Notes under the pieces: generated by a model
What the model was told of the DNA's origin: nothing
The model's database searches: none
What the model saw: the letters and a program-made list of their open reading frames with translations, nothing else
Source: a virus
Taxonomy: Duplodnaviria; Caudoviricetes
Virus record (IMG/VR): IMGVR_UViG_3300032259_000002
Location: 1 to 64,000 of that record
Strand: one strand, 5' to 3'
DNA length: 64,000 bases
Made by a program: the position numbers and the translations under genes
In this document: positions 1-64,000 of the stretch, piece by piece
Layout of the letters: each line of letters opens with the position of its first letter
How positions within the stretch are numbered: position 1 is the stretch's first letter

Positions 1-1
1 T

Positions 2-247
2 CGAGGTGATTATATCTTTTTCCATTTTATCATAGTAAGAAAGATCATCTGAAACAATCTCCAGTACCTCATCTGAAAGACCTTTATATTCTAAAGCAAG
101 TTCTTTATTGGTCATGTTATTGTATCCAGAAAACCCTTCTTTTAGAAGATCAATTAATTCTCCTGGATTATAATGTAGGTGGCTTTCGTCTAATTCTGAT
201 AATTCCTTAATGATCTCTTCTCTGGTTTTTTGTAATTTTTTAGCCAC
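2..247 (-). CDS. Hypothetical early protein, truncated by window edge
   Basis: Manual translation: GTG start at 247 after GGAGG, MAKKLQKTREEIIKELSELDESH..., open to the window edge. Confidence 0.6.
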   Translation of the reverse strand, partial: MAKKLQKTREEIIKELSELDESHLHYNPGELIDLLKEGFSGYNNMTNKELALEYKGLSDEVLEIVSDDLSYYDKMEKDIITS

Positions 248-263
248 AGCTATCCTCCAATAT

Positions 264-728
264 TCAATTTATTTTCCAAGCAGTATAAATACACCTATCT
301 GGTCTTTCAGCACAACTATCATATAAAACACCATCTATAAAAATAGACATATGCTTTGCAGTCCTTATCAAATAAGTTCCTTTTTTAAATTGTTTTGAAA
401 AGGTAGATGGGTTCATTCTCTTCTGTCCTTTTTTAGCTGGGAAAGATAGCCTGCCTATTTTATAACCAAGAACCTCCTTCTGCTTATCTAACCATTTATT
501 TAAAAAGAATCCACGAGAACATTTTCTTCCTAAATCTTTTAAATAATCATAGGCCTCATCATAAGATAGATTAAAAGCTAAGGCAAAAGCCCTAACGGTA
601 CAGTCATTGTTCTGACGAGGTCTTTTACTCTGACTCCTGCCTCCATCGGTTTTTTGAAAAGGGTAAGAATAGATGGTCATATTTCTATGACCATCTATTT
701 CGTTTAAAGATATAATTTCGATATCCAT
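264..728 (-). CDS. Phage protein with Cys/His motifs (possible papain-like peptidase fold)
   Basis: NNDCTVRA helix followed by a KHMSIFIDG..YD strand; downstream of a strong promoter. Confidence 0.55.
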   Translation of the reverse strand: MDIEIISLNEIDGHRNMTIYSYPFQKTDGGRSQSKRPRQNNDCTVRAFALAFNLSYDEAYDYLKDLGRKCSRGFFLNKWLDKQKEVLGYKIGRLSFPAKKGQKRMNPSTFSKQFKKGTYLIRTAKHMSIFIDGVLYDSCAERPDRCIYTAWKIN

Positions 729-738
729 TTTATAATCC

Positions 739-1242
739 TTAATGTACCAAATGTTTCTGAACTACAATATCATGAGAAACCCCATCTACGCTGACACTGA
801 CATAGTTAAGATCACCCACAGGGAGTATGCTGGCTTCAATAAGTAAGGAGATACCAGGTAGTAGGTATAATGAAGCTTTTGCTGAATTAATAGCTTTTAT
901 TTCACTAGTATAAAACGTTATTGGAAATTCGGGATCATAGAGCTTTTTTATGCTATAAACATAAGCCTTCTTTTTCTCCTCTTGCTTGTAATTATAATCT
1001 ACGATAACAAAATCATGAAGTTTCAGACCCCTGCTGCTCTCACCAGTATCTAGGATAGCCCCTTTTTCCAGAAGTGATGCCATGGTACCACCAATAGATT
1101 GCTTTGTTCCTCCAAGCTCTTTGAGTAGGTCATTGGCATTCATGTAAGACATGTTTTGTCCTTCCTCGCAGCAACCACAGCAATTTATTGACTCGTTGTA
1201 AAAAGCATCCAACATCTTTATCTCATTCTCTGTGTATTTCAT
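739..1242 (-). CDS. Hypothetical early protein (N-terminal winged-helix-like segment)
   Basis: 167-aa ORF with GGAGG SD, first gene after the 1257-1316 promoter. Confidence 0.6.
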   Translation of the reverse strand: MKYTENEIKMLDAFYNESINCCGCCEEGQNMSYMNANDLLKELGGTKQSIGGTMASLLEKGAILDTGESSRGLKLHDFVIVDYNYKQEEKKKAYVYSIKKLYDPEFPITFYTSEIKAINSAKASLYLLPGISLLIEASILPVGDLNYVSVSVDGVSHDIVVQKHLVH

Positions 1243-1256
1243 TTTCTCCTCCGTTT

Positions 1257-1316
1257 GTTTAGGTTTCTCTTAACTCTTAAATATATTATATTATATTAGG
1301 AAACCCAATGCAAGGG
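1257..1316 (-). promoter_or_regulatory. Sigma70-type early promoter, copy 1 (TTGCAT-N17-TATAAT)
   Basis: Minus strand TTGCAT tgggtttcctaatataa TATAAT; 60 bp identical to 38706-38765. Confidence 0.85.
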
Positions 1317-1467
1317 AAAAGTGTGGTTATTTTAAAATAATTTTTAATAGCAATTTTATTAATAATTCCAAGACTTTATCTTTAAACTGATAAATAAATT
1401 AGCAATAATATAAAATATTATGGTATTATATATTATAGTTTTAAAAAAATAAAAGGAGAAAACACCA

Positions 1468-1632
1468 ATGAAGAAAGAAAAAAAGAATAATAAGAAAAAG
1501 AAAAGGGAGCTCAAGAAACAATACTGTTTCACCCTGCTCCCCTCTACTATGGATAAAGTAGAAAAGAAAGCTGATAAAAACTTCGCATCAATATCAGCTA
1601 CAGTGGAATCTATCTTAAGGGAGCATAGTTGA
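1468..1632 (+). CDS. Ribbon-helix-helix (Arc/CopG-like) regulator, 54 aa
   Basis: Manual translation MKKEKKNNKKKKRELKKQYCFTLLPSTMDKVEKKADKNFASISATVESILREHS; strand-helix-helix pattern; AAGGAG SD. Confidence 0.6.
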   Translation: MKKEKKNNKKKKRELKKQYCFTLLPSTMDKVEKKADKNFASISATVESILREHS

Positions 1633-1658
1633 TAGAAATTTATAGGAGGATTATAAAA

Positions 1659-2024
1659 ATGGAAAAGTACTATCCGGCATTACTTGTTATCTTATTTAGT
1701 TTAGGAATTATGTTTGGTAGTTTTATGCAGCATTCTTTTTGTTCTCCGGTAATCGAAGCCCAGGCAGTAGAAATAGTTCAGCAAAGAAAAATGCTAAGAG
1801 ACCAAGAAGATTTATTATCATGGCAAACTTACAATCTTGTAGAATATAAAAGAAAGATAAAAGAGATAAAGAAAAGAATGCGAAACACCGATGCTTTTTT
1901 AAAGAAAGCCGGTGCTCTTTATGGTATCGATTTTATGAAAAAACAAAAGGAAGAATCCGATCTATTATGGGAGGCATTGTCTTCTGAGAATAAAAAATCA
2001 ATGGGGGGAGGAGATGAAAATTAA
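1659..2024 (+). CDS. Membrane-anchored coiled-coil protein
   Basis: AGGAGG SD before ATG 1659; hydrophobic N-terminus followed by coiled coil. Confidence 0.6.
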   Translation: MEKYYPALLVILFSLGIMFGSFMQHSFCSPVIEAQAVEIVQQRKMLRDQEDLLSWQTYNLVEYKRKIKEIKKRMRNTDAFLKKAGALYGIDFMKKQKEESDLLWEALSSENKKSMGGGDEN

Positions 2025-2322
2025 AAAGGCAGCTCTTTGCCCGGAATGCGACGAAGTTTTTAATTTAGATAACTACAAGCAATGCCCTAAATGCCTGAAT
2101 AAGGAATACCTTGTTATTGATTTTCTATTACAAAAAGAAAGGGGAATTCCTTCTCTATCATCTGAAATTCTTGATTTTACTTTTATGGGAATAGATAAAA
2201 AAGTAAAAACATTTAAAATAAGTAAAAGATATTTAAGGATAAATTATAAAAAAGGTATAGTGGAAGAGACTGATTCTTTTATAGGAAATGATTGCTGGAC
2301 AGCTTGTCCGGAGATTAAATAA
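2014..2322 (+). CDS. Zinc-ribbon protein
   Basis: CPEC...CPKC motifs. Confidence 0.65.
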   Translation: MKIKKAALCPECDEVFNLDNYKQCPKCLNKEYLVIDFLLQKERGIPSLSSEILDFTFMGIDKKVKTFKISKRYLRINYKKGIVEETDSFIGNDCWTACPEIK

Positions 2323-2335
2323 GGAGTGATTACTT

Positions 2336-2635
2336 ATGGAGTATTTAAGAAAGAAATTTAAAAAGTGGTTAGGGATAGACAAAACAGAAAAAGAAATTGA
2401 AAGGCTTAAGAGATTATACTCTGATCTAGTCCACATAGGAGTGGATGCCCACTTTAAAGAACCCCACATGATTTTAATTTACTCTAAATTGAAGGGGGGT
2501 CAGATATCCCATATTTCTGCTAATTTTGATAATATAAAAGAGTTACATGCTTGTATAAGAGAATTGAAAAGCAAGTATCATACTAAAAAAGAAATATGGG
2601 ATGATCCCAGGCATCTCAGGAAGTTTGGTTATTGA
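2336..2635 (+). CDS. Hypothetical protein
   Basis: 99-aa ORF with AAGGAG SD, last gene of the short plus-strand operon. Confidence 0.6.
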   Translation: MEYLRKKFKKWLGIDKTEKEIERLKRLYSDLVHIGVDAHFKEPHMILIYSKLKGGQISHISANFDNIKELHACIRELKSKYHTKKEIWDDPRHLRKFGY

Positions 2636-2640
2636 ATTTT

Positions 2641-2676
2641 AATAAAAGAAGACCGCCCTGCCGTAACAGGGCGGTC
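2641..2676 (-). terminator. Rho-independent terminator at convergent junction
   Basis: GACCGCCCTG/CAGGGCGGTC 10-bp stem followed by TTCTTTT on the minus strand. Confidence 0.8.
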
Positions 2677-2732
2677 AATGGCCAGTAAAGGCCCAGGGAG
2701 GAAAGCGTGGTAGGCTAGGCCACGCGGAGAGA

Positions 2733-3047
2733 TCATTTTAAACTATCAATAACTTCTCTAACCCATTCTAGATCAGTATCTGCCCTTTCAAGCTTATCCA
2801 TATCTATTAATATTTTGACAGTTGTTAAAGTTTCCCCTGCCTTACTAATATCTATTTTATTAGACTCATATTGTTTTTTATCAAACACTCCTGCTCTACG
2901 GAGCCTTCTGTTTAATTCAGGGGCCAGATTGAGATGTACTTCGAACCTCTTAATATCATCTTGCATTTTTTCCGGAGATGGGAGTTGTTTTAATAAACTA
3001 CAAGCTGAGAAAGTAAGAACCATAAACAGTATTAGTAAATACTTCAT
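2733..3047 (-). CDS. Lipoprotein, possible spanin component
   Basis: Lipobox FSAC after a hydrophobic leader; directly downstream of the holin. Confidence 0.55.
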   Translation of the reverse strand: MKYLLILFMVLTFSACSLLKQLPSPEKMQDDIKRFEVHLNLAPELNRRLRRAGVFDKKQYESNKIDISKAGETLTTVKILIDMDKLERADTDLEWVREVIDSLK

Positions 3048-3226
3048 TTAGAACCCTCCTTTTCTTTTCCATCAACATACCCCTGGCCCACAACATAAGT
3101 AGCGGCCATAGCTACTATCTGCATTATAGTATCAGCAGATAATCCCAAAGCAAAGGCATCATTGCACGCTGTGAGTAACCCAATTCCTACAGTAATTAAA
3201 AACTTTCTTGATTTTATTTTTTCCAT
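3044..3226 (-). CDS. Holin
   Basis: 60 aa, KSRKF start, two hydrophobic segments, charged tail; near the amidase. Confidence 0.7.
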   Translation of the reverse strand: MEKIKSRKFLITVGIGLLTACNDAFALGLSADTIMQIVAMAATYVVGQGYVDGKEKEGSK

Positions 3227-3262
3227 TTATTAAATCCTCCTTGTTTTTATTTGTTTTTAAAA

Positions 3263-3604
3263 TCAGCCTTTGTAGTAATTATCATATTCTTTATATTTCT
3301 TTTTCAACTCATCAAGCCATTTTCTGCAATTTTCTTTATCCCAGGGATCAATAGCTTTAGAAAAGTCATCACCAAACCTATCTTTGCAATTGTAGATTTG
3401 TTTCTCCAGAAAAGAAATCCTCTCTTCCAGATCTTTCTTATCAAGCCTAACGGTCAGGGTGTCTATATCCTGCTGCTTTCCAAAATATTTAAAAGCGCCA
3501 TAACAACCAGATCCGGCAGTACCCAAAACTGTCAGAAATACTGATAAGGTAATTATAAACTTCATTATATTACTTGCGTTATCGAATCTATCTTTTATTT
3601 TCAT
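3263..3604 (-). CDS. Single-TM coiled-coil protein (possible i-spanin/antiholin)
   Basis: One TM segment then coiled coil with two Cys; inside the lysis cassette. Confidence 0.5.
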   Translation of the reverse strand: MKIKDRFDNASNIMKFIITLSVFLTVLGTAGSGCYGAFKYFGKQQDIDTLTVRLDKKDLEERISFLEKQIYNCKDRFGDDFSKAIDPWDKENCRKWLDELKKKYKEYDNYYKG

Positions 3605-3613
3605 TTTTATAAA

Positions 3614-4195
3614 TCACCTCCTCACTGATTCTATAATAGTTTTAAGTGTATTTCCCGGGCATGCTTTTTTACCAAAATGATAATGACCATAAAGGTCTTT
3701 ATCAGACCATCCCCAGAGATCTTTACAAGCCTGCCATAATATCATAAAACTGAGTAACTGAGCATGATTGGGCTCTGCTCGTTTTGTCCCTGAATGCCCT
3801 TCTCCATTAAAATTACCTACAAACATAACTGCTAAAAACTCAGCATTCTCATCCCCGGCCCTGTTTCTATCTCCCTGGCTCCAAGTAGCTTTATTAAAAT
3901 CATTACAGATATGTATTATTCCTTTTTCATCAATAGCCATCGAGTATAAAAGAGACTCCATTCCCTGTCCTGGAGCTACATGGCATTTGGGGCTTATATG
4001 GTATCTGGCGGTATCTACAATACTCATCCAGCCTAATTCCTGATGAGCAACTAAACCCTTTAATTTTGCAACTTCTCTTAATCTAAATATCCTACCTGAT
4101 GCATTTACTGGAAGAGTCTTTCTTACGTCCAATGGTAAGGGTAAACTCAAAGCCTCTACTACTTCAGTTATTTTTAAAAGTAAAGCATTTTCCAT
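3614..4195 (-). CDS. Endolysin, N-acetylmuramoyl-L-alanine amidase (Amidase_2-like)
   Basis: VAHQ, YHI and YGHYHFGKKACPG zinc-amidase motifs; ATG at 4195 preferred over GTG at 4204. Confidence 0.8.
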   Translation of the reverse strand: MENALLLKITEVVEALSLPLPLDVRKTLPVNASGRIFRLREVAKLKGLVAHQELGWMSIVDTARYHISPKCHVAPGQGMESLLYSMAIDEKGIIHICNDFNKATWSQGDRNRAGDENAEFLAVMFVGNFNGEGHSGTKRAEPNHAQLLSFMILWQACKDLWGWSDKDLYGHYHFGKKACPGNTLKTIIESVRR

Positions 4196-4207
4196 TTTAT
4201 CCACCTC

Positions 4208-4846
4208 CTATCTTAGAGTATCATATCGGTATTTTAAAGCTATACCAAACTCGCTTTCACGTACCTCAATACTGGAGCGGTATTCTTCTTTATAATAGAG
4301 ACTGATTATTTCTGTCAGATTAAAATCTACTTCTCCCCAAGTAAGATAATCTTTTTTATTATAAATATTATGTTGATACCAATAAACACCGGAAAGACGG
4401 GGAGACTCTCCCTTAATACGGTGAGAGTATCGGCCTACTCCTTGCTCAGACCCGTCTTGATAGTGATAAAGGAGCCCAGTGCTAAAAGATAGCTTTGACT
4501 CTCCTTTTTTATATAAATAGTACTTTGGGCCAAAACCTACAAAACTCTCATAATTTATATTATTGACTTTATTATAACCGACTTTGTAATCAAACCAAAG
4601 ACTCAATCTTTCCGTAAATTTTGGATTATAATCTAGGCCAACTTCTCCCATATCTTTAGTAACAATACTGGCCGCTTCTCCGTGACCATATTCCGCATAA
4701 AAAGATATGGGGCCAGAGGTATCCTGAATTTTTCCAGAAAGTGAGTAGCCATCTACCTCTCCCCTATAATTACTATAAGAAAGAGTTAAATCGCCCCCAT
4801 AACACAAAGTAGGAAATAGAAAAAGGATGCTGAATAACCACTTCAT
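4208..4846 (-). CDS. Signal-peptide outer-membrane beta-barrel (DUF481/YdiY-like)
   Basis: Signal peptide, alternating amphipathic Tyr/Gly-rich strands, C-terminal aromatic strand GIALKYRY. Confidence 0.6.
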   Translation of the reverse strand: MKWLFSILFLFPTLCYGGDLTLSYSNYRGEVDGYSLSGKIQDTSGPISFYAEYGHGEAASIVTKDMGEVGLDYNPKFTERLSLWFDYKVGYNKVNNINYESFVGFGPKYYLYKKGESKLSFSTGLLYHYQDGSEQGVGRYSHRIKGESPRLSGVYWYQHNIYNKKDYLTWGEVDFNLTEIISLYYKEEYRSSIEVRESEFGIALKYRYDTLR

Positions 4847-5097
4847 ACTCCCGGTACCTTTCCGGTTATTTGTGGTTTATAGACATCATTGTAGATCTTA
4901 TCTACTTTCTTTTCTAGGATGTCCATTCTAAGATCTATTTTCTCCATGGTTATGTATGCAGAAAAAGCTCCTGCTAAAATAGCTATGAGCAAAGCCTCTA
5001 TAATTCTGGTCACATTAATTTGAGGCTTTTGTGCTACAGTGGCAAAAAAAGGAAGATAAGTTCCAATACCATTTATTAAATCTTTAATAGAGTCCAT
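4843..5097 (-). CDS. Small membrane protein
   Basis: TM segment IIEALLIAILAGAFSAYI followed by coiled coil. Confidence 0.55.
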   Translation of the reverse strand: MDSIKDLINGIGTYLPFFATVAQKPQINVTRIIEALLIAILAGAFSAYITMEKIDLRMDILEKKVDKIYNDVYKPQITGKVPGV

Positions 5098-5139
5098 AAA
5101 CCGCCTCCTCCATTTTTTTCTGCATAATATATTTCCCCC

Positions 5140-5658
5140 TTAGGATATTCTTTTCCATTTACCATCATAATCCAGAATACCCAACCAAGTGTAATTCAGA
5201 TAACCTCTTTCTACTACCGGTACCCGGTTATCTATTATCCAACCCTCAACTTCTAAAACTATATGAGCAATCCCCCTTTCTGTCAGACAAAATACTATTC
5301 TGGAATTCTCTATTCCCCTGGCTTTACATAAAGCTTGGGCAGCTAAAGCAAATTCCTCACAGTCCCCTGTTATCTTACCTTTTCTATTCATTGATTCTAT
5401 AGGCCTTGCCCAATAATCCTTTTCGCCGTATTGGGATAAATCATCTATCTCAATGAATCTAGAAAAAACTTCTTCACGTATATTAATTAAACGTGTTAGC
5501 AAATCTATAGGACAACCCACCCCCTCTATATTACATCTTTTCTGCATTTGCAACCACCCACGGGGAGCAGGTACTGCTTCATTGAGGGTAAATGGTTCGG
5601 GTGTAGTACTACACCCGAATATACCAAATATAATAAATATAATAAATAAATTTTTCAT
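5140..5658 (-). CDS. Transglutaminase-like cysteine proteinase (BTLCP family) lipoprotein
   Basis: GDCEEFA Cys motif, HIVL His, IIDN Asp; lipobox IFGC. Confidence 0.75.
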   Translation of the reverse strand: MKNLFIIFIIFGIFGCSTTPEPFTLNEAVPAPRGWLQMQKRCNIEGVGCPIDLLTRLINIREEVFSRFIEIDDLSQYGEKDYWARPIESMNRKGKITGDCEEFALAAQALCKARGIENSRIVFCLTERGIAHIVLEVEGWIIDNRVPVVERGYLNYTWLGILDYDGKWKRIS

Positions 5659-5670
5659 TTCATCACCTCA

Positions 5671-5967
5671 TTAATTTGGAGTTCTTAAAACTTTAAATCC
5701 GGCGCCTCCGCTATCGTCAGCGCCGAAAGATATCCTTTTAACGACGCCCTCTGTTATGTCAAGGAGTAGAAAGCGCGTTTCGTCTGTGCCCGCCGTTCTC
5801 CTATTCGGTGCCGCGGCCTCATACGCGGCTCGATCTTCATATAAAACGTATGTAGTGCAAAGCTCAATACGTTGAGGCATGACGGTAGCAAAATAGAAAT
5901 AGTTGCCCTTGGGCGTAGTTGAGCATCCGGCCAAAGCCAGTAATATCAACAATCGTGCAAAGCGCAT
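5671..5967 (-). CDS. Lipoprotein sharing a C-terminal module with the 6213-7601 product
   Basis: Lipobox LAGC; ends GADDSGGAGFKVLRTPN. Confidence 0.55.
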   Translation of the reverse strand: MRFARLLILLALAGCSTTPKGNYFYFATVMPQRIELCTTYVLYEDRAAYEAAAPNRRTAGTDETRFLLLDITEGVVKRISFGADDSGGAGFKVLRTPN

Positions 5968-6200
5968 ATTGATGACTCATTTTGAAATATAATTGTTTGC
6001 TTCCTCACTTCTCGCTCATATTCCAGTCTATCGATAATGGCTTGCCGCGCTATCTGTTGCCGTGTTTTCCCGTTCCACGCTGCTGCCTTTGTTAATACGC
6101 TTGACTGTTTATCTGTCAAAGTGATCGTAATATCTACGGCTGCATAAACCGCACTACTCATTACTAAGAGCGCCACCAATATAGTTATAATCTTTTTCAC
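5946..6200 (-). CDS. Signal-peptide small protein
   Basis: MKKIITILVALLVMSSAVYA leader; RHH-like C-terminal half. Confidence 0.5.
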   Translation of the reverse strand: MKKIITILVALLVMSSAVYAAVDITITLTDKQSSVLTKAAAWNGKTRQQIARQAIIDRLEYEREVRKQTIIFQNESSICALHDC

Positions 6201-6212
6201 CTTACCACCTCA

Positions 6213-7601
6213 TTAATTATTAGGTATTCGTAAAAGTTTAAACCCAGCCCCGCCGCTATCCGCCGCACCGACTGAGACCCTTTCAAACGTCCCGTTATCA
6301 ACATCATATATCAATAAGCGCGTATTTCCGGCTGTTGCATCCCTATCAACCTGCAAAGTCGTTACGCTATTAAATACAATGTCAAGATGCGACGTATAAG
6401 AGCCGAAGAGAACACCGCCGCCAGCGTCTTGAGTATCAAACACCGTCCCGTCGGTCCCGCCATATCTAACAGTTAGCCCCTCATGTGCCGCGTCAGTTGT
6501 TATTTCAGGAGTGCCGGAATTAACGCTATTTTCGTATGCGTCTTGCAGAGTAGCTGCGCCAGTAACACCACCCCCTAACCCTGTCGCGTTTTGCGGCCTA
6601 GCGTCTTGAAACTCTAAAGCCGTAGCATCGTTTTTCTTTACTATTATTTTTGCAATAGGCACAACACGAGGGCGAGCATTTAAAAACGGCCCCAAATCAA
6701 AAGGGGCCTCTCTTGCGCTGCCTAATGCTAAATATTCGTCCTGAGAATACAGCAAGAAGAATCGGGGGTCTCTCCCGTTGCCTTCGGGTGACATAAAGAG
6801 ATTATGCGCCGCGTGCCAATTGTTATTGGTCATGGCCGTTAATCCGGTGGCCGGATCATCATAATTGACATTATCAAATTGCAGCAAGCCGAGGGTGCTC
6901 GTCCAGTTACCTAACGCGGTATGAAAAAGAGTAATCCCGGTTATCGCGGTAAAAGGCCCTATTGTATGTGATTGCATTTCGCTGTCAAAAAATGTCCCCG
7001 TAGATATATCAATATTTCGCGTTCCTGACTCTGAGGTAATTAGCCCATCTTTTACGAGCGGCCCGTTAACGTTCTCAACCCATAGCATGACGCGCTTATC
7101 AAATGCCGATACGTTCGGCCTTATATCTGTAATTCCTAAATCTGATATATCTGAGCCTGGGCCAGTCTGCCCTTTTGCGGCCTGTACCCGGCAAATCGGT
7201 ATAATGCTATCGCGCTCGGAGTCTGTGAAAAATGTAGCTTTCTTAACTAATCCTGAGGAGTAACCAAGGAAAGCGCCACTATCTGAAACCGGAAACTCCG
7301 GGTCAATTGCCGTCACATTATCAAAGCGGTATTCGGTCCCGTTAATATGAATTATGCAGGGCGCAATATCAACTTTGGTTATATCGCCGTTTCGTGTACA
7401 CTGGCACGAGGTCGGCCCGACTTCATGCTCATGTATCCCCGTGACCCCTGTAACGATACCCACATCTGTTGACCAAAGCGTCCGATCAGTAGCGGAAAGA
7501 GAGCGTGACATTTTCATGCCGTCTGGCGTTACTTCCCATCCCAGAGAATCAGCAAAGACAACTGACGGCACTAAAAGCAATAAAAATATTAAATATCTCA
7601 T
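6213..7601 (-). CDS. Fibre-like beta-rich protein with a signal-peptide-like N-terminus
   Basis: Start MRYLIFLL at 7601 (TAATG overlap with the upstream stop); Gly/Thr-rich; ends GAADSGGAGFKLLRIPNN. Confidence 0.55.
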   Translation of the reverse strand: MRYLIFLLLLVPSVVFADSLGWEVTPDGMKMSRSLSATDRTLWSTDVGIVTGVTGIHEHEVGPTSCQCTRNGDITKVDIAPCIIHINGTEYRFDNVTAIDPEFPVSDSGAFLGYSSGLVKKATFFTDSERDSIIPICRVQAAKGQTGPGSDISDLGITDIRPNVSAFDKRVMLWVENVNGPLVKDGLITSESGTRNIDISTGTFFDSEMQSHTIGPFTAITGITLFHTALGNWTSTLGLLQFDNVNYDDPATGLTAMTNNNWHAAHNLFMSPEGNGRDPRFFLLYSQDEYLALGSAREAPFDLGPFLNARPRVVPIAKIIVKKNDATALEFQDARPQNATGLGGGVTGAATLQDAYENSVNSGTPEITTDAAHEGLTVRYGGTDGTVFDTQDAGGGVLFGSYTSHLDIVFNSVTTLQVDRDATAGNTRLLIYDVDNGTFERVSVGAADSGGAGFKLLRIPNN

Positions 7602-8440
7602 TATATACCCCCCATGATCCACCATGCGGACTCATCCGATTTAAGTATAGTACTTTCTTTATAAGTATCAAGCCCGCTATAAACGTCAAAGCCTTCGACC
7701 TGTTCGGCTGCGTTCCCGTCAAGCTTACATTTATTAGTTGACCCTGAATCGGTATACTTAATCATAAGCGTTTGCGATGTACTAGTGTCTACAGCCGGTA
7801 AATTAAGCGTCACAACGTTATCATTCGCAAGACAAAAGATAGTATGGTCAGCCGTTGTTATTGTTTCCGATACGCTAGAAAGAACACGAAAAGCCGTTAA
7901 TACGCTGCCTGTTGCAAGCCCACCCAACCCGGTACTGCCGTCTGTTATTTTAAAAATATTTGCTGAATCTCTAACAATACAAGTGTCGCCGGAAACTAAC
8001 GTTGTTGAGTTATTTGTCGTTGTGTTATTCCAGCATATTAGATCATCTTGTGCGAAGTTGATTCCGTTAATCCCGGCCCCATTTGATACTAAAGCCCAAA
8101 AATCACGAAAAGATACTCCCGAAAAAGGATCCAGAACACTTTGCACCCTAACGTCTCCAGCGGCTGCAGCATTAGCAATAATGAACCTACTGCCCGTATA
8201 TATAAGACTTCCCTCATTTAGCCCCGGCGTACCGCCAGACCTTCTCACGATTAAGTTTCCGATTGTAGTTTGCCCCTCAAATACCGCCGTCGTTGCATCA
8301 ATTCTTTCTGCCACCATACCACCAGAGCTCACAGAATCAAAACTACAATCTGTGGTACATCCAGAAGCAGGTATTTCATAATCTACTGCCCATGAGGGAG
8401 TAGATATGAATAAAAACAGTAATATTAATAATTTCCTCAT
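7601..8440 (-). CDS. Fibre/spike-like beta-rich protein with a signal-peptide-like N-terminus
   Basis: MRKLLILLFLFISTPSWA leader; C-terminal TIFC..VTLNLPA...IKYTD...KLDG segment typical of fibre ends. Confidence 0.55.
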   Translation of the reverse strand: MRKLLILLFLFISTPSWAVDYEIPASGCTTDCSFDSVSSGGMVAERIDATTAVFEGQTTIGNLIVRRSGGTPGLNEGSLIYTGSRFIIANAAAAGDVRVQSVLDPFSGVSFRDFWALVSNGAGINGINFAQDDLICWNNTTTNNSTTLVSGDTCIVRDSANIFKITDGSTGLGGLATGSVLTAFRVLSSVSETITTADHTIFCLANDNVVTLNLPAVDTSTSQTLMIKYTDSGSTNKCKLDGNAAEQVEGFDVYSGLDTYKESTILKSDESAWWIMGGI

Positions 8441-8451
8441 AAATGCCTCCC

Positions 8452-8853
8452 TTAATGTAACACTATTTCTATATTCAAAGTAGTGGCCGTTGTTGACCTT
8501 ATCTTTAAAGAATCAATAGCAAAATTAGATGGTGAAAAATTCCAAACAGTATTAGATCCTTCTACTTGAATACCATTTAAAGAATTAGTAGTATCATCCA
8601 AATAATTAGGAAATACTTCTATAATCTGAGTTCCTTTATTCCGGACATATCCTAATCCACCAGATCTACCTAAATCCTGTTTTACTGGAATAGTAACAGA
8701 AGTATAGGTAGCCAAAGTACTATAATACTGATACCTTTTATTTGGTTTTAAAGTTGAGGTATCTACCGGATCAGATAGATCCGCACCCATAACACCACTT
8801 ACTATAAACAATAATAGTAATATAGCAAGCCCTCCTTCTTTTATTCTTTTCAT
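8452..8853 (-). CDS. Signal-peptide beta-sandwich protein
   Basis: Hydrophobic leader; beta-rich 133 aa. Confidence 0.55.
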   Translation of the reverse strand: MKRIKEGGLAILLLLFIVSGVMGADLSDPVDTSTLKPNKRYQYYSTLATYTSVTIPVKQDLGRSGGLGYVRNKGTQIIEVFPNYLDDTTNSLNGIQVEGSNTVWNFSPSNFAIDSLKIRSTTATTLNIEIVLH

Positions 8854-8878
8854 TTTCTTTTCCTCCTTTTTATTATTT

Positions 8879-9973
8879 TTATTTTATTGTAAATTCCATA
8901 GTCTCTATAGTTTCTGATAAAGAAAGGGTTACTTTCTCAACCACAACCAAACTATCTTCTATAATTACAAAATTCTCTGGTCTGATTTCAGCAACTGGCG
9001 ACACTCTATATCTAATTTTACCATTCTGTATGACTTTATAAAAAATACTATCAATTATAACAGTATTGGTGTAACCAAAAGTGGTCTGTATTCTACCTGT
9101 TAGTCGAATAGTAGCATTTTTTGGGCCTGAAAATATTTCAATATTTTCCAATAAAGCAATAAACATAAATTTCAGTTCTGAGGAACCATCATCTTTATGA
9201 TATTGCTGAAATATGTTAATATAGCCAGTAATAGTATCATTTAATAACTGCTCTGTAGCTATAGTAAAAGGAACTGAGACATCTATAGTAACCGATCCTT
9301 GTTCTAGTCTGGCGGTCATGTTTTTCATAGGTATAAAAACATTCCTGGTTCCGGTAGAAGTAAAACTTGTTAATCTAAAGAGATAGGTTGTTTTAATATT
9401 TCTGGGAACCTCTATTGGTGGTGCTACGAAATCAGGATCAACATATTTTAATTCAAGTATTACTATTCTGCTATTACCTCTATCATCGACATAAAAGAAA
9501 CTACCATCTATGGCGCAACCAGTCGGTGTCTCAAACTGACCATCACCGCTTCCTTGCTGGCCTATTGACATAACAAATATTCCGGTAGAAGTGAATACCT
9601 GAACTCTATGATTATTAGTATCCACTACATATAGCCAGCCATTTTTAATAGCAATGCCTCTAGGTTGATCGAATAACCCTTCTAAAGATCCTTGTGATCC
9701 AAAAGAGTACCGGAAATTACCATCTAAATCAAAAACCTGAACTCTATGATTCCCGGTGTCTGTAACATAAACAAAGGTACCATCAGAAGTAACTCCCCAA
9801 GGATTGTTGAACAGTCCATCAGCATCACCAAATCCACCAAATTCCAAAAGGGCGGTGCCCTCGGTATCGAATTTCTGAACTCTATGATTCCCGGTGTCTG
9901 TAACAAACAAAAAAATATCCAGAGTAGCTATTCCCGTAAAACCTATACTTGATTTTTCTGAAGTCAAAGCCAT
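8879..9973 (-). CDS. NHL-repeat tail protein
   Basis: Repeated VTDTGNHRVQxF and FNxPxG NHL motifs, then a tail-like C-terminal domain. Confidence 0.75.
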   Translation of the reverse strand: MALTSEKSSIGFTGIATLDIFLFVTDTGNHRVQKFDTEGTALLEFGGFGDADGLFNNPWGVTSDGTFVYVTDTGNHRVQVFDLDGNFRYSFGSQGSLEGLFDQPRGIAIKNGWLYVVDTNNHRVQVFTSTGIFVMSIGQQGSGDGQFETPTGCAIDGSFFYVDDRGNSRIVILELKYVDPDFVAPPIEVPRNIKTTYLFRLTSFTSTGTRNVFIPMKNMTARLEQGSVTIDVSVPFTIATEQLLNDTITGYINIFQQYHKDDGSSELKFMFIALLENIEIFSGPKNATIRLTGRIQTTFGYTNTVIIDSIFYKVIQNGKIRYRVSPVAEIRPENFVIIEDSLVVVEKVTLSLSETIETMEFTIK

Positions 9974-10765
9974 TTAAGCACCCAGTACCCCTTTCAAGTT
10001 TATCCTTTGAGATGGGATTACAAAATCAGTGGGAAAAGATTCCGTCTTATCTCCCCCGAAATCAACATAACTTATAATAGGTTTATCCGCTAAACTGGCC
10101 TCATTATCATCTAAAATGATCAATCCAGAAGCAGGCCCTATAGTCCCACTGGGTGTCCATGAGATCTGTGGTATTATAATTTCATATAAATTATTTATAA
10201 TATCTTTTTGTAAAGTAAGAGCTCCTATTACTTTAGTATTGGCAGTATAGCCGCCACCTGTTTCCAATTCTTCTCCGGTGGTATTAGCAATAGGGAGGGC
10301 TCCAAGTGGAGTCAAACTCCCATCATCTGTCCAAGTCGTCACTTCTCCAACTTCTATTAATAATTCTTCTGCTATAAAGGATCTTCCATAAATTTTATAA
10401 CCTGTTGCTCCATCAACTGCACCCCAAGTAATCTGAACTCCTTTAGTAGCCACTATGGTAACGTTATCTTCTACAGAAGCAAGAGTCTCTCCTTTTGAAT
10501 TTACAGCAGATACTCTATAATAATAGGTACCCGCTGCTAAAGTACCGGTTGTTTCCACTAATCCACTAATTACAGGGGTCTCTAAACTGATTATACCTGA
10601 ATTAGCAAAAGTATGGTTTACCTCATCAAAAACAAAACCAGATTGCATTAAAAGAGCTTTGAAAGAATGGGGAGTTCCCTGACCAAGCCCCTCATCTCCA
10701 AAATTGACTTTGGCTCTTGCTATCTGTACAAAAGCCTCAATTGGGAATTTAACAAGTACTGCCAT
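9974..10765 (-). CDS. Tail structural protein with an inserted Fn3-like domain
   Basis: YYYRVSAVNSKGET...QITWGAVDGATGYKIYGR. Confidence 0.6.
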   Translation of the reverse strand: MAVLVKFPIEAFVQIARAKVNFGDEGLGQGTPHSFKALLMQSGFVFDEVNHTFANSGIISLETPVISGLVETTGTLAAGTYYYRVSAVNSKGETLASVEDNVTIVATKGVQITWGAVDGATGYKIYGRSFIAEELLIEVGEVTTWTDDGSLTPLGALPIANTTGEELETGGGYTANTKVIGALTLQKDIINNLYEIIIPQISWTPSGTIGPASGLIILDDNEASLADKPIISYVDFGGDKTESFPTDFVIPSQRINLKGVLGA

Positions 10766-10766
10766 T

Positions 10767-13700
10767 TTAAACCTCCATTCCTTCCAGTGTCTTTTTACCT
10801 TTACCTACGATTACTAAATCTTCAAGACCATTAAACTGACCCCTTCCATTCCCAAAACCACCAAAAAACTTAACTAACTTTGGAGAACCTGTAGATTTAA
10901 AAGCAAACATATTCACTCTTGAATTATTATGATCAACAGAATAAAAATCTATTTTTAGACTTTCAATAGTCTGAGAATGAGATGTGGCCCCATTCTCATT
11001 AGTAACAGTTAAAACTACTTTAAAAGAACCGCTCTCGGAATAAACATGAGTAGGGTTTTCTTCGGTTGAAAAAGTACCATCACCAAAGTCCCAGAAGAAA
11101 CTATTTATCAATTTTTCTTTTATGGTTAAACCAGTATCTGTAATTCCAGAATAAACATTAGAAAGTTCTAATTCTGTATCACTGATGATAGCATCTACCG
11201 TATAAAAGACCCCTTCTATGTCTAAAGTCTGTCCTATTTCTAATTCTGAAGTAAATAAAGTTCCTGTTCCCAAAATAGTAGCATCTCCATTAACGGTATC
11301 AACAGTTCCAGTAAGTTCTTTGAAAATATCCGAAGTAAGATTAGTAAAAGTAATCTTATTAGTTAAAGGAGCTGATTTAGAATTTACAAAAGCTATAATA
11401 CCGGATTGAGTTATTCCGGAATATACTTTTGAAAGAATCAATTCTGTATCAGAAAGAATACCTATTACCGAATAAGTGGTTCCTTCTATGGTTATTTTAT
11501 CATTTTTTAATAATTCAGTAGTAAAAGAAGTTCCAGTACCAATCACTTTTAAAGATCCCTGGGTAACGGCAAGAGTACCGGTAAGAACTCTAATTCCTAT
11601 AAAACCTATATAGGCCGTAATACCTTGTGTCAAAACACCAACATCAGTCTCAGCAGGTAGGCTGGATGAAGTAGTTCCGTCATAAACATAAGTAAGTTTA
11701 AGACTGGTATCACTTATTATTTCCTCTATAACATAAGAAATATTATCTATTAAAAGAGTCTGGCCAATAACAAGTTCTGAAGTAAATAAAGTTCCTGTTC
11801 CGACTATGGAATTGCTGCCGTTAACTACATCTATAATCCCTGTCAGGGATACTCTAGTAGTTGACCCTCCTATATACTTCTGAGTTAAAGTAAGCTCTTC
11901 ATCATTTATAATTTGATCTATGGTATAGGTAACCCCTTCCATGGTTATAAAACCACCTTCCGTAAGTTCTGTTGAGAATCTGGTATTTGATCCCAGAATA
12001 GTTGTACTCCCATTAGTTACGCCAACCGTTCCTGAAAGTTTAGAAGCTCCTTTTCCCATAGTGGGAGCAAAACCACCACTTGGTAATGTGGGAGAAGTCG
12101 GGGAAGCCTTGACCTGGATTGCCTTTGTTATAGAATAAACTGTGGCATCTTTTACTACCTCTAGGGTTATTTCAAAAATACCTGAATCAGATAAAAAGAT
12201 TTCTGGGTTAGCAAGAGAGGATGTTGTACCAGCTTGTTTTTGTTTATAAGTTAAGCCACTTTGGGTATTCCCGGAAAAATAAGAAATAAGTACCAATTCG
12301 GTATCACTAATAATATTTGCTATTTTATACAGAAGACCATCAATTTCTATTTTATCCCCTTCTGCCAATTCTGAAGTAAATAAAGTACCACTCCCAATAA
12401 CAACTTGACTTCCCTGAATAACTGAGAGAGTTCCTGTTCTAATCACTAAAGGACCATCACCAAAGTCCCATAAATATTCTGTAACTTCTCCTAAAGTTCC
12501 ATCAATAAAATTAACTATGAATGGCGAAGTTCCGGAATTAGAATAAGAGGAATCACCCTTGAAATGATTTAAACCAGAATTGGTAGCCCCAGTATATGCA
12601 AAAGAAAGAGTCAGTTCATTATTATTTACTATATCATCTATTAAATAATCTACTCCCTCTATAATGATAGTATTCCCTATAGAGTAATCTAATAGAAAAG
12701 AAGTACCTGATCCTAAAACTGTAGCATTTGAATTAGTTACCGCGATAGTACCTGCTTTTTTAGTAGATTTTTTAAAGAAGTCAAGACCGGTATCTGTAAT
12801 TCCAGAATAAACCTGAGTCAAAGTTAATACCGTATCATTTGTAATTAAATCTATGGTATAAACTACCCCATCAATAACTATTTGTTCCCCGGCTACAAGT
12901 TCAGTGAGAAAAGAGGTACCGATTCCATTTACAACAGCAACCCCGTTTACTACATTCAAAGTCCCAGTTAATTGAGTCAGAGAAAGGAGGGATATTTCAA
13001 AGTCCCCATTCAAATAATTTATATCAATAGCATCTTTACCTGCTATTGATAGGGTTCTAGAAGCAGAATCATTAACATGAGCTCCATCAAATCTGGATAA
13101 TTTATGAAAAACAGATAAACCAGAGGCATCAGTAGCGGAATAGGCGTTCATTAGGGTTATCTCGGTATCACTCACTATATTGCTTATAACATAAGAAATT
13201 CCATCTATCTCAATAGACTCTCCCCTGGATAACTCAGTAAGGAAAGAAGTCCCTGACCCTGTTATTGTTTTACTATTCTGGATAACAGAAATAGTCCCAG
13301 TAAGTTTATTTGTTCTCTTTAAAATAGTTACATCAGAAGAAGAGACCCTATCATAAACATCAACAAGAACCAAAGTGTCATTATCAGTTATAGATTGTAT
13401 TTCGTAAGAAATACCGTTTAAAATAATAGATTCCCCGGCTACAAGTTCAGTGAGAAAAGAGGTACCGATTCCTTCTATTGTGTTACTGCCTGTAGTAGCA
13501 GATACCGTTCCGGACAAAGGTGGTACTGAAAAAACCGTTAATTTTGCTTCATAAGTTCCTCCATCGGAATAAACATGAGTAGGGTTTTCTTCGGTTGAAA
13601 AAGTACCATCACCAAAGTCCCAGAAGAAAGAATGGATCTCCTTTTTCTCTATTCTGATATTATCATCAGAAGTTCCAGCATAAACCTGGGTCAAAGTTAA

Positions 13701-14714
13701 ATGGGTATCATCCGTTATAGTATCTACTATGTATTCCACATCGGCTATTAAAAGAGTCTGGCCAATAACAAGTTCTGAAGTAAATAAAGTTCCTGTTCCG
13801 ACTATGGAATTGCTGCCGTTAACTACCTCAATAGTTCCATTAATAAATTGAAAATTTGGAGGGGTAGTATTAGTAAAAGAAATAGTTATAGGTTTCCAAG
13901 CAGTAATCCTATCAGCACTAGCATCGGCATAAACCGTGGTCAAAATAAGCTCAGTATCATTAGTAACAGATAATACCTCATACACCACATCATTAAGTAC
14001 TATTTTATCCCCTGCTACTAAGTCTTCCGTAAATTTGGTACCAAAACCGCTAACAGCAGCACTTCCTTGAGTTATCGTTAAAAGCCCTTCTACTTTTTCA
14101 ATAACTTCCCTATCCTTATCAGTAGTAAAATTAGTATTAGGGGGACTAAAAGTAATGCAAGTAGCTTCCAAATTAGAAGGATCTGCTGGAACGGTTAAGG
14201 CTGTACCAGCGTTCCAGTTATCAACTAGGGCAGAGAATGCCAGAGGATTGCCTAAACCTACTTTATTTCCTGATATTAAATCAGTATCTACCACTGAAGT
14301 AAGAAAAATCTTACTAGGCCCAGAATATAAACTTAAGGTAGAGCCAATTATCTCTAAGGTTGGTTGGGTCACCCCACCAAAAGCTTGGATAGTGGTATCT
14401 ACCCCAGCAACTCTTTTTCTAATTCCAACAGCAGACTGAAAATAATAAAAGTTATTTATATCGATGTACCTAACGATAAGCATACCATTATCAAAAAAAT
14501 TCGATATCTGAGCCCAGCTATCAGGAGTCCCCACATCAAGGGTGTAAACAGTTTCGGCATCAGAATGCCCTAAACTTCCCACCAATCGGCAGTTATTGGA
14601 GAGAATATTTGACACACCTAATGACTTTGCCCAGGAAGGGCCTAAATCAGGGGTATGGTTTTCTAAAAGAACTCCATCAGTATCTGTAAAAGTATCTGTT
14701 GATGTTGTTGCCAT
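10767..14714 (-). CDS. Large tail fibre/adhesin: PKD domains plus 11 copies of a ~60-aa beta repeat
   Basis: WDFGDG PKD motifs; 11 repeats of GTxxVxxGSxxVxGxGTxFxxELxxGxxIxIxGxxYxI. Confidence 0.7.
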   Translation of the reverse strand: MATTSTDTFTDTDGVLLENHTPDLGPSWAKSLGVSNILSNNCRLVGSLGHSDAETVYTLDVGTPDSWAQISNFFDNGMLIVRYIDINNFYYFQSAVGIRKRVAGVDTTIQAFGGVTQPTLEIIGSTLSLYSGPSKIFLTSVVDTDLISGNKVGLGNPLAFSALVDNWNAGTALTVPADPSNLEATCITFSPPNTNFTTDKDREVIEKVEGLLTITQGSAAVSGFGTKFTEDLVAGDKIVLNDVVYEVLSVTNDTELILTTVYADASADRITAWKPITISFTNTTPPNFQFINGTIEVVNGSNSIVGTGTLFTSELVIGQTLLIADVEYIVDTITDDTHLTLTQVYAGTSDDNIRIEKKEIHSFFWDFGDGTFSTEENPTHVYSDGGTYEAKLTVFSVPPLSGTVSATTGSNTIEGIGTSFLTELVAGESIILNGISYEIQSITDNDTLVLVDVYDRVSSSDVTILKRTNKLTGTISVIQNSKTITGSGTSFLTELSRGESIEIDGISYVISNIVSDTEITLMNAYSATDASGLSVFHKLSRFDGAHVNDSASRTLSIAGKDAIDINYLNGDFEISLLSLTQLTGTLNVVNGVAVVNGIGTSFLTELVAGEQIVIDGVVYTIDLITNDTVLTLTQVYSGITDTGLDFFKKSTKKAGTIAVTNSNATVLGSGTSFLLDYSIGNTIIIEGVDYLIDDIVNNNELTLSFAYTGATNSGLNHFKGDSSYSNSGTSPFIVNFIDGTLGEVTEYLWDFGDGPLVIRTGTLSVIQGSQVVIGSGTLFTSELAEGDKIEIDGLLYKIANIISDTELVLISYFSGNTQSGLTYKQKQAGTTSSLANPEIFLSDSGIFEITLEVVKDATVYSITKAIQVKASPTSPTLPSGGFAPTMGKGASKLSGTVGVTNGSTTILGSNTRFSTELTEGGFITMEGVTYTIDQIINDEELTLTQKYIGGSTTRVSLTGIIDVVNGSNSIVGTGTLFTSELVIGQTLLIDNISYVIEEIISDTSLKLTYVYDGTTSSSLPAETDVGVLTQGITAYIGFIGIRVLTGTLAVTQGSLKVIGTGTSFTTELLKNDKITIEGTTYSVIGILSDTELILSKVYSGITQSGIIAFVNSKSAPLTNKITFTNLTSDIFKELTGTVDTVNGDATILGTGTLFTSELEIGQTLDIEGVFYTVDAIISDTELELSNVYSGITDTGLTIKEKLINSFFWDFGDGTFSTEENPTHVYSESGSFKVVLTVTNENGATSHSQTIESLKIDFYSVDHNNSRVNMFAFKSTGSPKLVKFFGGFGNGRGQFNGLEDLVIVGKGKKTLEGMEV
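11035..11100. repeat. 66-bp exact repeat (also 13564-13629; 58 bp at 15035-15092)
   Basis: Identical DNA encoding the PKD core (F)WDFGDGTFSTEENPTHVYS. Confidence 0.9.
11747..11828. repeat. 82-bp exact repeat (also 13745-13826)
   Basis: Identical DNA encoding VVNGSNSIVGTGTLFTSELVIGQTLLI. Confidence 0.9.
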
Positions 14715-14717
14715 TTT

Positions 14718-15614
14718 TTATACTCCACAAGTAACATTAGCAATATTTGAATAGCCTGAATCACCAGCCCCATTATAGGCCTTTATTCTAAAGAAATTGA
14801 CCACGGTACTGTCTACACCATCTTTTAATAAAGTTACCCCATAGCTTGTAATATTTGTACCTAAGTCAGCAATCTGAGTCCATCCATCTACCCCATTAAG
14901 GGAATGTTCGATTTTGAAACCAGTTTCATTATCAGAATTATCAAGCCACTCTAATAAAATCTCCACATCTATTTCCACTACCTTTTGAATTTCAAGAGAT
15001 CCGGATCTTAAAATAACCGTGTAATTACCAGAAGCGGAATAAACATGAGTAGGGTTTTCTTCGGTTGAAAAAGTACCATCACCAAAGTCCCATTGCCAAT
15101 TAGTGGTGTTTGATAAATTATTAAAGTAAACAGTAAAACCACCAATAGCGAAATTAAAATTTACTTCTGGAGTAGGAGCTACGGTAGTAACATAGCTTAC
15201 GAAAGTAGAAGAGCCTCCTGAGTTGATAACTTTTAAAATAACCACATAAGTGCCTTCCGCGCTATATTTATGCAAAGGATTTTTAGCAGTTGAAAAAGTA
15301 CCATCACCAAAGTCCCAAACTATAACATCTATGCTTCCAATACTTTCATTAATAAATTGAACATTAAAACCCTCATAACTTACAAAATCAAAGCGGGCGG
15401 TTGGTGGTGCGACTGATGCTATTATAGGATCAAAAGGAAAACTACCATTACCATCACCTTCTGGTAAAGGTATGCTCAAAGAAGATTTATCACTTGACCG
15501 ACTAACTAAATCATATCTAACAACACTTTTTATAATAGCCTTACCATCAGCATCAATAGCTATCGGAGTGTCATCCTCATTATATCCACCACCAAAAGTA
15601 ATGTCACCTGCCAT
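14718..15614 (-). CDS. PKD + Fn3-like tail protein
   Basis: Two WDFGDG PKD domains; C-terminal WLDNSDNETGFKIE...FRIKAYNGAGDSGYSN. Confidence 0.75.
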   Translation of the reverse strand: MAGDITFGGGYNEDDTPIAIDADGKAIIKSVVRYDLVSRSSDKSSLSIPLPEGDGNGSFPFDPIIASVAPPTARFDFVSYEGFNVQFINESIGSIDVIVWDFGDGTFSTAKNPLHKYSAEGTYVVILKVINSGGSSTFVSYVTTVAPTPEVNFNFAIGGFTVYFNNLSNTTNWQWDFGDGTFSTEENPTHVYSASGNYTVILRSGSLEIQKVVEIDVEILLEWLDNSDNETGFKIEHSLNGVDGWTQIADLGTNITSYGVTLLKDGVDSTVVNFFRIKAYNGAGDSGYSNIANVTCGV

Positions 15615-15617
15615 TTG

Positions 15618-18272
15618 CTAACCTCTCGGGTCTAACATACAGACCCCATTTATTCTGTTATCAGAAGGAGGAATTATATCCTCAACTATAGAACCACTAC
15701 TATCAAAAACAAACCATTTTCTTCCCTTAACTTCTTGGTATTCCAGATCTATAAAAGGTGGGAAATTCAAAGAAGTATCATCAAATTCCGGATGAAGGAC
15801 ATTGCTGGTAACAAGAAGGTCATGCCTAAAATTTGATGGATATAAGTCAAAACCAACAAAGGCATTTCCTCCTGATTCTGATATAAATATTCTTGTTAAC
15901 TGAGCATTGTCTTCACCAGTCGCATTTCCATTCTTATCAAAACCTATGTCTACCCAAGGACCCAAAGCATATAAATCTAAAGTAGGAATAGGCGTTCCTA
16001 CATATTCCTCAGAAAGAACACTCAACCTATGTTCTCTGACGGTACTCTTATATGGTAGATCAGTTATTTTACCATTCACGCTTATTGCATATTGTATTTC
16101 CGAAGTTATTATTGTTCTTCTTATCTGAGCATGAAAATAAGCAGCCCCAAGCACTCTTAGTATTTTATATGGAAGCAATTCCGTTTCATACTCTTTATAA
16201 ATAATCCTTCTAAAAACTACAATATCGAATCTCCCATGATGGACCTGTAAAGGTCTATAATCAGTTTGCCTAATCATGATAGGCCCATTATGTTCTGCTG
16301 GAATAGCTCCATCACCAAAAAGAAAAATCACATCTTGAAAGCCAGATTCCTCTACTAAAATATCAGCAACATAAAGACCTGCATTATGGATAGTGAACTC
16401 GGTATCCTTTTGCTTCCTGACGTAGGTTAATTTTCTATCTTCCGTTATACCATAAGGTAGTTTTATATCATTATTTATATATTGAAAACCAGTTACCGTA
16501 GTAAATCCGTTTCCATCAATTACTTTACCGTAAATGGTATTGGCATCTATCATGTAAACGGTATGTGTTGATTCGTCCCAAGATCTATAAAAAGTACCAG
16601 TATCTGATACAAAGCCGTAGCCTGCTTCATTGGCATCTCTAAAATTATATTTCTGCTCAGTTAAAGGTTCTGCCAATTGGGCAACTGTAGTGAAAGCCTC
16701 TGCTCTTATTAAAAACTCAATCCCCCTATAATCCGAAGTACCTCTAACTGCGCATACAATAGCAGATTCTTCCGGCTCTGAAGATGCCAAATCGATGTAT
16801 TCTCGGGTAGAGTCAAATCTTTTAACATAACCCCTTCTAATTACTGGGAAAGCATCGCCAAAAGAACTCGTCCTCCATGTTTTTGCTAAAAGAATACCAC
16901 TGACTGCTTCAATCAATCTATTTAGAGTTAATATGCCAAAATCATTATAAGAATCCCCTTTTGTGGTATACCTACAAACTGAGGCCTTTGGTTTTATTTT
17001 AAAAGGAGTCCTGGTTAGGGAATCATCCAATCCTAAAAAATTATAAATAAATAAACCAATATCTACTTCAAAAGCTACAAATAATTCATCCTCTAAGGTC
17101 TGGTTAGTTAGAAATCTTACTACCGTACCATCTTGTTTTTTAGCATCAATTCCGGTATCTGTTTCAGGAACCCTCAAACCAGAACCTTCTAATGGTACTG
17201 TCCTATAAGAGTAATCATCTGGATCTTCATGTGTAATTCCTCCCCAGATAATACTATACTTCCCGTCATCAGTCAAATCCCAATTATCCAAAGAAGTTCT
17301 TTCTGATAACTGACCCCTTCTTAATAAGAAATATTTTCTATTATAAGTTATAGTGTCGTCTCCAGAAAAAATAATAAATACTAAACCGCAAGGACGGGGA
17401 TGGCTCTCAAAACCAACCACTCTTTTTGGTTTAAATATACCCCTGGACTCATCCCCAGTAACTTCTTCCTCATGTTCCACTACCACCCTATCACCCAATT
17501 TAAAAGCTTCACCATTGCATTCAAGATATTGAATTGGCAGGGAATAGGCCTTACTTTGTTGATTAACATCCAAATCCTGCTCAGTACTTATGGCCTCATC
17601 AAAACGCACATCACAGATATTCGAATCATCATCTAAAAAACTAACTATAGTTCCTATTCTATATTTAGAAAACCATTTCTGATGTCCTGGCTTCATCATA
17701 GTATTATAAAGCCATCCATAAGGTGACATAGCATCCGGGGAAGTCATTATACCATCAGTTAAGCCTACATAGGCTGCTTCATTAGCATCAATCCCAGCCG
17801 GACGTATAATAATGGCATGCTGTCTCTCATTCACCACTTCTACGGTACCCACTTCTCCCGAAAGACCTTCGTTAAAATCAGCACACCATGCCTCTATATT
17901 AATAGGATCTTTTCTATATTTTTCTAAAAAATCAACAGTCTTTACAAAGTTTAAACGCGTTAATTTTAATAAAGACAAATTACTGTTTTCTTTGTTAAAA
18001 AAAGAAAGAGCCTGATTATGAGCTTCGCCTTTTTCTCTGATCTCCTCTCTATCACCAGAAGCAATAGCAAAATTCAAAGCATCCACTGAATCTGAAACAT
18101 TTTGAGCAGCAGCAGCTACAATAGCTTCCTGGGCGGGAATCTCTACCGTATCAAGATTATTAATAGATAATCCTAATTCTAGTATTCTTTGATTTACAAG
18201 ATCCGTGTTGAATATATATTGGATTTTGTAATTACCAGAACCTAGAGATTCTAATATCAATGCCTTGCCCAT
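15618..18272 (-). CDS. Central tail/baseplate hub-like protein
   Basis: 884 aa, two genes after the tape measure; coiled coil followed by an OB-like GDRVVVE segment. Confidence 0.55.
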   Translation of the reverse strand: MGKALILESLGSGNYKIQYIFNTDLVNQRILELGLSINNLDTVEIPAQEAIVAAAAQNVSDSVDALNFAIASGDREEIREKGEAHNQALSFFNKENSNLSLLKLTRLNFVKTVDFLEKYRKDPINIEAWCADFNEGLSGEVGTVEVVNERQHAIIIRPAGIDANEAAYVGLTDGIMTSPDAMSPYGWLYNTMMKPGHQKWFSKYRIGTIVSFLDDDSNICDVRFDEAISTEQDLDVNQQSKAYSLPIQYLECNGEAFKLGDRVVVEHEEEVTGDESRGIFKPKRVVGFESHPRPCGLVFIIFSGDDTITYNRKYFLLRRGQLSERTSLDNWDLTDDGKYSIIWGGITHEDPDDYSYRTVPLEGSGLRVPETDTGIDAKKQDGTVVRFLTNQTLEDELFVAFEVDIGLFIYNFLGLDDSLTRTPFKIKPKASVCRYTTKGDSYNDFGILTLNRLIEAVSGILLAKTWRTSSFGDAFPVIRRGYVKRFDSTREYIDLASSEPEESAIVCAVRGTSDYRGIEFLIRAEAFTTVAQLAEPLTEQKYNFRDANEAGYGFVSDTGTFYRSWDESTHTVYMIDANTIYGKVIDGNGFTTVTGFQYINNDIKLPYGITEDRKLTYVRKQKDTEFTIHNAGLYVADILVEESGFQDVIFLFGDGAIPAEHNGPIMIRQTDYRPLQVHHGRFDIVVFRRIIYKEYETELLPYKILRVLGAAYFHAQIRRTIITSEIQYAISVNGKITDLPYKSTVREHRLSVLSEEYVGTPIPTLDLYALGPWVDIGFDKNGNATGEDNAQLTRIFISESGGNAFVGFDLYPSNFRHDLLVTSNVLHPEFDDTSLNFPPFIDLEYQEVKGRKWFVFDSSGSIVEDIIPPSDNRINGVCMLDPRG

Positions 18273-18622
18273 TAGATTACTTTCTCCTCAATAGATATAA
18301 GAAAAGAAGTGCGGTTAAAAGATTCGTTCAATGAAGTTAAAAATCCTTTGAAAACCCCTTCTCTGGTAGATATTATAAAAGAAGTGTGATTCTCCATTAA
18401 ATACTTTATCTGGTCTATTAAAAGAATGTCCGGATTGTTGATTTGTATTTCAAACTCCCTATCACCATGACTCAAACCGGTATCATAGGTAGAAACACCT
18501 CCATCCAGTGTAGCAGTTTTTGTTGTTCTCCTTGACATGGTTCCCAGTTTTATCCTGGCATTCTTATTTCTTATGATGAATGAACCAGACAAATCAAAAC
18601 TTGAAGTAGCTATGGCAATCAT
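18272..18622 (-). CDS. Distal-tail-like protein
   Basis: Position directly after the TMP; RRTTKTATLDGG motif. Confidence 0.5.
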   Translation of the reverse strand: MIAIATSSFDLSGSFIIRNKNARIKLGTMSRRTTKTATLDGGVSTYDTGLSHGDREFEIQINNPDILLIDQIKYLMENHTSFIISTREGVFKGFLTSLNESFNRTSFLISIEEKVI

Positions 18623-18630
18623 CTCGGCTC

Positions 18631-21312
18631 CTAAATATTTAATAAAAATTCTTGTGCCTGGGCAGTGGCTTCTACTTGAGCAGCTTCTATTATAGCCCTT
18701 AATATTTCTTGTAAATGAGGTTCCAATCCCTCTGCTGTTACGTTAATTATTGCCTCGCCTCGATCTAATGCTTCCCTTCTTGCGTCTAAAATGTCAATCT
18801 GAGCCCTGGTCAATTCTTCCTGAAGTATTACCTGTCTTTCTCTTAAGTCAATCTCCCTATTAATCGCATTCCTTATGTCCAGAGATACTCCGGGAGCAGT
18901 ACCTTCTGATAAAACTTTGAAAAGATTAACAATGCTATTACCAGTAGATTCAATCCCTATCTGTATAGTATCAGTCAATGCTTTGAATTTTTCAGTAGCT
19001 GCTTCTATCTGAGCAAGATCTACTTTTGTTTTCAATTCAAAAAGAGAAACCCTTTCCTTACTTTGAATTTCCTCAATACCTAACTTGAATTTAGTTAAGG
19101 CCTCTACTCTTTTGGTAAGAGCTTTTTCTGCTTCTTTATCTTTACTTATTCTTTTATCAGTCTCTTTATTAAGAGCAATAAATCCTTTAGCTGCTTCACC
19201 AGTAATTCTGGTTCCATCTTCTAAAGTAAGAAATAATTCTTTGGTAACTTCTCCAGCAGATCCAAGAGCTTCAGAATAATCACTACCTACTTTCACTACT
19301 TCGCCACCAACTACCCTCCATTCTTCTCCAAGAGCTTCAGCTAATTTAGTATTTCTTTCTAAACTCTCTGCTACTGAATCAGCACTGGATTCTATCTCCT
19401 CCCCGGTATCACTAAAAGTCTCACCAAGACCACCTATTGATTCTTCTATATTTTCATTAACCCCTAAAATAGCCCCTCCAGCTATTTCATATTTTCCGGC
19501 AACCTGATCAAAGAAAACATCCCCAGCCCTTAAAGATTCTTTAAAGCTTTCAATTGTTTCAAAACCTAATCTTTTAAAAGCAAAAGAGGCAGTTTCAATC
19601 TCTTTAGGTAATTTACTTAATTTATTTTCAGCTGCTTCGGCTTCAGCTACAAAGGCCCCAAAAGCTAAAGCAGAAGTCCCCAGAGCAATTGCAATACCTA
19701 CCGGGCCGGTCAATGCCCCTAATAATAATTTTAAAGGCCCTCCTACGCCTGCTAAAGCACTTACTGCCGCACCAACTGAGGCTATTGCCGGCGCAAAGGT
19801 ATTCAAAGCCAAAGCAGCCCCACCAACAGTACCTACTAATTGCTGAGTTCCATCATCCAAGTCACCATAAAACTGTATAACATCGATAATCACTCCACCA
19901 ACGGTACCAAGAACAGAGAAAATACCTTCAGTAGTCTGAATAAAACTAGCACCCACATCTATTAGGTTATTAATAGCAATTGCCAAATCCTCTGGCTTAC
20001 TTAAATCCAAACCATCGAATAAAGTAGAAGCCCCTTCGAATATTTCCTCAAGAGCTCTCACAATGGGAGAAAAGTCAACATCTTCCCAGGCTTCCGGAAG
20101 GGCCAAAGCTATTCCCTTAAGAACTCCTTCCAGTTTTACTAACTGAGGAGTAATAGCCTCAATAAAAGGATCTAATCCACCACTCACTACTAACTCAGAA
20201 AAAGCTTGCTCAATTTCTCTTATTCCTACAATGGCCCCGGCAAGTTCCGGTTTAAACCTATCTCCTATATTTCTCGTGAGTATATTAAATGCTTCCCCGG
20301 CTTTATCAATTTGCTTCTCTGTTGCTGCTATTCTGACATTAAATTCTTTTTGAGCTGAACCTGCTGCTGTTGTTTGATCAGAAAGTACTTTGTTTACCCC
20401 TGCTAAGTTACCCAAGGATTCCGAAAGCCTGGCGGCTTGTCTCTCTCCAGCAAGTATTGATAGGGTGGCTACTTGCTGAGTAGAATCTAATTTAGATAAA
20501 GCTTCAATGACTTCAAAAACAATGTCCCTACCTTTTCTTAATTGTCCCCCACTTGTTTCTACTGCTACTCCTAATCTTTTCAATTCATCTTTTGCCGGGC
20601 CAGTGGGAACTATTAAACTAGTAAGGGCTATTTTAAGGGCATTTCCTGCTTCAGCTCCACTGCCAAAAGTTTCGATGATAGGAGTTAAAAGAGCATTCGT
20701 TTCTTCAAAACTGAGACCCAATTTACCAGCAATAGGTGATAGCTCAGAAAATCCAATGGCCAATTGCCTAACATTGGTAGCATTCTTATTTGAAACTTCA
20801 TTAAATAGATCTAAAATTCTAGAGGCATCACTTGCTTCTGCTTTATACCCTTTTAAAGAGCGTATAAGAAGATCAGTAGCTTCAACCACTTCTAATTCAC
20901 TGATAACTGAAGCAGTTAAAGCATCTTCTTGTAATTTAAAAGCATCAACTACTGAAAAGCCGGCCTGTTTAATATTTGATGCTCCATTTAATATCTCAGT
21001 AGCAGATTCACCAAATTTAAGAGAAAGCCTATCAACTTGTTCAGTAAAATCTGAAGCATTCCCCTCATTCTCTGCCAATACCTTTTGAAGATCTAAAAGA
21101 GCGGATTCGAACTTTACAGATTCATTGAAAGCTTTTCCAGCAAAAGCTGCTCCAATAGCCAGAACAGCTCCTTCTAAAAGAAGAAACTTTTTAGTAACAT
21201 CAGCTATAGGAGCAGATAAGTCTTCAAGGCCTTTTCCAAGACCTTCAATCGTATTTCCTGTTTTATCTGTTGCTAAGAAAAGTATTTCTACGGTCTCTTT
21301 TAAGTTCGGCAT
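18631..21312 (-). CDS. Tail tape measure protein (TP901-type)
   Basis: Ala/Gly-rich helical 893 aa with TP901-like core; follows the chaperone genes. Confidence 0.9.
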   Translation of the reverse strand: MPNLKETVEILFLATDKTGNTIEGLGKGLEDLSAPIADVTKKFLLLEGAVLAIGAAFAGKAFNESVKFESALLDLQKVLAENEGNASDFTEQVDRLSLKFGESATEILNGASNIKQAGFSVVDAFKLQEDALTASVISELEVVEATDLLIRSLKGYKAEASDASRILDLFNEVSNKNATNVRQLAIGFSELSPIAGKLGLSFEETNALLTPIIETFGSGAEAGNALKIALTSLIVPTGPAKDELKRLGVAVETSGGQLRKGRDIVFEVIEALSKLDSTQQVATLSILAGERQAARLSESLGNLAGVNKVLSDQTTAAGSAQKEFNVRIAATEKQIDKAGEAFNILTRNIGDRFKPELAGAIVGIREIEQAFSELVVSGGLDPFIEAITPQLVKLEGVLKGIALALPEAWEDVDFSPIVRALEEIFEGASTLFDGLDLSKPEDLAIAINNLIDVGASFIQTTEGIFSVLGTVGGVIIDVIQFYGDLDDGTQQLVGTVGGAALALNTFAPAIASVGAAVSALAGVGGPLKLLLGALTGPVGIAIALGTSALAFGAFVAEAEAAENKLSKLPKEIETASFAFKRLGFETIESFKESLRAGDVFFDQVAGKYEIAGGAILGVNENIEESIGGLGETFSDTGEEIESSADSVAESLERNTKLAEALGEEWRVVGGEVVKVGSDYSEALGSAGEVTKELFLTLEDGTRITGEAAKGFIALNKETDKRISKDKEAEKALTKRVEALTKFKLGIEEIQSKERVSLFELKTKVDLAQIEAATEKFKALTDTIQIGIESTGNSIVNLFKVLSEGTAPGVSLDIRNAINREIDLRERQVILQEELTRAQIDILDARREALDRGEAIINVTAEGLEPHLQEILRAIIEAAQVEATAQAQEFLLNI

Positions 21313-21491
21313 GCTTTTTCCCTTAATCTTTTTTGGTTATAATAAATTCCCCAAAGATCGATTTCAGTTACTGTTAAATAGCCCTCTGGAAATATATCTG
21401 GTCTTGTTTCAAAAAGATAGTTGCTCTTTAAATCGGCAAGAGTCATACTTGCTTGGATTCCTGGGTCTCTCCAGAGGGCTTCTGCTTTCCC
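21300..21491 (-). CDS. Tail assembly chaperone -1 frameshift extension (gpT-like)
   Basis: Slippery G GGA AAG at 21485-21491; the -1 frame is open: GKAEALWRDPGIQASMTLADLKSNYLFETRPDIFPEGYLTVTEIDLWGIYYNQKRLREKACRT*. Confidence 0.8.
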   Translation of the reverse strand, partial: GKAEALWRDPGIQASMTLADLKSNYLFETRPDIFPEGYLTVTEIDLWGIYYNQKRLREKACRT

Positions 21492-21919
21492 ATTACCTGA
21501 CCTAATCCGGTAAGCTCTGTTATTTTATTAGAAAGCGAATAAAAGGCCGTGGGATAAACTTCCCCCATTTTAACTATAAGCTCCCTGGGAAGTTTGGGCT
21601 CTACCGATCCGTAAATAATAAGCTCAATCCTTCTCTGGATATCGGAATTAACTTCCTCCCCATATCCCAGTTGCTCCTTTAAAGCAGAAACTATATCCTG
21701 CTCATTCATAGTTGTTAAAGCAGTTAAAAGGCTTTCTGCTATTTTATTAGTCTTAGCGGCATCATTAGTTCTCGCCACTTCATCAGCAGTAAGTCCTCTA
21801 ACTTTAAAAATAGGTTTCTCATCTTCAGGAAAAAAAGAAGAGAATTCCTTAATTTCAATTTTCTCTGTTCTTGGTTCAAATCCAGCCCTTGCAAATCCGT
21901 TCGAATCAAATCCCTTCAT
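21443..21919 (-). CDS. Tail assembly chaperone (gpG-like)
   Basis: Between tail tube and TMP; carries the GGGAAAG slippery site near its 3' end. Confidence 0.8.
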   Translation of the reverse strand: MKGFDSNGFARAGFEPRTEKIEIKEFSSFFPEDEKPIFKVRGLTADEVARTNDAAKTNKIAESLLTALTTMNEQDIVSALKEQLGYGEEVNSDIQRRIELIIYGSVEPKLPRELIVKMGEVYPTAFYSLSNKITELTGLGQVMGKQKPSGETQESKQV

Positions 21920-21945
21920 TTCTCTCTCCCTTATTAGCCTATAGT

Positions 21946-21977
21946 AAGTAGGTAGGGGAAAATACCCCTACCTACTT
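21946..21977 (-). terminator. Hairpin after the major tail gene
   Basis: 13-bp inverted repeat aagtaggtagggg/cccctacctactt. Confidence 0.65.
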
Positions 21978-21988
21978 AAGTAAATCAA

Positions 21989-22981
21989 TTAAGAAGCATT
22001 ACCTACTGATTCCTCGCTTGATGAAATAGTACAGGCCGACTGAATAGAGTCCCCAGCAGGGAAAGTTCTACCAAGACCCAGTTTTCCATTAGCAAGAATG
22101 TAGGGGGCTTTGTTCTTATCTGGCCAAAACTTGAACCAGATAGTCTCATCCGCTTCTTTTACAATAGTATCAGTGATACCATCTTTCAGAAAAGCAGTAA
22201 ATCCACCAGCACCGAGTGATTTAGAAACACTTCCTATGGTAGCCTGATAGACCTGAGTAGATCCTACCGAATGTGTGACCTCTGGTGGTACGAAATCACT
22301 GGCAAGAGGTACATCTACGAAGATTGGCTCAAAGCTCTTAACAAATACCTTTTTCGGAACTGCTCCTGTATGGATCAAAGGAAGGGCGCTGGAGAACTCA
22401 ATATCCCCGGTAGAAATTTTCTCTTCCCAGACAGGAAAATCATATCTTTCTTGATGCTGATTAACTACTGCAAAGATCTCAGTGGCTAGAATAGGGGCAG
22501 CTACGTTGGAGGTGGTTCTTACCTGGGCAATCTCAACGGAATCTACGGGAATCAAAGGAGGCCCACCTGCTGCTCCTCTGGTCTCTGAAAAAGAAGTGCT
22601 GTCTGTTCCGGCAACTACCGCGATAGATCCACCGGCATTAACGGTAATAGAATTTATTATGTGAGTATCTGCTGCAACGGCTCTGGTTATTGCGGTGCCG
22701 GCTGCTGCTGATACTGCTGTTTTGACTCCAGCAAGATAGACAGATGCGGCGGCTACATCTACCTGGTCATTAGTGGCCCCTGCTTCCGGAGTAACAACTC
22801 CGCCGGTATCCAGTCCATTTGGTTTTACATCAGGAGTAAAACCTGCTTTCTGGCTAAATAAGGCCATTGTTCCTTCAAAAGTTATTTGATCACCACTGTC
22901 AGAGAATTCCTCCCAATCAAACAGGGTTTGACCGGCCTCATGTTGAAGCCTTGCATTTTCTGCTGTATTACTTTTTCCCAT
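21989..22981 (-). CDS. Major tail tube protein
   Basis: 330 aa, Ala/Thr/Gly-rich; canonical position before the chaperones. Confidence 0.7.
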   Translation of the reverse strand: MGKSNTAENARLQHEAGQTLFDWEEFSDSGDQITFEGTMALFSQKAGFTPDVKPNGLDTGGVVTPEAGATNDQVDVAAASVYLAGVKTAVSAAAGTAITRAVAADTHIINSITVNAGGSIAVVAGTDSTSFSETRGAAGGPPLIPVDSVEIAQVRTTSNVAAPILATEIFAVVNQHQERYDFPVWEEKISTGDIEFSSALPLIHTGAVPKKVFVKSFEPIFVDVPLASDFVPPEVTHSVGSTQVYQATIGSVSKSLGAGGFTAFLKDGITDTIVKEADETIWFKFWPDKNKAPYILANGKLGLGRTFPAGDSIQSACTISSSEESVGNAS

Positions 22982-23177
22982 CTGTCTTACCTCCTTTTCT
23001 TGTTCTTCTTTCTGATTTTATTTCTTCAACTTTAATGGCCAATCCTTCTTCCACCATTTTTTCTCCAAAAGAATCCGAAACTTTGTAAACTCTTCCAGCA
23101 GTGAATACCTCTACTGACCCATCTGAGCTATTCTCTGCTTCCGTATCTCTATAAGTATTTTTAAAACTTATCTCCAT
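22968..23177 (-). CDS. Small morphogenesis-region protein
   Basis: 69-aa ORF with AGGAGG SD. Confidence 0.55.
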   Translation of the reverse strand: MEISFKNTYRDTEAENSSDGSVEVFTAGRVYKVSDSFGEKMVEEGLAIKVEEIKSERRTRKGGKTDGKK

Positions 23178-23202
23178 AATTAAACCTCCTTTCTAGATTT
23201 AC

Positions 23203-23613
23203 TTAAACAGTTCCTTTATCTGTTTCATAAAAGTTTTTATAAATCAAAGACCATCCCTGTAATTCTTGATCAGAATCTACTACAAAAAGTTCAGAGGTAA
23301 GTCTATAAAGATTTTCTACAAACTCAGTAGCCACATATCTTGCATAAATAGCAGAATTTACTTTATCAAGAAGATCCTCCATGTCAGCACCACGAGCCCA
23401 TACCTGAACGATGATTTCCCAATCCCAGGATTCCTGTCCATACTTAAATTCAGCTCTTCTCTCTGCTCCAGAAAAAATCCATATAGCTGGTAACTTGGTA
23501 TCCTGTAAATCACGGGTATCCAATTTATTCACTTCTACCGAAACAATATCTGCCGGAACCAAAGTATTAAGAGCCGTTTCATAATGACCTAAAATAGTAG
23601 TTCTTGTGCTCAT
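23203..23613 (-). CDS. Tail terminator-like protein
   Basis: LPAIWI motif, size and synteny. Confidence 0.6.
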   Translation of the reverse strand: MSTRTTILGHYETALNTLVPADIVSVEVNKLDTRDLQDTKLPAIWIFSGAERRAEFKYGQESWDWEIIVQVWARGADMEDLLDKVNSAIYARYVATEFVENLYRLTSELFVVDSDQELQGWSLIYKNFYETDKGTV

Positions 23614-24221
23614 AAGGTATCTCCTAAAGTTTTACTTATGGCTTTTCTATAATCGGTAGCTATTCTTTTTATATTCTTTGCTAAAATATCTTCTGGGTGC
23701 ACCCTTGTTGGTACTTCCACTTCTTTTAATAACAAAAAGAAGGGCTCAATCGCTGCCTTTGATACTCTAGCCAAAATAAGATTGCCCTTTCTTGATCGAA
23801 TAGGTGTTAAATCCGGGACAGCTCTTGGAGAGCTATATTTAGGTACTCCTGCTGCTGATAAAGCGGCTCCTATGGGAATAGCCAGGTAATCACTGGTAAT
23901 AGGTTTTATTTTAGTTACTTGTCCCTTTTTTCCCACATGAGTTCTGGCATAAGAAGAAGCAAAGCGGGTACCGCCTTTCATTTTTTGACTATAGGCAATA
24001 GGTTTTATGGGTATAGTTAATCTTCTTAAAGATCCAGATCTTACTGCTAATCTCGTAGCAGAAGTTCCTCCCGTTAAATGATTCTTTACAATATAATTGG
24101 TCAGTTTGTCACTCTGCCTTTTTGTTTCACTCAATAAGGCATTTTCTAATTCTGGTGTAAGTTTATCCAGTTTTAGAATTAAACCATTATCTTTTATTTG
24201 TATAAAATCTGTCTCAGCCAT
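23610..24221 (-). CDS. HK97 gp10-like neck/tail-completion protein
   Basis: VRSGSLRR and YARTH motifs; synteny. Confidence 0.6.
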   Translation of the reverse strand: MAETDFIQIKDNGLILKLDKLTPELENALLSETKRQSDKLTNYIVKNHLTGGTSATRLAVRSGSLRRLTIPIKPIAYSQKMKGGTRFASSYARTHVGKKGQVTKIKPITSDYLAIPIGAALSAAGVPKYSSPRAVPDLTPIRSRKGNLILARVSKAAIEPFFLLLKEVEVPTRVHPEDILAKNIKRIATDYRKAISKTLGDTL

Positions 24222-24222
24222 T

Positions 24223-24792
24223 TTATCTCCTATCTCCTATCTTTCTATGGGGTAAGAGTGAATTTTTAACATTAGGGAGTAAATCAATTGCTTTCACATA
24301 ATTTATATTTCCATCTGGGGTATTGACACCAGAAGAACCAAGATCTCTTCTTCTTTTAAAGGCATAAGCACACTGCTGAATACAAGCCTGCTTTATATCA
24401 TCCGGTACTGCTAAAACACCAGCAGCCTCGGCATAACCACCTGTCCATGATATCTTGATAATCTTTGGACGGTATTTCATAGTCTCGTAAGTAAACTCAA
24501 TAAGACCTTCATCTTCAAAAATATAATAATCGCTATCAGCAGTTTGAACAGAATCATCTTCCTCTATTATCGGTGCTGGGCTGGGGTTAATAGGGTAAGC
24601 CGGGAGGTAATAGTACCTCCGGCCACCAGAAAAATAATCTACTCTAGCTTCTTCCTTCAATTTTCTATTTAAAAACGTTTCTATTTGAGAACTCACATGT
24701 GGTATAATTTGATTAAACAAAGTATCGAAACCAGTACCATCTTGTTCCAAGAATGTTTTTAAATCATCAAGAGAAATTAGCTGAATAGACAT
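24223..24792 (-). CDS. Head-tail connector (gp6-like)
   Basis: ISLDDLKTFL start, YTGGY-like motif, VPDDIKQAC. Confidence 0.75.
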   Translation of the reverse strand: MSIQLISLDDLKTFLEQDGTGFDTLFNQIIPHVSSQIETFLNRKLKEEARVDYFSGGRRYYYLPAYPINPSPAPIIEEDDSVQTADSDYYIFEDEGLIEFTYETMKYRPKIIKISWTGGYAEAAGVLAVPDDIKQACIQQCAYAFKRRRDLGSSGVNTPDGNINYVKAIDLLPNVKNSLLPHRKIGDRR

Positions 24793-24795
24793 TTT

Positions 24796-25149
24796 TTACC
24801 CTCTTTTCTTTCTTTTAGAACTTTTAACAGCTCTATCTTTTTTTGGAGAAGCTACCGCCTCGTTTTCTGTATCGGGATCTTCCTCTTCCTCTTCTTCCTC
24901 TCCTACTTCTACTTCTTCAGAAGAATCTTCTTTTTCGTCATCCTTACTATCTTCTTCCAAGGTCACCTCTTCTACCGAATCCTCTGGTTTATCTGAAGAC
25001 TCTTGTTTCTGGGAATCTTTCAGAACTTCCACTTTCCACTTTTGAGAATTAACCTCTTCAGGAGTAGCATCTGCGATAATACTACCATCACCAACAGAAA
25101 TACCATTACTACGAAAGAACTGATAACCTTTTCTTACTTTTACTCTCAT
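24796..25149 (-). CDS. Acidic head-region protein
   Basis: Glu-rich centre and basic tail. Confidence 0.6.
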   Translation of the reverse strand: MRVKVRKGYQFFRSNGISVGDGSIIADATPEEVNSQKWKVEVLKDSQKQESSDKPEDSVEEVTLEEDSKDDEKEDSSEEVEVGEEEEEEEDPDTENEAVASPKKDRAVKSSKRKKRG

Positions 25150-25181
25150 TTTTCTCTCCCTTCTTTTTATCTTGTTTATAA

Positions 25182-25215
25182 AAAAGAGAGGGGCTTATCT
25201 CATCCCCTCTCTTTT
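25182..25215 (-). terminator. Rho-independent terminator
   Basis: aaaagagagggg/cccctctctttt inverted repeat with T-tract. Confidence 0.65.
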
Positions 25216-25242
25216 AGGGACTTTATACTATCTTAATAAAAC

Positions 25243-25650
25243 TTAAACAGCCGGCAAAATGTTAGACTGGGCCAGAGCACAAGTTGCCGCCTTAAGTAAC
25301 GTTGGAGATGATCCACCTGTAAAGGTAACCGTAGAGGAAAGACGAAGATACCTTTTTCTGCTTCTCAAATCCATGTTAAGCTCGTTCTCCTGACCAGCAG
25401 CAGGATCTTGAACTGCCAGAGTAGCGCCAGTAACGGCAGCAGCATCAGACAAATCAGAAGCATCCCCTTCTTCGATGATAACAGCATCATCTACCTGGGT
25501 AGGGCTTCCTCCTGTGGCTCCGTAGAGCATGGCAAAAACACAGCTATCGAATCCAAGAGTATCGATGATGTTACCAGCATCCAAGGTGCCGGAATCACTC
25601 TGAGGATCAAGAGCATTTAATACTTTAATTTCTCCACCTGCTTCTTTCAT
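25243..25650 (-). CDS. Capsid decoration-like protein
   Basis: IDTLGF and RYLRL motifs; immediately after the major capsid gene. Confidence 0.55.
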   Translation of the reverse strand: MKEAGGEIKVLNALDPQSDSGTLDAGNIIDTLGFDSCVFAMLYGATGGSPTQVDDAVIIEEGDASDLSDAAAVTGATLAVQDPAAGQENELNMDLRSRKRYLRLSSTVTFTGGSSPTLLKAATCALAQSNILPAV

Positions 25651-25684
25651 AATTTACTCCTTCCTTTTATCTATTAAAAATTTG

Positions 25685-25718
25685 ATTAACCGGGGATTAA
25701 TATTAATCCCCGGTTAAT
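25685..25718. repeat. Perfect 34-bp palindrome after the capsid gene
   Basis: attaaccggggattaat/attaatccccggttaat, no spacer. Confidence 0.9.
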
Positions 25719-25725
25719 AGGTTAA

Positions 25726-26937
25726 TTAAACAGTTTCAGCATCATTTACCAAACAGAAGCTTTTCGCATGCCTGAGGGCAATATCAACTTCCTGAATTAC
25801 TCTGATCCAGGTCTGTACCTTCTGGAAAGCATCAGAGGTTTCGCTGGAAGCCATGAACTCAAGACCTCCCCACTGACCAATAATGAGTTCCTGCCAGTTA
25901 CCAAGGTAAACTTCAGAAAGATTGGTACCACCACCCTTTGCAAGATTTGTTGGAATCTGGCTGGTAGCAGAAAGAGGATAACCAAGCTGCTCGGCAAGAG
26001 CTGCATCGGACATGATCGGATTGAAAATATACTCACCATCTGTCTGAGCAGAATACTGAGCAATCCTGATCCTCTTCAGCTTTCTTTTTACCTTACCATG
26101 CATGATGTAACCAATACGACCATCAAGGGCATTCTCATCTTCCAGCTTACCTTCCATATCGGAAGCAACGTCCCAATCAAAAAGACCGCCGTTCGCGCCG
26201 ATGGCCACCGTATTGATTCCTGGAGTATTTGCGATACCCATTGGCTGATTGGCAGAACCAGATCCACGAAGAGCAGCAAGGTCAATTGCAAGGGCAATAA
26301 CCTGGGCAAGATCCCTTCTTACCATCGCTTCACCTGAAGGATTGGAAAGATTCATGAACCTGTTAGACATCTTCACCATTGCGGCTACCTGCTTGGGAGT
26401 CAAATTGAGCTGACCAAAAGCTTGCTGACTTTCAGTAATATCAGCATTCTCTCCTACCCAATAGGCAGTTGCTCCACCATCCTGTCTTGGAATCTCAACA
26501 GGAGAACCTACCAGCCCATCAAGGACGGTAGCACCCATTCCAATTACAACAGATTTCGCTCTGAGGATTTCGATGATTTCAGCAATATACTGGCTGGGAA
26601 CGATATAACCGCCAGCAGACCCGGTTCCAGTCTCAAGAGCCCTCTTTCTGGTCTGATCGAAAACTTCCTTCTCAAAACCAGACTTATCCCAGTCATTTGT
26701 AGCAATGCCGTAGAAAGCCTTGAGGAAAGAAAACTGCTCCTTACCTTCATCAACACCGGGAAGATCAATCAGCTTGCTATGCTTCTGCTTGATACTTGTT
26801 TCTATAGCAGCAAGTCTGGTCTCCAGCTCCTCGATCTTATCAAGAGCCTTCATCTTCTCTTCCATTGTAGTTTTTTGATCCCCCAGCATCTTCTCTGTTG
26901 CCTGAATTGCTGCCAGAATTTCTGCAATTTTATCCAT
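25726..26937 (-). CDS. Major capsid protein (HK97 fold)
   Basis: Coiled-coil delta domain, GGYIVP, AYWVGE, F.Q.NL.PKQVAAMV. Confidence 0.92.
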   Translation of the reverse strand: MDKIAEILAAIQATEKMLGDQKTTMEEKMKALDKIEELETRLAAIETSIKQKHSKLIDLPGVDEGKEQFSFLKAFYGIATNDWDKSGFEKEVFDQTRKRALETGTGSAGGYIVPSQYIAEIIEILRAKSVVIGMGATVLDGLVGSPVEIPRQDGGATAYWVGENADITESQQAFGQLNLTPKQVAAMVKMSNRFMNLSNPSGEAMVRRDLAQVIALAIDLAALRGSGSANQPMGIANTPGINTVAIGANGGLFDWDVASDMEGKLEDENALDGRIGYIMHGKVKRKLKRIRIAQYSAQTDGEYIFNPIMSDAALAEQLGYPLSATSQIPTNLAKGGGTNLSEVYLGNWQELIIGQWGGLEFMASSETSDAFQKVQTWIRVIQEVDIALRHAKSFCLVNDAETV

Positions 26938-27077
26938 TTATTAAATCCTCCTTTATTTTTTGTTTAGTTAAGGTTTATGTATTAATAGTATTTTTGATAT
27001 TTATTCCAAATCGTCTTTTGAGTAGATATATGCTCGCTTAAGGCTACCAATAAAGGTATATGCTCTTTTTCGGCTAC

Positions 27078-28778
27078 CTATTCTCCTGAGATCTTGGAAT
27101 TCATATCATTAATACCGTCCAATATTTTTTCAAATTGTCCTTCTACTTCTTTTTTAGTATCCTCCTTATCCAGTATTTCAACTTCCAAATCATGTACCAC
27201 CGATTTAAGAGCTTCAATTTCTGAGACAAAGCCTTTTACTTTATCCTCAAAATCTTTGTTCATTTTTAAAGACATATCTTCGAAGGTCTTTACTGCCTCT
27301 TTAATAATGGAGTCTATCTGGGCTATTCCTTTTTCAACAGAATCCTCTACTTGATCCAAAGTAAGAGAACTTACTGTATCTTCTATTCCAGAAAGATTTT
27401 TTATCAAAGCAAGGGCTGTGTCTCCATCTTTGCAGCCAGAAACAACATCCTCCATACTCTCATAAAGTTTAAACTCGGGTACCTCTTTATCAAATTCTTT
27501 GTAATGTTTGGAAAGATGGTTGTATATTCCTTTTCTATCAGCTTCGGGAACATCCACCCCGTCTCTGGCACCAAGGAGGGCTCCCATAGCAGCAGCCGTT
27601 CCTCTCCAATGAGTTTTAAGCTCGCCATCCACTACATCATGATGGGGAAGTTTATAAGCCCCGAAGTTCTTAGAATCTTCAGAATCAACCCAGGTAAATC
27701 CTTTAGAATATTTAGACCAATCAATGTTGTCCTTATCAGGTCCTCCTGCCCAAAGTCTCATTCTTCTAGATGCTCTTGCTCCATTCCAAGAAGCTCCTTC
27801 ATCCATGAGGGAATAGCTCTTAAAAGGTATGACCCCCTTAACCTCTTTATCAACTTTACCTTCTTCCTCAGATTTCCCCTCTATATCGGTATCAAGCTCT
27901 TCCCCTTCGTCTGATACCTCTTCTTCATTATCTGCCTGAGTATCGACGTTCTTTTCGCTTGTATTCGGGATTTCTTCACCTTGATCAGAGCCCTCTTCCG
28001 AATCTTGGGCCGTCTTCTCAGATTTCCCCTCTACCTCAAGATCTTCTTCAATCAGCTCTTCCCCATTAAGAGATCTTACTTTATTCAAAATGGTATCAAG
28101 ACCTTCTTCCTGTTTTTTATCCCCTGACCACTCAAATCCTTTTGTCACAGTATCAGCATCTTCTGTTTCAAAGAACTTTTTAAACTTCTCAAGATTCTCT
28201 GTTACCTTCGAATAGATATCTTTAAGTATTGGATCTTCCTGGATCTCTTTGCTATCCAATCCTTTTTGAAGACCATTAGCATTTGCAGGTACAAGAACCT
28301 GACTATTCTCAAGAAGCTCTACCTCGGTGTAAATTAATCTAATATCCTGCATCTGCTTTTTACTATAACCAAGTTCCTTGGCTAAATCTTCGAATCCATC
28401 ATCTCCTTTTCTCAGCCAGCTATGAGGAATAAACCCTACTGAATAAGCAGCAATGCCTTCTTCTGCTAAAAAGAATCCCCAATCTGCTTCCGGATTACCC
28501 TTGCCAACAAAATATTGCATCTTGGCTTCAAGCTCTCCATTGGAATTAACGCCAATCTTCTTTGACTTACCGATCTGATTAAGAAGATTATAATAATTGT
28601 GAGACGAAAGAAGTACCGGATGCTTTTTATAATTCCCCAATCTCTTTGTCCAAGCTTTGGGGTGAATAACTTCTCTGTATCTATCAATACTGGCATCAGA
28701 CATAGTAACGTCAACTGTAAACTCCTCAGAGTCTACGCTCCTCACCTTTCCCATAAAGATTCTTTTCTGCTTATCCAT
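27078..28778 (-). CDS. Prohead protease (HK97 U35-like) with long acidic linker and C-terminal extension
   Basis: DRYREVI, YSVGF, ELLENSQVLVPAN; SD favours ATG 28778. Confidence 0.85.
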   Translation of the reverse strand: MDKQKRIFMGKVRSVDSEEFTVDVTMSDASIDRYREVIHPKAWTKRLGNYKKHPVLLSSHNYYNLLNQIGKSKKIGVNSNGELEAKMQYFVGKGNPEADWGFFLAEEGIAAYSVGFIPHSWLRKGDDGFEDLAKELGYSKKQMQDIRLIYTEVELLENSQVLVPANANGLQKGLDSKEIQEDPILKDIYSKVTENLEKFKKFFETEDADTVTKGFEWSGDKKQEEGLDTILNKVRSLNGEELIEEDLEVEGKSEKTAQDSEEGSDQGEEIPNTSEKNVDTQADNEEEVSDEGEELDTDIEGKSEEEGKVDKEVKGVIPFKSYSLMDEGASWNGARASRRMRLWAGGPDKDNIDWSKYSKGFTWVDSEDSKNFGAYKLPHHDVVDGELKTHWRGTAAAMGALLGARDGVDVPEADRKGIYNHLSKHYKEFDKEVPEFKLYESMEDVVSGCKDGDTALALIKNLSGIEDTVSSLTLDQVEDSVEKGIAQIDSIIKEAVKTFEDMSLKMNKDFEDKVKGFVSEIEALKSVVHDLEVEILDKEDTKKEVEGQFEKILDGINDMNSKISGE

Positions 28779-28986
28779 TAAATACCTCCTCTTCAATTCT
28801 TAATTTTTTAATGACTCAGTTCCGAAATAAAATAGTTCAATCCTTCTTTATATTTTTTACTATTCTTATCATAAACAAAATACCTATTTCCCATAATAAT
28901 GACTTCTACTGGTTTAGAGAAATCCGGAAGCTCGCATTGCCCTATGTAAGTATTTCCCAGATCATATAGTTTTACTTTCTGCATCT

Positions 28987-29175
28987 TTACTTAAACAATC
29001 TCCTTTGTTTAGGACTCAGGTCTTTTTTACATGACCAGCAAGTAGAATCACTTTTTCTAATAAAAGCATTACAATGCGGGCAATGCTCTTCGGTCTCTTT
29101 TGAAAAGGTATTGGTGAAGCCTCTTCTGAAATTGTTATTAACCGGCATTTGATTGCATGGAAAATCTTTATCCAT
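28987..29175 (-). CDS. Small double zinc-ribbon protein
   Basis: CPHC...CWSC. Confidence 0.55.
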   Translation of the reverse strand: MDKDFPCNQMPVNNNFRRGFTNTFSKETEEHCPHCNAFIRKSDSTCWSCKKDLSPKQRRLFK

Positions 29176-29365
29176 TATTCGCCTCCTCTAATTCTACAAA
29201 ATCCGCTACTTTATCATGAGCCTGGCTAAGCAGGTTAATCGCATCGGTAAGCAATGGATGAGCCCCCGCCCCTTCGACTGCTTCCATTGCTTTCCTTATT
29301 GCTTTTTCAGCAGGAGTGTACAAATCCATTCTATCTCTCCTTGGTATTCCATCAATCATCTTCAT
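29168..29365 (-). CDS. Small helical phage protein
   Basis: 65-aa ORF overlapping its neighbour. Confidence 0.55.
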   Translation of the reverse strand: MKMIDGIPRRDRMDLYTPAEKAIRKAMEAVEGAGAHPLLTDAINLLSQAHDKVADFVELEEANNG

Positions 29366-29372
29366 TTGTTTT

Positions 29373-29597
29373 TTACCTCATTATTTTGTTATTTATTAAT
29401 TCATCGTTATAACTAATAAACTCAACAAAATCTAAATCCACTTTTGCTATCATTGATTCAATAAGAATCAAGGCTATGGTAGTACCATTAATAGAGCCAA
29501 ATCCTATAAAGACACCTTCTTCGATTTCCCCACTCGCGTATACCGGATCTTTAATAACGCATTTTGTTCCTTCTGGTATTAATTGACTTTTAAGCAT
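29373..29597 (-). CDS. Hypothetical protein
   Basis: 74-aa ORF abutting the portal stop. Confidence 0.5.
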   Translation of the reverse strand: MLKSQLIPEGTKCVIKDPVYASGEIEEGVFIGFGSINGTTIALILIESMIAKVDLDFVEFISYNDELINNKIMR

Positions 29598-31748
29598 TTA
29601 TCTCACCACCGGTAAAGTTATGCATCTACAATTTATTACTTCAGCAGCAGGAGCACCCATATCAGTTGGGTACTTCAAAGGAGAAAGCTGGCCTACCCTT
29701 ATTCCTTTTACATACCTAAACTTTTTACCTATCTCTGCTACTGCTCCATGCAGATCATCATGGGTATCCCTAACATGCTCATCCAATGCTGTAAACCATT
29801 CATGCTCGGTTACTCCCTGTTTAAGCATATTTTCAAATCGGCCGGCATTAATCATAGAAGCTGATTCAGTTCTTGCTATGGTGGTAGCTCTACTTATTGC
29901 AAAGTTATAAACACCTTTTACCCTATCTGATAACTGGGCCACTGTTTCCCCGGCGGCTATTCCTTCCGTTAAAGTAGTTCTTAACCCGTTCTCTACCGTG
30001 GTTAACATTTCAGGTGTTATCTTTGTTATTCTAATTTCCTGATACTTAAGAAAACTTGGATCTAATGGCTCGAAAGTAAAATCAACATCAAGCTCGTCCG
30101 CTATCATCTCAGCCCCTACCTGCATTGCCACCGAATATAATGGCAATAAGGCCTTCTCTGCTTCTTTTAATTCTTTCTGCTTATCAAAAACATCATCTGT
30201 CAGGGCTCTTACTATTCCTGGGGTATAGTCCTTTTTAAAATAGTCATTAAGATTAGTAAGAACCCTTACCCTCTGCTCCATAAAGTATCTTCTTATCTTG
30301 CTCTTAAATTTCAACTCAATAGGTAGCTGCTTATCAAGGAATTGTTTCCATAGCAACTTTTCCTTTTCAGTGGGTTCCCTCTCTTCTTGTTTGGACTCAA
30401 TAAGTTTGGTTGGCTCTTCCTTTACTTTGATCTCTTTAAATTCAGCAGGAATAGATGTTAGTTTTTTATTACTTCTAAAAGCTATCGATTTTTCCTCTTC
30501 TGTTTCCTGTTCGGAACTGCTGCCAATCGGTAAAGTGTTTGCTGGAAGAAAACCAACATCTCCCCAGGCAACCTCCTCCATACCAAGATCAAGTCTTTTA
30601 TTTATGGCATTAAGGGGGTATCCCATTTTGAAAAGCTTCTCTGCATTATCTACTTTATCCGTAAAGCCTTCTTTAAGAGCAGATACCCCGCTGATATCAA
30701 ACTCACCCCATACATTACCAGCATCAATAAATTTCAAAAACTTGGAGGTAATCACTCCCTGCAAATAGGATTGCCTGGGAAGCAAGGTTCCTTCCCAGAA
30801 AGCTTTCATGGCTGCTTCCTGTCCTTCAAAACTTTTAACATCCTCAAAGAATCCCAATACTACATCATTTGTTCCGTAGGCAGTGAAGATCTCTTTCTTA
30901 TTCATTTTCTTGGATTCAATAAAATCCATGTCCTTCTGTGAGAGCTTTGTTTCTTTAAACTTTCCACCATTCTCCAGAAGACCTATCCGGTGAGCCCTGG
31001 TCACTCCCTGATGCCTGTCATTTATATAATTCAGTAATCTGGAAAACTGGCTATCAGTGAGAGATTTATCTAATTCTACAAAACCACTTATAGCAGCACC
31101 TTCTTTAAAGAAAGTTCTGTTATACACATTGGCAAAGTAATCTTGATCAGCTATTACGGCAATTGATCGATAAGGAGCTATTCCCCTGAGCGGATTATCT
31201 GGATTAAAATACTTATAATGAACTATCTCATGTAACTGAAAAGGTATCTTTGTTTTTCCATTACTGTATACCCATCCTATCAATTCTGTTTTCTCTTTAT
31301 TAAAAGCCGGCTGCATTCTAAGAGGATCTATGACAAGGATCTGTTCCGGAATAGCTGCAACATGGGGCCTTTCTATTACCCAAAAAGCTTCGCCCCTCAA
31401 GTCAAGGTAGGTCTGGGTAGCTTCCCATAATTGTTCAGAGGTTAAATGTGAGTTAGGATTATCAAATAAATCTACTAATTCCCCTTCTGTTATTTCCACC
31501 TTTTCATCATCATTGCCCTTGGTATAAAATTTAAAAGGTGTTCCGGATATATTAGTAGATATTTTCTTTACTGAAGCATATACCCAGACAGATTGAGAGT
31601 AAGGTTGAGTTATTCCCTGGGAAGCTCCCGCCAACTGACTAAATGATTTCCAAAAGGATTCGTCCCCGGCTAAGTGGGTAGGGCCGGCTTTCTTTTCATA
31701 ACCAAAAGCTCCTGCAATCCTACTTCCTATTCCTGTAAATAAACTCAA
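29598..31748 (-). CDS. HK97-type portal fused to a MuF/SPP1 gp7 head-morphogenesis domain
   Basis: WVYASVKKI, EIVHYKYFNP portal motifs; C-terminal TIARTES...WFTALD..VRDTH...INCRC. Confidence 0.88.
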   Translation of the reverse strand: MSLFTGIGSRIAGAFGYEKKAGPTHLAGDESFWKSFSQLAGASQGITQPYSQSVWVYASVKKISTNISGTPFKFYTKGNDDEKVEITEGELVDLFDNPNSHLTSEQLWEATQTYLDLRGEAFWVIERPHVAAIPEQILVIDPLRMQPAFNKEKTELIGWVYSNGKTKIPFQLHEIVHYKYFNPDNPLRGIAPYRSIAVIADQDYFANVYNRTFFKEGAAISGFVELDKSLTDSQFSRLLNYINDRHQGVTRAHRIGLLENGGKFKETKLSQKDMDFIESKKMNKKEIFTAYGTNDVVLGFFEDVKSFEGQEAAMKAFWEGTLLPRQSYLQGVITSKFLKFIDAGNVWGEFDISGVSALKEGFTDKVDNAEKLFKMGYPLNAINKRLDLGMEEVAWGDVGFLPANTLPIGSSSEQETEEEKSIAFRSNKKLTSIPAEFKEIKVKEEPTKLIESKQEEREPTEKEKLLWKQFLDKQLPIELKFKSKIRRYFMEQRVRVLTNLNDYFKKDYTPGIVRALTDDVFDKQKELKEAEKALLPLYSVAMQVGAEMIADELDVDFTFEPLDPSFLKYQEIRITKITPEMLTTVENGLRTTLTEGIAAGETVAQLSDRVKGVYNFAISRATTIARTESASMINAGRFENMLKQGVTEHEWFTALDEHVRDTHDDLHGAVAEIGKKFRYVKGIRVGQLSPLKYPTDMGAPAAEVINCRCITLPVVR

Positions 31749-31776
31749 TCTAATACCTCCTTAATAATAACTGCTA

Positions 31777-33990
31777 TCATAGCCATCTGATTCTGAAATC
31801 CGCTCTCTTACCTATATGAGTGTAATAAGCATATCTTCTTCCATCCATCAGATGGTCATTAAATTTGACCGGGGTATCCAATACTCTTCCGTTCTTATCT
31901 TCCTTCCATGAATAGCCCCTAACTTCTTTAATTAGATTAAAACTGCCTTTGAGTATTTTACAAGGAAGGGTTTTTACAAAATCAATTCCATCATTAACTG
32001 ATTTATCAGCAGGAATTATATTGAAGCCGGCTCTTCTTATTTCCTCTATTCTGTCTGGTTCAGCAGCATCAGCGTAGATAGAATCATTTTTATCTTCAAT
32101 TAGGCCTTCAAGCTTTCCTATTAAATCCTTTGTAGTATGCTCTGCTTCATAAAACAATTCCTCTTCATAAGGGACTTTATCACATATGGATATCTTAACC
32201 AGAGCAGAAGGATTATTAAAACCAAAGTCCAAGCCATAGATTACTTCATCCACATTATCAGGGACTTTATCAACCAACTCCCAATTAGAATAAATAATGT
32301 TATCTAATTTACCCCATCTACCAAGACCATAAATCTTCCATTTATTAGGGTCAATTTCTTTTAGGCTTTCAAGAAGATCTATATAGGCAGGATCAAGATA
32401 TGGATTGTCTTTATAAGTAGAATGGATATCATCTACCCCATCCATAACATCCAGTACTTTTTCTTTTAACCAATGAAATTCATCAGTAGGATTGAAGCAG
32501 GCAAATAGTTGATTTATCGGATCTCCCTTAGCTACCTTGGAAGACATTCTTAATCTTAACTGTTGGAAGTCTTCATAGGTAAACTCGGTGGCTTCCTCCA
32601 GCATTATATCATTCCAGTCAGTACTTTGACCGCACCACATAACTCTACCATCGTATCTAGTCATTATGGTGTGGTAAGGTGGTACTGTTGGGCAATAAAC
32701 CTTCCCGGAATAAGACCATCTTTTTATCTTACTAACGCTTATTTTTTCTCTGGTAGTAATGCTTATATTCCAAGCTTGTTTTGCCTTTTCAAACTGTTTT
32801 GATTTTGGCAAAGTATAAATTGTAGGAACTAGGCCTAATTTTATAGCTACCTCACATACATCATCCCGAAGTTGTGGCGATGCGGTACTATAGCAAATTC
32901 TACCAGACACATGTCGATAACCATCACCATCTACAAGTGCTTCAAATAAATGTCTTAGTAGAGATGGATGTAAATCTAATATATCTCTTGGAATATATTT
33001 TTCATAACTGAGGCCGAACTGTTTTACATAATTAGCAAGATCTTTACTATAAAAAGAAAACCTTTTAAATTTTTCACCATCTACTAATTTTATAGGGAAA
33101 TCTTTTAAATCTCTTTTTATTTTTTCCCTACCTTTTTCGTTATGCTGAGAAAGAATGACAGTATTATTGCTTAACTCACAACTACCTTCAGTCAAGTACC
33201 ATCCTAAAAATCTCAACCAAGGAATGATTGGGAATTTAACAGGTTTCTTTCCCCAGTTATTATTTTTCTTTTTATCCCAGGGTATTCTTGGTATCTCAAA
33301 ATTATTAATAATTTTTCCAGTATCCCAATTACCCTTTTGTGGAACATAAAAGAAAGAAGGTAGGTTTTCTGCTTTTACAAATCTGTAATTCTTTTTTCTT
33401 TTGGTAGATATCAGCATATGGTGTTCCGGTGTTACAGCAAATCCAGCATAGCTTTTACCATCTCCTGTTTCCGAGGCAGGGCTGATAAGATCACCATCAT
33501 AATCATATTCATGCATCTCGGAAACTTCTTTGTATTCGACTTTTAAAGTATCTGGGTTTATAGATGCTACCCTCATTCCTTTTTTTAATTCAGTAATAGA
33601 AAGAAATCCTTTATCAGTCATCACCTCCGTGTTGGGATGATAGCATTTTATTTTTTCCGGATCATCAAGAGAACCAAAATGCATCCAGTTATCTTTATAA
33701 TAATAATCCAGGGTCATCTTCTCTTCCTTGAGATGATGAGTTGCTCCCCAATTACCCCAAATTTCTTTGAAGACTTTATGAGTGGATAATTTTAATGATG
33801 GTAAGGTTTTTCTTAATATCAGTATCTTCCTCTTTCTTGCCTGAAGAAGTCTGCTTGATAGCAACTGACTGACCGAGTATGATTTAGTGGAACGGGCTCC
33901 CCCTCTATTAAATATGATAGGGGCCTCTGATTCCGCATTCCTGTAAAATACTCTAGTGGCTTCTACTTCGATTGACAATAATGCCTCCAT
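31777..33990 (-). CDS. Terminase large subunit (PBSX-like) interrupted by an intein
   Basis: RGGARSTKS Walker A; spliced junction DDPEKIK|STDWNDIMLEEATE; YGLDFG nuclease, DHLMDGRRY. Confidence 0.92.
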   Translation of the reverse strand: MEALLSIEVEATRVFYRNAESEAPIIFNRGGARSTKSYSVSQLLSSRLLQARKRKILILRKTLPSLKLSTHKVFKEIWGNWGATHHLKEEKMTLDYYYKDNWMHFGSLDDPEKIKCYHPNTEVMTDKGFLSITELKKGMRVASINPDTLKVEYKEVSEMHEYDYDGDLISPASETGDGKSYAGFAVTPEHHMLISTKRKKNYRFVKAENLPSFFYVPQKGNWDTGKIINNFEIPRIPWDKKKNNNWGKKPVKFPIIPWLRFLGWYLTEGSCELSNNTVILSQHNEKGREKIKRDLKDFPIKLVDGEKFKRFSFYSKDLANYVKQFGLSYEKYIPRDILDLHPSLLRHLFEALVDGDGYRHVSGRICYSTASPQLRDDVCEVAIKLGLVPTIYTLPKSKQFEKAKQAWNISITTREKISVSKIKRWSYSGKVYCPTVPPYHTIMTRYDGRVMWCGQSTDWNDIMLEEATEFTYEDFQQLRLRMSSKVAKGDPINQLFACFNPTDEFHWLKEKVLDVMDGVDDIHSTYKDNPYLDPAYIDLLESLKEIDPNKWKIYGLGRWGKLDNIIYSNWELVDKVPDNVDEVIYGLDFGFNNPSALVKISICDKVPYEEELFYEAEHTTKDLIGKLEGLIEDKNDSIYADAAEPDRIEEIRRAGFNIIPADKSVNDGIDFVKTLPCKILKGSFNLIKEVRGYSWKEDKNGRVLDTPVKFNDHLMDGRRYAYYTHIGKRADFRIRWL
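32626..33645 (-). mobile_element. 340-aa intein with LAGLIDADG homing endonuclease
   Basis: Starts CYHPNTEVMT, ends VMWCGQ before Ser; FLGWYLTEGS and LFEALVDGDG motifs. Confidence 0.9.
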
Positions 33991-34254
33991 AGCATTAAAA
34001 GTTTTATTTCCTGACCGGTCATTGAACCTTTATATATTGTCAATATTATTTATTCTTTTATTTACCCAATCCCAATCAATAGGCTAATACACTGTAGCAT
34101 TGAATGGTTGTTCTGCTTTTCTATCTCCACATCTTTGACACTCACTATATGTTGTAAAACCATTTGAAAGAGTATCATTTATTTTCCAATTATGAATAAT
34201 GCATTTTTTCATAACTTTTTTAATCTTAGCTATCGGTACCAATATCCACATTTA

Positions 34255-34662
34255 CTACTCCTCATCTTCCTTCTTGGGTTTTGCCGGTACAATTTTAATA
34301 TTGATAGGCTGGTCTGATACCCCGGCTAATTCACTCCTTACTACATAACCTCTTTTCTTTCCTATCCTATCTAAATGGTATTTGACTGCATCAAGGTTAC
34401 CAGCTTTGATCTTACTTACTAATTTTGATTCTGATAAATCAATTAGTCCCTCCCTGGCTTGCTCTCTTACTTCTTCCAGTTCCGGATATCTTGCTATATA
34501 ATGGATAACTGTTTGGTAAGTACATTTCAATCTCTTAGCAGCATAAGTAACCAGTCCATCAGTCTTCCTCAAAGCCTCTGCTACTTCATCCAGAGAATAC
34601 CGGTCATGCTCATTCTGTCCTGCTGCATGTCTTTTCCTTGTACGTCTTAATCTAGGTGGCAT
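34255..34662 (-). CDS. Terminase small subunit-like HTH protein
   Basis: GLVTYAAKRLKCTYQTV HTH; AVKYHLDRIGKKRGY; upstream of the large subunit. Confidence 0.75.
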   Translation of the reverse strand: MPPRLRRTRKRHAAGQNEHDRYSLDEVAEALRKTDGLVTYAAKRLKCTYQTVIHYIARYPELEEVREQAREGLIDLSESKLVSKIKAGNLDAVKYHLDRIGKKRGYVVRSELAGVSDQPINIKIVPAKPKKEDEE

Positions 34663-34986
34663 TTCCTTTTTCGCATCCTTCCTTGAGCGTATAACACCCC
34701 TTTTCCTACTTTTTTCCTACTTTTCTCTATCCTTTTATCTCTTATTACCTATATAACCTTTAATTTATTAATAACTAATATATAAATTATTCTCTATATA
34801 TTAATCAATCAATTTTTTACATTATATTATTTAACCTTTTATTTATTTTCTTTTTTAATTAGTATAAAAAATAATCTATTCTATCTCTTATTTTATGGAT
34901 ATTCCTTGATAATTCTTATTTTTATTTTTATCCGTTATATTCACTATTAAACCCACTATTCAAACTTATATTATTTAAGCAATAAA

Positions 34987-35016
34987 AAACCCTTTCCAAT
35001 ACCAAGGAAAGGGTTT
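34987..35016 (-). terminator. Terminator ending the early-gene block
   Basis: aaaccctttcc/ggaaagggttt stem with T-tract on the minus strand. Confidence 0.7.
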
Positions 35017-35076
35017 AGTAATTACTTTAATTTAATTATATCTTATGAGGACAAATAAAGACTTTTGTTATTTTAC

Positions 35077-35358
35077 TCATACCTCCTCATACCCCCATTC
35101 GATTAAATCCATCAATGTGTTGTAGATGTATTCAGACTGTTCTCTGTTTTCGCTCAACTCCTCCCATGCGTCCGTATCAACCTCAATTTGCATTTCATTA
35201 CGAACGCCTTTCATGCACGCCCAAACCTTTATTTTTACAACAATCGGCTCATAGAGTCTGCATTCTTCCGGATAGTCACTATTTATGCATTTACTGTCTT
35301 CGTGGTAGTTCCATTTTATACATTTCCTATTCCCGCACTTCTTTCCATTTCCTTTCAT
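35077..35358 (-). CDS. Small Cys-rich early protein
   Basis: 93-aa ORF with GGAGG SD. Confidence 0.55.
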   Translation of the reverse strand: MKGNGKKCGNRKCIKWNYHEDSKCINSDYPEECRLYEPIVVKIKVWACMKGVRNEMQIEVDTDAWEELSENREQSEYIYNTLMDLIEWGYEEV

Positions 35359-35369
35359 TTATTCCCTCC

Positions 35370-35549
35370 TTAAGTCTCTAATTGCCATGTTATTTTTAAC
35401 TCTTCTGGCCCGCAGTCCCAGCAATCCGCCCATATGACGTGATCTGGGACATCCCCATAATCATTATTGACCATATTGTGTAATAAGTCTTTTTCGTTTT
35501 GTGTTAGAGACTCTTCATTGTCTGCTGGTATAGGTTCCGGCACTTTCAT
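35370..35549 (-). CDS. Small early protein, 59 aa
   Basis: Manual translation MKVPEPIPADNEESLTQ...WQLET*. Confidence 0.45.
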   Translation of the reverse strand: MKVPEPIPADNEESLTQNEKDLLHNMVNNDYGDVPDHVIWADCWDCGPEELKITWQLET

Positions 35550-35559
35550 CCCTTTATAT

Positions 35560-35694
35560 TTATTTTGAGTCGTTATATTCTGGGAGAGGTATACAGTGAT
35601 AACATTTTACGCAATACAAATGCCCTCCAAAATGCCTCCCTGATGGGGTAAACCCATAGCCAACTTCCCATTTATGCTTACATCTCTCTTTCAT
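35560..35694 (-). CDS. Small zinc-finger-like protein, 44 aa
   Basis: Manual translation MKERCKHKWEVGYG...YCVKC...; ATGA overlap with the upstream stop. Confidence 0.5.
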   Translation of the reverse strand: MKERCKHKWEVGYGFTPSGRHFGGHLYCVKCYHCIPLPEYNDSK

Positions 35695-36068
35695 CCCTCC
35701 ACCTCCTTTATTCTTAATATGCCACCGAAAGGCAGCTTCATTCCATTTTCCTCTTTAAGTCTCATTTTTGCTATATCAAGTATAATACAAATATCCTCCC
35801 ATGTAGCAGGCCGTGTTGTCTCTCCGGTGCCTTCACAATCAGCGCATATAACATCTACATACCAATCATATTTACCTTTACCTCCGCACTCTCTGCACTT
35901 CCCCACATGCTCTATCATGTCTATGCTGGGGAGAAGGGATAGGATTTTGTCGGTAACTTTCCTAGGCAATGTATATCTGCATGTTTCTTGAATTTGTATA
36001 TACTCAAGGTGTATTATCTCTTCTATCTTCTCTCTAATCTCGCTCATGATCTGTCTCCTTAATGGCAT
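35691..36068 (-). CDS. Protein with DnaJ-type CxxCxGxG zinc finger
   Basis: CRECGGKG and CADCEGTG. Confidence 0.65.
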   Translation of the reverse strand: MPLRRQIMSEIREKIEEIIHLEYIQIQETCRYTLPRKVTDKILSLLPSIDMIEHVGKCRECGGKGKYDWYVDVICADCEGTGETTRPATWEDICIILDIAKMRLKEENGMKLPFGGILRIKEVEG

Positions 36069-36216
36069 TTATCTGTCAATTGCTCTTGCATCCTTTTACG
36101 CGTTTCGTCTGATACGCCACTGCACATAGGACAGTCATTTTTAGGGTGCTTGATGTTTTTCATTTCACGCCTTAATCGTTTATTCTCCGCTTTCAGTTTA
36201 TTGACAAGCTTGTGTT

Positions 36217-36558
36217 TCACTTCTCCCTCCCTCTTAGATAGTTATATACTTCAATAGGAAATACTTCGGGGTTGATAAGATATGATTTTATCATTCCATA
36301 ACTCTTTGAGTTCTCCCAATCGCACAATTTCCAGTGTTCAAATTCTGGGTACCACCAATTCTCACCCTTTGCCCAATTAAGAAGAATAAAGAAGCCTTCG
36401 GGGGAGAAGAAATCTCTTTGCTTTTTATCTTTGTTCTCATACCCACAATCCCAGCAACCATATTTGCCAAACCCAATTGGCCTGTATTTATGCCAACAAA
36501 GCCCCATTGCCTCAGTTAAATACCGGTTAATCTCTTCTTTGTTTATCTCTTCTATCAC
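36217..36558 (-). CDS. Hypothetical early protein
   Basis: 113-aa ORF, CWDC motif. Confidence 0.55.
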   Translation of the reverse strand: MIEEINKEEINRYLTEAMGLCWHKYRPIGFGKYGCWDCGYENKDKKQRDFFSPEGFFILLNWAKGENWWYPEFEHWKLCDWENSKSYGMIKSYLINPEVFPIEVYNYLRGREK

Positions 36559-36871
36559 TGGGCCTCCGGTTATCTCTTAATAACTTACTTATTACCCCAT
36601 ACTCATCTTTGCTGTGCAACAACAATTCACTTATAAAATATCCCTTGTTACTTGGTACAGGCTTCATACAACTAATGATAATATCCAAATATTTCTTATA
36701 TTTTGATTCTTCAGATTGACTGTGTGTTAAGACACAAGTTTCTTTTTCTAGTGCCTCAATCCTCTCAGCAGCTTTATAAAAAATATCACTACCCATTAAT
36801 GATCCATTTTCATTTGCTTCAATTAACCTTTTTACCAATTCGTTTGCCATAATCCCATCCTCCCTAACCAT
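36527..36871 (-). CDS. Hypothetical early protein
   Basis: 114-aa ORF. Confidence 0.55.
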   Translation of the reverse strand: MVREDGIMANELVKRLIEANENGSLMGSDIFYKAAERIEALEKETCVLTHSQSEESKYKKYLDIIISCMKPVPSNKGYFISELLLHSKDEYGVISKLLRDNRRPSDRRDKQRRD

Positions 36872-37157
36872 TTTCTAGCCACACTGCTTAACTTTGATAA
36901 TTCCTCTATTGCTTCTGCCTCTTCTTTGATTGGATTCCCCATGATAACCCCCTGGTTAAGGTTTTAACTATCCGTTTCCCTATCTTCAAAATCAATGAAC
37001 TCAGAACACTTTTTGGTGTCCCATCTCAATTTGCAATGATTGTCTTCTTTTTCATCAAAATGTTTACAGTCCATATTCCAACATTCTTTTATATCTTCCT
37101 TCCAATCCTTCTTAACCATCATCTTTCCCCTTTCCGTGTAGCCGCCTGTGATACCTA

Positions 37158-37388
37158 CTAGTCCCTTCCCTTCTTTGCTCTTTCCAGAACGGCAATAAAC
37201 CCCTCTTGTTTTTCAGGCATTGCTAAGTATCCCCTCAAGCATTTATTCACAAAATGGAGAGCAAGTCTAGCTTGAGATTCGCTCATTCCGCAAATAATTT
37301 TAGTCGCCTTTTCAAATCTCTCTTTATCTTGTTTGCGTAAAACTGGCATTATGTCTTTTATTCCCTTTAACGCTTTATCACTCATCAC
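37158..37388 (-). CDS. Hypothetical early protein
   Basis: 76-aa ORF overlapping the HTH gene. Confidence 0.5.
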   Translation of the reverse strand: MMSDKALKGIKDIMPVLRKQDKERFEKATKIICGMSESQARLALHFVNKCLRGYLAMPEKQEGFIAVLERAKKGRD

Positions 37389-37611
37389 TCTCCCCTTTCT
37401 TATCCCTTAAATATTTATACCAACTGTCAAGTAATCCTTGCTCGTTCAGCCATAGTAAACATTTTACATGAGTTCTGGCTATTGCCGGGGGCTTCTGTTC
37501 TCCGCGCTCCCACTTTACCCATGTCATTCTGTGTATGCCGCATAAGTCAGCCATTTTTTGTTGGGTGAGGCCCAGCGTTTGCCGAGCCTCTTTGAAATTA
37601 TTGTCTTTCAT
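37378..37611 (-). CDS. XRE-family HTH regulator
   Basis: FKEARQTLGLTQQKMADLCGIHRMTWVKWERG. Confidence 0.85.
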   Translation of the reverse strand: MKDNNFKEARQTLGLTQQKMADLCGIHRMTWVKWERGEQKPPAIARTHVKCLLWLNEQGLLDSWYKYLRDKKGESDE

Positions 37612-37728
37612 AGTCTTTTATAAACTCTTTTTTTGTTCTTCCGTTCAGTTTCCCGATAAAAACATAAGCTTTTTGCCTTTTGTCATACTCGTACACGCTA
37701 TCATATTGGTCAAACCTATACTTTTCCA

Positions 37729-38049
37729 TTAGAACATCTCCTTTATCATTTTGTCAGTATCGAATTTCATATAATTATTTTCACGAAATGCTTCGCATAA
37801 TTCCTTGTTTACGGTGACTTTTACGTCTACGCTTGAAGAGTTGTAAGCGCCGTTATCATCGTCATATTTAGCATGTTTTACTATAACTGCTTTTTTATTT
37901 GAGTAATCTTTTTCACATAAAACAACTATACTTCTCGGAGTATGCCCGTTTAATTCTGTTTCTATTTCGAATTTCTCGCCTTTCTGTGTAAGAACTATGG
38001 TACAATTCCCTTTCTTGCTGTAGCCTATAGAATAAAAATGATACCTCAT
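37729..38049 (-). CDS. Hypothetical early protein
   Basis: 106-aa ORF, ATGA coupling. Confidence 0.55.
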   Translation of the reverse strand: MRYHFYSIGYSKKGNCTIVLTQKGEKFEIETELNGHTPRSIVVLCEKDYSNKKAVIVKHAKYDDDNGAYNSSSVDVKVTVNKELCEAFRENNYMKFDTDKMIKEMF

Positions 38050-38243
38050 TCCTTTTCCTCCGTATTGGTGAATATAACCATATCAGTTGAATTAGAATCC
38101 AAAGCTGCTATTACTGTATTGGTATCACTATACAAATTTATTACATTATCACCAGCAACAGATGAAAAAAGAACTTCAAATCCATAAGATTTAATTACTT
38201 TTCTTGCCTGCTCCTCTGATCTCACATTACTAATTAATTCCAT
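38046..38243 (-). CDS. Hypothetical early protein
   Basis: 65-aa ORF with GGAGG SD. Confidence 0.55.
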   Translation of the reverse strand: MELISNVRSEEQARKVIKSYGFEVLFSSVAGDNVINLYSDTNTVIAALDSNSTDMVIFTNTEEKE

Positions 38244-38256
38244 TATCTGATACCTC

Positions 38257-38487
38257 CTACCAAACCCTTCCGGAAAAACTAAGGGATTCGTTATTAAATT
38301 TATTTACCAAAGAATTGGCAGCGGAATAATTCAATTTAGAAATAACAAGAACTTCCTTATTAGTAGAAAGCTCTTTAATGATTACTGGATAGTCAGTTCT
38401 CTTTGTGTCCGCCATAGGACGAGAAGCTAAATACCTAATTCCTTTTTCCAGTGTTATTCTGTGTTTTCCTATCATTTTTGTTTTCAT
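38257..38487 (-). CDS. Hypothetical early protein
   Basis: 76-aa ORF with SD. Confidence 0.55.
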   Translation of the reverse strand: MKTKMIGKHRITLEKGIRYLASRPMADTKRTDYPVIIKELSTNKEVLVISKLNYSAANSLVNKFNNESLSFSGRVW

Positions 38488-38499
38488 TTTCTCCCCCTT

Positions 38500-38691
38500 T
38501 TATAAATACAAGTCCATTTCTTCGTCTGTCATGTCTTCTTTTACCGAGATAACAGAGTTTAATTCATTGTGACTTGTTTTTTGCTCGTAATCATCGCAGT
38601 TTCCATTATCAAGCTCCCACTCCTCAACTTCTAACGCACATGAACCCCTTAACCACGATTTGCAATTTTCGCACTGTCTTACTGTTTTCAT
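38500..38691 (-). CDS. Small Cys-rich early protein
   Basis: CENC..C..C; first gene after promoter copy 2. Confidence 0.55.
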   Translation of the reverse strand: MKTVRQCENCKSWLRGSCALEVEEWELDNGNCDDYEQKTSHNELNSVISVKEDMTDEEMDLYL

Positions 38692-38705
38692 GTTCCTTCT
38701 CCTTG

Positions 38706-38765
38706 GTTTAGGTTTCTCTTAACTCTTAAATATATTATATTATATTAGGAAACCCAATGCAAGGG
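38706..38765 (-). promoter_or_regulatory. Sigma70-type early promoter, copy 2
   Basis: 60 bp identical to 1257-1316. Confidence 0.85.
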
Positions 38766-38801
38766 GAAAATACATTTATTTTAAAAATAATTTAAAAATA
38801 A

Positions 38802-38827
38802 AAAAGCCCTTCAGTTGAAGGGCTTTT
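38802..38827 (-). terminator. Terminator ending the replication operon
   Basis: aaaagcccttc/gaagggctttt stem, 4-nt loop. Confidence 0.8.
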
Positions 38828-38856
38828 ACTATAAACATGATAATCAAATACAGTCA

Positions 38857-39240
38857 TTAAAGAGCGACTCTTTTCAAAACAGACTCCAGCCTGCTTTTTA
38901 TAGCTAATATATTAGAATCAAAAGAAATAAAAGCACTAGCTATACTACATAACCCGGTTGTTGGTGTCTCTCCCTCCAACCTGTTAATTGGCTCATTATC
39001 CTCTGGGCAGAGAATTGGTTCAATAATTTCAATAAAATCAAATACAAGGGAAGACATATCTTTTAAATCTTCCTCTAACCTGGTCATAGCATCATGTATC
39101 TGGCCTCTTGGAAAAGCAGATTCAGCTTCTATTGCTTGGAGTGCCTTGGCTTCCATACATCTGCAATTAATATGAGCCATTCGACTCGGGGAAGCTGCCT
39201 CCCCACTTTCCTCTTTTTTCTTTCTATTCCTATTTGTCAT
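38857..39240 (-). CDS. Helical hypothetical protein
   Basis: 127-aa ORF with GGAGG SD. Confidence 0.55.
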   Translation of the reverse strand: MTNRNRKKKEESGEAASPSRMAHINCRCMEAKALQAIEAESAFPRGQIHDAMTRLEEDLKDMSSLVFDFIEIIEPILCPEDNEPINRLEGETPTTGLCSIASAFISFDSNILAIKSRLESVLKRVAL

Positions 39241-39258
39241 TTAGTCCCTCCTTATTAA

Positions 39259-39915
39259 TTAATAAACAATGTCATCAAAAATCAAAGGAATTTTTCTTTT
39301 GAATTCTTCAAACATTGGCTTGGCTATTTCTCTCATCTGAGGATGAGCAGCTTTCGCAGTTCTTTGCTGGAAAAAGTTTCTCCATGATCTGAAATTAGCT
39401 GTCATGATTATTTCAGTTTTCAAAGAATTAGGAAGAACGGATCTTGCTTCCTGGGGAGAGGCTCCATATCCCAAAAGCTTAAGATAGGCCTTCTCGCAAT
39501 TATGCATAGCCTCCATCCAAGCCATCCTCTGCTTCTCCCTATAATTTCTTTCTGCCTCATTCCCACAATCTGCTTCCCAGAAAAAAGGTCTTATGACCGT
39601 AATCTCTGCACCGTGTTTACCTTTACTATAATTACAATAACGGGTACTTTCTTGAGAATAAGAAGCTATACGATGCCTTACGATCTCATGGGAAATCCCC
39701 CTATCACAGATAATTCTGACGGTCACATTGCAATGCTCTATCACAGAATGATGCCCAGTGCGTAAAATCTGCTTATCAAGAAAATCCATTTTTTCTTCAA
39801 ATGTCATTTCTTTTTCTGACTTATAACAATTTCTGGCTGCTAAATTGAGGAGATTTATTATCTCCTCCTCTGAATCTATTCTCAGTATTTCAAACCCAGG
39901 TTCAACTATCTTCAT
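39259..39915 (-). CDS. thyX: FAD-dependent thymidylate synthase
   Basis: GHHSVIEH and SHEIVRHRIASYSQESTRY ThyX motifs. Confidence 0.95.
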   Translation of the reverse strand: MKIVEPGFEILRIDSEEEIINLLNLAARNCYKSEKEMTFEEKMDFLDKQILRTGHHSVIEHCNVTVRIICDRGISHEIVRHRIASYSQESTRYCNYSKGKHGAEITVIRPFFWEADCGNEAERNYREKQRMAWMEAMHNCEKAYLKLLGYGASPQEARSVLPNSLKTEIIMTANFRSWRNFFQQRTAKAAHPQMREIAKPMFEEFKRKIPLIFDDIVY

Positions 39916-39919
39916 ATCT

Positions 39920-40450
39920 TTATTTTACCCCCTTATTCATTTTATTTATAAAATCGAATATACGATCTACTTTAATAGAAAGAGCCGGTATGTCCCGGTC
40001 ATTATGGATTGAGAAATCCGGTATAACTTTTTCCTGCTCTATCTCGGAAACATGTCCGGCATTATACTCAATAGGTTGGCCACTGTCTCTGATTATCCTA
40101 ATAAGTACTCCTCCGTTTTTCTTAATATAAGCAGCCTCATTAGCATACCTAACATCAGAAATCACCAAATCACCTTTTTCTTTGGTATTCTCAGTCAACT
40201 TTTCTATCCATATATTCTTACCAAACTCCTCACGACAACCATCACCTATACCCTGAAGAACTCTTCTGGAAAGATGGGTTTTCTTTCCATACAACTCTTC
40301 TTTTGGTATATGAAAATGCTTTTCAACAAAATCCTTAACCGGATCAGCGAAAGCTACTTTCTCAAAAGAATAATTATTTACTAAATAATCAGCAACCGTA
40401 TCTTTCCCGGATCTTGCTTTTCCCATTAACCCTATCAACATTTTTCCCAC
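39920..40450 (-). CDS. Deoxynucleoside monophosphate kinase
   Basis: GKARSGKDT P-loop, LQGIG, SDVRYANE. Confidence 0.88.
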   Translation of the reverse strand: MGKMLIGLMGKARSGKDTVADYLVNNYSFEKVAFADPVKDFVEKHFHIPKEELYGKKTHLSRRVLQGIGDGCREEFGKNIWIEKLTENTKEKGDLVISDVRYANEAAYIKKNGGVLIRIIRDSGQPIEYNAGHVSEIEQEKVIPDFSIHNDRDIPALSIKVDRIFDFINKMNKGVK

Positions 40451-40962
40451 TAAGACCTCCTCACTCTTTTTGTAATCTTATTTCTTCTAACCCTCCCCCC
40501 TCCCTCCCTCCTCACTCTGCTTATTTCAGATCTCTTCTCTCTTTTTATTCTAAAAACACTCATATCCGGTTCTCTTACTCCATTCTCAAGAGCATACTCT
40601 GCTTCCAGATAAATTGACCTAATAGCTTTAAGAACCAATTCTTTATCCTCTTTTTTATCAGAATGTCTCTTATTGAAACGAATAACATGAGGGGAATTAT
40701 CGTCCAGACAACTCATGGTTCTTTTATTCAAAGGAAGAGCCCCGGAATCTTTAATCCACAGAGCAATCAAAGGACATTTCATACAATCACCATCTGCTAC
40801 AACGCATAAGGGATTTCTGTCATCACTTCCTATAGAAACATCGATTCCATACTTTTCCCATCCTGGCCATTCATTAGGAAGGGCCTTTGGATTTTTCTCC
40901 AACCATCTATAATGCTCAGCAGTAATAATCAAGGCCTTTTTAGTTGTCATTTTTGTTTTCAT
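40450..40962 (-). CDS. Hypothetical protein with Cys cluster and basic tail
   Basis: 170-aa ORF. Confidence 0.6.
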   Translation of the reverse strand: MKTKMTTKKALIITAEHYRWLEKNPKALPNEWPGWEKYGIDVSIGSDDRNPLCVVADGDCMKCPLIALWIKDSGALPLNKRTMSCLDDNSPHVIRFNKRHSDKKEDKELVLKAIRSIYLEAEYALENGVREPDMSVFRIKREKRSEISRVRREGGGRVRRNKITKRVRRS

Positions 40963-40988
40963 TTCCTCTTCCTTACTATGCGAATAGC

Positions 40989-41615
40989 TTATTTGGAAAC
41001 TTCCTTTTTACCCATTTTATTTTTTTCTTTATACTTAAAACTATGACAGGCGATGACTCTTTTAGCAAGCTTACCTGTTAAACTAGGAAATCTTACTTTG
41101 GCTAAAGTAGGGAAAAGACCAGCATCAAATAATGTGGCGCACTTATTATCCACAAAATTAGTACATTGAGGACAAGGATCTGGGTGCTTCATCTCAAGAA
41201 TTCTTTCTTGGAATAATTTCTCAAATCCCTTTTCAGTCACTATCTTATTTTTTACCAAAAGGTCAACAAGAACCCTCACCATCGAAGCAAGCTCTTGTCC
41301 CTCAGATATCTTCATGAAGGTAGATAAAGCAGTCTCTTTAGTAATTGGTGACTTCCCTTTAAGCTCTACCTCTCTTTTCTTTTTATGATAATTCTTAATA
41401 GCAGCCTTCTGCATTCTCCTTATCTTTTTCAAAGCAACTTCAGCACGAGCATGTGATTTAGAAGAGGCTGGTAGGTTTGGATTTTTTATAATATCCAAAT
41501 CCTCTTTACTAAAATTAAATCTGGCATCTGTTATAACTTTTTCCAATAAAGAAAAATCCTCATCTGTGAAATTCCTGGTTATGTTATTATCCTTCTTAGT
41601 CTTTTTTCTTTTCAT
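40989..41615 (-). CDS. Hypothetical protein with C-terminal Cys cluster
   Basis: CPQC...C...C. Confidence 0.6.
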   Translation of the reverse strand: MKRKKTKKDNNITRNFTDEDFSLLEKVITDARFNFSKEDLDIIKNPNLPASSKSHARAEVALKKIRRMQKAAIKNYHKKKREVELKGKSPITKETALSTFMKISEGQELASMVRVLVDLLVKNKIVTEKGFEKLFQERILEMKHPDPCPQCTNFVDNKCATLFDAGLFPTLAKVRFPSLTGKLAKRVIACHSFKYKEKNKMGKKEVSK

Positions 41616-41997
41616 TCTTATCCTCCAAATTTATTATTTTATTTTCTTGAAACACTAAAGAACGCATGTCCTCCAAATGATATTTTACAGCAGATAGTTC
41701 GTTTTCCAATATGGGCTCCCCCTCTGCTTTAATACCCAAATTATGTAACTCGGTTGCCATTGCTTTGAGAAAAGGCTTGGCCATTCCTCCAAAAATACTA
41801 AAGGTGGGTTTTTCAATAATGTGTCCATCCGGGTAAACCTTATAAGTGCCTTTACTTAAATTAGTACAGAGAGAGCGTCTGCCAAAAAGAAAAGACCCAT
41901 ACCCACTTATACTAATTACCCAAATCTCTTTCATTGTTTTCCTCCTTATACCCCTACTCACATCATTTAATCTTTCTTTCCAATACTCTTCAGACAT
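41596..41997 (-). CDS. Hypothetical protein
   Basis: 133-aa ORF. Confidence 0.55.
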   Translation of the reverse strand: MSEEYWKERLNDVSRGIRRKTMKEIWVISISGYGSFLFGRRSLCTNLSKGTYKVYPDGHIIEKPTFSIFGGMAKPFLKAMATELHNLGIKAEGEPILENELSAVKYHLEDMRSLVFQENKIINLEDKNEKKKD

Positions 41998-42008
41998 TTA
42001 TCCCACCT

Positions 42009-43883
42009 TTATTCGATTTCAATCCTACTCCCCTCCTCATCCTTAACCACTTTTATAAAACCATCAAAACCACCAAAAGTGTGAAAATCTCTATGGTCTA
42101 TCATAAACAACTTCTTTCCGGTATCCCTGGCCCGGTCATAAAGGATCTCAAGGAGATCATCAATTCCTTTTTCTGAGAGCCATTGTGTGGGCTCATCGTA
42201 TATTTCAATATTAGTTTTAAAGCCCATCCTATCTGCTATAAAATCCATCATACCCAAAGTTCCGGCAAGACGGAGCCTCTGCCTTTCCCCACCACTCCAA
42301 CTTTCAAAAGGAACTAGATTCTCATTGTTTGGTGATTTTATAAAAACAGTAAATCCCTTGGTAACATTCCCTTTCTTTGATGTCTTATCCACCGATAGAA
42401 GTATTTCCCAATCCACCAAGCCTAATTTCTCAAGACTATTATTTATCTGAATCTCAAGCTCATGTAAAGCCTCAGAGAGAATCATAAATCTAATATCTTT
42501 AAAACCATTAACCCAATATCCATAAATACCATGATCTTCTTCATAAGAAACTAAAGATGAGTCCTTTTTCTTTTTGTTATCTTTCAGCCTTTTTATTTTA
42601 ACTTTCTTTTCTTCTTCAAGTTTGGAATATGGATTATCTTTATCAATTAAAACATCGTATTCCTCTTGCTCGGAATCAATTGCTTTTTCTAATACTTCTA
42701 CTCTTTTTTCAATTTGTTCAGCCTGTAACTGTTCTTTCATCAAAACAGTATTTAAGCTTCTTATTTCATCTCTAAACTTGTATTCCTTCTGACTAGCTTT
42801 ATCCAATTTATCAGAAAGATCGATTAGTAAATCTTCAGCCTCTTCTAGCTGATCCTCTAACTCAATTAAATCTTTCTTAAATTTTTGTACTTCCTTCTTA
42901 AGATGTTTACTATCTACTTTTTGCAAACAAGTAGGGCAAACCCCTTTTAATCCTTGGAGACTGTTAAGGGTGTTTTTCAAGGATTTTATCTCTGATACGA
43001 TCTCTGCTTTTATCTGCCTGGCATCCTTTTCTTCCTCTCTTAAATCAGCAAGTGATTCAGTAATCTCGGATTGCTTCTCTTTCAGAGAATCTATTTTATC
43101 ATCCAGTTTACCTATTTTTTTATCAGAATCCTTTACCTTTGATTCCAATTTTTTTATTTCTTTACTTTTCTCTTTTATACCTTGTTCTATTTCTTCAAGT
43201 TCCTCTTCTCTGCTCTTTTCCCATTCTTTTATTTTATCAGAATAATCTTCTTCTTTTAAAGAAACTATTTGTCCTGCTATATGAGAGATACTACTCTCTG
43301 TTTCCTTAATAGTGGATTCAAGTTCTAACTTCTTATCTTTAGCTTTATTACTATAATCCAGCCAACAGGCTAAAGAAGATTCCATAACACTTGAAAAAAC
43401 GCTCATTTTCTCTGAAGGTATCAAATCGAAAAACTTTGAACTAAATTGTGATATTAAAATACTATAAAGAAAGGCCTCAAAATTAAAACCAATCAGAGAA
43501 GTGACATCTTCGTTTGTAATTATTTTGGCCTTTCCTCCATCTTCAGATAAACAAAGTTTATTGGGATTCCAAGTTCTTGTCAGAAGATATGGGGTAGAAT
43601 CAACTTCCATTCTCAAAGAAACCATTGTTTTTATATTACTATTCCAACAACTAATATTGCCGGCTTTTAGATTGGTAGGTACCTTCTCAAATAATACCCA
43701 ACATAATGAATCCCAGATGGAGGATTTCCCTGCACCATTGGCTCCTAATTTGGGCTCTACTCGGTTCTCTCCCGTTATAAAATAAAATCCTGGGTCAAGA
43801 TCATCAATAAAAAAAGACTGGGCCTTATCGAAAGATTTAAAGCCTTGTATAATATCTAAACTTTTAAACTCTATTACTGGCAT
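42009..43883 (-). CDS. sbcC: SbcC/Rad50-like ATPase
   Basis: GANGAGKSS Walker A, coiled coil with CPTC hook, WSGGE signature, DEP Walker B. Confidence 0.9.
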   Translation of the reverse strand: MPVIEFKSLDIIQGFKSFDKAQSFFIDDLDPGFYFITGENRVEPKLGANGAGKSSIWDSLCWVLFEKVPTNLKAGNISCWNSNIKTMVSLRMEVDSTPYLLTRTWNPNKLCLSEDGGKAKIITNEDVTSLIGFNFEAFLYSILISQFSSKFFDLIPSEKMSVFSSVMESSLACWLDYSNKAKDKKLELESTIKETESSISHIAGQIVSLKEEDYSDKIKEWEKSREEELEEIEQGIKEKSKEIKKLESKVKDSDKKIGKLDDKIDSLKEKQSEITESLADLREEEKDARQIKAEIVSEIKSLKNTLNSLQGLKGVCPTCLQKVDSKHLKKEVQKFKKDLIELEDQLEEAEDLLIDLSDKLDKASQKEYKFRDEIRSLNTVLMKEQLQAEQIEKRVEVLEKAIDSEQEEYDVLIDKDNPYSKLEEEKKVKIKRLKDNKKKKDSSLVSYEEDHGIYGYWVNGFKDIRFMILSEALHELEIQINNSLEKLGLVDWEILLSVDKTSKKGNVTKGFTVFIKSPNNENLVPFESWSGGERQRLRLAGTLGMMDFIADRMGFKTNIEIYDEPTQWLSEKGIDDLLEILYDRARDTGKKLFMIDHRDFHTFGGFDGFIKVVKDEEGSRIEIE

Positions 43884-43896
43884 TTATAAACCCTCC

Positions 43897-44163
43897 TTAA
43901 AGATCCGGTACCTTTCCCCTGGCGATAAAACAATCAAGGCATAGGGGTCGTAGGATCTTACCTTTCCTGCTTTCTGGTTTATCTAATATCATGTGCTCTT
44001 CTTTTTTTGCGAATTTAAAACCACAATCAAAACAAATAAAATGAGAGACCTCTTCAAAACTCTTTAAATTTTCTAAAAAGATACCAGAGGCATTAAGATA
44101 ACATCCTCTATTACTCAAAGAACCTTTCATAGCTCTATAAACATTATCAGATTCCAATGTCAA
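43897..44163 (-). CDS. Zinc-ribbon hypothetical protein
   Basis: CFDC...CLDC. Confidence 0.55.
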   Translation of the reverse strand: MTLESDNVYRAMKGSLSNRGCYLNASGIFLENLKSFEEVSHFICFDCGFKFAKKEEHMILDKPESRKGKILRPLCLDCFIARGKVPDL

Positions 44164-45163
44164 TACCCATTATTCCTTCAGCTTTTTTTCTATGCCTAGA
44201 ATCAAGATTCTCATTATCAATAAATCTACCAAGAATTATATCCGGGGACTCTATCTTCTTTTTATTCCCAGACTTCTGAGCCCTTCTCACTCTTCCGACT
44301 TTTATTTTTTCAGGAATCATCTTAAGACCAAAAAGCTGTACCCCTTCTTTTTGACAATAAGATTTAACTTCTTTTTTAATAGCCGGCCAGTCTGGAAAAT
44401 AAGTAGGATGTAACTCGATAGTAATTTTAACCTGATCTCCTTCCTGGAAATCTATTTCCTCTAAATCAATAGGGTCTTTTATTTTAATACTCCATTTCTT
44501 CAGACAGGGGTACTCTAAATCATAATCATCACCATCCTCTATTAAAATAACTCTTCCTTGAAAATCATCTCCAAAATATACTGGATAAGGAGAACCTATA
44601 TACTCAACGCCATTATCTTCCTGAGGCATGTGGATATCTCCTGAGTAAACCCATCCATCAAAAGAAGAAAAGAAATCTTTGGACATTCCTTTATCTAAAG
44701 AAAATCCATTAGGTACTTTAGAGCCTACCACTGTTTGATGCATATTAATTGTGTGAAAAGTGTTAATCTTTTTTAGCAGCTTTTCCCATCCCCATTCTTT
44801 TACTGGATCTCTGGCATGCGGCAAAAAAAGCTCCTCTCCAATAACGGTAGGTTCCTTAATAAAAGTTATATTTGGGATATATTTTAAAAATTGAAAAAAA
44901 GGTGAGGATTGCTCAATATAATCATGATTTCCCTGAAGAAATAATATTTCGCATTTTTCAGATAAGGAGACCAAGGCATTAACTATTTTATTTGTAAGAT
45001 CTGATTTATGCTGGTCTTTCTTCTCGGTCAGATCACCAAGAATATCCAGTCTGTCCACTTTATTCTTTAAAATATGCCTCTCTAACCAAGGGAAAAAATC
45101 CCATTTATACTGATCTGCCTTTCCATCAGTCAGGTGCAAATCTGCCGTTTTAATTATATTCAT
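44147..45163 (-). CDS. sbcD: SbcD/Mre11-like nuclease
   Basis: ADLHL, GDL, GNHD, GDIH metallophosphoesterase motifs; next to the SbcC-like gene. Confidence 0.88.
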   Translation of the reverse strand: MNIIKTADLHLTDGKADQYKWDFFPWLERHILKNKVDRLDILGDLTEKKDQHKSDLTNKIVNALVSLSEKCEILFLQGNHDYIEQSSPFFQFLKYIPNITFIKEPTVIGEELFLPHARDPVKEWGWEKLLKKINTFHTINMHQTVVGSKVPNGFSLDKGMSKDFFSSFDGWVYSGDIHMPQEDNGVEYIGSPYPVYFGDDFQGRVILIEDGDDYDLEYPCLKKWSIKIKDPIDLEEIDFQEGDQVKITIELHPTYFPDWPAIKKEVKSYCQKEGVQLFGLKMIPEKIKVGRVRRAQKSGNKKKIESPDIILGRFIDNENLDSRHRKKAEGIMGIDIGI

Positions 45164-45178
45164 TTTTAACCTTTTCTC

Positions 45179-45757
45179 TTATAAAGATTTTAACACTCCA
45201 AGAACCTGTTTGAATTGATCCGTAGCAATGCCGGCATGAATAACCCCAATCGCATCGGCTAAATGCTCATTATCTAAAGTATAAGATTCCACTCCTTTTT
45301 GCTTCTTAATCTTCCACCCGGCTTCTGGATATAAGGAAGTAGCCCACTCAATCATTTCAGCCTTAGATGCCGTTTTCTTTCCCACCGCTCCCTTCTTGAC
45401 TTCCAAGGCAGTTACCTCAATTATAGGCAAAGGGCAACAAGATAGAACTCCTACTGCAATACCCAGAGCTTTACAAGCCTTTGCTGATTGTGAGCCACTT
45501 GGGATCTCAGAAAAAACCATTGAAGCCTCTGCATAATGATCATCTAAAAATAGACGAATCTCCCTGGCTCTTCTTAAATCATCACTACTCACCCTTACTC
45601 CTTTTCCTGATCTTTTCTCAGTCTTTAACAAATGCATAGAAATAATAGTAATTTCAAAAGAATCCAAACTTAAATTTGCTGCGACTGCTCCGAAATTAGA
45701 AAAAGAAGGATCTAGCCCTAAAACTCTAATAGTATTTTTATTTCTTCTTACTCTCAT
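45179..45757 (-). CDS. ruvC: RuvC-like Holliday junction resolvase
   Basis: VLGLDPS, VFSE, EHLADAIG. Confidence 0.8.
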   Translation of the reverse strand: MRVRRNKNTIRVLGLDPSFSNFGAVAANLSLDSFEITIISMHLLKTEKRSGKGVRVSSDDLRRAREIRLFLDDHYAEASMVFSEIPSGSQSAKACKALGIAVGVLSCCPLPIIEVTALEVKKGAVGKKTASKAEMIEWATSLYPEAGWKIKKQKGVESYTLDNEHLADAIGVIHAGIATDQFKQVLGVLKSL

Positions 45758-45758
45758 A

Positions 45759-46079
45759 TTATTTACCTATCTTTTTTAATAAATTAGAACCCTTCTTGGT
45801 CAATACAAAATACTCTTTGCATTTGCATTTATGATTTTCCTTAATAAGACTTCTTGCCAATAGTGCTTCTCTTGTTCTTTTATGTATACCAGAGACATGC
45901 CTCCCATGCGTTTCTGTTTTTTCAATTAATTTTAAAACCTTAAGTTGTGGTTCCGATATTTGCCAAATATCTATAGGTATGGTCTTGCTTTTATTTCTAA
46001 GTAATTTTTTTCTTCTGTATTCTTTCTGGTATCTTTTCTGGTATTCTTTTAGAGAAAGATTTCCTTTTTTAACAATCAT
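45759..46079 (-). CDS. Hypothetical protein (winged-helix-like)
   Basis: 106-aa ORF; C-terminal LIKE...FVLTKKG pattern. Confidence 0.5.
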   Translation of the reverse strand: MIVKKGNLSLKEYQKRYQKEYRRKKLLRNKSKTIPIDIWQISEPQLKVLKLIEKTETHGRHVSGIHKRTREALLARSLIKENHKCKCKEYFVLTKKGSNLLKKIGK

Positions 46080-46330
46080 TATATTTTCCTCGCTAAATTA
46101 ACGCTTGTCCAATTAGGTTCATCTTTTTTTATAACCTTCTTTTGTTTATCCAGGGCATCATGTAATTCAGAAAGAGGTATAGGTACCTGTTCAAAAAAAG
46201 ATTTTAACTTTATCAAAGGAGATCTGGTATCTTTAAGATCTACTCCGGCCAGCTTGACTTTCTTATCCCCTTCAAGCCTGTAAAGATAAACCATCTTTCT
46301 TTCTTCCAAAATAACATAAGAATGCCCCAT
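46079..46330 (-). CDS. Hypothetical protein
   Basis: 83-aa ORF coupled to its neighbours. Confidence 0.55.
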   Translation of the reverse strand: MGHSYVILEERKMVYLYRLEGDKKVKLAGVDLKDTRSPLIKLKSFFEQVPIPLSELHDALDKQKKVIKKDEPNWTSVNLARKI

Positions 46331-47356
46331 TTAGTACTTTTTCCCTTTAGGAAGAAAACTAACTTCTATATCAGACCATACTTCTCTTACAAGAGCGTTT
46401 ACCTCATCCACGAAATCTGTATCTCTTTCTGCCATATTTTCTTTTACTATTTTTGGTATATCCTTTTTTGTTATATTCAATTCAGAGAGAGCTTTGACCT
46501 GGTCTAACCATTCAAGACTTGCAGTTAAATCATCTACTCCATATCCAAAAATAGTAGGAAACTCACAATCACGGAAAGGGAGTCCTACCTTATTCTTTTT
46601 GCACTGAGCTTTTACCTGTATACCATATACTCTTTTAACTCCCCGGATAGTCTTTCTTAATTTTTTTATCTCAGCTAACCAAAGAACCTGAGAAGCATAA
46701 AAATCAAGTGCTTTCCCTCCGGTTCTTGATTTCTTTTCTCCAAACATTGCTCCTATCTTATCCCTAATCTGGGACACTATAAATAGGGTAAGATTGACCT
46801 CATTCATTTCTGAAATAAGCCGTCTAAACATTTCGGACATTTTTTTCTGTTTTCCCATACCATAAGAGCCCTCATCGATATCTCTGGCTTTTTCTGCTCT
46901 GTCTGAAAGAGCGTCTAAAGAATCAGTTATCCATAATGCAGGTCTTTTTGATATCCTCAATTCTGCAATCTTTTCAGTAATCTTTTCAAAAGTATACTCT
47001 ACGGTGTTATCATTCTTAGGATCATCTTCTCCTACGAAATTAATGATATCAACAGGCATGCCCAAAGCCTGGGCATAAGGTTTATCAAAAGCTGATTCAG
47101 CTTCTTGATAATTAATGTCAGCACTACTTCCATGCTTATCATAAAAATTAGCACAAACCTCGATAGCCTGAAGAGTTTTCCCAGAACTTTTATCCCCTAC
47201 TATATTGAATACTCTGCCTTCTGCGACTCCACCACCTAAAACGCAATTAAGGAGTTGGCATCCTGTTGAGATAAACCCAATAGGTTTTTCTGAAGCAAAA
47301 TAATTATTTTCAGATTTATTTCTTTTTTTCCTTTTTACTCTTTTTTCTCTAGCCAC
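46331..47356 (-). CDS. recA: RecA/UvsX-like recombinase
   Basis: GDKSSGKT Walker A, DSLDAL Walker B, SQIRDKIG, GGKALDFYAS. Confidence 0.93.
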   Translation of the reverse strand: MAREKRVKRKKRNKSENNYFASEKPIGFISTGCQLLNCVLGGGVAEGRVFNIVGDKSSGKTLQAIEVCANFYDKHGSSADINYQEAESAFDKPYAQALGMPVDIINFVGEDDPKNDNTVEYTFEKITEKIAELRISKRPALWITDSLDALSDRAEKARDIDEGSYGMGKQKKMSEMFRRLISEMNEVNLTLFIVSQIRDKIGAMFGEKKSRTGGKALDFYASQVLWLAEIKKLRKTIRGVKRVYGIQVKAQCKKNKVGLPFRDCEFPTIFGYGVDDLTASLEWLDQVKALSELNITKKDIPKIVKENMAERDTDFVDEVNALVREVWSDIEVSFLPKGKKY

Positions 47357-47379
47357 TGAAAACTCCTTTTTAAAAGATC

Positions 47380-47457
47380 ATTGTAGAGGCTGGGAATTGA
47401 ATGGCAGTTGGCCTCTGCCTATATCCCTTGTTTTATCCATTCCCAGCACTCCACAAT
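47380..47457 (-). other. Long imperfect stem-loop in the SSB-recA intergenic region
   Basis: ATTGTGGAG(T)GCTGGGAAT pairs with ATTCCCAGC CTCTACAAT; inner GGCAG/CTGCC hairpin. Confidence 0.65.
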
Positions 47458-47469
47458 AAACTAAATTAC

Positions 47470-48567
47470 CTACTTTTTTGAACGTTTTCTTTTCAAAGCA
47501 TTCAATTTCTTACTACCCTTACTTTTACCTTTTTTGGACGATTTTTCTTCGTCCTCATCTTCATCTTCTTCTTCGTCCTCATCTTCTTCGTCTTCTTCAT
47601 CTTCAGGCTCCTCTTCTTCCTCATCAGGAACATCAATTTCAAGTTCCTCACAAATAGCCTCAAGAAGTTCTTCTTCATCCATATCTTCTACATCATCCTC
47701 ATCAAGACCAATCTCATCTGCAACTTTCTTTAATTTCCTAGCAGACATCTCCGAAAGATCTTCGTACTCGTAAAGACCCACATCATCTGATTTTGATTTC
47801 TTGGACTTCTTAGATTTACTTTTTCTGGATTTTGATTCCTCTTCCTCATCAGATGAATCAGAAGAGCCCCCTCCAAAAATATCGGCAACGTAATCATAAT
47901 CAAAAAAGTTAAGAACCTCCGGAATTGGATTCTCGTCAATAAACTCAAGAGCCTCATCATTATCCAATTCACTTGGTTTTCTGGAAATCTTAACTCCCTC
48001 ATATTTGGTCTTGATACCTTTTCCAGTTCTTTCGAACTCAATGTCAAAACCAGCTTCAGGGTGGTCAATCTCAAGAACTTCCCCGCTTCTTTTATCAACA
48101 GAGATTTTGCAAACATCTCTATCAAATCCCCAGGGAGAAGCCCATATCTGAGCACCCTTATCTTCATTATCTCGATCAAGTAAATAGAAGGCCACCCTTT
48201 GTTTTGGCTCAAGATCCTTGGCATAATCCTCATCGCCTTCTTTAGCAGCTCTGGCTCTTTCCTCACATATAGGACAAGCCTCATTCAGCATTTTCTTGCG
48301 ACATAAATAGGCGCTATTATCCGGGCCTATTCCATAGTGGACATAAATATCATAACCATAATGGTCAGGCTCTTCCCAGGTTGGCGGCAAAGGCCGGATA
48401 AGATTATCACCATCATTGGGAGCAAAAGTGATAATATTATCTTTAAAAAGAGTATCAAAATCACCTCCTCCCTTTTCGGCTCTTTCTTTGGCTTTACTAG
48501 AATCCCTGCTCGTGTACTTAAACTTTTTACTTTTCTTTTTATCCTTCTTCTTTTTGTCTCTTCTCAT
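47470..48567 (-). CDS. gp32-like single-stranded DNA-binding protein
   Basis: DNLIRPLPP, YVHY, CPICE zinc motif, very acidic C-terminus. Confidence 0.8.
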   Translation of the reverse strand: MRRDKKKKDKKKSKKFKYTSRDSSKAKERAEKGGGDFDTLFKDNIITFAPNDGDNLIRPLPPTWEEPDHYGYDIYVHYGIGPDNSAYLCRKKMLNEACPICEERARAAKEGDEDYAKDLEPKQRVAFYLLDRDNEDKGAQIWASPWGFDRDVCKISVDKRSGEVLEIDHPEAGFDIEFERTGKGIKTKYEGVKISRKPSELDNDEALEFIDENPIPEVLNFFDYDYVADIFGGGSSDSSDEEEESKSRKSKSKKSKKSKSDDVGLYEYEDLSEMSARKLKKVADEIGLDEDDVEDMDEEELLEAICEELEIDVPDEEEEEPEDEEDEEDEDEEEDEDEDEEKSSKKGKSKGSKKLNALKRKRSKK

Positions 48568-48728
48568 TACTGATCCTCCTCATATGATCTTCTTTTGATT
48601 TAAAGTAAGCGGCACTCCCGACTCTTAAAATATTATACACAACAAAAAGAACTCCCAAAATAATCAATACCGTCTGAGACATATCTTTAAGAGTTTGTAG
48701 TATAGAGACCTCTCCCATAGTAACTCCT

Positions 48729-49235
48729 TTATTCCTGCGTTCTTCTTTTCTTTCTTCTACTGCTTTTTAAAACCTCCCTATCCTTGTCATGTCCTATCTT
48801 TCCACCAGCTTCTTCTACTCCCTTAATAGAGCTGGAGGTATAGTACCCTGCAAGGTATAATTCACAAAGTCTTTTTATCATGGATGATCTTTGTAAAAAA
48901 GAATCTTTTCTGATAGACCATAAATCGGCTTCAAGTTTTGCTTCCAAATACTCTTCATTTGCCTCAATATAATCCTCATCCAAAAGAATAGAGGCTTCAA
49001 TTCCTTTTTCGGTAATCTTCTCTCCTTTCTCACTCGCATCACTTCTGAGTTTTTTTGCTATATCTGAATGAACTTTGGATAATTCATCTTTTTTAAAATC
49101 TCTCTCACTGACTGCTCTGGCATGTTTATCAGCAACGGTATCAAAGATGTCAGCATGTGTGAGGCAAACATCATCCAAATTATCTTTATCTATACTGAGC
49201 AGTTCCTTGGCTTCTTCTAAAGTAAGTCCTTTCAA
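48729..49235 (-). CDS. UvsY-like recombination mediator
   Basis: Helical, LLSIDKDNLD start; clustered with SSB and RecA. Confidence 0.6.
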   Translation of the reverse strand: MKGLTLEEAKELLSIDKDNLDDVCLTHADIFDTVADKHARAVSERDFKKDELSKVHSDIAKKLRSDASEKGEKITEKGIEASILLDEDYIEANEEYLEAKLEADLWSIRKDSFLQRSSMIKRLCELYLAGYYTSSSIKGVEEAGGKIGHDKDREVLKSSRRKKRRTQE

Positions 49236-49249
49236 AGTAATCTCCTTTC

Positions 49250-49528
49250 TTAAAATCTATTAGTATTGGGTATCTTATCACATGGCCCCTCGGTATCTCT
49301 TTTATTTTCAAAAACTAGCTCATCGACCAGCTCCAACTGGGGCTCATCGAAATATTGGGGATCTACTATTTTCCCTTCATGGAGCGTTTCAGATTTTACT
49401 CCATAGGTATTGCAGTTATATAACCACTGAGACCTGCTATTTATTATACCAGTAAAACCAGAAATTACATCCTTTACCCTATCTCCAAGTTCAAAGACAA
49501 AATCATACTCTCCTTTTGTTTCTGACAT
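49250..49528 (-). CDS. Conserved small phage protein (KOW/SH3-like)
   Basis: FELGDRVKDVISGFTG. Confidence 0.65.
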   Translation of the reverse strand: MSETKGEYDFVFELGDRVKDVISGFTGIINSRSQWLYNCNTYGVKSETLHEGKIVDPQYFDEPQLELVDELVFENKRDTEGPCDKIPNTNRF

Positions 49529-49610
49529 ATCTTTACTCCTTTTTAATTATTTAATCCTTTATATATAATACCCTTATTTTAAATTAACGTTGGTTAATCA
49601 TTGAAAATAA
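49513..49610. repeat. 98-bp direct repeat, copy 1 (copy 2 at 63018-63115; 1 mismatch)
   Basis: Direct comparison; spans upstream stop, intergenic GGTATTATATAT box, SD and the MSETK codons. Confidence 0.92.
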
Positions 49611-50529
49611 CCCCGGAAGTGGCCAAAATCAAATCAGACATGCCAGTTGCCTGATAAAAAGAATCTGAAAACTCTTCAAGCACTTCTAAAAAACGCAAAG
49701 CCTCCTTTTCTGATTTAGAATTCAATAAACAAGCAGAGATATAATTGACCACCTGTATCCGCACACTCTCTGGATTAAGCTCTTTAAATTCTTTTAAAAA
49801 TCTCTGAGCTTCTTTCCATGACCTCTTATTACTTATAAGAAACCGGCAAAACTCAATCACCTCCGAAGAATCTAAAGGAGTTCTTAATATTTCTGCCACT
49901 TCTTCCTTGCTAGTACAGCCTCTCGCCTGAGATAAATATACCAAGGCCTGTCTGGGACTTCCTATAGATTCACGCGCTATTAAAGGTAAAGAATTCTTTG
50001 GTAATTTAATGCCCTCTTCTTCACAGACATATTCCATGAGATCTATCAAGTCATCCGACCTCACATCTTTTAAAGTGTAACTATGGCATCTGGTTTTGAT
50101 AGTTTTGGGTACCTTATTGAACTCAGTAGTACAAAAGCTAAAATAGACATGGGAAGGGGGCTCTTCTATTATTTTAAGAAGACTATTCCAAGAAGCCTTG
50201 GAAAGCATATGAGCCTCATCGATTATAACAAATTTATTTGAATTTTTACCAAAGGAAGAGTATTGGAGTTGACTTGATATTTCTCTCCATGCATCAATAC
50301 CGGTATGAGTGGCAGCATCTACTTCTATTATAGCATTACCTTCGCATTTAAGATGTCCGGCTATTATCCTGGCCAGAGTAGTTTTTCCAGTTCCGGATGA
50401 CCCTGTAAATATGAAAGCATGTGGAAGTTCTTTTTTAAATAAAGACCTCAATGATTTTACTACAGCATCCTGGCCTATTACTTCATCGAGTTCTTCAGGT
50501 CTATATTTTCTGTGAAAATCTTCTGACAT
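49594..50529 (-). CDS. dnaX: Clamp loader AAA+ (DNA Pol III gamma/tau-like)
   Basis: YRPEELDEVIGQ, GSSGTGKT, DEAHML, LLKIIEEPP; SD favours ATG 50529. Confidence 0.85.
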   Translation of the reverse strand: MSEDFHRKYRPEELDEVIGQDAVVKSLRSLFKKELPHAFIFTGSSGTGKTTLARIIAGHLKCEGNAIIEVDAATHTGIDAWREISSQLQYSSFGKNSNKFVIIDEAHMLSKASWNSLLKIIEEPPSHVYFSFCTTEFNKVPKTIKTRCHSYTLKDVRSDDLIDLMEYVCEEEGIKLPKNSLPLIARESIGSPRQALVYLSQARGCTSKEEVAEILRTPLDSSEVIEFCRFLISNKRSWKEAQRFLKEFKELNPESVRIQVVNYISACLLNSKSEKEALRFLEVLEEFSDSFYQATGMSDLILATSGVIFND

Positions 50530-50543
50530 TACTTTACCTCCTT

Positions 50544-50705
50544 TCAATCTTCAAAATGTTTGTTGTGGTCTGTTCTCCATTTATACTCCTGATCTGCTTC
50601 TGTTGCGATAGAATCGTCTTCGCAATTCTCGGCCAGCCATTTAAGATATCCGGAAGGTACTTCTTCTAAATCTTTTCCCTTATATTTTCCCCAGGGCATT
50701 ATCAT
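50544..50705 (-). CDS. Small protein with MPWGKYKG motif (DUF3820-like), 53 aa
   Basis: Manual translation MIMPWGKYKGKDLEEVPSGYLKWLAEN...; ATGA overlap. Confidence 0.7.
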   Translation of the reverse strand: MIMPWGKYKGKDLEEVPSGYLKWLAENCEDDSIATEADQEYKWRTDHNKHFED

Positions 50706-53002
50706 TTTTTATTTCTCCTTACTCTTTTATCCTTAGTTGAGGCATTATCAAATAAATTGCTTTGTCTATTTCTTGCATTTTTTAAATTCTTAATAGCTTG
50801 TTTAAAATAGGATTCTTTTAATTCCGATCCTATAAACAATCTTCCCATTTGTAAAGCAACATAACCCTCACTGCCTATACCAGTAAAAGGACTATAAACT
50901 AAATCACCTTCGTTACTCCATAATCTAATAGCTCTTTCAATTACATCTAATTGTAAAGGACATATATGTTTTTCGTCTTTCTGATCCCTAGCAGATCTAT
51001 ATTGTAAGGTATTAGATTGCCTAATATCCATCCAAACAGGAGAGGCATACTTTTGCCAAACATGATGAGAGTACTTTATACCAGAAGCTTTAGGCTCTTT
51101 TGATTCTTCCCCTATAAAATCAGTAAAACCATTAGGATTAGATATTAATTCTTGATTTTTACCTGGCTTTCTAACTGTGATTAAATAATCAGGACAACCA
51201 GCTCTTGACATAGATGAATCTTTTTGAATTTGTTTATGCATCAAACCAAGTGCTTTAGTTCTAGTAACTTCTATAAGAGGATCTTTCCATATGATATGAC
51301 GACTATGATATATCCATCCATATTTTTGAAATAATCTAAGCAAATCCCCTGGAAAATCTTTCAAACCTATTACGCCATCTCTTTCTTTCATACTGGGAAT
51401 ATCCATACAATGAAATGAAAGGAGTCTTCCTGGTTTTGTTATCCTAAAAAGATTCTCAACAAGATATCCAAAATGAATAAAAAATTCATCATAGTTTTTT
51501 GAATTGCCCATATCTCTTTCAGAATCAGAATAGGTGTATAACTCTGCAAAAGGGGGTGAAAATATAGAGTAATGAATGCTATCATCTTTTAATCCTGAAC
51601 TAACATCAACACAATCACCTAAATACATTTCCCATCTTTTGCCTGATTCCTTATATTCATTATATTCCTTTTTCTTTTCTTTTCTTATTTTTTTAATCTC
51701 TCTTTTTGTTATTTTTGACATATGATTTACCATACCTTTTGCCATAATTTCCGCATCAGCTTCCTTTCTTTTTATATTATTCACCACTGCTCCTTCTAAA
51801 TCAGAAGTTACTATCCAAACATTAACTTTTCCTATTCTACCAAATCGCCAACAACGCCTAACAGCTTGATAATACTTTTCCCAGCTATCTGACAAACCTA
51901 CAAAAATCATATTACCACAATGTTGCCAATTCATCCCATAACCGGCTATTGATGGTTTTGTAATGAGTATTCTTGTTTTCTCATTAGAAAAATTAATCAT
52001 TTCTTTTTTCTTATAGTCATTTTTATCTGAACCAGTTATTTCAATAGAATCTTTTATTCTTTTTCTTAATTCCTGACTTTCTATATTAAGATCACACCAA
52101 ATGAGCCAAGGATTCTCTTTATCTGAGTTAACCAATTCCACTACCTTACCTACTCTTTCATTTAAACTTTCTTTTCTAGCAATTCTTCTTTCTGAAATAG
52201 TCTTTGCGGCAACCTTGAAAAACTGTCCTTTAGGAGCCTTGCCTTTAGACTTAACAACGCAATCATTAATTACTAACTTAGGTAACTTGAAATCACTATC
52301 ATCATAACCCAAATCAGAAGGTTTTCTAAGGTAAATAGCCCAAGAACAAACCCATTTCCAATATTCTGATTCTGCATGTCCTTTTAATCTCCATTTAGAA
52401 GTTTCTCCTCCATCATGAACAAAAAACATTGATAGCATCTGAACCCTAGTCATTGCATTTAAGAATTCAGAATGATTACCTAATTCCATATGATCATTAG
52501 GGGCCGGAGTGGCCGTACATGCTAATTTATAAGAAGTACCACTAAATGCTTTAATTATTTCGGTTCTTATCTTTCCAGAATATGCCTTTAATATGGAACT
52601 TTCATCGAGTACTATTCCATCAAAATAATTTGCATCAAAATTATGAAAATTTTCATAATTAGTAATATTTATCCCTTCTTTTATATCATCTTGTTCCCTA
52701 CAAATATTAACTTTTATCTTAAATTTAATACCTTCTCTTACTGTTTGATCTGATACAGCCAAAGGTGCTAAAATTAAAACCGATCCTTTAGTATATAAAC
52801 AAACCTGTCTTGCCCATTCAAGCTGCATAGGGGTCTTTCCTAATCCACAATCAGCAAAAATAGCAGCCTTTCCTTTCCTTAAAGCCCATATGACTATATC
52901 TTTTTGAAAATCAAATAATTTTCTATTGATTTTTTCAACAGGATCAAAACCCGAATCAATTTCTTGTACTAACTTTGAAGCAATAAAATTTTCATATTCC
53001 AT
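50702..53002 (-). CDS. SF2 helicase fused to an amino (N4/N6) DNA methyltransferase
   Basis: CGLGKT, DESS, QAVRRCWRFG helicase motifs; SPPF and SPFTGIGS MTase motifs. Confidence 0.88.
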   Translation of the reverse strand: MEYENFIASKLVQEIDSGFDPVEKINRKLFDFQKDIVIWALRKGKAAIFADCGLGKTPMQLEWARQVCLYTKGSVLILAPLAVSDQTVREGIKFKIKVNICREQDDIKEGINITNYENFHNFDANYFDGIVLDESSILKAYSGKIRTEIIKAFSGTSYKLACTATPAPNDHMELGNHSEFLNAMTRVQMLSMFFVHDGGETSKWRLKGHAESEYWKWVCSWAIYLRKPSDLGYDDSDFKLPKLVINDCVVKSKGKAPKGQFFKVAAKTISERRIARKESLNERVGKVVELVNSDKENPWLIWCDLNIESQELRKRIKDSIEITGSDKNDYKKKEMINFSNEKTRILITKPSIAGYGMNWQHCGNMIFVGLSDSWEKYYQAVRRCWRFGRIGKVNVWIVTSDLEGAVVNNIKRKEADAEIMAKGMVNHMSKITKREIKKIRKEKKKEYNEYKESGKRWEMYLGDCVDVSSGLKDDSIHYSIFSPPFAELYTYSDSERDMGNSKNYDEFFIHFGYLVENLFRITKPGRLLSFHCMDIPSMKERDGVIGLKDFPGDLLRLFQKYGWIYHSRHIIWKDPLIEVTRTKALGLMHKQIQKDSSMSRAGCPDYLITVRKPGKNQELISNPNGFTDFIGEESKEPKASGIKYSHHVWQKYASPVWMDIRQSNTLQYRSARDQKDEKHICPLQLDVIERAIRLWSNEGDLVYSPFTGIGSEGYVALQMGRLFIGSELKESYFKQAIKNLKNARNRQSNLFDNASTKDKRVRRNKK

Positions 53003-53011
53003 TTTTTTCTC

Positions 53012-55609
53012 CTATTCAAAATCTGTGGTATCAGCTACTAAAATTTCCTCAATATCTGCCCAATTCTCACCAACACTGACTTCCACCGCAAGAGGAACAT
53101 TCACAAAATCAAAAGAAGTACAAGACATCTTTTCTGATATGATATCGATATCCTCTTCTAAAGATCTATCCGGTATAAAAAAAGATAGGTCATCATGAAT
53201 GTTCATTCTTGCTTGAAACTGAGGCTTCTTCTCCTCATAAGCATATAAAGAAAGCCTGTTCATACCATCAACAACAACGTAAGAAGCCGTTCCTTGTATT
53301 GGAGCATTTATTAGTTCATTGTAACTCAAAGGGCCGACTCTTCTTGCTCCAGTTAAAGTCTCCACATATCCATGCTCATTGTAAAATTTCTGGAGCCGGC
53401 CCTGCCAATTCTTCACTCCTTTGAACTCTCCCCAAAAATCCTTTACCAATCTATCAGCCTTTTCTATAGGTAATCCCAGGGAATTAGCCACGGAAGTAAA
53501 ATGAGATCCAAAAAATAAAGGAAATACCCATTCATTTTTAGATCTTTGTCTAAAATCTTTCCATCCTTTTTCATCTAACTCAGAAGACTTTCTTACCCCG
53601 GCACATCTAGGATGGATCTTTAAAATCCTTTCCGCCCATTCCATGTGTATATCATATCCGGTCTCAATGGCATTACAAAAAGTTTTATCCTGGCTGGCCA
53701 TAGCTATGATTCTTGCTTCTAGCTGACCATAGTCAACTGCAACAAACCAAAATCCTTCAGGTGGTACTATCATTCTCCTAATCTCTTTATTCTTTCTTTT
53801 AGGATAATTCTGCATATTAGGGTGTTCCGAACTTGTGCGACCGGTGGAAGTAAAGAGGTGATTGTAATCTGCATGAAGTAATCCATCCGGATAAATAACT
53901 TTATCTATTGAGTCAATATAAGTAGATTTTACTTTTGATATCTCTCTAAAATCTAAAATGAGACCTGCTTCTTTATGTCCTTTATCATTAAAGCTTTTTA
54001 AAACTTCATCATCGGTACTATAAGATCCTTTACTCGTCTCTTTTACTGACTTCAATCCCAAAATGTCTCTAAATAAAAGAACCACTGAATCAGGAGAAGC
54101 GGGATTAAAATCACCGAACTTTCTACCAAATTTTTTAACTGATTTAGCTTTAAAAATCTTAGCCTCTATATCCTCCAACTTCTTTTGGTATTCTTTTGAA
54201 AAACCATCCACGGTATCAAAATCAACCGGGACTCCCTCTGTTTCTGTCACAGCTAAAGTAGTAGCAGTCCTAACCAGATGATGATATGTCCATTCCTGGC
54301 TTTTATGAAGAAGAGCGTCCTGCCTTTCTTCAAGCAAATGAGTCCATTTAGTATCCATTCCATTATACAAAAGAGTTTTATCTAAAGGAGCATTTATTAA
54401 GTTTTTTCTATCCAGATCGGTAAGAGGCTTTAACTTAAAACCAAAATGTAAAAGGCATAAAACATCTAAACTAAGCATGCCTCCACTCTTTTTTGTTCTC
54501 TGATCTAAAGTGTATGCCTGGGCCATTGTATCAGCCCATATACCAGACCGCAAAGGTCTTTGTCCATAATAATGATAAAACCATATTGCCTCAAATTTAA
54601 GGTAGTGGCAGCTCTTCTTTCCCCGGCATTCCATCAAGAAATTACTTATCAAATCTTTTATAGCTTTTCTACTTTTCTCATCCCCTTTCCAAGCTTTGGG
54701 GTGATCTACCGGAAAAGCTATGGTATTTTCAAAAGTACCAATGGCTATGGTCAGAATCCAAGCATCTTTGCATCCAAAAGGTTTTAACTTATTGGTCTCT
54801 ATGTCAATCGATACAGAAGATTCTTGTTTTAGTTTCTCCAGTTCTTTCTCAATCTTTTTAAATTCAGAAGAACTCTTTCCTTCAAAAATCTTTATACCTT
54901 TATCAAAATCTTTATCGTAAACTTTAGCCTCTGGAGAATCCTCATCCATTATAAAGAAAGCAGCTCTTTGTAAATCCATATCAAAGGCTTTTTCATATTC
55001 ATTTTTAAATTTACTATTATTCTTTTTCTTTAGTAAGGAGGGAGTTTGTATTGGAAAATACCAGCAAGTGTGATTCCCTATTTTAATCGGTAATCTTCTG
55101 CCTCGCCATTCATCTATATTACTATAACCTATCACCCACTTTAAAGAGATGGGCCCAAGTCCGATAATGGCAAAGGGTTTTGTTTTCTGAATATCATCTT
55201 CTATTGATTTCCTACAGCACTCTATTTCTGATTCTTTAGGTTGCCTGTGTTTGGGAGTAGGGCATTGAACGCAGTAATTAAATCTAATACCTATGGTCTT
55301 GTTTAAATCTCTCTTGGATTCAAATAGATCTGGAAAGGCTCTTCTTAAGGATTTTCTTAGAACCATTCCAGATTCTCCTTTAAAGTGTATGCCCGTATCC
55401 TCTTCTCTAGGGCCGGGCATTTCTCCTAAAATATAAATCAAAGAATCAGCATCACCATCTGCTGGAACACAAGGCTCATTCACTTGATTAAGAGAACAGG
55501 CTTTGCATCCTTGCTCTCTTAAAAGATTTTTTGGTATTCTACCTAAATTTTGTTTCTTGGCTTTTTTTGTTTCTTTCTTTTTCTTATCTTCAGCAAAGAA
55601 AAATCCCAT
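53012..55609 (-). CDS. Family A DNA polymerase with N-terminal UDG-like domain and 3'-5' exonuclease
   Basis: CxxC..GEMPG..E..G..F.G.SG UDG-like motif; DIET exo; DYGQLEARI, RxxxK...F..FG, IHDD. Confidence 0.92.
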   Translation of the reverse strand: MGFFFAEDKKKKETKKAKKQNLGRIPKNLLREQGCKACSLNQVNEPCVPADGDADSLIYILGEMPGPREEDTGIHFKGESGMVLRKSLRRAFPDLFESKRDLNKTIGIRFNYCVQCPTPKHRQPKESEIECCRKSIEDDIQKTKPFAIIGLGPISLKWVIGYSNIDEWRGRRLPIKIGNHTCWYFPIQTPSLLKKKNNSKFKNEYEKAFDMDLQRAAFFIMDEDSPEAKVYDKDFDKGIKIFEGKSSSEFKKIEKELEKLKQESSVSIDIETNKLKPFGCKDAWILTIAIGTFENTIAFPVDHPKAWKGDEKSRKAIKDLISNFLMECRGKKSCHYLKFEAIWFYHYYGQRPLRSGIWADTMAQAYTLDQRTKKSGGMLSLDVLCLLHFGFKLKPLTDLDRKNLINAPLDKTLLYNGMDTKWTHLLEERQDALLHKSQEWTYHHLVRTATTLAVTETEGVPVDFDTVDGFSKEYQKKLEDIEAKIFKAKSVKKFGRKFGDFNPASPDSVVLLFRDILGLKSVKETSKGSYSTDDEVLKSFNDKGHKEAGLILDFREISKVKSTYIDSIDKVIYPDGLLHADYNHLFTSTGRTSSEHPNMQNYPKRKNKEIRRMIVPPEGFWFVAVDYGQLEARIIAMASQDKTFCNAIETGYDIHMEWAERILKIHPRCAGVRKSSELDEKGWKDFRQRSKNEWVFPLFFGSHFTSVANSLGLPIEKADRLVKDFWGEFKGVKNWQGRLQKFYNEHGYVETLTGARRVGPLSYNELINAPIQGTASYVVVDGMNRLSLYAYEEKKPQFQARMNIHDDLSFFIPDRSLEEDIDIISEKMSCTSFDFVNVPLAVEVSVGENWADIEEILVADTTDFE

Positions 55610-56724
55610 TACTCAAGCTCCTTCTTCTTTATCCTTTTAGATTCATTAGTTCTCATATTATCAAACCATTGTTCTTTTATTCTTGTTGCTATTTGGGCCA
55701 TCATCACTGGGGGAACTGACATGCCCATAAGATACTCAGGTTTTTTATCATTAAAATTATAATCAAAGGGAAATGTCCCTGCCATTAAAATTTCTTTGTT
55801 AAACAATGTTCTTTCAATCTCATAATCATAAGGTAATCCATTTGCTCTTATTGTGGGAAGAACTTTATACGGATGTGATTTTACTTCATTAAAATATGAT
55901 GATTTTGGATGATTTTCAGAAAAATTGTTCCCAGGACTTGTTAATTTCCAATACTTACTGATCATTTTGCTTAATCCAATTGCATCATTATTTCCTTCAA
56001 TTTGCCTTATCTCTTTAAATGGTATTCCAGGTTCATCAAATCTTAAATCAAGATAAGGTATTGGATTAAAAAATCCCATAATACCTTTGCTTTTTATTTT
56101 ATTTACTAAATCTTTTCTTAATGCTATAAAAAATACCCTTTCCCTTCTTTGTGGTACTCCCATTTTTGAAGCATCAAGTAACCACTTTTCAACATAATAT
56201 CCGGCATCATCATATTGTTTTCCTATTTCAAAAAGATATTTCTTAGCATTTCCTAAAATAATTCCTTTGACATTTTCAGCAATTACTATTTTAGGTTGTA
56301 ATCTTTTTGCAAGATTAATAAAATCAAAAAATAAAGTATCAAGGATTTGTTCTGATTGACCTTCCCTGAATTTCTTTTTCTTGCCCCAATCTTTTTCCCT
56401 GTTACCAGACATACTAAAAGAACTACAAGGAGGACTGCCATCAAGTATATCCAAGTCAAATAACTCTTCTGGTAAATCTGTTCTATTTTTAAATTCTTGA
56501 ATAGGTTCAATAAATAAATACTTTGGTTTATGATTAATTTTATAACATTCTGCCATTTTAGGGTCAATCTCATTTGCCCCTAAAACATCAAAACCTGCAA
56601 GCTTATAGCCCATAGTGGGAGCAAAACCACCACAAGCAAAACAAGAAAAAACCTTTAATCCATTTTTCTTTATTTTTTTAAGGTCTTTTAATGACCATTT
56701 ATATGGGAATCTATGATTAGGCAT
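55609..56724 (-). CDS. C5-cytosine DNA methyltransferase
   Basis: GSPPC catalytic motif, ENV, QRRERVF, GMSVPP. Confidence 0.9.
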   Translation of the reverse strand: MPNHRFPYKWSLKDLKKIKKNGLKVFSCFACGGFAPTMGYKLAGFDVLGANEIDPKMAECYKINHKPKYLFIEPIQEFKNRTDLPEELFDLDILDGSPPCSSFSMSGNREKDWGKKKKFREGQSEQILDTLFFDFINLAKRLQPKIVIAENVKGIILGNAKKYLFEIGKQYDDAGYYVEKWLLDASKMGVPQRRERVFFIALRKDLVNKIKSKGIMGFFNPIPYLDLRFDEPGIPFKEIRQIEGNNDAIGLSKMISKYWKLTSPGNNFSENHPKSSYFNEVKSHPYKVLPTIRANGLPYDYEIERTLFNKEILMAGTFPFDYNFNDKKPEYLMGMSVPPVMMAQIATRIKEQWFDNMRTNESKRIKKKELE

Positions 56725-56746
56725 AATTTATAAATTTATGAAATTA

Positions 56747-57832
56747 CTACTCATCTTTAAAACCCATCACTAAATGAAAAAAACTATCTGATTTTCCGGC
56801 AAGCATTGGTATACTATCTTCTCCGGTGGAATAACAGAATGCTATCTCGTCCACTGCTTGAAGGATGTCTAAAATATGATTGGCATCCATTCTACAAGAA
56901 ATCTCTTCTTCTGAAATATCTTCTTCAAATACAATAGACTCTTTAATGGCCCCATAACCACTTTTTCCGGATACTAAAAGAGTCTCCTCCTCAGAATCAA
57001 GATGGACAATCTGATCTGTTTCTTTAGAAGTAAGTAAAGTGGTTCTTTCTATGGCAGTTAAGAGATTTTCAGGTATCTCCTGAAATTCATTTTCCTCCTC
57101 ATCCCAATGAGCCTCTATGACTGCTTCATAATCAAGGTAGTCTACCTCAGTTAGAAGCTTAGTGTAAACATACACTCCCTCAAAACAAGCAAATATAAAA
57201 TCCTCACTAAAATAGAGTTCAGCAGAAGTATCATTAAGCTCCTTGCTTATATCAAGTATAAGTCTACAAAATACTTCTGGGAGAAGCATTTTAATAGATT
57301 TTTTCCCTAATGTTTTTTCAAGGGAGTATCTGGAGATTCTTTGATTATCGGTTGAATATAGATGGGCTCCCTTTTTATCAGATACAAGGGTTATTCCGAA
57401 TTGATTTCTTTGTAAAGAATTTTTACTTACTGAGATGAGGGTTTTCTTTATACCCATTAAAAAATCTTCTGATAAAGTAAAAGATGGGAGATCGTCGATG
57501 TCAGGTATTTCAAAAATAAAATCAGCTTCAGGGAGGCAGGCAAGTTTAGCATTTGATTTGCCTATTTTAATATTGACCTCATTCCCTTTCTGGTTTACTG
57601 CCATTTTATCTGAGGAATAACTGCTAAGAAGTTTTATGAGAAGTTCCCCAGGAAGACCACAATTCTCAATAGTAACAGCATCCTCATAATCAATTATGAT
57701 TCCCTGTATTCCGTTAAAAGCTATGATCTCTTCATCCGTAAAACAGAAATGCGATAGTATTGGTACTATGTCCTGCGTAGATAGACAAGGTCTGGCCATA
57801 TTCAACTTTTCCAATAAAGACGTTCTTTCCAT
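56747..57832 (-). CDS. dnaN: DNA sliding clamp (Pol III beta-like)
   Basis: 361 aa, three-domain size, PILSHF, STDNQRI, PEADF patterns; clamp loader nearby. Confidence 0.82.
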   Translation of the reverse strand: MERTSLLEKLNMARPCLSTQDIVPILSHFCFTDEEIIAFNGIQGIIIDYEDAVTIENCGLPGELLIKLLSSYSSDKMAVNQKGNEVNIKIGKSNAKLACLPEADFIFEIPDIDDLPSFTLSEDFLMGIKKTLISVSKNSLQRNQFGITLVSDKKGAHLYSTDNQRISRYSLEKTLGKKSIKMLLPEVFCRLILDISKELNDTSAELYFSEDFIFACFEGVYVYTKLLTEVDYLDYEAVIEAHWDEEENEFQEIPENLLTAIERTTLLTSKETDQIVHLDSEEETLLVSGKSGYGAIKESIVFEEDISEEEISCRMDANHILDILQAVDEIAFCYSTGEDSIPMLAGKSDSFFHLVMGFKDE

Positions 57833-58031
57833 TATTTTCTCCTCACTCTTTTAGATTTATTAACAACTTTATAAATACCATTAATTATATATATATAGGC
57901 AAAAAATCTGATTGTAAAGTTTTTATAAGATGGTAGGATAAAAGCCTTTTCTTTGATTCCATTCTTGTGAGAGACTCACCGGGGCCATTTCCTTGAGTAT
58001 CCTCAAGCCAGGTAGCTAAGTATATTTTCAT
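57832..58031 (-). pseudogene. MKIY mini-gene M6, truncated at a (TA)6 tract
   Basis: MKIYLATWLEDTQGNGPGESLTRMESKKRLLSYHLIKTLQSDFLPIYI* (stop 57885-57887); losing one TA adds INGIYKVVNKSKRVRRK* ending in a TAATG overlap with dnaN. Confidence 0.75.
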
Positions 58032-58167
58032 TTATTAATTTCCTAAAAACTTTTTTATCTGATTCTTTGTAATACTGATAGCTAAATAGTATTCTGACCA
58101 AATAACTCTCTCTCTCGATGTAAGTATCTTCTTTATTTTTAAAATTTACTGATAAATATATTTTCAT
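58003..58167 (-). CDS. MKIY mini-gene M5 (intact, 54 aa)
   Basis: MKIYLSVNFKNKEDTYIERESYLVRILFSYQYYKESDKKVFRKLINENILSYLA*; (CT)5 at 58106-58115 in frame. Confidence 0.75.
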   Translation of the reverse strand: MKIYLSVNFKNKEDTYIERESYLVRILFSYQYYKESDKKVFRKLINENILSYLA

Positions 58168-58337
58168 TTAATAAACCTGACAATTCCTTTTTCCACATAA
58201 AATTTAAAATCAAATCCTTTGGTAATGGAACCTACTATATATATATGAGATAAAAGTCTATGACTATTTAATACTTTTGTTAAAGTATGTCCCTGATTAA
58301 TATCTGGTTCTGGCTGAGTAGCTAGATATATTTTCAT
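58164..58337 (-). CDS. MKIY mini-gene M4 (intact, 57 aa)
   Basis: MKIYLATQPEPDINQGHTLTKVLNSHRLLSHIYIVGSITKGFDFKFYVEKGIVRFIK*; (TA)5 at 58236-58245 in frame; ATGA overlaps at both ends. Confidence 0.8.
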   Translation of the reverse strand: MKIYLATQPEPDINQGHTLTKVLNSHRLLSHIYIVGSITKGFDFKFYVEKGIVRFIK

Positions 58338-58487
58338 TCTTCAAAAACACCATTAAGGTATTGCTTAAATAGTTTTCTAGATAGATTCCTAACATAGTAA
58401 AAAGAAATCAAATTAGTCAGGGATTTCATAATTAAAACTCTCTCTCTGATTAGAAACTACTACATCCACTGCTAAGTATATCTTCAA
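58334..58487 (-). pseudogene. MKIY mini-gene M3, out of frame at a (CT)5 tract
   Basis: TTG start; one more AG unit gives MKIYLAVDVVVSNQRERVLIMKSLTNLISFYYVRNLSRKLFKQYLNGVFEE* (51 aa, ATGA overlap). Confidence 0.75.
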
Positions 58488-58643
58488 TTCTTTTCCTCTA
58501 TATGTTTTAAAATAACTTTAAAATCTTGATCAGCCATACCGCCTATTCTATGAAAATGAAAAGACAGTAACCTCTTTGACTTCTTTCTCAGAAGAAACCT
58601 CTCTCTCTTCAATCAAACAAGTACCGGCAAAATATATTTTCAT
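58484..58643 (-). pseudogene. MKIY mini-gene M2, out of frame at a (CT)5 tract
   Basis: One more AG unit gives MKIYFAGTCLIEERERFLLRKKSKRLLSFHFHRIGGMADQDFKVILKHIEEKN* (53 aa, TTGA overlap). Confidence 0.78.
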
Positions 58644-58812
58644 TACTTATCTCTTTTATAATCTATTATAACTAGTAAACTTTTTTTCATTTTATTAGAA
58701 GTTAGGAAATGATCTGCAAAACTGAATAATCTAGAATATTTAAATTTTAATAACAACTCTCTCTTCCATCAACATTCATGATAGAATAACCACCTGCTAA
58801 ATATATTTTCAA
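58643..58812 (-). pseudogene. MKIY mini-gene M1, out of frame at a (CT)4 tract
   Basis: TTG start overlapping the dpdA stop; one fewer AG gives MKIYLAGGYSIMNVDGRELLLKFKYSRLFSFADHFLTSNKMKKSLLVIIDYKRDK* (55 aa, TAATG overlap). Confidence 0.78.
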
Positions 58813-59609
58813 AAGAAATTACCTCTCAGTAAAGATCTATTGAAAGGCCTATCTGGAAGGTACTTTTCAAGATCAAGAAAATAAATAATATTAAGCTCAT
58901 CTCTTTTTTTATAATCAGCAGAAAGCTCTTCGTAGTTATAGCCCTTTTCCTCGAAATAATGGAGAATATGGTCTTGGACTATTTTTGAATAATTAGAAAA
59001 ATGCTGGCCTTCTATACCAGCTTTGGGAGATTTATCAGATACCACTACCTTATGTGGTATTTTTGAAAAATCGTAACCATCTCTATTTCTGATAGGAACT
59101 ATGACCGAGCCGAAGCGGCCGGTCTTTACCCAAGAAGTACTATCAACAGAAAACCAAGGATAGCGGAGAAGTATCTTCAGTGAGGTAACTCCAAAGCCAT
59201 GTATCTTACAAACAGGCCAGCCTTCTTGATCAGTCAGATACTTAGCAAATAAACCGTCCAGCCAGGGCATCAACTTTTTGCCCGGAGTCCCCACCATACC
59301 ACCAAGGGCTATGTAATCGTATCCCTCTTCTAAATATTTTTTAAGGTATTTTATATCGGTATTAAAATGAAAACAAGGTAGTGGATTCAATCCTTTTTTC
59401 TCAAGGTATTTTTGATTCTTATAAGTGGCTTCCGGATCTCCAATCACATCAAGATTGGCATACACTGTTAAATACTTTTTGTACTCTTTAATAAAATCAG
59501 CATATTCATCTATACTTATTTCAATACCTTTTGACCAAGCAGAGAAAGCACCACTATCAAGAAATAAATCTACTTTATTTTCTGACTTATCACTTCTTCT
59601 TTTTCTCAT
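58809..59609 (-). CDS. dpdA: DpdA-like 7-deazaguanine DNA transglycosylase core (N-terminally short)
   Basis: LFLDSGAFS, ANLDVI, PCFH, IALGG, IHGFG, SVDSTSW TGT-like motifs; adjacent to queC and folE. Confidence 0.85.
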   Translation of the reverse strand: MRKRRSDKSENKVDLFLDSGAFSAWSKGIEISIDEYADFIKEYKKYLTVYANLDVIGDPEATYKNQKYLEKKGLNPLPCFHFNTDIKYLKKYLEEGYDYIALGGMVGTPGKKLMPWLDGLFAKYLTDQEGWPVCKIHGFGVTSLKILLRYPWFSVDSTSWVKTGRFGSVIVPIRNRDGYDFSKIPHKVVVSDKSPKAGIEGQHFSNYSKIVQDHILHYFEEKGYNYEELSADYKKRDELNIIYFLDLEKYLPDRPFNRSLLRGNFF

Positions 59610-59643
59610 TGTCTTTCCTTATAATTGGAATAAAACTTAAAAT

Positions 59644-60336
59644 CTAATCCCTTTCAAAAAGAGGGTCTTCGATGCCAGCATGATCAAAACCTTTTTGTCT
59701 GAGCAGACAAGCATGGCAGTGACCACATGGAGGATATTGCCCATTATAGCAGGTATGAGAATAGGCCAAGGCTTCCATACAGCCTTCAAGCTTACAGGCT
59801 AAATCCACTGAATCCCTTTTGGTCATAAACATTAAAGGGGTATGTATATCAAAGACAAAATCAGAACCATAAATACCTTCCCCAAGAGCTTTAGTCATAG
59901 CCACTATAAAAGTATGCCGGCAATCATGGTAGCCTGCAAAGTCCTCTTGACAAACTCCGGTTACCATATCAGTTATACCAAGACAGGCCGCTCGGTTAGC
60001 AGCTATAGTCAGAAAAAGAATATTCCTGGCTGGAACAAAAGTTGGCTCTACCCCTTCTGGTAATTCTTCATGAGATGGGTATTGACCTACTTCATAATCA
60101 CTATTTACAAGAGGGCTGGTTCCTTTAAGAACTGGGCCCAACTCAATGACCTCATGACTTGCTACCCCTGCCATTTTTGCTATCTTTTTAGCAGACTCTA
60201 ACTCAATAGAGTGTTTCTGACCATAATCAAAAGTAACGGCATGGACTTCATCAAATTTACTTTTAGCCCAGAATAGGCAAGTTGTGGAATCCTGGCCACC
60301 GCTCAAAACAACAAGGCATTTGCTCTTCTCTTTCAT
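59644..60336 (-). CDS. queC: 7-cyano-7-deazaguanine synthase
   Basis: SGGQDS PP-loop, VPARN, CY...CGHCHAC. Confidence 0.95.
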   Translation of the reverse strand: MKEKSKCLVVLSGGQDSTTCLFWAKSKFDEVHAVTFDYGQKHSIELESAKKIAKMAGVASHEVIELGPVLKGTSPLVNSDYEVGQYPSHEELPEGVEPTFVPARNILFLTIAANRAACLGITDMVTGVCQEDFAGYHDCRHTFIVAMTKALGEGIYGSDFVFDIHTPLMFMTKRDSVDLACKLEGCMEALAYSHTCYNGQYPPCGHCHACLLRQKGFDHAGIEDPLFERD

Positions 60337-60353
60337 ATCTGCTCCTATGATAC

Positions 60354-61160
60354 TTATAATTTTATTAAAGACATCAACTCTGCTCTAGCAGCAATGCCTT
60401 TTTGGCTATCATCTTTAAACACCCCAGTAAGAGCGGAGGTGGTCATTATTGAGCCCTGTTTCTCCACTCCCCGCGAAGTCATGCAAAAATGTTGGGCCTC
60501 AATAATACAAGCAGCACCTATACACTTAAGATTCTCCATTAAGGCATTTACCGCTTGTTTTCCTATTCTTTCCTGTATCTGAAGCCTTCTACTAAAAATT
60601 TCAAAAAGTCTTGCAAGTTTAGATACTCCAATTACTTTCTCATTTGGAATATAAGCTAAGTGAAAGCGACCAAAAAACGGCAACAGGTGATGCTCACAAG
60701 TAGAATAAAACTCACAATTTTTAAGGAGTACCAACTCGTCATACCCTTCCGAATCAAAAACCTTGAATACTTCTTTGGGATCTAATTTGTAACCAGAAAA
60801 AAGATGGTCGTAAGACTTAAGTACTCTTTCCGGAGTCTCAAGAAGTCCCTCCCTTTCCGGATCATCTCCAAGATAGGAAATGGTAGCTCTCACATTCCTT
60901 AATAGGGCTTCTTTGTATAAGGAGGCATCTCCATCTACTGATAAGAATCTCCATTTCTTCTTATCCAAGGATCTTCTTATTAGATTTTTCTCTCTTTTCT
61001 CATAATAACCAAAAGCAACATTAGTTAACCTATCTACTCCTATAAGACAAAAGGTTTCTCCTACACCACCAGAAGGTACTCTTTGGGCTACTTTTATAGG
61101 AAAATTCTCTGATGCGTGTCCCCGTCTTTCTAACCAAATATCCTCTAAACTCTTTTCCAT
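60354..61160 (-). CDS. folE: GTP cyclohydrolase I with ~85-aa N-terminal extension
   Basis: REGLLETPERV, CEHHLLPF, RRLQIQER, HFCMTSRG. Confidence 0.93.
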   Translation of the reverse strand: MEKSLEDIWLERRGHASENFPIKVAQRVPSGGVGETFCLIGVDRLTNVAFGYYEKREKNLIRRSLDKKKWRFLSVDGDASLYKEALLRNVRATISYLGDDPEREGLLETPERVLKSYDHLFSGYKLDPKEVFKVFDSEGYDELVLLKNCEFYSTCEHHLLPFFGRFHLAYIPNEKVIGVSKLARLFEIFSRRLQIQERIGKQAVNALMENLKCIGAACIIEAQHFCMTSRGVEKQGSIMTTSALTGVFKDDSQKGIAARAELMSLIKL

Positions 61161-61180
61161 TTATGCTCTCCTATTTTTAT

Positions 61181-61606
61181 TTATTCCCAAGGGAAAACTA
61201 TCCATCTATCAGCCGGCATTTCTTCAACAAAAAAAGAAGGCTCACATCTGGTAGAAGATTTTCGATAAACAACAGCTGAATCCTCAAAACCAAGATTGTT
61301 TATATAATTAAGAGTACCGCCTGAATCAACAAGATCATCAACTACCAAAAAATCAGTAGGTATTGTTTCTATATTATTGTGCTGAATCAGCTCTTGCCTT
61401 TTTTTACAAGAGGAATATGATTCAAGGCATAGAGTTTGAACATTTCTTATATTAAGTAGATGCGAAATAATTCCTGCCACAAATAAACCACCTCTTGTAA
61501 CAGCAAGTATTCCTGGAATTACTGCTCGGTCTTCTGCTATTTTATTAGCAAGTATTCTGCAATCTTCTTCGAACTGGTTCCAAGTTACTACCAATTTATT
61601 TTCCAA
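61181..61606 (-). CDS. Type I purine phosphoribosyltransferase (Gpt-like)
   Basis: AVTRGG, LVVDDLVDSGGT PRPP loop, WIVFPWE end. Confidence 0.88.
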   Translation of the reverse strand: MENKLVVTWNQFEEDCRILANKIAEDRAVIPGILAVTRGGLFVAGIISHLLNIRNVQTLCLESYSSCKKRQELIQHNNIETIPTDFLVVDDLVDSGGTLNYINNLGFEDSAVVYRKSSTRCEPSFFVEEMPADRWIVFPWE

Positions 61607-61633
61607 TTAGGTACCTCTTTAATTTTAGGTAAA

Positions 61634-61663
61634 AAGAAGGGCTCCTTTTCCGGAGCCCTTCTT
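61634..61663 (-). terminator. Hairpin/terminator
   Basis: aagaagggctcc/ggagcccttctt 12-bp stem. Confidence 0.7.
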
Positions 61664-61673
61664 CAATAAAAAA

Positions 61674-62438
61674 TTAACCGTTAATCTCTTCAAGAATCTT
61701 CATAATGGCGTGAGCCTGACCATACTGTATACCGAGAGTGCTTGGACTGATGGTGTAGCCTTCCTTGGCAACTTTCTCTCCAATCTTCTCTTTATCCCAC
61801 TTTGGGTGCTTGCAGGTATAGTACTGAATACGTGAAATGGCCGAAGGCTTTTTGTCTTTCTTTTCCTTCTTAGGCTTTTTCTCAGCCTTACCCTTACCTT
61901 TAGACTTGCCCTTCTTGGCAGGCTTTTCTTCTTCCTCTTCCTCTTCCTCAGGGTCTTCCTCAGGCTCGGATTTTTTGGATTTTTTCCCTTTAGAAGAAGA
62001 CTTGCCCTTACCTTTAGACTTGCCCTTCTTTGCAGGCTTTTCCTCTTCCTCTTCTTCAGGGTCTTCCTCTTCCTCTTCTTCAGGGTCTTCCTCTTCCTCT
62101 TCTTCAGGGTCTTCCTCTTCCTCTTCTTCAGGGTCTTCCTCTTCCTCAGGCTCGGATTTTTTGGATTTTTTGCCTTTAGACTTGCCCTTCTTTGCAGGCT
62201 TTTCCTCTTCCTCTTCATCAGATTCCGAATCAGGGAAATCAGCAACAGCCTTGTTCTTCTCAAGAGCACTTACGGCTTTATTCAGCCAATCTTGGGCCTC
62301 TTTAGAAAGACCATCAAACTTCTTGTCAGAAAGATCGTCTGACTCGTCTGCCAGCCTTTCAAGATATTCCTGGTAATCCTCTCCTTTGTTTTGTTTAATC
62401 TTGATAGCCTTTTCCAGTTCTTTTCTTATAACACTCAT
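61674..62438 (-). CDS. Glu/Lys low-complexity protein with folded N- and C-terminal ends
   Basis: AGGAGG SD; acidic repeats alternate with KPAKKGKSKG blocks. Confidence 0.75.
   Translation of the reverse strand: MSVIRKELEKAIKIKQNKGEDYQEYLERLADESDDLSDKKFDGLSKEAQDWLNKAVSALEKNKAVADFPDSESDEEEEEKPAKKGKSKGKKSKKSEPEEEEDPEEEEEEDPEEEEEEDPEEEEEEDPEEEEEEKPAKKGKSKGKGKSSSKGKKSKKSEPEEDPEEEEEEEEKPAKKGKSKGKGKAEKKPKKEKKDKKPSAISRIQYYTCKHPKWDKEKIGEKVAKEGYTISPSTLGIQYGQAHAIMKILEEING
62041..62148. repeat. 24-bp tandem repeat (~4 copies)
   Basis: cagggtcttcctcttcctcttctt at 62057, 62081, 62105, and partial at 62129. Confidence 0.85.
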
Positions 62439-62590
62439 TTTACTTTCCTCCTAGGTTTTTTTGTTTTTTGTTATTTAGCCTATAGAGGCTGACCGCCTCC
62501 AAGCTTACTTTTTAAATTTTTAAAATCATCTCCTTTCCTTTTATTAAGAGCTGGGTTTGTTTATCCTTATTTATTAACTCCCCCAGCTCT

Positions 62591-62626
62591 TAATAATATA
62601 ATATATCATAATATCAGCAATTACAA
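62591..62626 (-). promoter_or_regulatory. Probable sigma70 promoter (TTGTAA-N17-TATTAT) followed by a 13-bp stem (62543-62594)
   Basis: Spacing 17; downstream TTAAGAG as in the duplicated early promoter. Confidence 0.55.
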
Positions 62627-62655
62627 GAAAAAAATGACTTTAAATAAAAATAATT

Positions 62656-63033
62656 CTAGCCCCTAACTCTGGCCCAGCTTTTACGCGTCTCTTTAAGGGC
62701 TACCTCTTCCAGTTTTATTCCCGGATGCGATTCAGATAGTCTTTTCTGAATCCTATTAAAAAAAGCTACGACCATTATCTCGGCAGTGGGCATCACAAAG
62801 GAATCATTCAGCATAGCATGGTCATACTTATCTTCAATCTCTTCAGAGATTATCAATTTAAGATCTCCGTAATCAACAACCATCCCCATGTCATCCAACT
62901 GGGAAGATGATACCGTAACCAAGCCTTCATAGGTATGTCCATGTAAATTCCGGCAAGCTCCTTTATGATTAGGAATATAATGAGCCGCCTCAAAACTAAA
63001 CTCCCTGCTTATTTCAACTTTTGTTTCTGACAT
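62656..63033 (-). CDS. queD: 6-carboxytetrahydropterin synthase
   Basis: FEAAH, CRNLHGH, DHAMLN, PTAE, LKET. Confidence 0.92.
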   Translation of the reverse strand: MSETKVEISREFSFEAAHYIPNHKGACRNLHGHTYEGLVTVSSSQLDDMGMVVDYGDLKLIISEEIEDKYDHAMLNDSFVMPTAEIMVVAFFNRIQKRLSESHPGIKLEEVALKETRKSWARVRG

Positions 63034-63115
63034 ATCTTTACTCCTTTTTAATTATTTAATCCTTTATATATAATACCCTTATTTTAAATTAACGTTGGTT
63101 AATCACTGAAAATAA
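63018..63115. repeat. 98-bp direct repeat, copy 2
   Basis: Matches 49513-49610 except at 63106/49601. Confidence 0.92.
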
Positions 63116-63657
63116 TTCTTGGTGATCTTAACCAAGTTATATTTAAAGGGATCATACCCAAGCATCTTGCAAAGAAATTTATTACTTTTAAAACCTTTAC
63201 TATGTTTTTTATTTACAAAATAAGAAACCTCCTCAAGCAACTCAATCGGAGTACTAAATACTAAAAATAAAACATCTAATACTTCCTTAGGTGCTTCTTT
63301 TATTATTAAATTCAAATAACCATCATTATCATAAACAGTAAATCTATCTTCAGATAGCTCCTCTATTAACTCGGTCTTATCAATAAAACTATTTTTCTTT
63401 GAGGAGTCATTAGATAGATCTACTATGAAATTATTTATACAAGTTTTAAAAATTGGGCTCAGTCTGCCTTTATCATCTAAAACTGAACCATACTTCTCAA
63501 GACATCTCTCATAAACAAAAAAAGCTTCCTGCATAAAATCTTCCTCGGAATAACCCAGCCCTTCTATTCTCCAGATTACTCTTTTAGATGCCTCTTTCAG
63601 ATAAGGAATTACCTGGCTTTTCCAAACTCTGATTCTTCCTCTTAAAATAGTATTCAA
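63103..63657 (-). CDS. Sigma70 region-2-like protein (phage sigma factor?)
   Basis: EEDFMQEAF..Y..CLEKY...FKTCINNFIVD pattern. Confidence 0.55.
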   Translation of the reverse strand: MNTILRGRIRVWKSQVIPYLKEASKRVIWRIEGLGYSEEDFMQEAFFVYERCLEKYGSVLDDKGRLSPIFKTCINNFIVDLSNDSSKKNSFIDKTELIEELSEDRFTVYDNDGYLNLIIKEAPKEVLDVLFLVFSTPIELLEEVSYFVNKKHSKGFKSNKFLCKMLGYDPFKYNLVKITKNYFQ

Positions 63658-64000
63658 AGTCCTGCCTCCTTTTTCTTATAATCGTTTTTAATATCAAGAA
63701 AAGATAACTGTTTGTTCTCAAGATCTGTCAGCCTTTTCTTAAATTCAGTATAAGAAATACGTTTGAAATAGTAACTCCAAAATAAAGAACAACATCTTTC
63801 TTTTAGTATTCCCATTATTACCTCCTGGATTATATTATGCTACTTCTTCCTATTCTTTAATTGTGAATCCTTTTTTATTTTTCTTCTCTTTTTCTTATCA
63901 GATCTAGCCTTTACCCTGGGCTCCCCACCAACTCTGTAATTTCTACTCTTACCCCATCTCTCGCTTTCCATTGATGATGTCATTGCCATTCCAGCAACCA

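Follow-up and report, generated by a model that had tools for sequence, protein, structure and literature searches.

DpdA enzymes are transglycosylases that exchange guanine in DNA for a 7-deazaguanine base. They hide the guanines of many phages from restriction enzymes and Cas9, and to our knowledge the determinant of their sequence preference is not known. The DpdA1 enzymes of the Queuovirinae (phages CAjan, 9g, iggy, Bas22 KurtStettler and JG054) are single chains of 306-312 aa with a fused N-terminal module (MNVFMAA..HILESYHY). Their motif specificity varies, with GA plus GGC for CAjan and GA only for iggy (PMC10484667). The bacterial DpdA of S. Montevideo (PDB 7UI4), about 410 aa in a single chain, has a zinc site (CXCX2CX22H) and a large insertion, Ins8, and its partner is the ATPase DpdB. 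According to the paper on 7UI4, the catalytic Asp95 immediately precedes an insertion in the strand3/helix3 loop (Ins3, residues 97-109), the strand1/helix1 loop is part of the surface that binds DNA, and the strand2/helix2 loop may take part in sequence recognition (PMC10164549).

In the locus described here, DpdA appears to be encoded in pieces, and the putative partner of the core is a fragment of the barrel itself. The locus lies in a 64-kb window, which is the whole stretch of viral DNA that was analysed, and its genes are all on the minus strand:

59644..60336, minus strand: queC (7-cyano-7-deazaguanine synthase), the gene just before the DpdA core; Pfam QueC, E 1.3e-62
58809..59609, minus strand: DpdA catalytic core, 266 aa; phrog_887, homolog alignments A1 and A4
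58643..58812, minus strand: mini-gene M1; TTG start; frame-broken at (AG)4, 58757-58764
58484..58643, minus strand: mini-gene M2; ATG start; frame-broken at (AG)5, 58599-58608
58334..58487, minus strand: mini-gene M3; TTG start; frame-broken at (AG)5, 58438-58447
58164..58337, minus strand: mini-gene M4, intact, 57 aa; module profile E 3e-13; in-frame (AT)5 at 58236-58246
58003..58167, minus strand: mini-gene M5, intact, 54 aa; module profile E 1e-6; in-frame (GA)5 at 58106-58116
57885..58031, minus strand: mini-gene M6, 48 aa; module profile E 1e-13; ends in (TA)6, 57886-57897
56747..57832, minus strand: sliding-clamp (DnaN-like) gene, which closes the array; Pfam DNA_pol3_beta

Our main reading, to which we assign a probability of about 60%, is that the mini-genes encode trans-acting, diversified quarter-barrel subunits of the DpdA core that are under microsatellite switching.

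The DpdA core ORF begins 34 nt after queC, is preceded by the Shine-Dalgarno sequence AAGGAAAG, and matches the queuine tRNA-ribosyltransferase family phrog_887 (E 6.6e-63) over profile positions 50-280 only. Just 14 residues precede its DSGAF strand: LFLDSGAFS, which is barrel strand 3, starts at residue 15, and strands 1-2, which are fused in the single-chain phage DpdA1 enzymes, are absent. ORF and profile searches revealed no N-terminal module upstream of the core in any frame. The models of fused homologs form the (beta/alpha)8 barrel of TGT-type enzymes, of which the window ORF comprises strands 3-8 only, and the initial annotation's count of six barrel strands agrees with the AF2 models. 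With six strands the core would not form a closed barrel alone. Three aspartates of the core, D18 (LFLDSGAF), D54 (YANLD) and D156 (SVDST), show no variation among 83 homologs (core alignment A4). The ORF thus has the three active-site Asp of the superfamily, namely the acid/base in DSGxF, the base-binding residue and the nucleophile (roles from PMC10164549), and by motif order rather than residue-level superposition they probably correspond to Asp95, Asp130 and Asp256 of 7UI4. Only two Cys are present (LPCFH and PVCKIHGF), and since the core has neither the CXCX2CX22H zinc motif nor the large Ins8, it falls outside the bacterial DpdA (bDpdA) subfamily. Judged by sequence, the core is nearest to phage DpdA1: the Queuovirinae enzymes are 41-45% identical to it, starting at the DSGAF strand. 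The Queuovirinae and the window have the same order of folE/queC, dpdA, clamp and polymerase genes, and queC and folE adjoin the core in a clustering of preQ0-synthesis genes like that around phage DpdA1. Pfam gave no match for the core or any mini-protein, and blastn against cultured phages returned short queC matches only.

The approximately 0.95 kb between dpdA and the clamp gene consists of six MKIY(L/F)(A/S)...RLLS(Y/F) units that start at 58812 (TTG), 58643, 58487 (TTG), 58337, 58167 and 58031. The initial annotation described six chained mini-genes, and both its units and its junctions hold (dpdA-M1 TTGA, M1-M2 TAATG, M2-M3 TTGA, M3-M4 ATGA, M4-M5 ATGA, M5-M6 a 29-nt overlap), but only M4 and M5 are whole modules in the window assembly. 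M1, M2 and M3 are each split across two frames at an (AG)4-5 tract, and would be repaired by loss of one GA unit in M1 and by gain of one unit each in M2 and M3. M6 is truncated to 48 aa by (TA)6. A final TAATG junction with the clamp gene, also described initially, is not found in the window assembly and exists only after removal of one TA unit at 57886, which gives an M6 of 65 aa with an extra basic tail and a stop in TAATG with the clamp start. This shorter allele occurs in a contig of an independent sample (run X3, depth 2), and is the sole length variant seen for the window phage. The clamp gene itself scores 27.6 bits against a cut-off of 24.4 for the N-terminal domain of DNA_pol3_beta, and its central and C-terminal domains fall below theirs.

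The mini-proteins can be defined as a family of about 45-70 aa with an M-K-I-Y-L-A strand and an R-L-L-S-Y/F strand, encoded beside dpdA on the same strand; residues M1 (Met) and S30 are invariant in their alignment (A3), and the mini-gene M1 is of the subtype AGG..MNV.GRE..RLFSF. A profile of the module matches M4-M6 with E values of 1e-6 to 1e-13 and each of the broken M1-M3 twice, the N half in one frame and the C half in another, and has matches in the array and nowhere else in the 64-kb window or the 77-kb genome. PHROGs had no match for M4, M5, M6 or the C-terminal half of M1, two other fragments matched only weakly to PHROGs families of unknown function, and Rfam had no match in 57600-59000.

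Fused homologs of DpdA carry MKIYLAG..ERE..RLLS(F/Y) ahead of LFLDSGAFS. In an hhalign comparison of 58 minis with 55 fused DpdAs, residues 1-39 of the mini aligned on residues 1-43 of DpdA (97.4%, E 1.5e-11), which identifies the mini-genes, at the level of sequence, as homologs of the N-terminal module of full-length DpdA. A phmmer search of PDB sequences with a fused homolog found no match and a profile search retrieved 7UI4 only (E 0.14), and a fold comparison was therefore needed. A first AF2 model (P0096), built on a shallower mixed alignment, had low confidence in the module (pLDDT 44-69). A fused-only alignment remedied this, and gave a model of the fused L055 protein with a pLDDT of 90.4, in which strand 1 spans residues 2-6 and strand 2 residues 29-33, followed by the DSGAF strand at 53-57. 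The best fold match of this model is 7UI4 (Z 19.4, rmsd 3.3 A, model 1..331 on chain 4..410), with which it has the TIM-barrel transglycosylase fold in common, and its match to Z. mobilis TGT begins at residue 40. Over the fused-homolog models, Z was 15.2 and 19.4 for 7UI4 and about 18-19 for bacterial, archaeal and human TGT. The models place the N-terminal module as strand 1, helix 1, strand 2 and helix 2 of the barrel, an assignment already made in the initial annotation and borne out by hhalign, the L055 model and the 7UI4 match. Another suggestion made there, that a -1 slip at the end of dpdA would yield a circularly permuted core-M1 fusion, found no support: P0213 and P0258, the only DpdA-length proteins among the 150 best profile matches, carry the module N-terminally. 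The longer proteins among these 150 are tandem double modules or modules fused to an HNH endonuclease.

The arrangement is widespread and not a peculiarity of the window phage. The module profile matched 587 cluster representatives, and nearly all of the 150 listed are 41-117 aa in length. Every one of the 48 N-less DpdA loci examined has modules near it. In 46 of them these are stand-alone minis with clear profile scores, one to five per locus and no more than 4 kb away; the remaining two loci have divergent or broken modules. Over 81 related loci, each of the 213 module matches (E<0.01) falls on the strand that encodes DpdA; the opposite strand, richer in ORFs, has none. This strand bias, together with the specificity of the profile within the genome, indicates that the array is more than chance. 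Three minis chosen blind to DpdA were each beside a DpdA-like ORF or, in one short contig, its C-terminal fragment. Synteny for the order DpdA, mini(s), clamp, polymerase was found in L001, L043, Bas22 and JG054, and L001 has the synteny of the window with a single mini. The module profile detected no stand-alone modules in the Queuovirinae DpdA1 phages named above. In the cultured Edwardsiella phage vB_EpM_ZHS, DpdA is N-less and two genes annotated as hypothetical proteins are candidate modules, of which one is a weak profile match and the other was picked by eye.

An apparently complete, fused DpdA is accompanied by extra minis in 22 of 28 cases, and thus completing a missing quarter is not the sole role of the modules. 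These cases favour the idea that the minis act elsewhere, as decoys or regulators that compete with the N-module in cis, or by interfering with host TGT or Dpd enzymes. We regard this as improbable given that none of the 48 N-less cores examined is without modules, that the core alone has six strands, and that the minis are translationally chained to the core gene.

Another explanation is that the units are redundant, partly decayed paralogs, of which one is enough while the rest are leftovers of duplication or transfer whose frameshifts reflect neutral decay at slippery codons. Of the six units, three indeed have a broken frame and a fourth is cut short, L001 makes do with one mini, and the two whole modules of the assembly also fit partial decay. 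At one orthologous tract in relatives of the window phage, the frame is lost in 10 of 12 distinct contigs, which is close to what neutral drift over three phases would give. Decay is nonetheless unlikely. The downstream frames of the broken M1-M3 remain open and end exactly in the stop/start overlap with the next gene, and other phages have intact orthologs to which the broken units can be aligned through the break. M1 is most closely related to the intact mini L041:3547 (46% over 57 aa, with the break inside the aligned stretch), M2 has an intact ortholog at L043:6309-6515 (49% over 53 aa), and the M3 ortholog adjoins that of M2 in L043 in the order of the window. Different phages have module subtypes in common and can even share the order of these. 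Each window mini is closer to a mini of another phage than to its neighbours in the array, with M4 being 52% identical to P0152, and DNA repeats within the array are confined to about 22 nt around each start codon plus the tracts, so a recent tandem duplication is ruled out. The six modules appear to belong to old, distinct subfamilies that other phages have as well. Stand-alone minis have a pN/pS of 0.22 over 28 orthologous pairs and by this measure are under purifying selection, which again speaks against decay, as does a codon choice that favours the repeat: within modules, 40% of RE/ER dipeptides are encoded by pure GA codons, versus 10% elsewhere (p 2e-23).

The tracts themselves are concentrated in the modules. 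The window contains five dinucleotide tracts of at least 5 units, all inside the array, and in 663 kb of loci 48 of 69 (GA)>=4 tracts lie inside modules, with (TC) tracts numbering zero. Frame breaks recur at one conserved site across many loci, and in 14 of 19 broken modules the break is at a tract of at least 5 units. The breaks of M1-M3 lie at (AG)4-5 tracts, and each out-of-frame state is one unit from in frame, so that, as in phase-variable loci, a change of one repeat unit within the coding sequence shifts the frame. The orthologous tract in relatives has alleles of 11, 14, 15, 17 and 19 nt, two of them in frame, among near-identical sequences. The GA tracts of the window phage are short (4-5 units), and no length variant of them was seen in the assembled contigs of three runs.

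One conserved break site in many loci might also be explained by recoding, in which ribosomal frameshifting or transcriptional slippage on the GA tract would allow all six modules to be expressed. Recoding would have to supply both a +1 shift (9 modules) and a -1 shift (10 modules) at the same motif, and, judged by its sequence, the GA tract is no canonical slippery heptamer. In addition, the length differences between natural alleles are whole GA units and some of these alleles are in frame, and therefore a change at the DNA level is indicated; we give recoding little credence. That all the genes are really intact and the breaks are assembly or sequencing artefacts is less credible still. Dinucleotide tracts can stutter in amplified libraries, and the evidence here consists of contigs; against this, the window is identical to its source contig, whose depth is 84, contigs of low depth from two other samples match it over the stretches that they cover, the M2 tract included, and the same type of break occurs in many independent assemblies. 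Contigs of run X2 end at 58599/58600, in the M2 tract, but their depth of only 2.7 makes this uninformative.

How might quarter-barrel subunits under microsatellite switching operate? The 266-aa ORF would provide a six-strand catalytic core (strands 3-8) with the three conserved Asp, and each mini, its translation coupled to the preceding gene, would be a stand-alone quarter barrel of strand 1, helix 1, strand 2 and helix 2 that docks onto the core in trans and completes the enzyme. Separately made TIM-barrel fragments can assemble into an active (beta/alpha)8 enzyme, as with the halves of HisF and with PRAI 1-6 plus 7-8. Those were laboratory constructs, whereas the apparent 2+6 split of the window is natural, conserved and multi-copy. 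The loops in which the modules differ would sit on the active-site face of the barrel, and therefore the core probably forms several holoenzymes with different DNA-context preferences, which may widen or vary the set of guanines replaced. The proposed differences in specificity between modules fit the 7UI4 structure because DNA binding and possible sequence recognition were assigned to the strand1/helix1 and strand2/helix2 loops (PMC10164549). The dinucleotide microsatellites of the modules, the main one being a (GA)n that encodes an R-E-R-E loop, would slip by whole units and turn single modules off and on, giving mixed module repertoires in phage populations, and it is possible that this switching has adaptive value.

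Tentatively, the consequence could be a combinatorial, stochastic hypermodification of DNA, in which interchangeable two-strand modules, each with its own switch, set the guanines that are replaced by 7-deazaguanine, and virions of one burst, differing in their modification patterns, serve as a hedge against diverse restriction systems. Restriction-modification systems with exchangeable or phase-variable specificity parts include Type I HsdS and the Type III mod 'phasevarions' switched by simple-sequence repeats (SSR). By analogy, the window locus would share with them one catalytic machine, alternative specificity parts and simple-sequence repeats that switch expression. The bacterial systems are methyltransferases with whole-domain subunits, whereas in the window a phage base-exchange enzyme is involved and the swappable part would be a quarter barrel. 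For the Queuovirinae DpdA1, no microsatellite has been reported, in contrast to the tracts of the window array.

In a literature search, no paper was found that connects DpdA to gene splitting, frameshifts or phase variation. The phage subfamilies DpdA3 and DpdA4 reportedly could not be made active on their own (PMC10516641), and the existence of split DpdAs and their modules may bear on this. The locus points to a natural, widespread TIM-barrel enzyme with a 6+2 split and many alternative partners, for which vB_EpM_ZHS looks usable as a cultured test system. If the modules close the barrel and also bear the loops that read the DNA, they would offer a direct experimental handle on specificity, as one could swap a mini and read the motif. 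Microsatellite switching in the anti-restriction machinery of a phage, if true, would be an unusual case of bet-hedging on the side of the virus, and, with its specificity set by the exchange of a quarter of a TIM barrel, DpdA would be the first natural enzyme family of this kind.

The dpdA locus of the window phage is best explained by a naturally split DpdA: a core of six strands whose barrel would be completed in trans by one out of a set of quarter-barrel subunits. The window comes from a 77-kb linear IMG/VR virus record estimated to be 76% complete, and the sequencing runs containing the phage are sediment metagenomes. The genes concerned are, in coding order:

folE: minus strand, before queC
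queC: 59644-60336, minus strand
DpdA ORF (the core), 266 aa: 58809-59609, minus strand
Six-unit array, ~0.95 kb: minus strand, between the DpdA ORF and the clamp gene
DnaN-like clamp gene: 56747-57832, minus strand, followed by the PolA-type polymerase gene
PolA-type DNA polymerase gene, 865 aa: 53012-55609, minus strand

Located 34 nt downstream of queC is a Shine-Dalgarno sequence belonging to the DpdA ORF, in which LFLDSGAFS begins at residue 15. The six units, M1 to M6, have MKIY(L/F)(A/S) starts at 58812, 58643, 58487, 58337, 58167 and 58031. M4 and M5 are complete, at 57 and 54 aa respectively, M6 ends at 48 aa within a (TA)6 tract, and M1, M2 and M3 each run on in a second frame past an (AG)4-5 tract. 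Read in this way, the units join by exact stop/start overlaps (TTGA, TAATG, TTGA, ATGA, ATGA), as the initial annotation had listed them. Many of the small genes share an N-E-N-I-(F/L)-S ending (58003-58031 in the window, and at other loci), which is the conserved start region of the next one (ATGAAAATAT...) in another frame and flags units with an out-of-register stop in the ATGA overlap, such as M5.

Several neighboring features were also noted. A 371-aa ORF directly upstream of the polymerase gene (55609-56724, minus strand) resembles by eye a cytosine-5 DNA methyltransferase, and if this putative assignment is correct, it would place a second DNA-modification activity within the same gene block. 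The polymerase's counterpart in related loci matches Pfam UDG and DNA_pol_A, and a 254-aa ORF (61674-62438, minus strand) upstream of the PRTase, folE, queC and dpdA genes consists mostly of low-complexity repeats in which acidic (PEEEEEE) and basic (KKGKSKGK) stretches alternate. An HNH-type homing endonuclease sequence is joined to a unit gene in one profile-match protein (P0192, 218 aa) and to the FolE N-terminus in a related locus (L043:2696-3838), and Pfam lists a faint HNH match on the FolE gene of the P0003 locus. These HNH fusions suggest mobile-element traffic across the modification gene block.

What part of DpdA do the units represent? Among the core's best 120 homologs, ~80 likewise lack barrel strands 1 and 2 (N-less), and in ~35 the DSGAF strand is preceded by a 40-65 aa extension, MKIYLAG..(ERE)..RLLS(F/Y). 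When profiles of 58 stand-alone units and of 55 fused DpdAs, which carry the module at their own N-terminus, were compared, the probability was 97.4% (E 1.5e-11), with unit residues 1-39 aligned to DpdA residues 1-43. DpdA1 of cultured Queuovirinae (Bas22, JG054) has the same module, but fused, as MNVFMAA..HILESYHY. A natural fused homolog (L055) was modeled with AlphaFold2 from a fused-only alignment (mean pLDDT 90.4). In this model the barrel opens with strand 1 (residues 2-6), and then come helices (8-24), strand 2 (29-33), more helices (34-47) and the DSGAF strand (53-57), with five further barrel strands after it. The model's top structural match is the bacterial DpdA crystal structure 7UI4 (Z 19.4 and rmsd 3.3 A over 264 residues), and its residue 1 pairs with residue 4 of the 7UI4 chain and with residue 40 of Z. 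mobilis TGT. Thus, in the predicted fold, the module is strand1-helix1-strand2-helix2 of the barrel and the window ORF is a six-strand core.

Adjacency of the module to DpdA is obligatory. The module profile was searched against all stop-to-stop ORFs of 80 IMG/VR loci and one NCBI contig, obtained via the core, and yielded 213 matches with E<0.01, every one of them on the same strand as DpdA; the opposite strand of these 81 loci, which has more ORFs, gave none at that threshold. The intact modules (181 stand-alone, 28 fused) lie directly after the core or at most 500 nt upstream of it. One to five stand-alone modules accompany 46 of the 48 N-less cores, the two exceptions having units that are divergent or a fused module that is broken. 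In one locus (L001), gene order is as in the window and the core stop is overlapped by one unit only, of 65 aa. Among 1.84 billion cluster representatives, the profile found 587 members; of the 150 that were listed, almost every one is 41-117 aa long. Three representatives picked without reference to DpdA all adjoin a DpdA-like ORF, which for one of them, on a short contig, is a C-terminal fragment only. Stand-alone modules are under purifying selection (pooled pN/pS 0.22, 28 orthologous pairs).

The cultured Edwardsiella phage vB_EpM_ZHS (L099, OM621816.1, locus 1489-3640) encodes a 266-aa DpdA that is N-less. After it come two candidate N-modules annotated as hypothetical proteins, ZHS_63 (VKVFLVVG..RVLVSF, recognized only by eye) and ZHS_62 (MKIFLAG..HILVSF, with a profile E of 5.6e-4), and then a nucleoside 2-deoxyribosyltransferase gene. 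This phage is a possible laboratory system for split DpdA.

The six units of the window are not recent copies of one another, since their DNA similarity is limited to ~22 nt at the start codons and the nearest relative of each is a unit in another phage rather than an array neighbor. Subtypes recur and are recognizable across phages, and basic C-terminal tails are common. L043 has an M1-type unit immediately after the core, and adjacent M2-like and M3-like genes in the window's order.

Simple completion of the core is not the whole story, because extra modules also adjoin complete fused enzymes (22 of 28 loci). One possibility is that an out-of-frame fused module could free the core for trans modules. 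Internal initiation could let fused genes make the core as a separate isoform; a Met ~5-11 residues before LDSGAF, at approximately the start position of N-less cores, is kept in the fused DpdAs that were examined (alignments A1 and A5), cultured DpdA1 among them. Some relatives (L101:1064-2894 and the P0003 locus) have tandem DpdA paralogs, a 268-aa one whose fused module is short and a 298-aa N-less one, followed by a unit gene.

Modules are also sites of recurrent frame breaks. All five dinucleotide tracts of at least five units in the 64-kb window lie within the array. In 663 kb of related loci, the coding strand has 69 (GA) tracts of at least four units and no (TC) tracts; 48 of the 69 are within modules, although modules make up at most 7% of the DNA, and the within-module tracts are longer. 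The tracts encode an R-E-R-E loop motif, and purely GA-alternating codons encode 40% of the RE/ER dipeptides in modules, versus 10% in the remaining long ORFs of these loci (p 2e-23). Of 19 frame-broken modules (requiring +1 in 9 and -1 in 10), 14 break at tracts of at least five units; modules with such tracts number 24 intact and 14 broken, and those without, ~180 and 5. Five fused DpdAs are broken at the GA-tract site. The tracts are hypervariable in nature: a pattern scan of JGI metagenomes, with records of the same contig merged by their length to leave 12 distinct contigs, found tract alleles of 11, 14, 15, 17 and 19 nt in one orthologous fused module. Two alleles are in frame, one of them with the same flank as the out-of-frame 19-nt allele. 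For the window phage, contigs of two other samples are identical where they overlap, except for one depth-2 contig with one TA unit fewer at 57886, an allele in which M6 is 65 aa long, has a basic tail and overlaps the clamp gene through TAATG. Two contigs of an independent low-depth sample (X2) stop exactly at the M2 GA tract (58599/58600); the assembly graph could branch there because the tract is polymorphic, or coverage could simply be too low. As a curiosity, published DpdA1 targets are GA, or GA plus GGC (PMC10484667), and therefore the GA tract itself would be rich in likely target sites.

The core itself is unremarkable among relatives of phage DpdA1. Our literature search found no account of a 6+2 DpdA split, of a large stand-alone N-module family or its multiplicity and subtype structure, or of recurrent microsatellite breaks in DpdA modules. 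In 7UI4, the strand1/helix1 loop was assigned to the DNA-binding surface, the strand2/helix2 loop has a possible role in sequence recognition, and the catalytic acid/base Asp95 is two residues ahead of the strand3/helix3 loop insertion (PMC10164549). In a naturally split DpdA, the subunits would bind the core with their variable loops facing DNA and may differ in specificity, and microsatellite switching, which may be adaptive, would govern the subunit repertoire.

Follow-up and report, generated by a model that had tools for sequence, protein, structure and literature searches.

In a phage genome assembled from sediment metagenomes, six small genes form a chain between the gene for the transglycosylase DpdA and a sliding-clamp gene, and each of them has a perfect dinucleotide repeat inside its own open reading frame. 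In the consensus sequence M1, M2 and M3 are OFF, M4 and M5 are ON, and M6 has a truncated tail. It is proposed, with a probability of about 0.7, that slippage at these coding repeats toggles separate DpdA modules ON and OFF. The stretch of DNA that was analyzed, called the window in the following, comprises 64 kb of a 77-kb viral record with a GC content of 36.6%.

Organization and reading frames of the mini-gene array

On the minus strand the gene order is folE, queC, dpdA, the six mini-genes, the clamp gene, a cytosine methyltransferase gene and a family A polymerase gene (Table 1). The same synteny around the clamp gene was also found in the contigs L001, L002, L008 and L028 as well as in NP1 and Seuratvirus, and a module of folE, dpdA, clamp and polymerase is likewise present in Queuovirinae, e.g., Pseudomonas phage NP1 and Seuratvirus. 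The DpdA of the window is 43-45% identical to the DpdAs of Queuovirinae. A blastn comparison of the array region with cultured phages yielded no match, and a search of the window's own genome for extra mini-gene copies revealed none beyond the array.

Table 1. Genes of the dpdA region, with repeat tracts and frame states of the mini-genes M1 to M6 (positions in the window).
Feature	Position	Strand	Start	Repeat tract	State or description
folE	60354-61160	minus
queC	59644-60336	minus
dpdA core	58809-59609	minus			DNA 7-deazaguanine transglycosylase, 266 aa; phrog_887, E=6.6e-63
M1	58643-58812	minus	TTG at 58812, overlaps dpdA stop	(GA)4, 58757-58764	OFF, stop at 58747
M2	58484-58643	minus	ATG at 58643	(GA)5, 58599-58608	OFF, stop at 58548
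M3	58334-58487	minus	TTG at 58487	(GA)5, 58438-58447	OFF, stop at 58413
M4	58164-58337	minus		(TA)5, 58236-58245	intact, 57 aa
M5	58003-58167	minus		(GA)5, 58106-58115	intact, 54 aa
M6	57832-58031	minus		(TA)6, 57886-57897	48 aa, family core intact; tail cut off, stop at 57885
Sliding-clamp gene	56747-57832	minus			PF00712 and phrog_947; conserved downstream neighbour of mini-gene or array

A preliminary description of the region had reported a dinucleotide tract in every mini-gene, and all six were verified at exactly the positions listed in Table 1. The window contains 15 dinucleotide tracts of at least four units, six of which are located within the 880 nt of the array, and all five tracts of at least five units belong to the array. 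From the background, only 0.125 tracts of at least four units would be expected in 880 nt (Poisson P(>=6)=4.9e-9). When the array was shuffled 2000 times with preservation of the dinucleotide composition, tracts of four or more units occurred with a mean of 0.35 and a maximum of 4, and tracts of five or more units with a mean of 0.04. Slippery sequence is otherwise scarce in the window, because it contains no run of eight or more A or T residues. The starts of the six mini-genes match the 17-nt motif ATGAAAATATAYYTAGC with at most two mismatches (6 matches versus 0.27 expected), and Tandem Repeats Finder did not register the array as a DNA tandem repeat, the copies being too diverged.

A reading of all three frames revealed that in M1, M2 and M3 the GA tract, which separates the MKIYLAG start from the RLLSF/Y motif, is the site at which the frame changes. 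The premature stops that had been described for these three genes and for M6 coincide with the ends of the listed open reading frames. It had also been claimed that a change by one unit restores the family frame together with an overlap of the stop and the next start, and the frame arithmetic holds for all four genes. The family frame of M1 is rejoined by the loss of one unit (or the gain of two), runs over positions 58646-58756 and ends in TAATG at the start of M2. One additional unit rejoins the frame in M2, which then ends in a TGA overlapping the TTG of M3 (TTGA), and in M3, which then ends in ATGA at the start of M4. In M6 the tail is rejoined by the loss of one unit; its shifted frame covers positions 57835-57885, ends in TAATG at the clamp start, and is homologous to a segment of the protein P0016 (LPTYIRTGINK). 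M4 and M5 were both confirmed as full-length open reading frames, and M5 reads nine codons past the start of M6. The earlier count of four genes out of frame among six thus applies without reservation to M1-M3, whereas in M6 the C-terminal tail is the only part that is lost. The reading of the three frames uncovered no further frame-breaking lesion in the array.

Tract lengths in the window's phage and in related lineages

The tract lengths were compared between assemblies of the window's phage, using assembled contigs (Logan) and not raw reads. A contig of 76,979 nt from another sample and a contig of 824 nt from a third sample matched the window's array with 100% identity, and a Logan contig at depth 84 agreed with the tracts of the window. 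The three assemblies therefore share one identical, fixed OFF pattern. A deviating tract length was found in run X3, which belongs to another study. Here a contig of 269 nt with a depth of 2 lacked 2 nt at position 57886 and was otherwise identical; in this contig M6 has an in-frame (TA)5 tract. Two contigs of run X2, with a depth of about 2.7, meet exactly at the border of the M2 tract (58599/58600), which may be a branch of the assembly graph or an effect of low coverage, and they were left out of the comparison. A collection of 5.8 billion proteins yielded no ON alleles of M1-M3 for the window's lineage, a result that does not by itself show their absence.

It had been cautioned that assembly errors at dinucleotide repeats might mimic the pattern. 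The tracts are not assembly noise, because the sequence of the array is the same in three independent assemblies. Only short-read assemblies are available and the depth of the (TA)5 allele is low, but the probability of an assembly or sequencing artefact is next to negligible, given the recurrence of the tracts in different samples and at depth 84, a (GA)8 allele of the sister lineage described below that is common to two assemblies also sharing substitutions, and tract lengths of 8-16 nt, which are well within the accuracy of Illumina sequencing.

The sister lineage is represented by contig L014, which has a GC content of 29% and encodes a DpdA that is about 50% identical to that of the window. 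Six mini-genes flank its dpdA, three on the upstream and three on the downstream side. Mini f runs off the end of the contig, and the five complete ones all have a GA tract. Two of the mini-genes are off by one unit; their post-tract open reading frames are intact and end in ATGA overlaps. A search with the post-tract pieces led to P0166 and P0167, the in-frame proteins that had been expected, in the database. The contigs that belong to these proteins (L023, L024, L025) share 97.6-98.5% identity with L014, and their only indels relative to it are at the tracts, always by plus or minus one unit. Tract a has five units in L014, L023 and L024 and six in L025; tract b has seven units in L014 and eight in L023 and L024; tract c has seven units in L014 and L023 and six in L024, while for tracts b and c the contig L025 ends. 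Each of the four contigs has a different ON/OFF pattern. The expectation that related genomes should differ in their patterns was thus borne out by three GA tracts that vary by one unit at about 98% identity. When mini-c is ON it is fused in frame to DpdA, so that its tract decides whether DpdA carries the N-terminal module. In minis a-c of this lineage four synonymous, no missense and one nonsense substitutions were counted, which are too few for a calculation of dN/dS.

The lineages L028/L029/L030 and L031/L032 exhibited the same behaviour as the L014 lineage. A pattern scan of IMG/VR added 14 contigs (L033-L046) with GC contents of 30-52%; the pattern required one (AG)5 tract, and this set is thus subject to an ascertainment bias. 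The family HMM was applied to each frame separately and complemented by visual inspection; frameshifts were found in approximately 24 of the 65 mini-genes, which come from about 22 contigs. The break was at a dinucleotide tract in 17 of these 24, at a G8 run in three (L037, and L038 twice) and elsewhere in four. Frameshifts were also detected in about 4 of 19 mini-genes without a repeat. The 280 kb of loci contain only three runs of eight or more G residues, all of which are at the frame junction of OFF mini-genes and occupy the same position in the gene as the tracts of other copies. The tracts of the relatives reach (GA)9 and G8. A bias towards contraction, which had seemed to emerge when six of the first seven OFF copies needed a gain of one, was unsupported in the wider set (14 versus 10).

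Different lineages share conserved paralogue types, and the ON/OFF state of a given type differs between them. For the b-type (MKIYLAGTPG...RLLSFWDI), a GA tract with 5-8 units is present in at least nine contigs; the gene is ON in L041, L039, L044, L043 and L023/24 (five) and OFF in L014, L035, L040 and L046 (four). The M1-type is in frame at six units in L043, L044 and L028, where the ortholog of M1 is mini 3, and it is OFF in the window with four units and in L035 with seven units. In seven OFF copies from four lineages, the 257 post-tract codons of the family frame did not include a single stop codon, as opposed to 27 and 28 stops in the other two frames.

Open post-tract frames and the high number of broken copies would also be expected if programmed ribosomal frameshifting or transcriptional slippage read through these genes, which would then not be OFF. 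Such a recoding appears highly improbable. A shift of +1 would be needed in 14 cases and of -1/+2 in 10, and since both directions are required, a single direction of recoding does not fit. The copies do not share a slippery heptamer or a stimulator, and in-frame alleles exist at the DNA level. Shifting at a hungry codon is also unlikely, because AGA is the major arginine codon (59%).

The repeats also have a coding role. The GA tracts encode the E/K-E-R motif of the family (E-R-E-S in the case of M5), and the (TA)5 tract of M4 encodes a conserved S-H/Y-I-Y-I stretch, of which the orthologs P0065 and P0087 retain YIYI. From the codon usage, the probability that E-R-E is encoded purely by GA repeats was calculated to be 0.087 for the window and 0.004-0.055 for eight other phages. 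Nevertheless, the GA tracts persist against the codon bias from 29 to 52% GC. In long open reading frames E-R-E or R-E-R is otherwise not GA-encoded, with the exception of two cases in L041, which are probably a mini-c fused to DpdA.

It was also considered that the GA tract might mainly be a cis-acting DNA or RNA element, i.e., a series of target sites for DpdA or a purine-rich stretch for ribosome binding at internal starts, with incidental effects on the frame. GA has been reported as DpdA motif in two phages of the Queuovirinae, namely GA in iggy and GA together with GGC in CAjan (PMC10484667, PMC7544227), and in M3 the post-tract open reading frame has an in-frame ATG that follows the tract at a distance of 8 nt. 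However, M1 and M2 do not share this spacing to an internal start, TA and G8 tracts take equivalent places in other copies, and the tract length differs by units between near-identical genomes, all of which makes a cis-acting role as the main function very unlikely.

Ordinary decay and plain gene loss also operate at the mini-genes of relatives. Mini-c of L023 carries a TGG to TGA mutation, the N-module of L028 and L029 has a GGA to TGA mutation and is intact in L030, and L011 has an 11-bp duplication as well as an ATG to ACG mutation that removes a start codon. These lesions outside of repeats show that modules can simply be lost.

These lesions would fit to a non-adaptive birth and death of redundant duplicates, in which the repeats are by-products of E-R-E and I-Y-I coding that have been expanded by slippage and are the first sites to break before a copy is deleted. 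The conserved residues encoded by the TA tract of M4 and by the GA tracts, the same fixed OFF pattern in the three assemblies of the window's phage, and the many single-copy family members without a tract are also compatible with this process. It is nonetheless considered unlikely. Across lineages, a given paralogue type retains its perfect tract in spite of the codon bias, and the three repeat types GA, TA and G8 recur at comparable positions of the gene. In addition, near-identical genomes differ by whole units, both ON and OFF alleles of one gene exist in them, and the downstream frames of the OFF copies that were checked are free of stops. These observations fit slippage-prone repeats that toggle the genes and are maintained in this role. 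Furthermore, phage genomes normally purge dead DNA.

The mini-gene family and its relation to DpdA

A profile of the intact copies matched 345 clusters (50% identity, E <= 1e-3). Most family members are free-standing phage proteins of 48-80 aa (about 55 aa), and many of them are encoded by single-copy genes without a tract. Two subtypes could be discerned, with the patterns MKIYLATWLE..QG..LT...RLLSYFF...YV.TG and MK[IL]Y[LF]AGNFP.MK...E+.FRD...RRLLSYYY, respectively. Scans of the mini-proteins against Pfam and PHROG did not reveal a family match. A single mini-gene is situated between dpdA and the clamp gene in L002 and L008, and several copies surround dpdA in L001, L011, L014, L016 and L028.

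The mini-domain was also found fused to DpdA. One to three copies are present at the N-terminus in P0082, P0129, L015, L018, L004, L014 mini-c and L034, while a C-terminal fusion is present in P0049, P0069, P0080, P0090, P0105 and P0127. The family profile matched the P-numbered fusions of both kinds with E-values of 4e-9 to 4.5e-7, and all of the fusion proteins belong to phrog_887. Positions 6-50 of phrog_887 are covered by the last mini-domain in P0129 and P0082. For the DpdA of the window the alignment to this profile is restricted to positions 50-280, and 14 residues of the protein precede its LDSGAFS motif. The DpdA of L015, the core of which is 60% identical to that of the window, carries the module in fused form. 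In the DpdAs of cultured Queuovirinae the N-terminal segment, which is about 50 aa long, shows the pattern of the module with a hydrophobic strand followed by ILESYHYV, the resemblance being judged by eye. An hhalign comparison of the family with the DpdA of NP1 gave a weak match (E=0.07), which placed RLLSYYY..DMRREE over ILESYHYV..DMRRDG at residues 32-59.

Because fusions exist and the DpdA of the window is devoid of the respective segment, the mini-genes are best read as detached and multiplied copies of the N-terminal module of DpdA, as judged from the sequence comparisons. The gene fusions suggest that the function of the module would be tied to that of DpdA, and the natural fusions are numerous enough to support the earlier designation of the mini-proteins as DpdA partners. 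For M4 alone a compact strand-helix-strand-helix-helix fold was predicted with AF2 (mean pLDDT 84.7); a Foldseek search of the PDB with this model gave no match, and the protein atlas gave no usable match. In an AF2 model of the natural fusion of mini-c and DpdA the core was predicted with confidence, and the module had a pLDDT below 50, so that its packing was uninformative.

Proposed mechanism and comparison with known systems

The six mini-genes are read as paralogues, by now diverged, of a small alpha/beta module (pattern MKIYLAG...RLLSYYY), which would correspond to the fused N-terminal segment of many phage DpdAs and to a C-terminal segment of some. In the window this module would be encoded apart from the DpdA core, six times, in a chain of probably translationally coupled genes. 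During replication of the phage DNA, slipped-strand mispairing could add or remove whole 2-nt units in the GA and TA repeats, and each gain or loss of a unit would move a mini-gene between the in-frame (ON) and the out-of-frame (OFF) state. The set of expressed modules might in turn alter DpdA with respect to its activity, its sequence motif or its resistance to counter-measures of the host.

Repeat-driven ON/OFF states of the mini-genes are probable on the basis of the compared genomes. Experimentally proven dinucleotide switches usually have at least 5-6 units, and the tracts of the window with their 4-6 units are at the low end of this range, while relatives carry 5-9 units. Switching might be frequent and reversible within a population and might be kept by selection as a form of bet-hedging. 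Such an adaptive reading, in which a selected bet-hedging changes the behaviour of DpdA, is possible but somewhat less likely than not. It is tempting to speculate further that the array is a heritable combinatorial switchboard, in which slippage would pick the modules, and the completing module would set the 7-deazaguanine motifs or shield the enzyme from host inhibitors. A population with mixed modifications could then hedge against restriction and against modification-sensing defences, and the array would be a phage counterpart of a phasevarion, kept by selection for mutability via GA, TA and G8 repeats. This extended version is quite tentative and rather unlikely to hold in full.

Repeat-driven phase variation is a textbook strategy of bacteria. 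If the switching is real, phages would also make use of contingency loci, and they would do so at the heart of a DNA hypermodification system directed against restriction. In the literature searched, no description of repeat-driven phase variation of phage genes was found, and the DpdA papers searched are silent on repeats and on N-terminal modules that are separate from the enzyme. Different DpdAs have different target motifs (PMC10484667), and the small N-terminal module, whether fused or free, is a candidate for a specificity or regulatory element of the DpdA motif. The 345 clusters define a sizeable family of phage mini-proteins that had been without annotation, and the proposed switching would explain many of the small open reading frames adjoining dpdA in viral metagenomes that appear to be frameshifted.

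The oipA, sabA and hopZ genes of Helicobacter pylori, which encode outer-membrane proteins, are contingency loci with CT repeats in the 5'-part of the coding region. They resemble the array in that a perfect CT/GA repeat is located a few dozen nucleotides after the start and a change in unit number shifts the frame, in that each paralogue has its own tract, and in that the ON/OFF states differ between close relatives. Unlike these loci, the array belongs to a phage genome, encodes modules of about 50 aa for DNA modification instead of surface proteins, and has shorter tracts (4-9 units).

In phasevarions, Type III mod genes and the Type I methyltransferase genes hsdS/hsdM contain simple sequence repeats and are phase-variable (PMC5909438, PMC7383803). 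Common to phasevarions and the array is a repeat-driven ON/OFF state of a component of DNA modification and, possibly, a mixture of modification states in the population. However, phasevarions switch the subunit that confers catalysis or specificity on a methyltransferase of the host, with effects on gene regulation or restriction, whereas the array would switch small modules that are accessory to a 7-deazaguanine transglycosylase of a phage.

The closest enzymes that have been described are the DpdA1 proteins of Queuovirinae, i.e., of the phages 9g, CAjan, iggy, NP1 and Seuratvirus (PMC6884629, PMC10484667). These phages and the window have the neighbourhood of folE, queC, dpdA, clamp and DNA polymerase in common. 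In the Queuovirinae the module is fused to DpdA, is single and has no dinucleotide tract (two loci checked), whereas in the window it is detached, present sixfold and repeat-bearing.

Attachment of the N-terminal module to DpdA

Contigs of related phages carry loci in which a mini-gene, a copy of the N-terminal module that many DNA 7-deazaguanine transglycosylases (DpdA) carry fused, lies immediately upstream of dpdA (Table). When the (AG)n tract was in phase, this mini-gene was joined in frame to DpdA, and when it was one unit off, the same mini-gene was separate from it (L014, L024, L039, L040, L041, L044). Because the phase of the tract decides between fusion and detachment, the presence of any N-terminal module on DpdA is set by the repeat. 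L008 has two dpdA paralogues in tandem, of which one is core-only and the other bears a fused module.

Table. Repeat runs and dpdA-associated features in contigs of related phages
Feature	Contig and position	Strand	Remark
Mini-gene immediately 5′ of dpdA	L014:378-1403; likewise L024, L039, L040, L041, L044		Pattern M.I.LAGVPGGG..GDCKRERELN..RLWSYYH
Tandem dpdA paralogues, then free mini-gene	L008:2233-3153 and 3153-4001
G8 homopolymer	L037:8851	+	At frame junction of out-of-frame mini-gene
G8 homopolymer	L038, 6423 (reverse-complement coordinates)	-	At frame junction of out-of-frame mini-gene
G8 homopolymer	L038, 7748 (reverse-complement coordinates)	-	At frame junction of out-of-frame mini-gene
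G7 run inside dpdA	L036:2938	+	In frame; place homologous to L046 run (..R-M/L-G-G..)
G7 run inside dpdA	L046, 10195	-	In frame; place homologous to L036 run (..R-M/L-G-G..)

Homopolymers and other lesions

G runs of at least eight were found just three times in about 280 kb of related loci, all in out-of-frame mini-genes, and they resemble a further kind of switch repeat within the same gene family. G7 runs were present inside dpdA itself. Point nonsense mutations knock out the DpdA-fused module in some otherwise near-identical phages (GGA>TGA at about 1985 in L028/L029, versus L030 at about 1490; TGG>TGA in L023 versus L014, column 477 of alignment A5), and thus the module is also lost via routes without repeats. 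In L011 (4116-4300) the third mini-gene was frameshifted by an 11-bp tandem duplication (TGGTTTAGGGC / TGGTTTAAAAA), and the fourth had ATG>ACG and a frame shift near a G6 run.

The tracts of the window

Two Logan contigs of the sediment metagenome run X2 meet exactly at the edge of the (CT)5 tract of mini-gene M2 (58599/58600) at a depth of about 2.7. This junction may reflect branching of the assembly graph at a length variant, or low coverage alone. A or T homopolymers of at least eight were absent from the window (1-64000; 64 kb, 36.6% GC), and outside the array slippery runs appear to be avoided. The DpdA target motif in the phages iggy and CAjan has been reported as GA (PMC10484667, PMC7544227), and with this motif a (GA)n tract of the array (57886-58764) would place successive modification sites directly next to dpdA.
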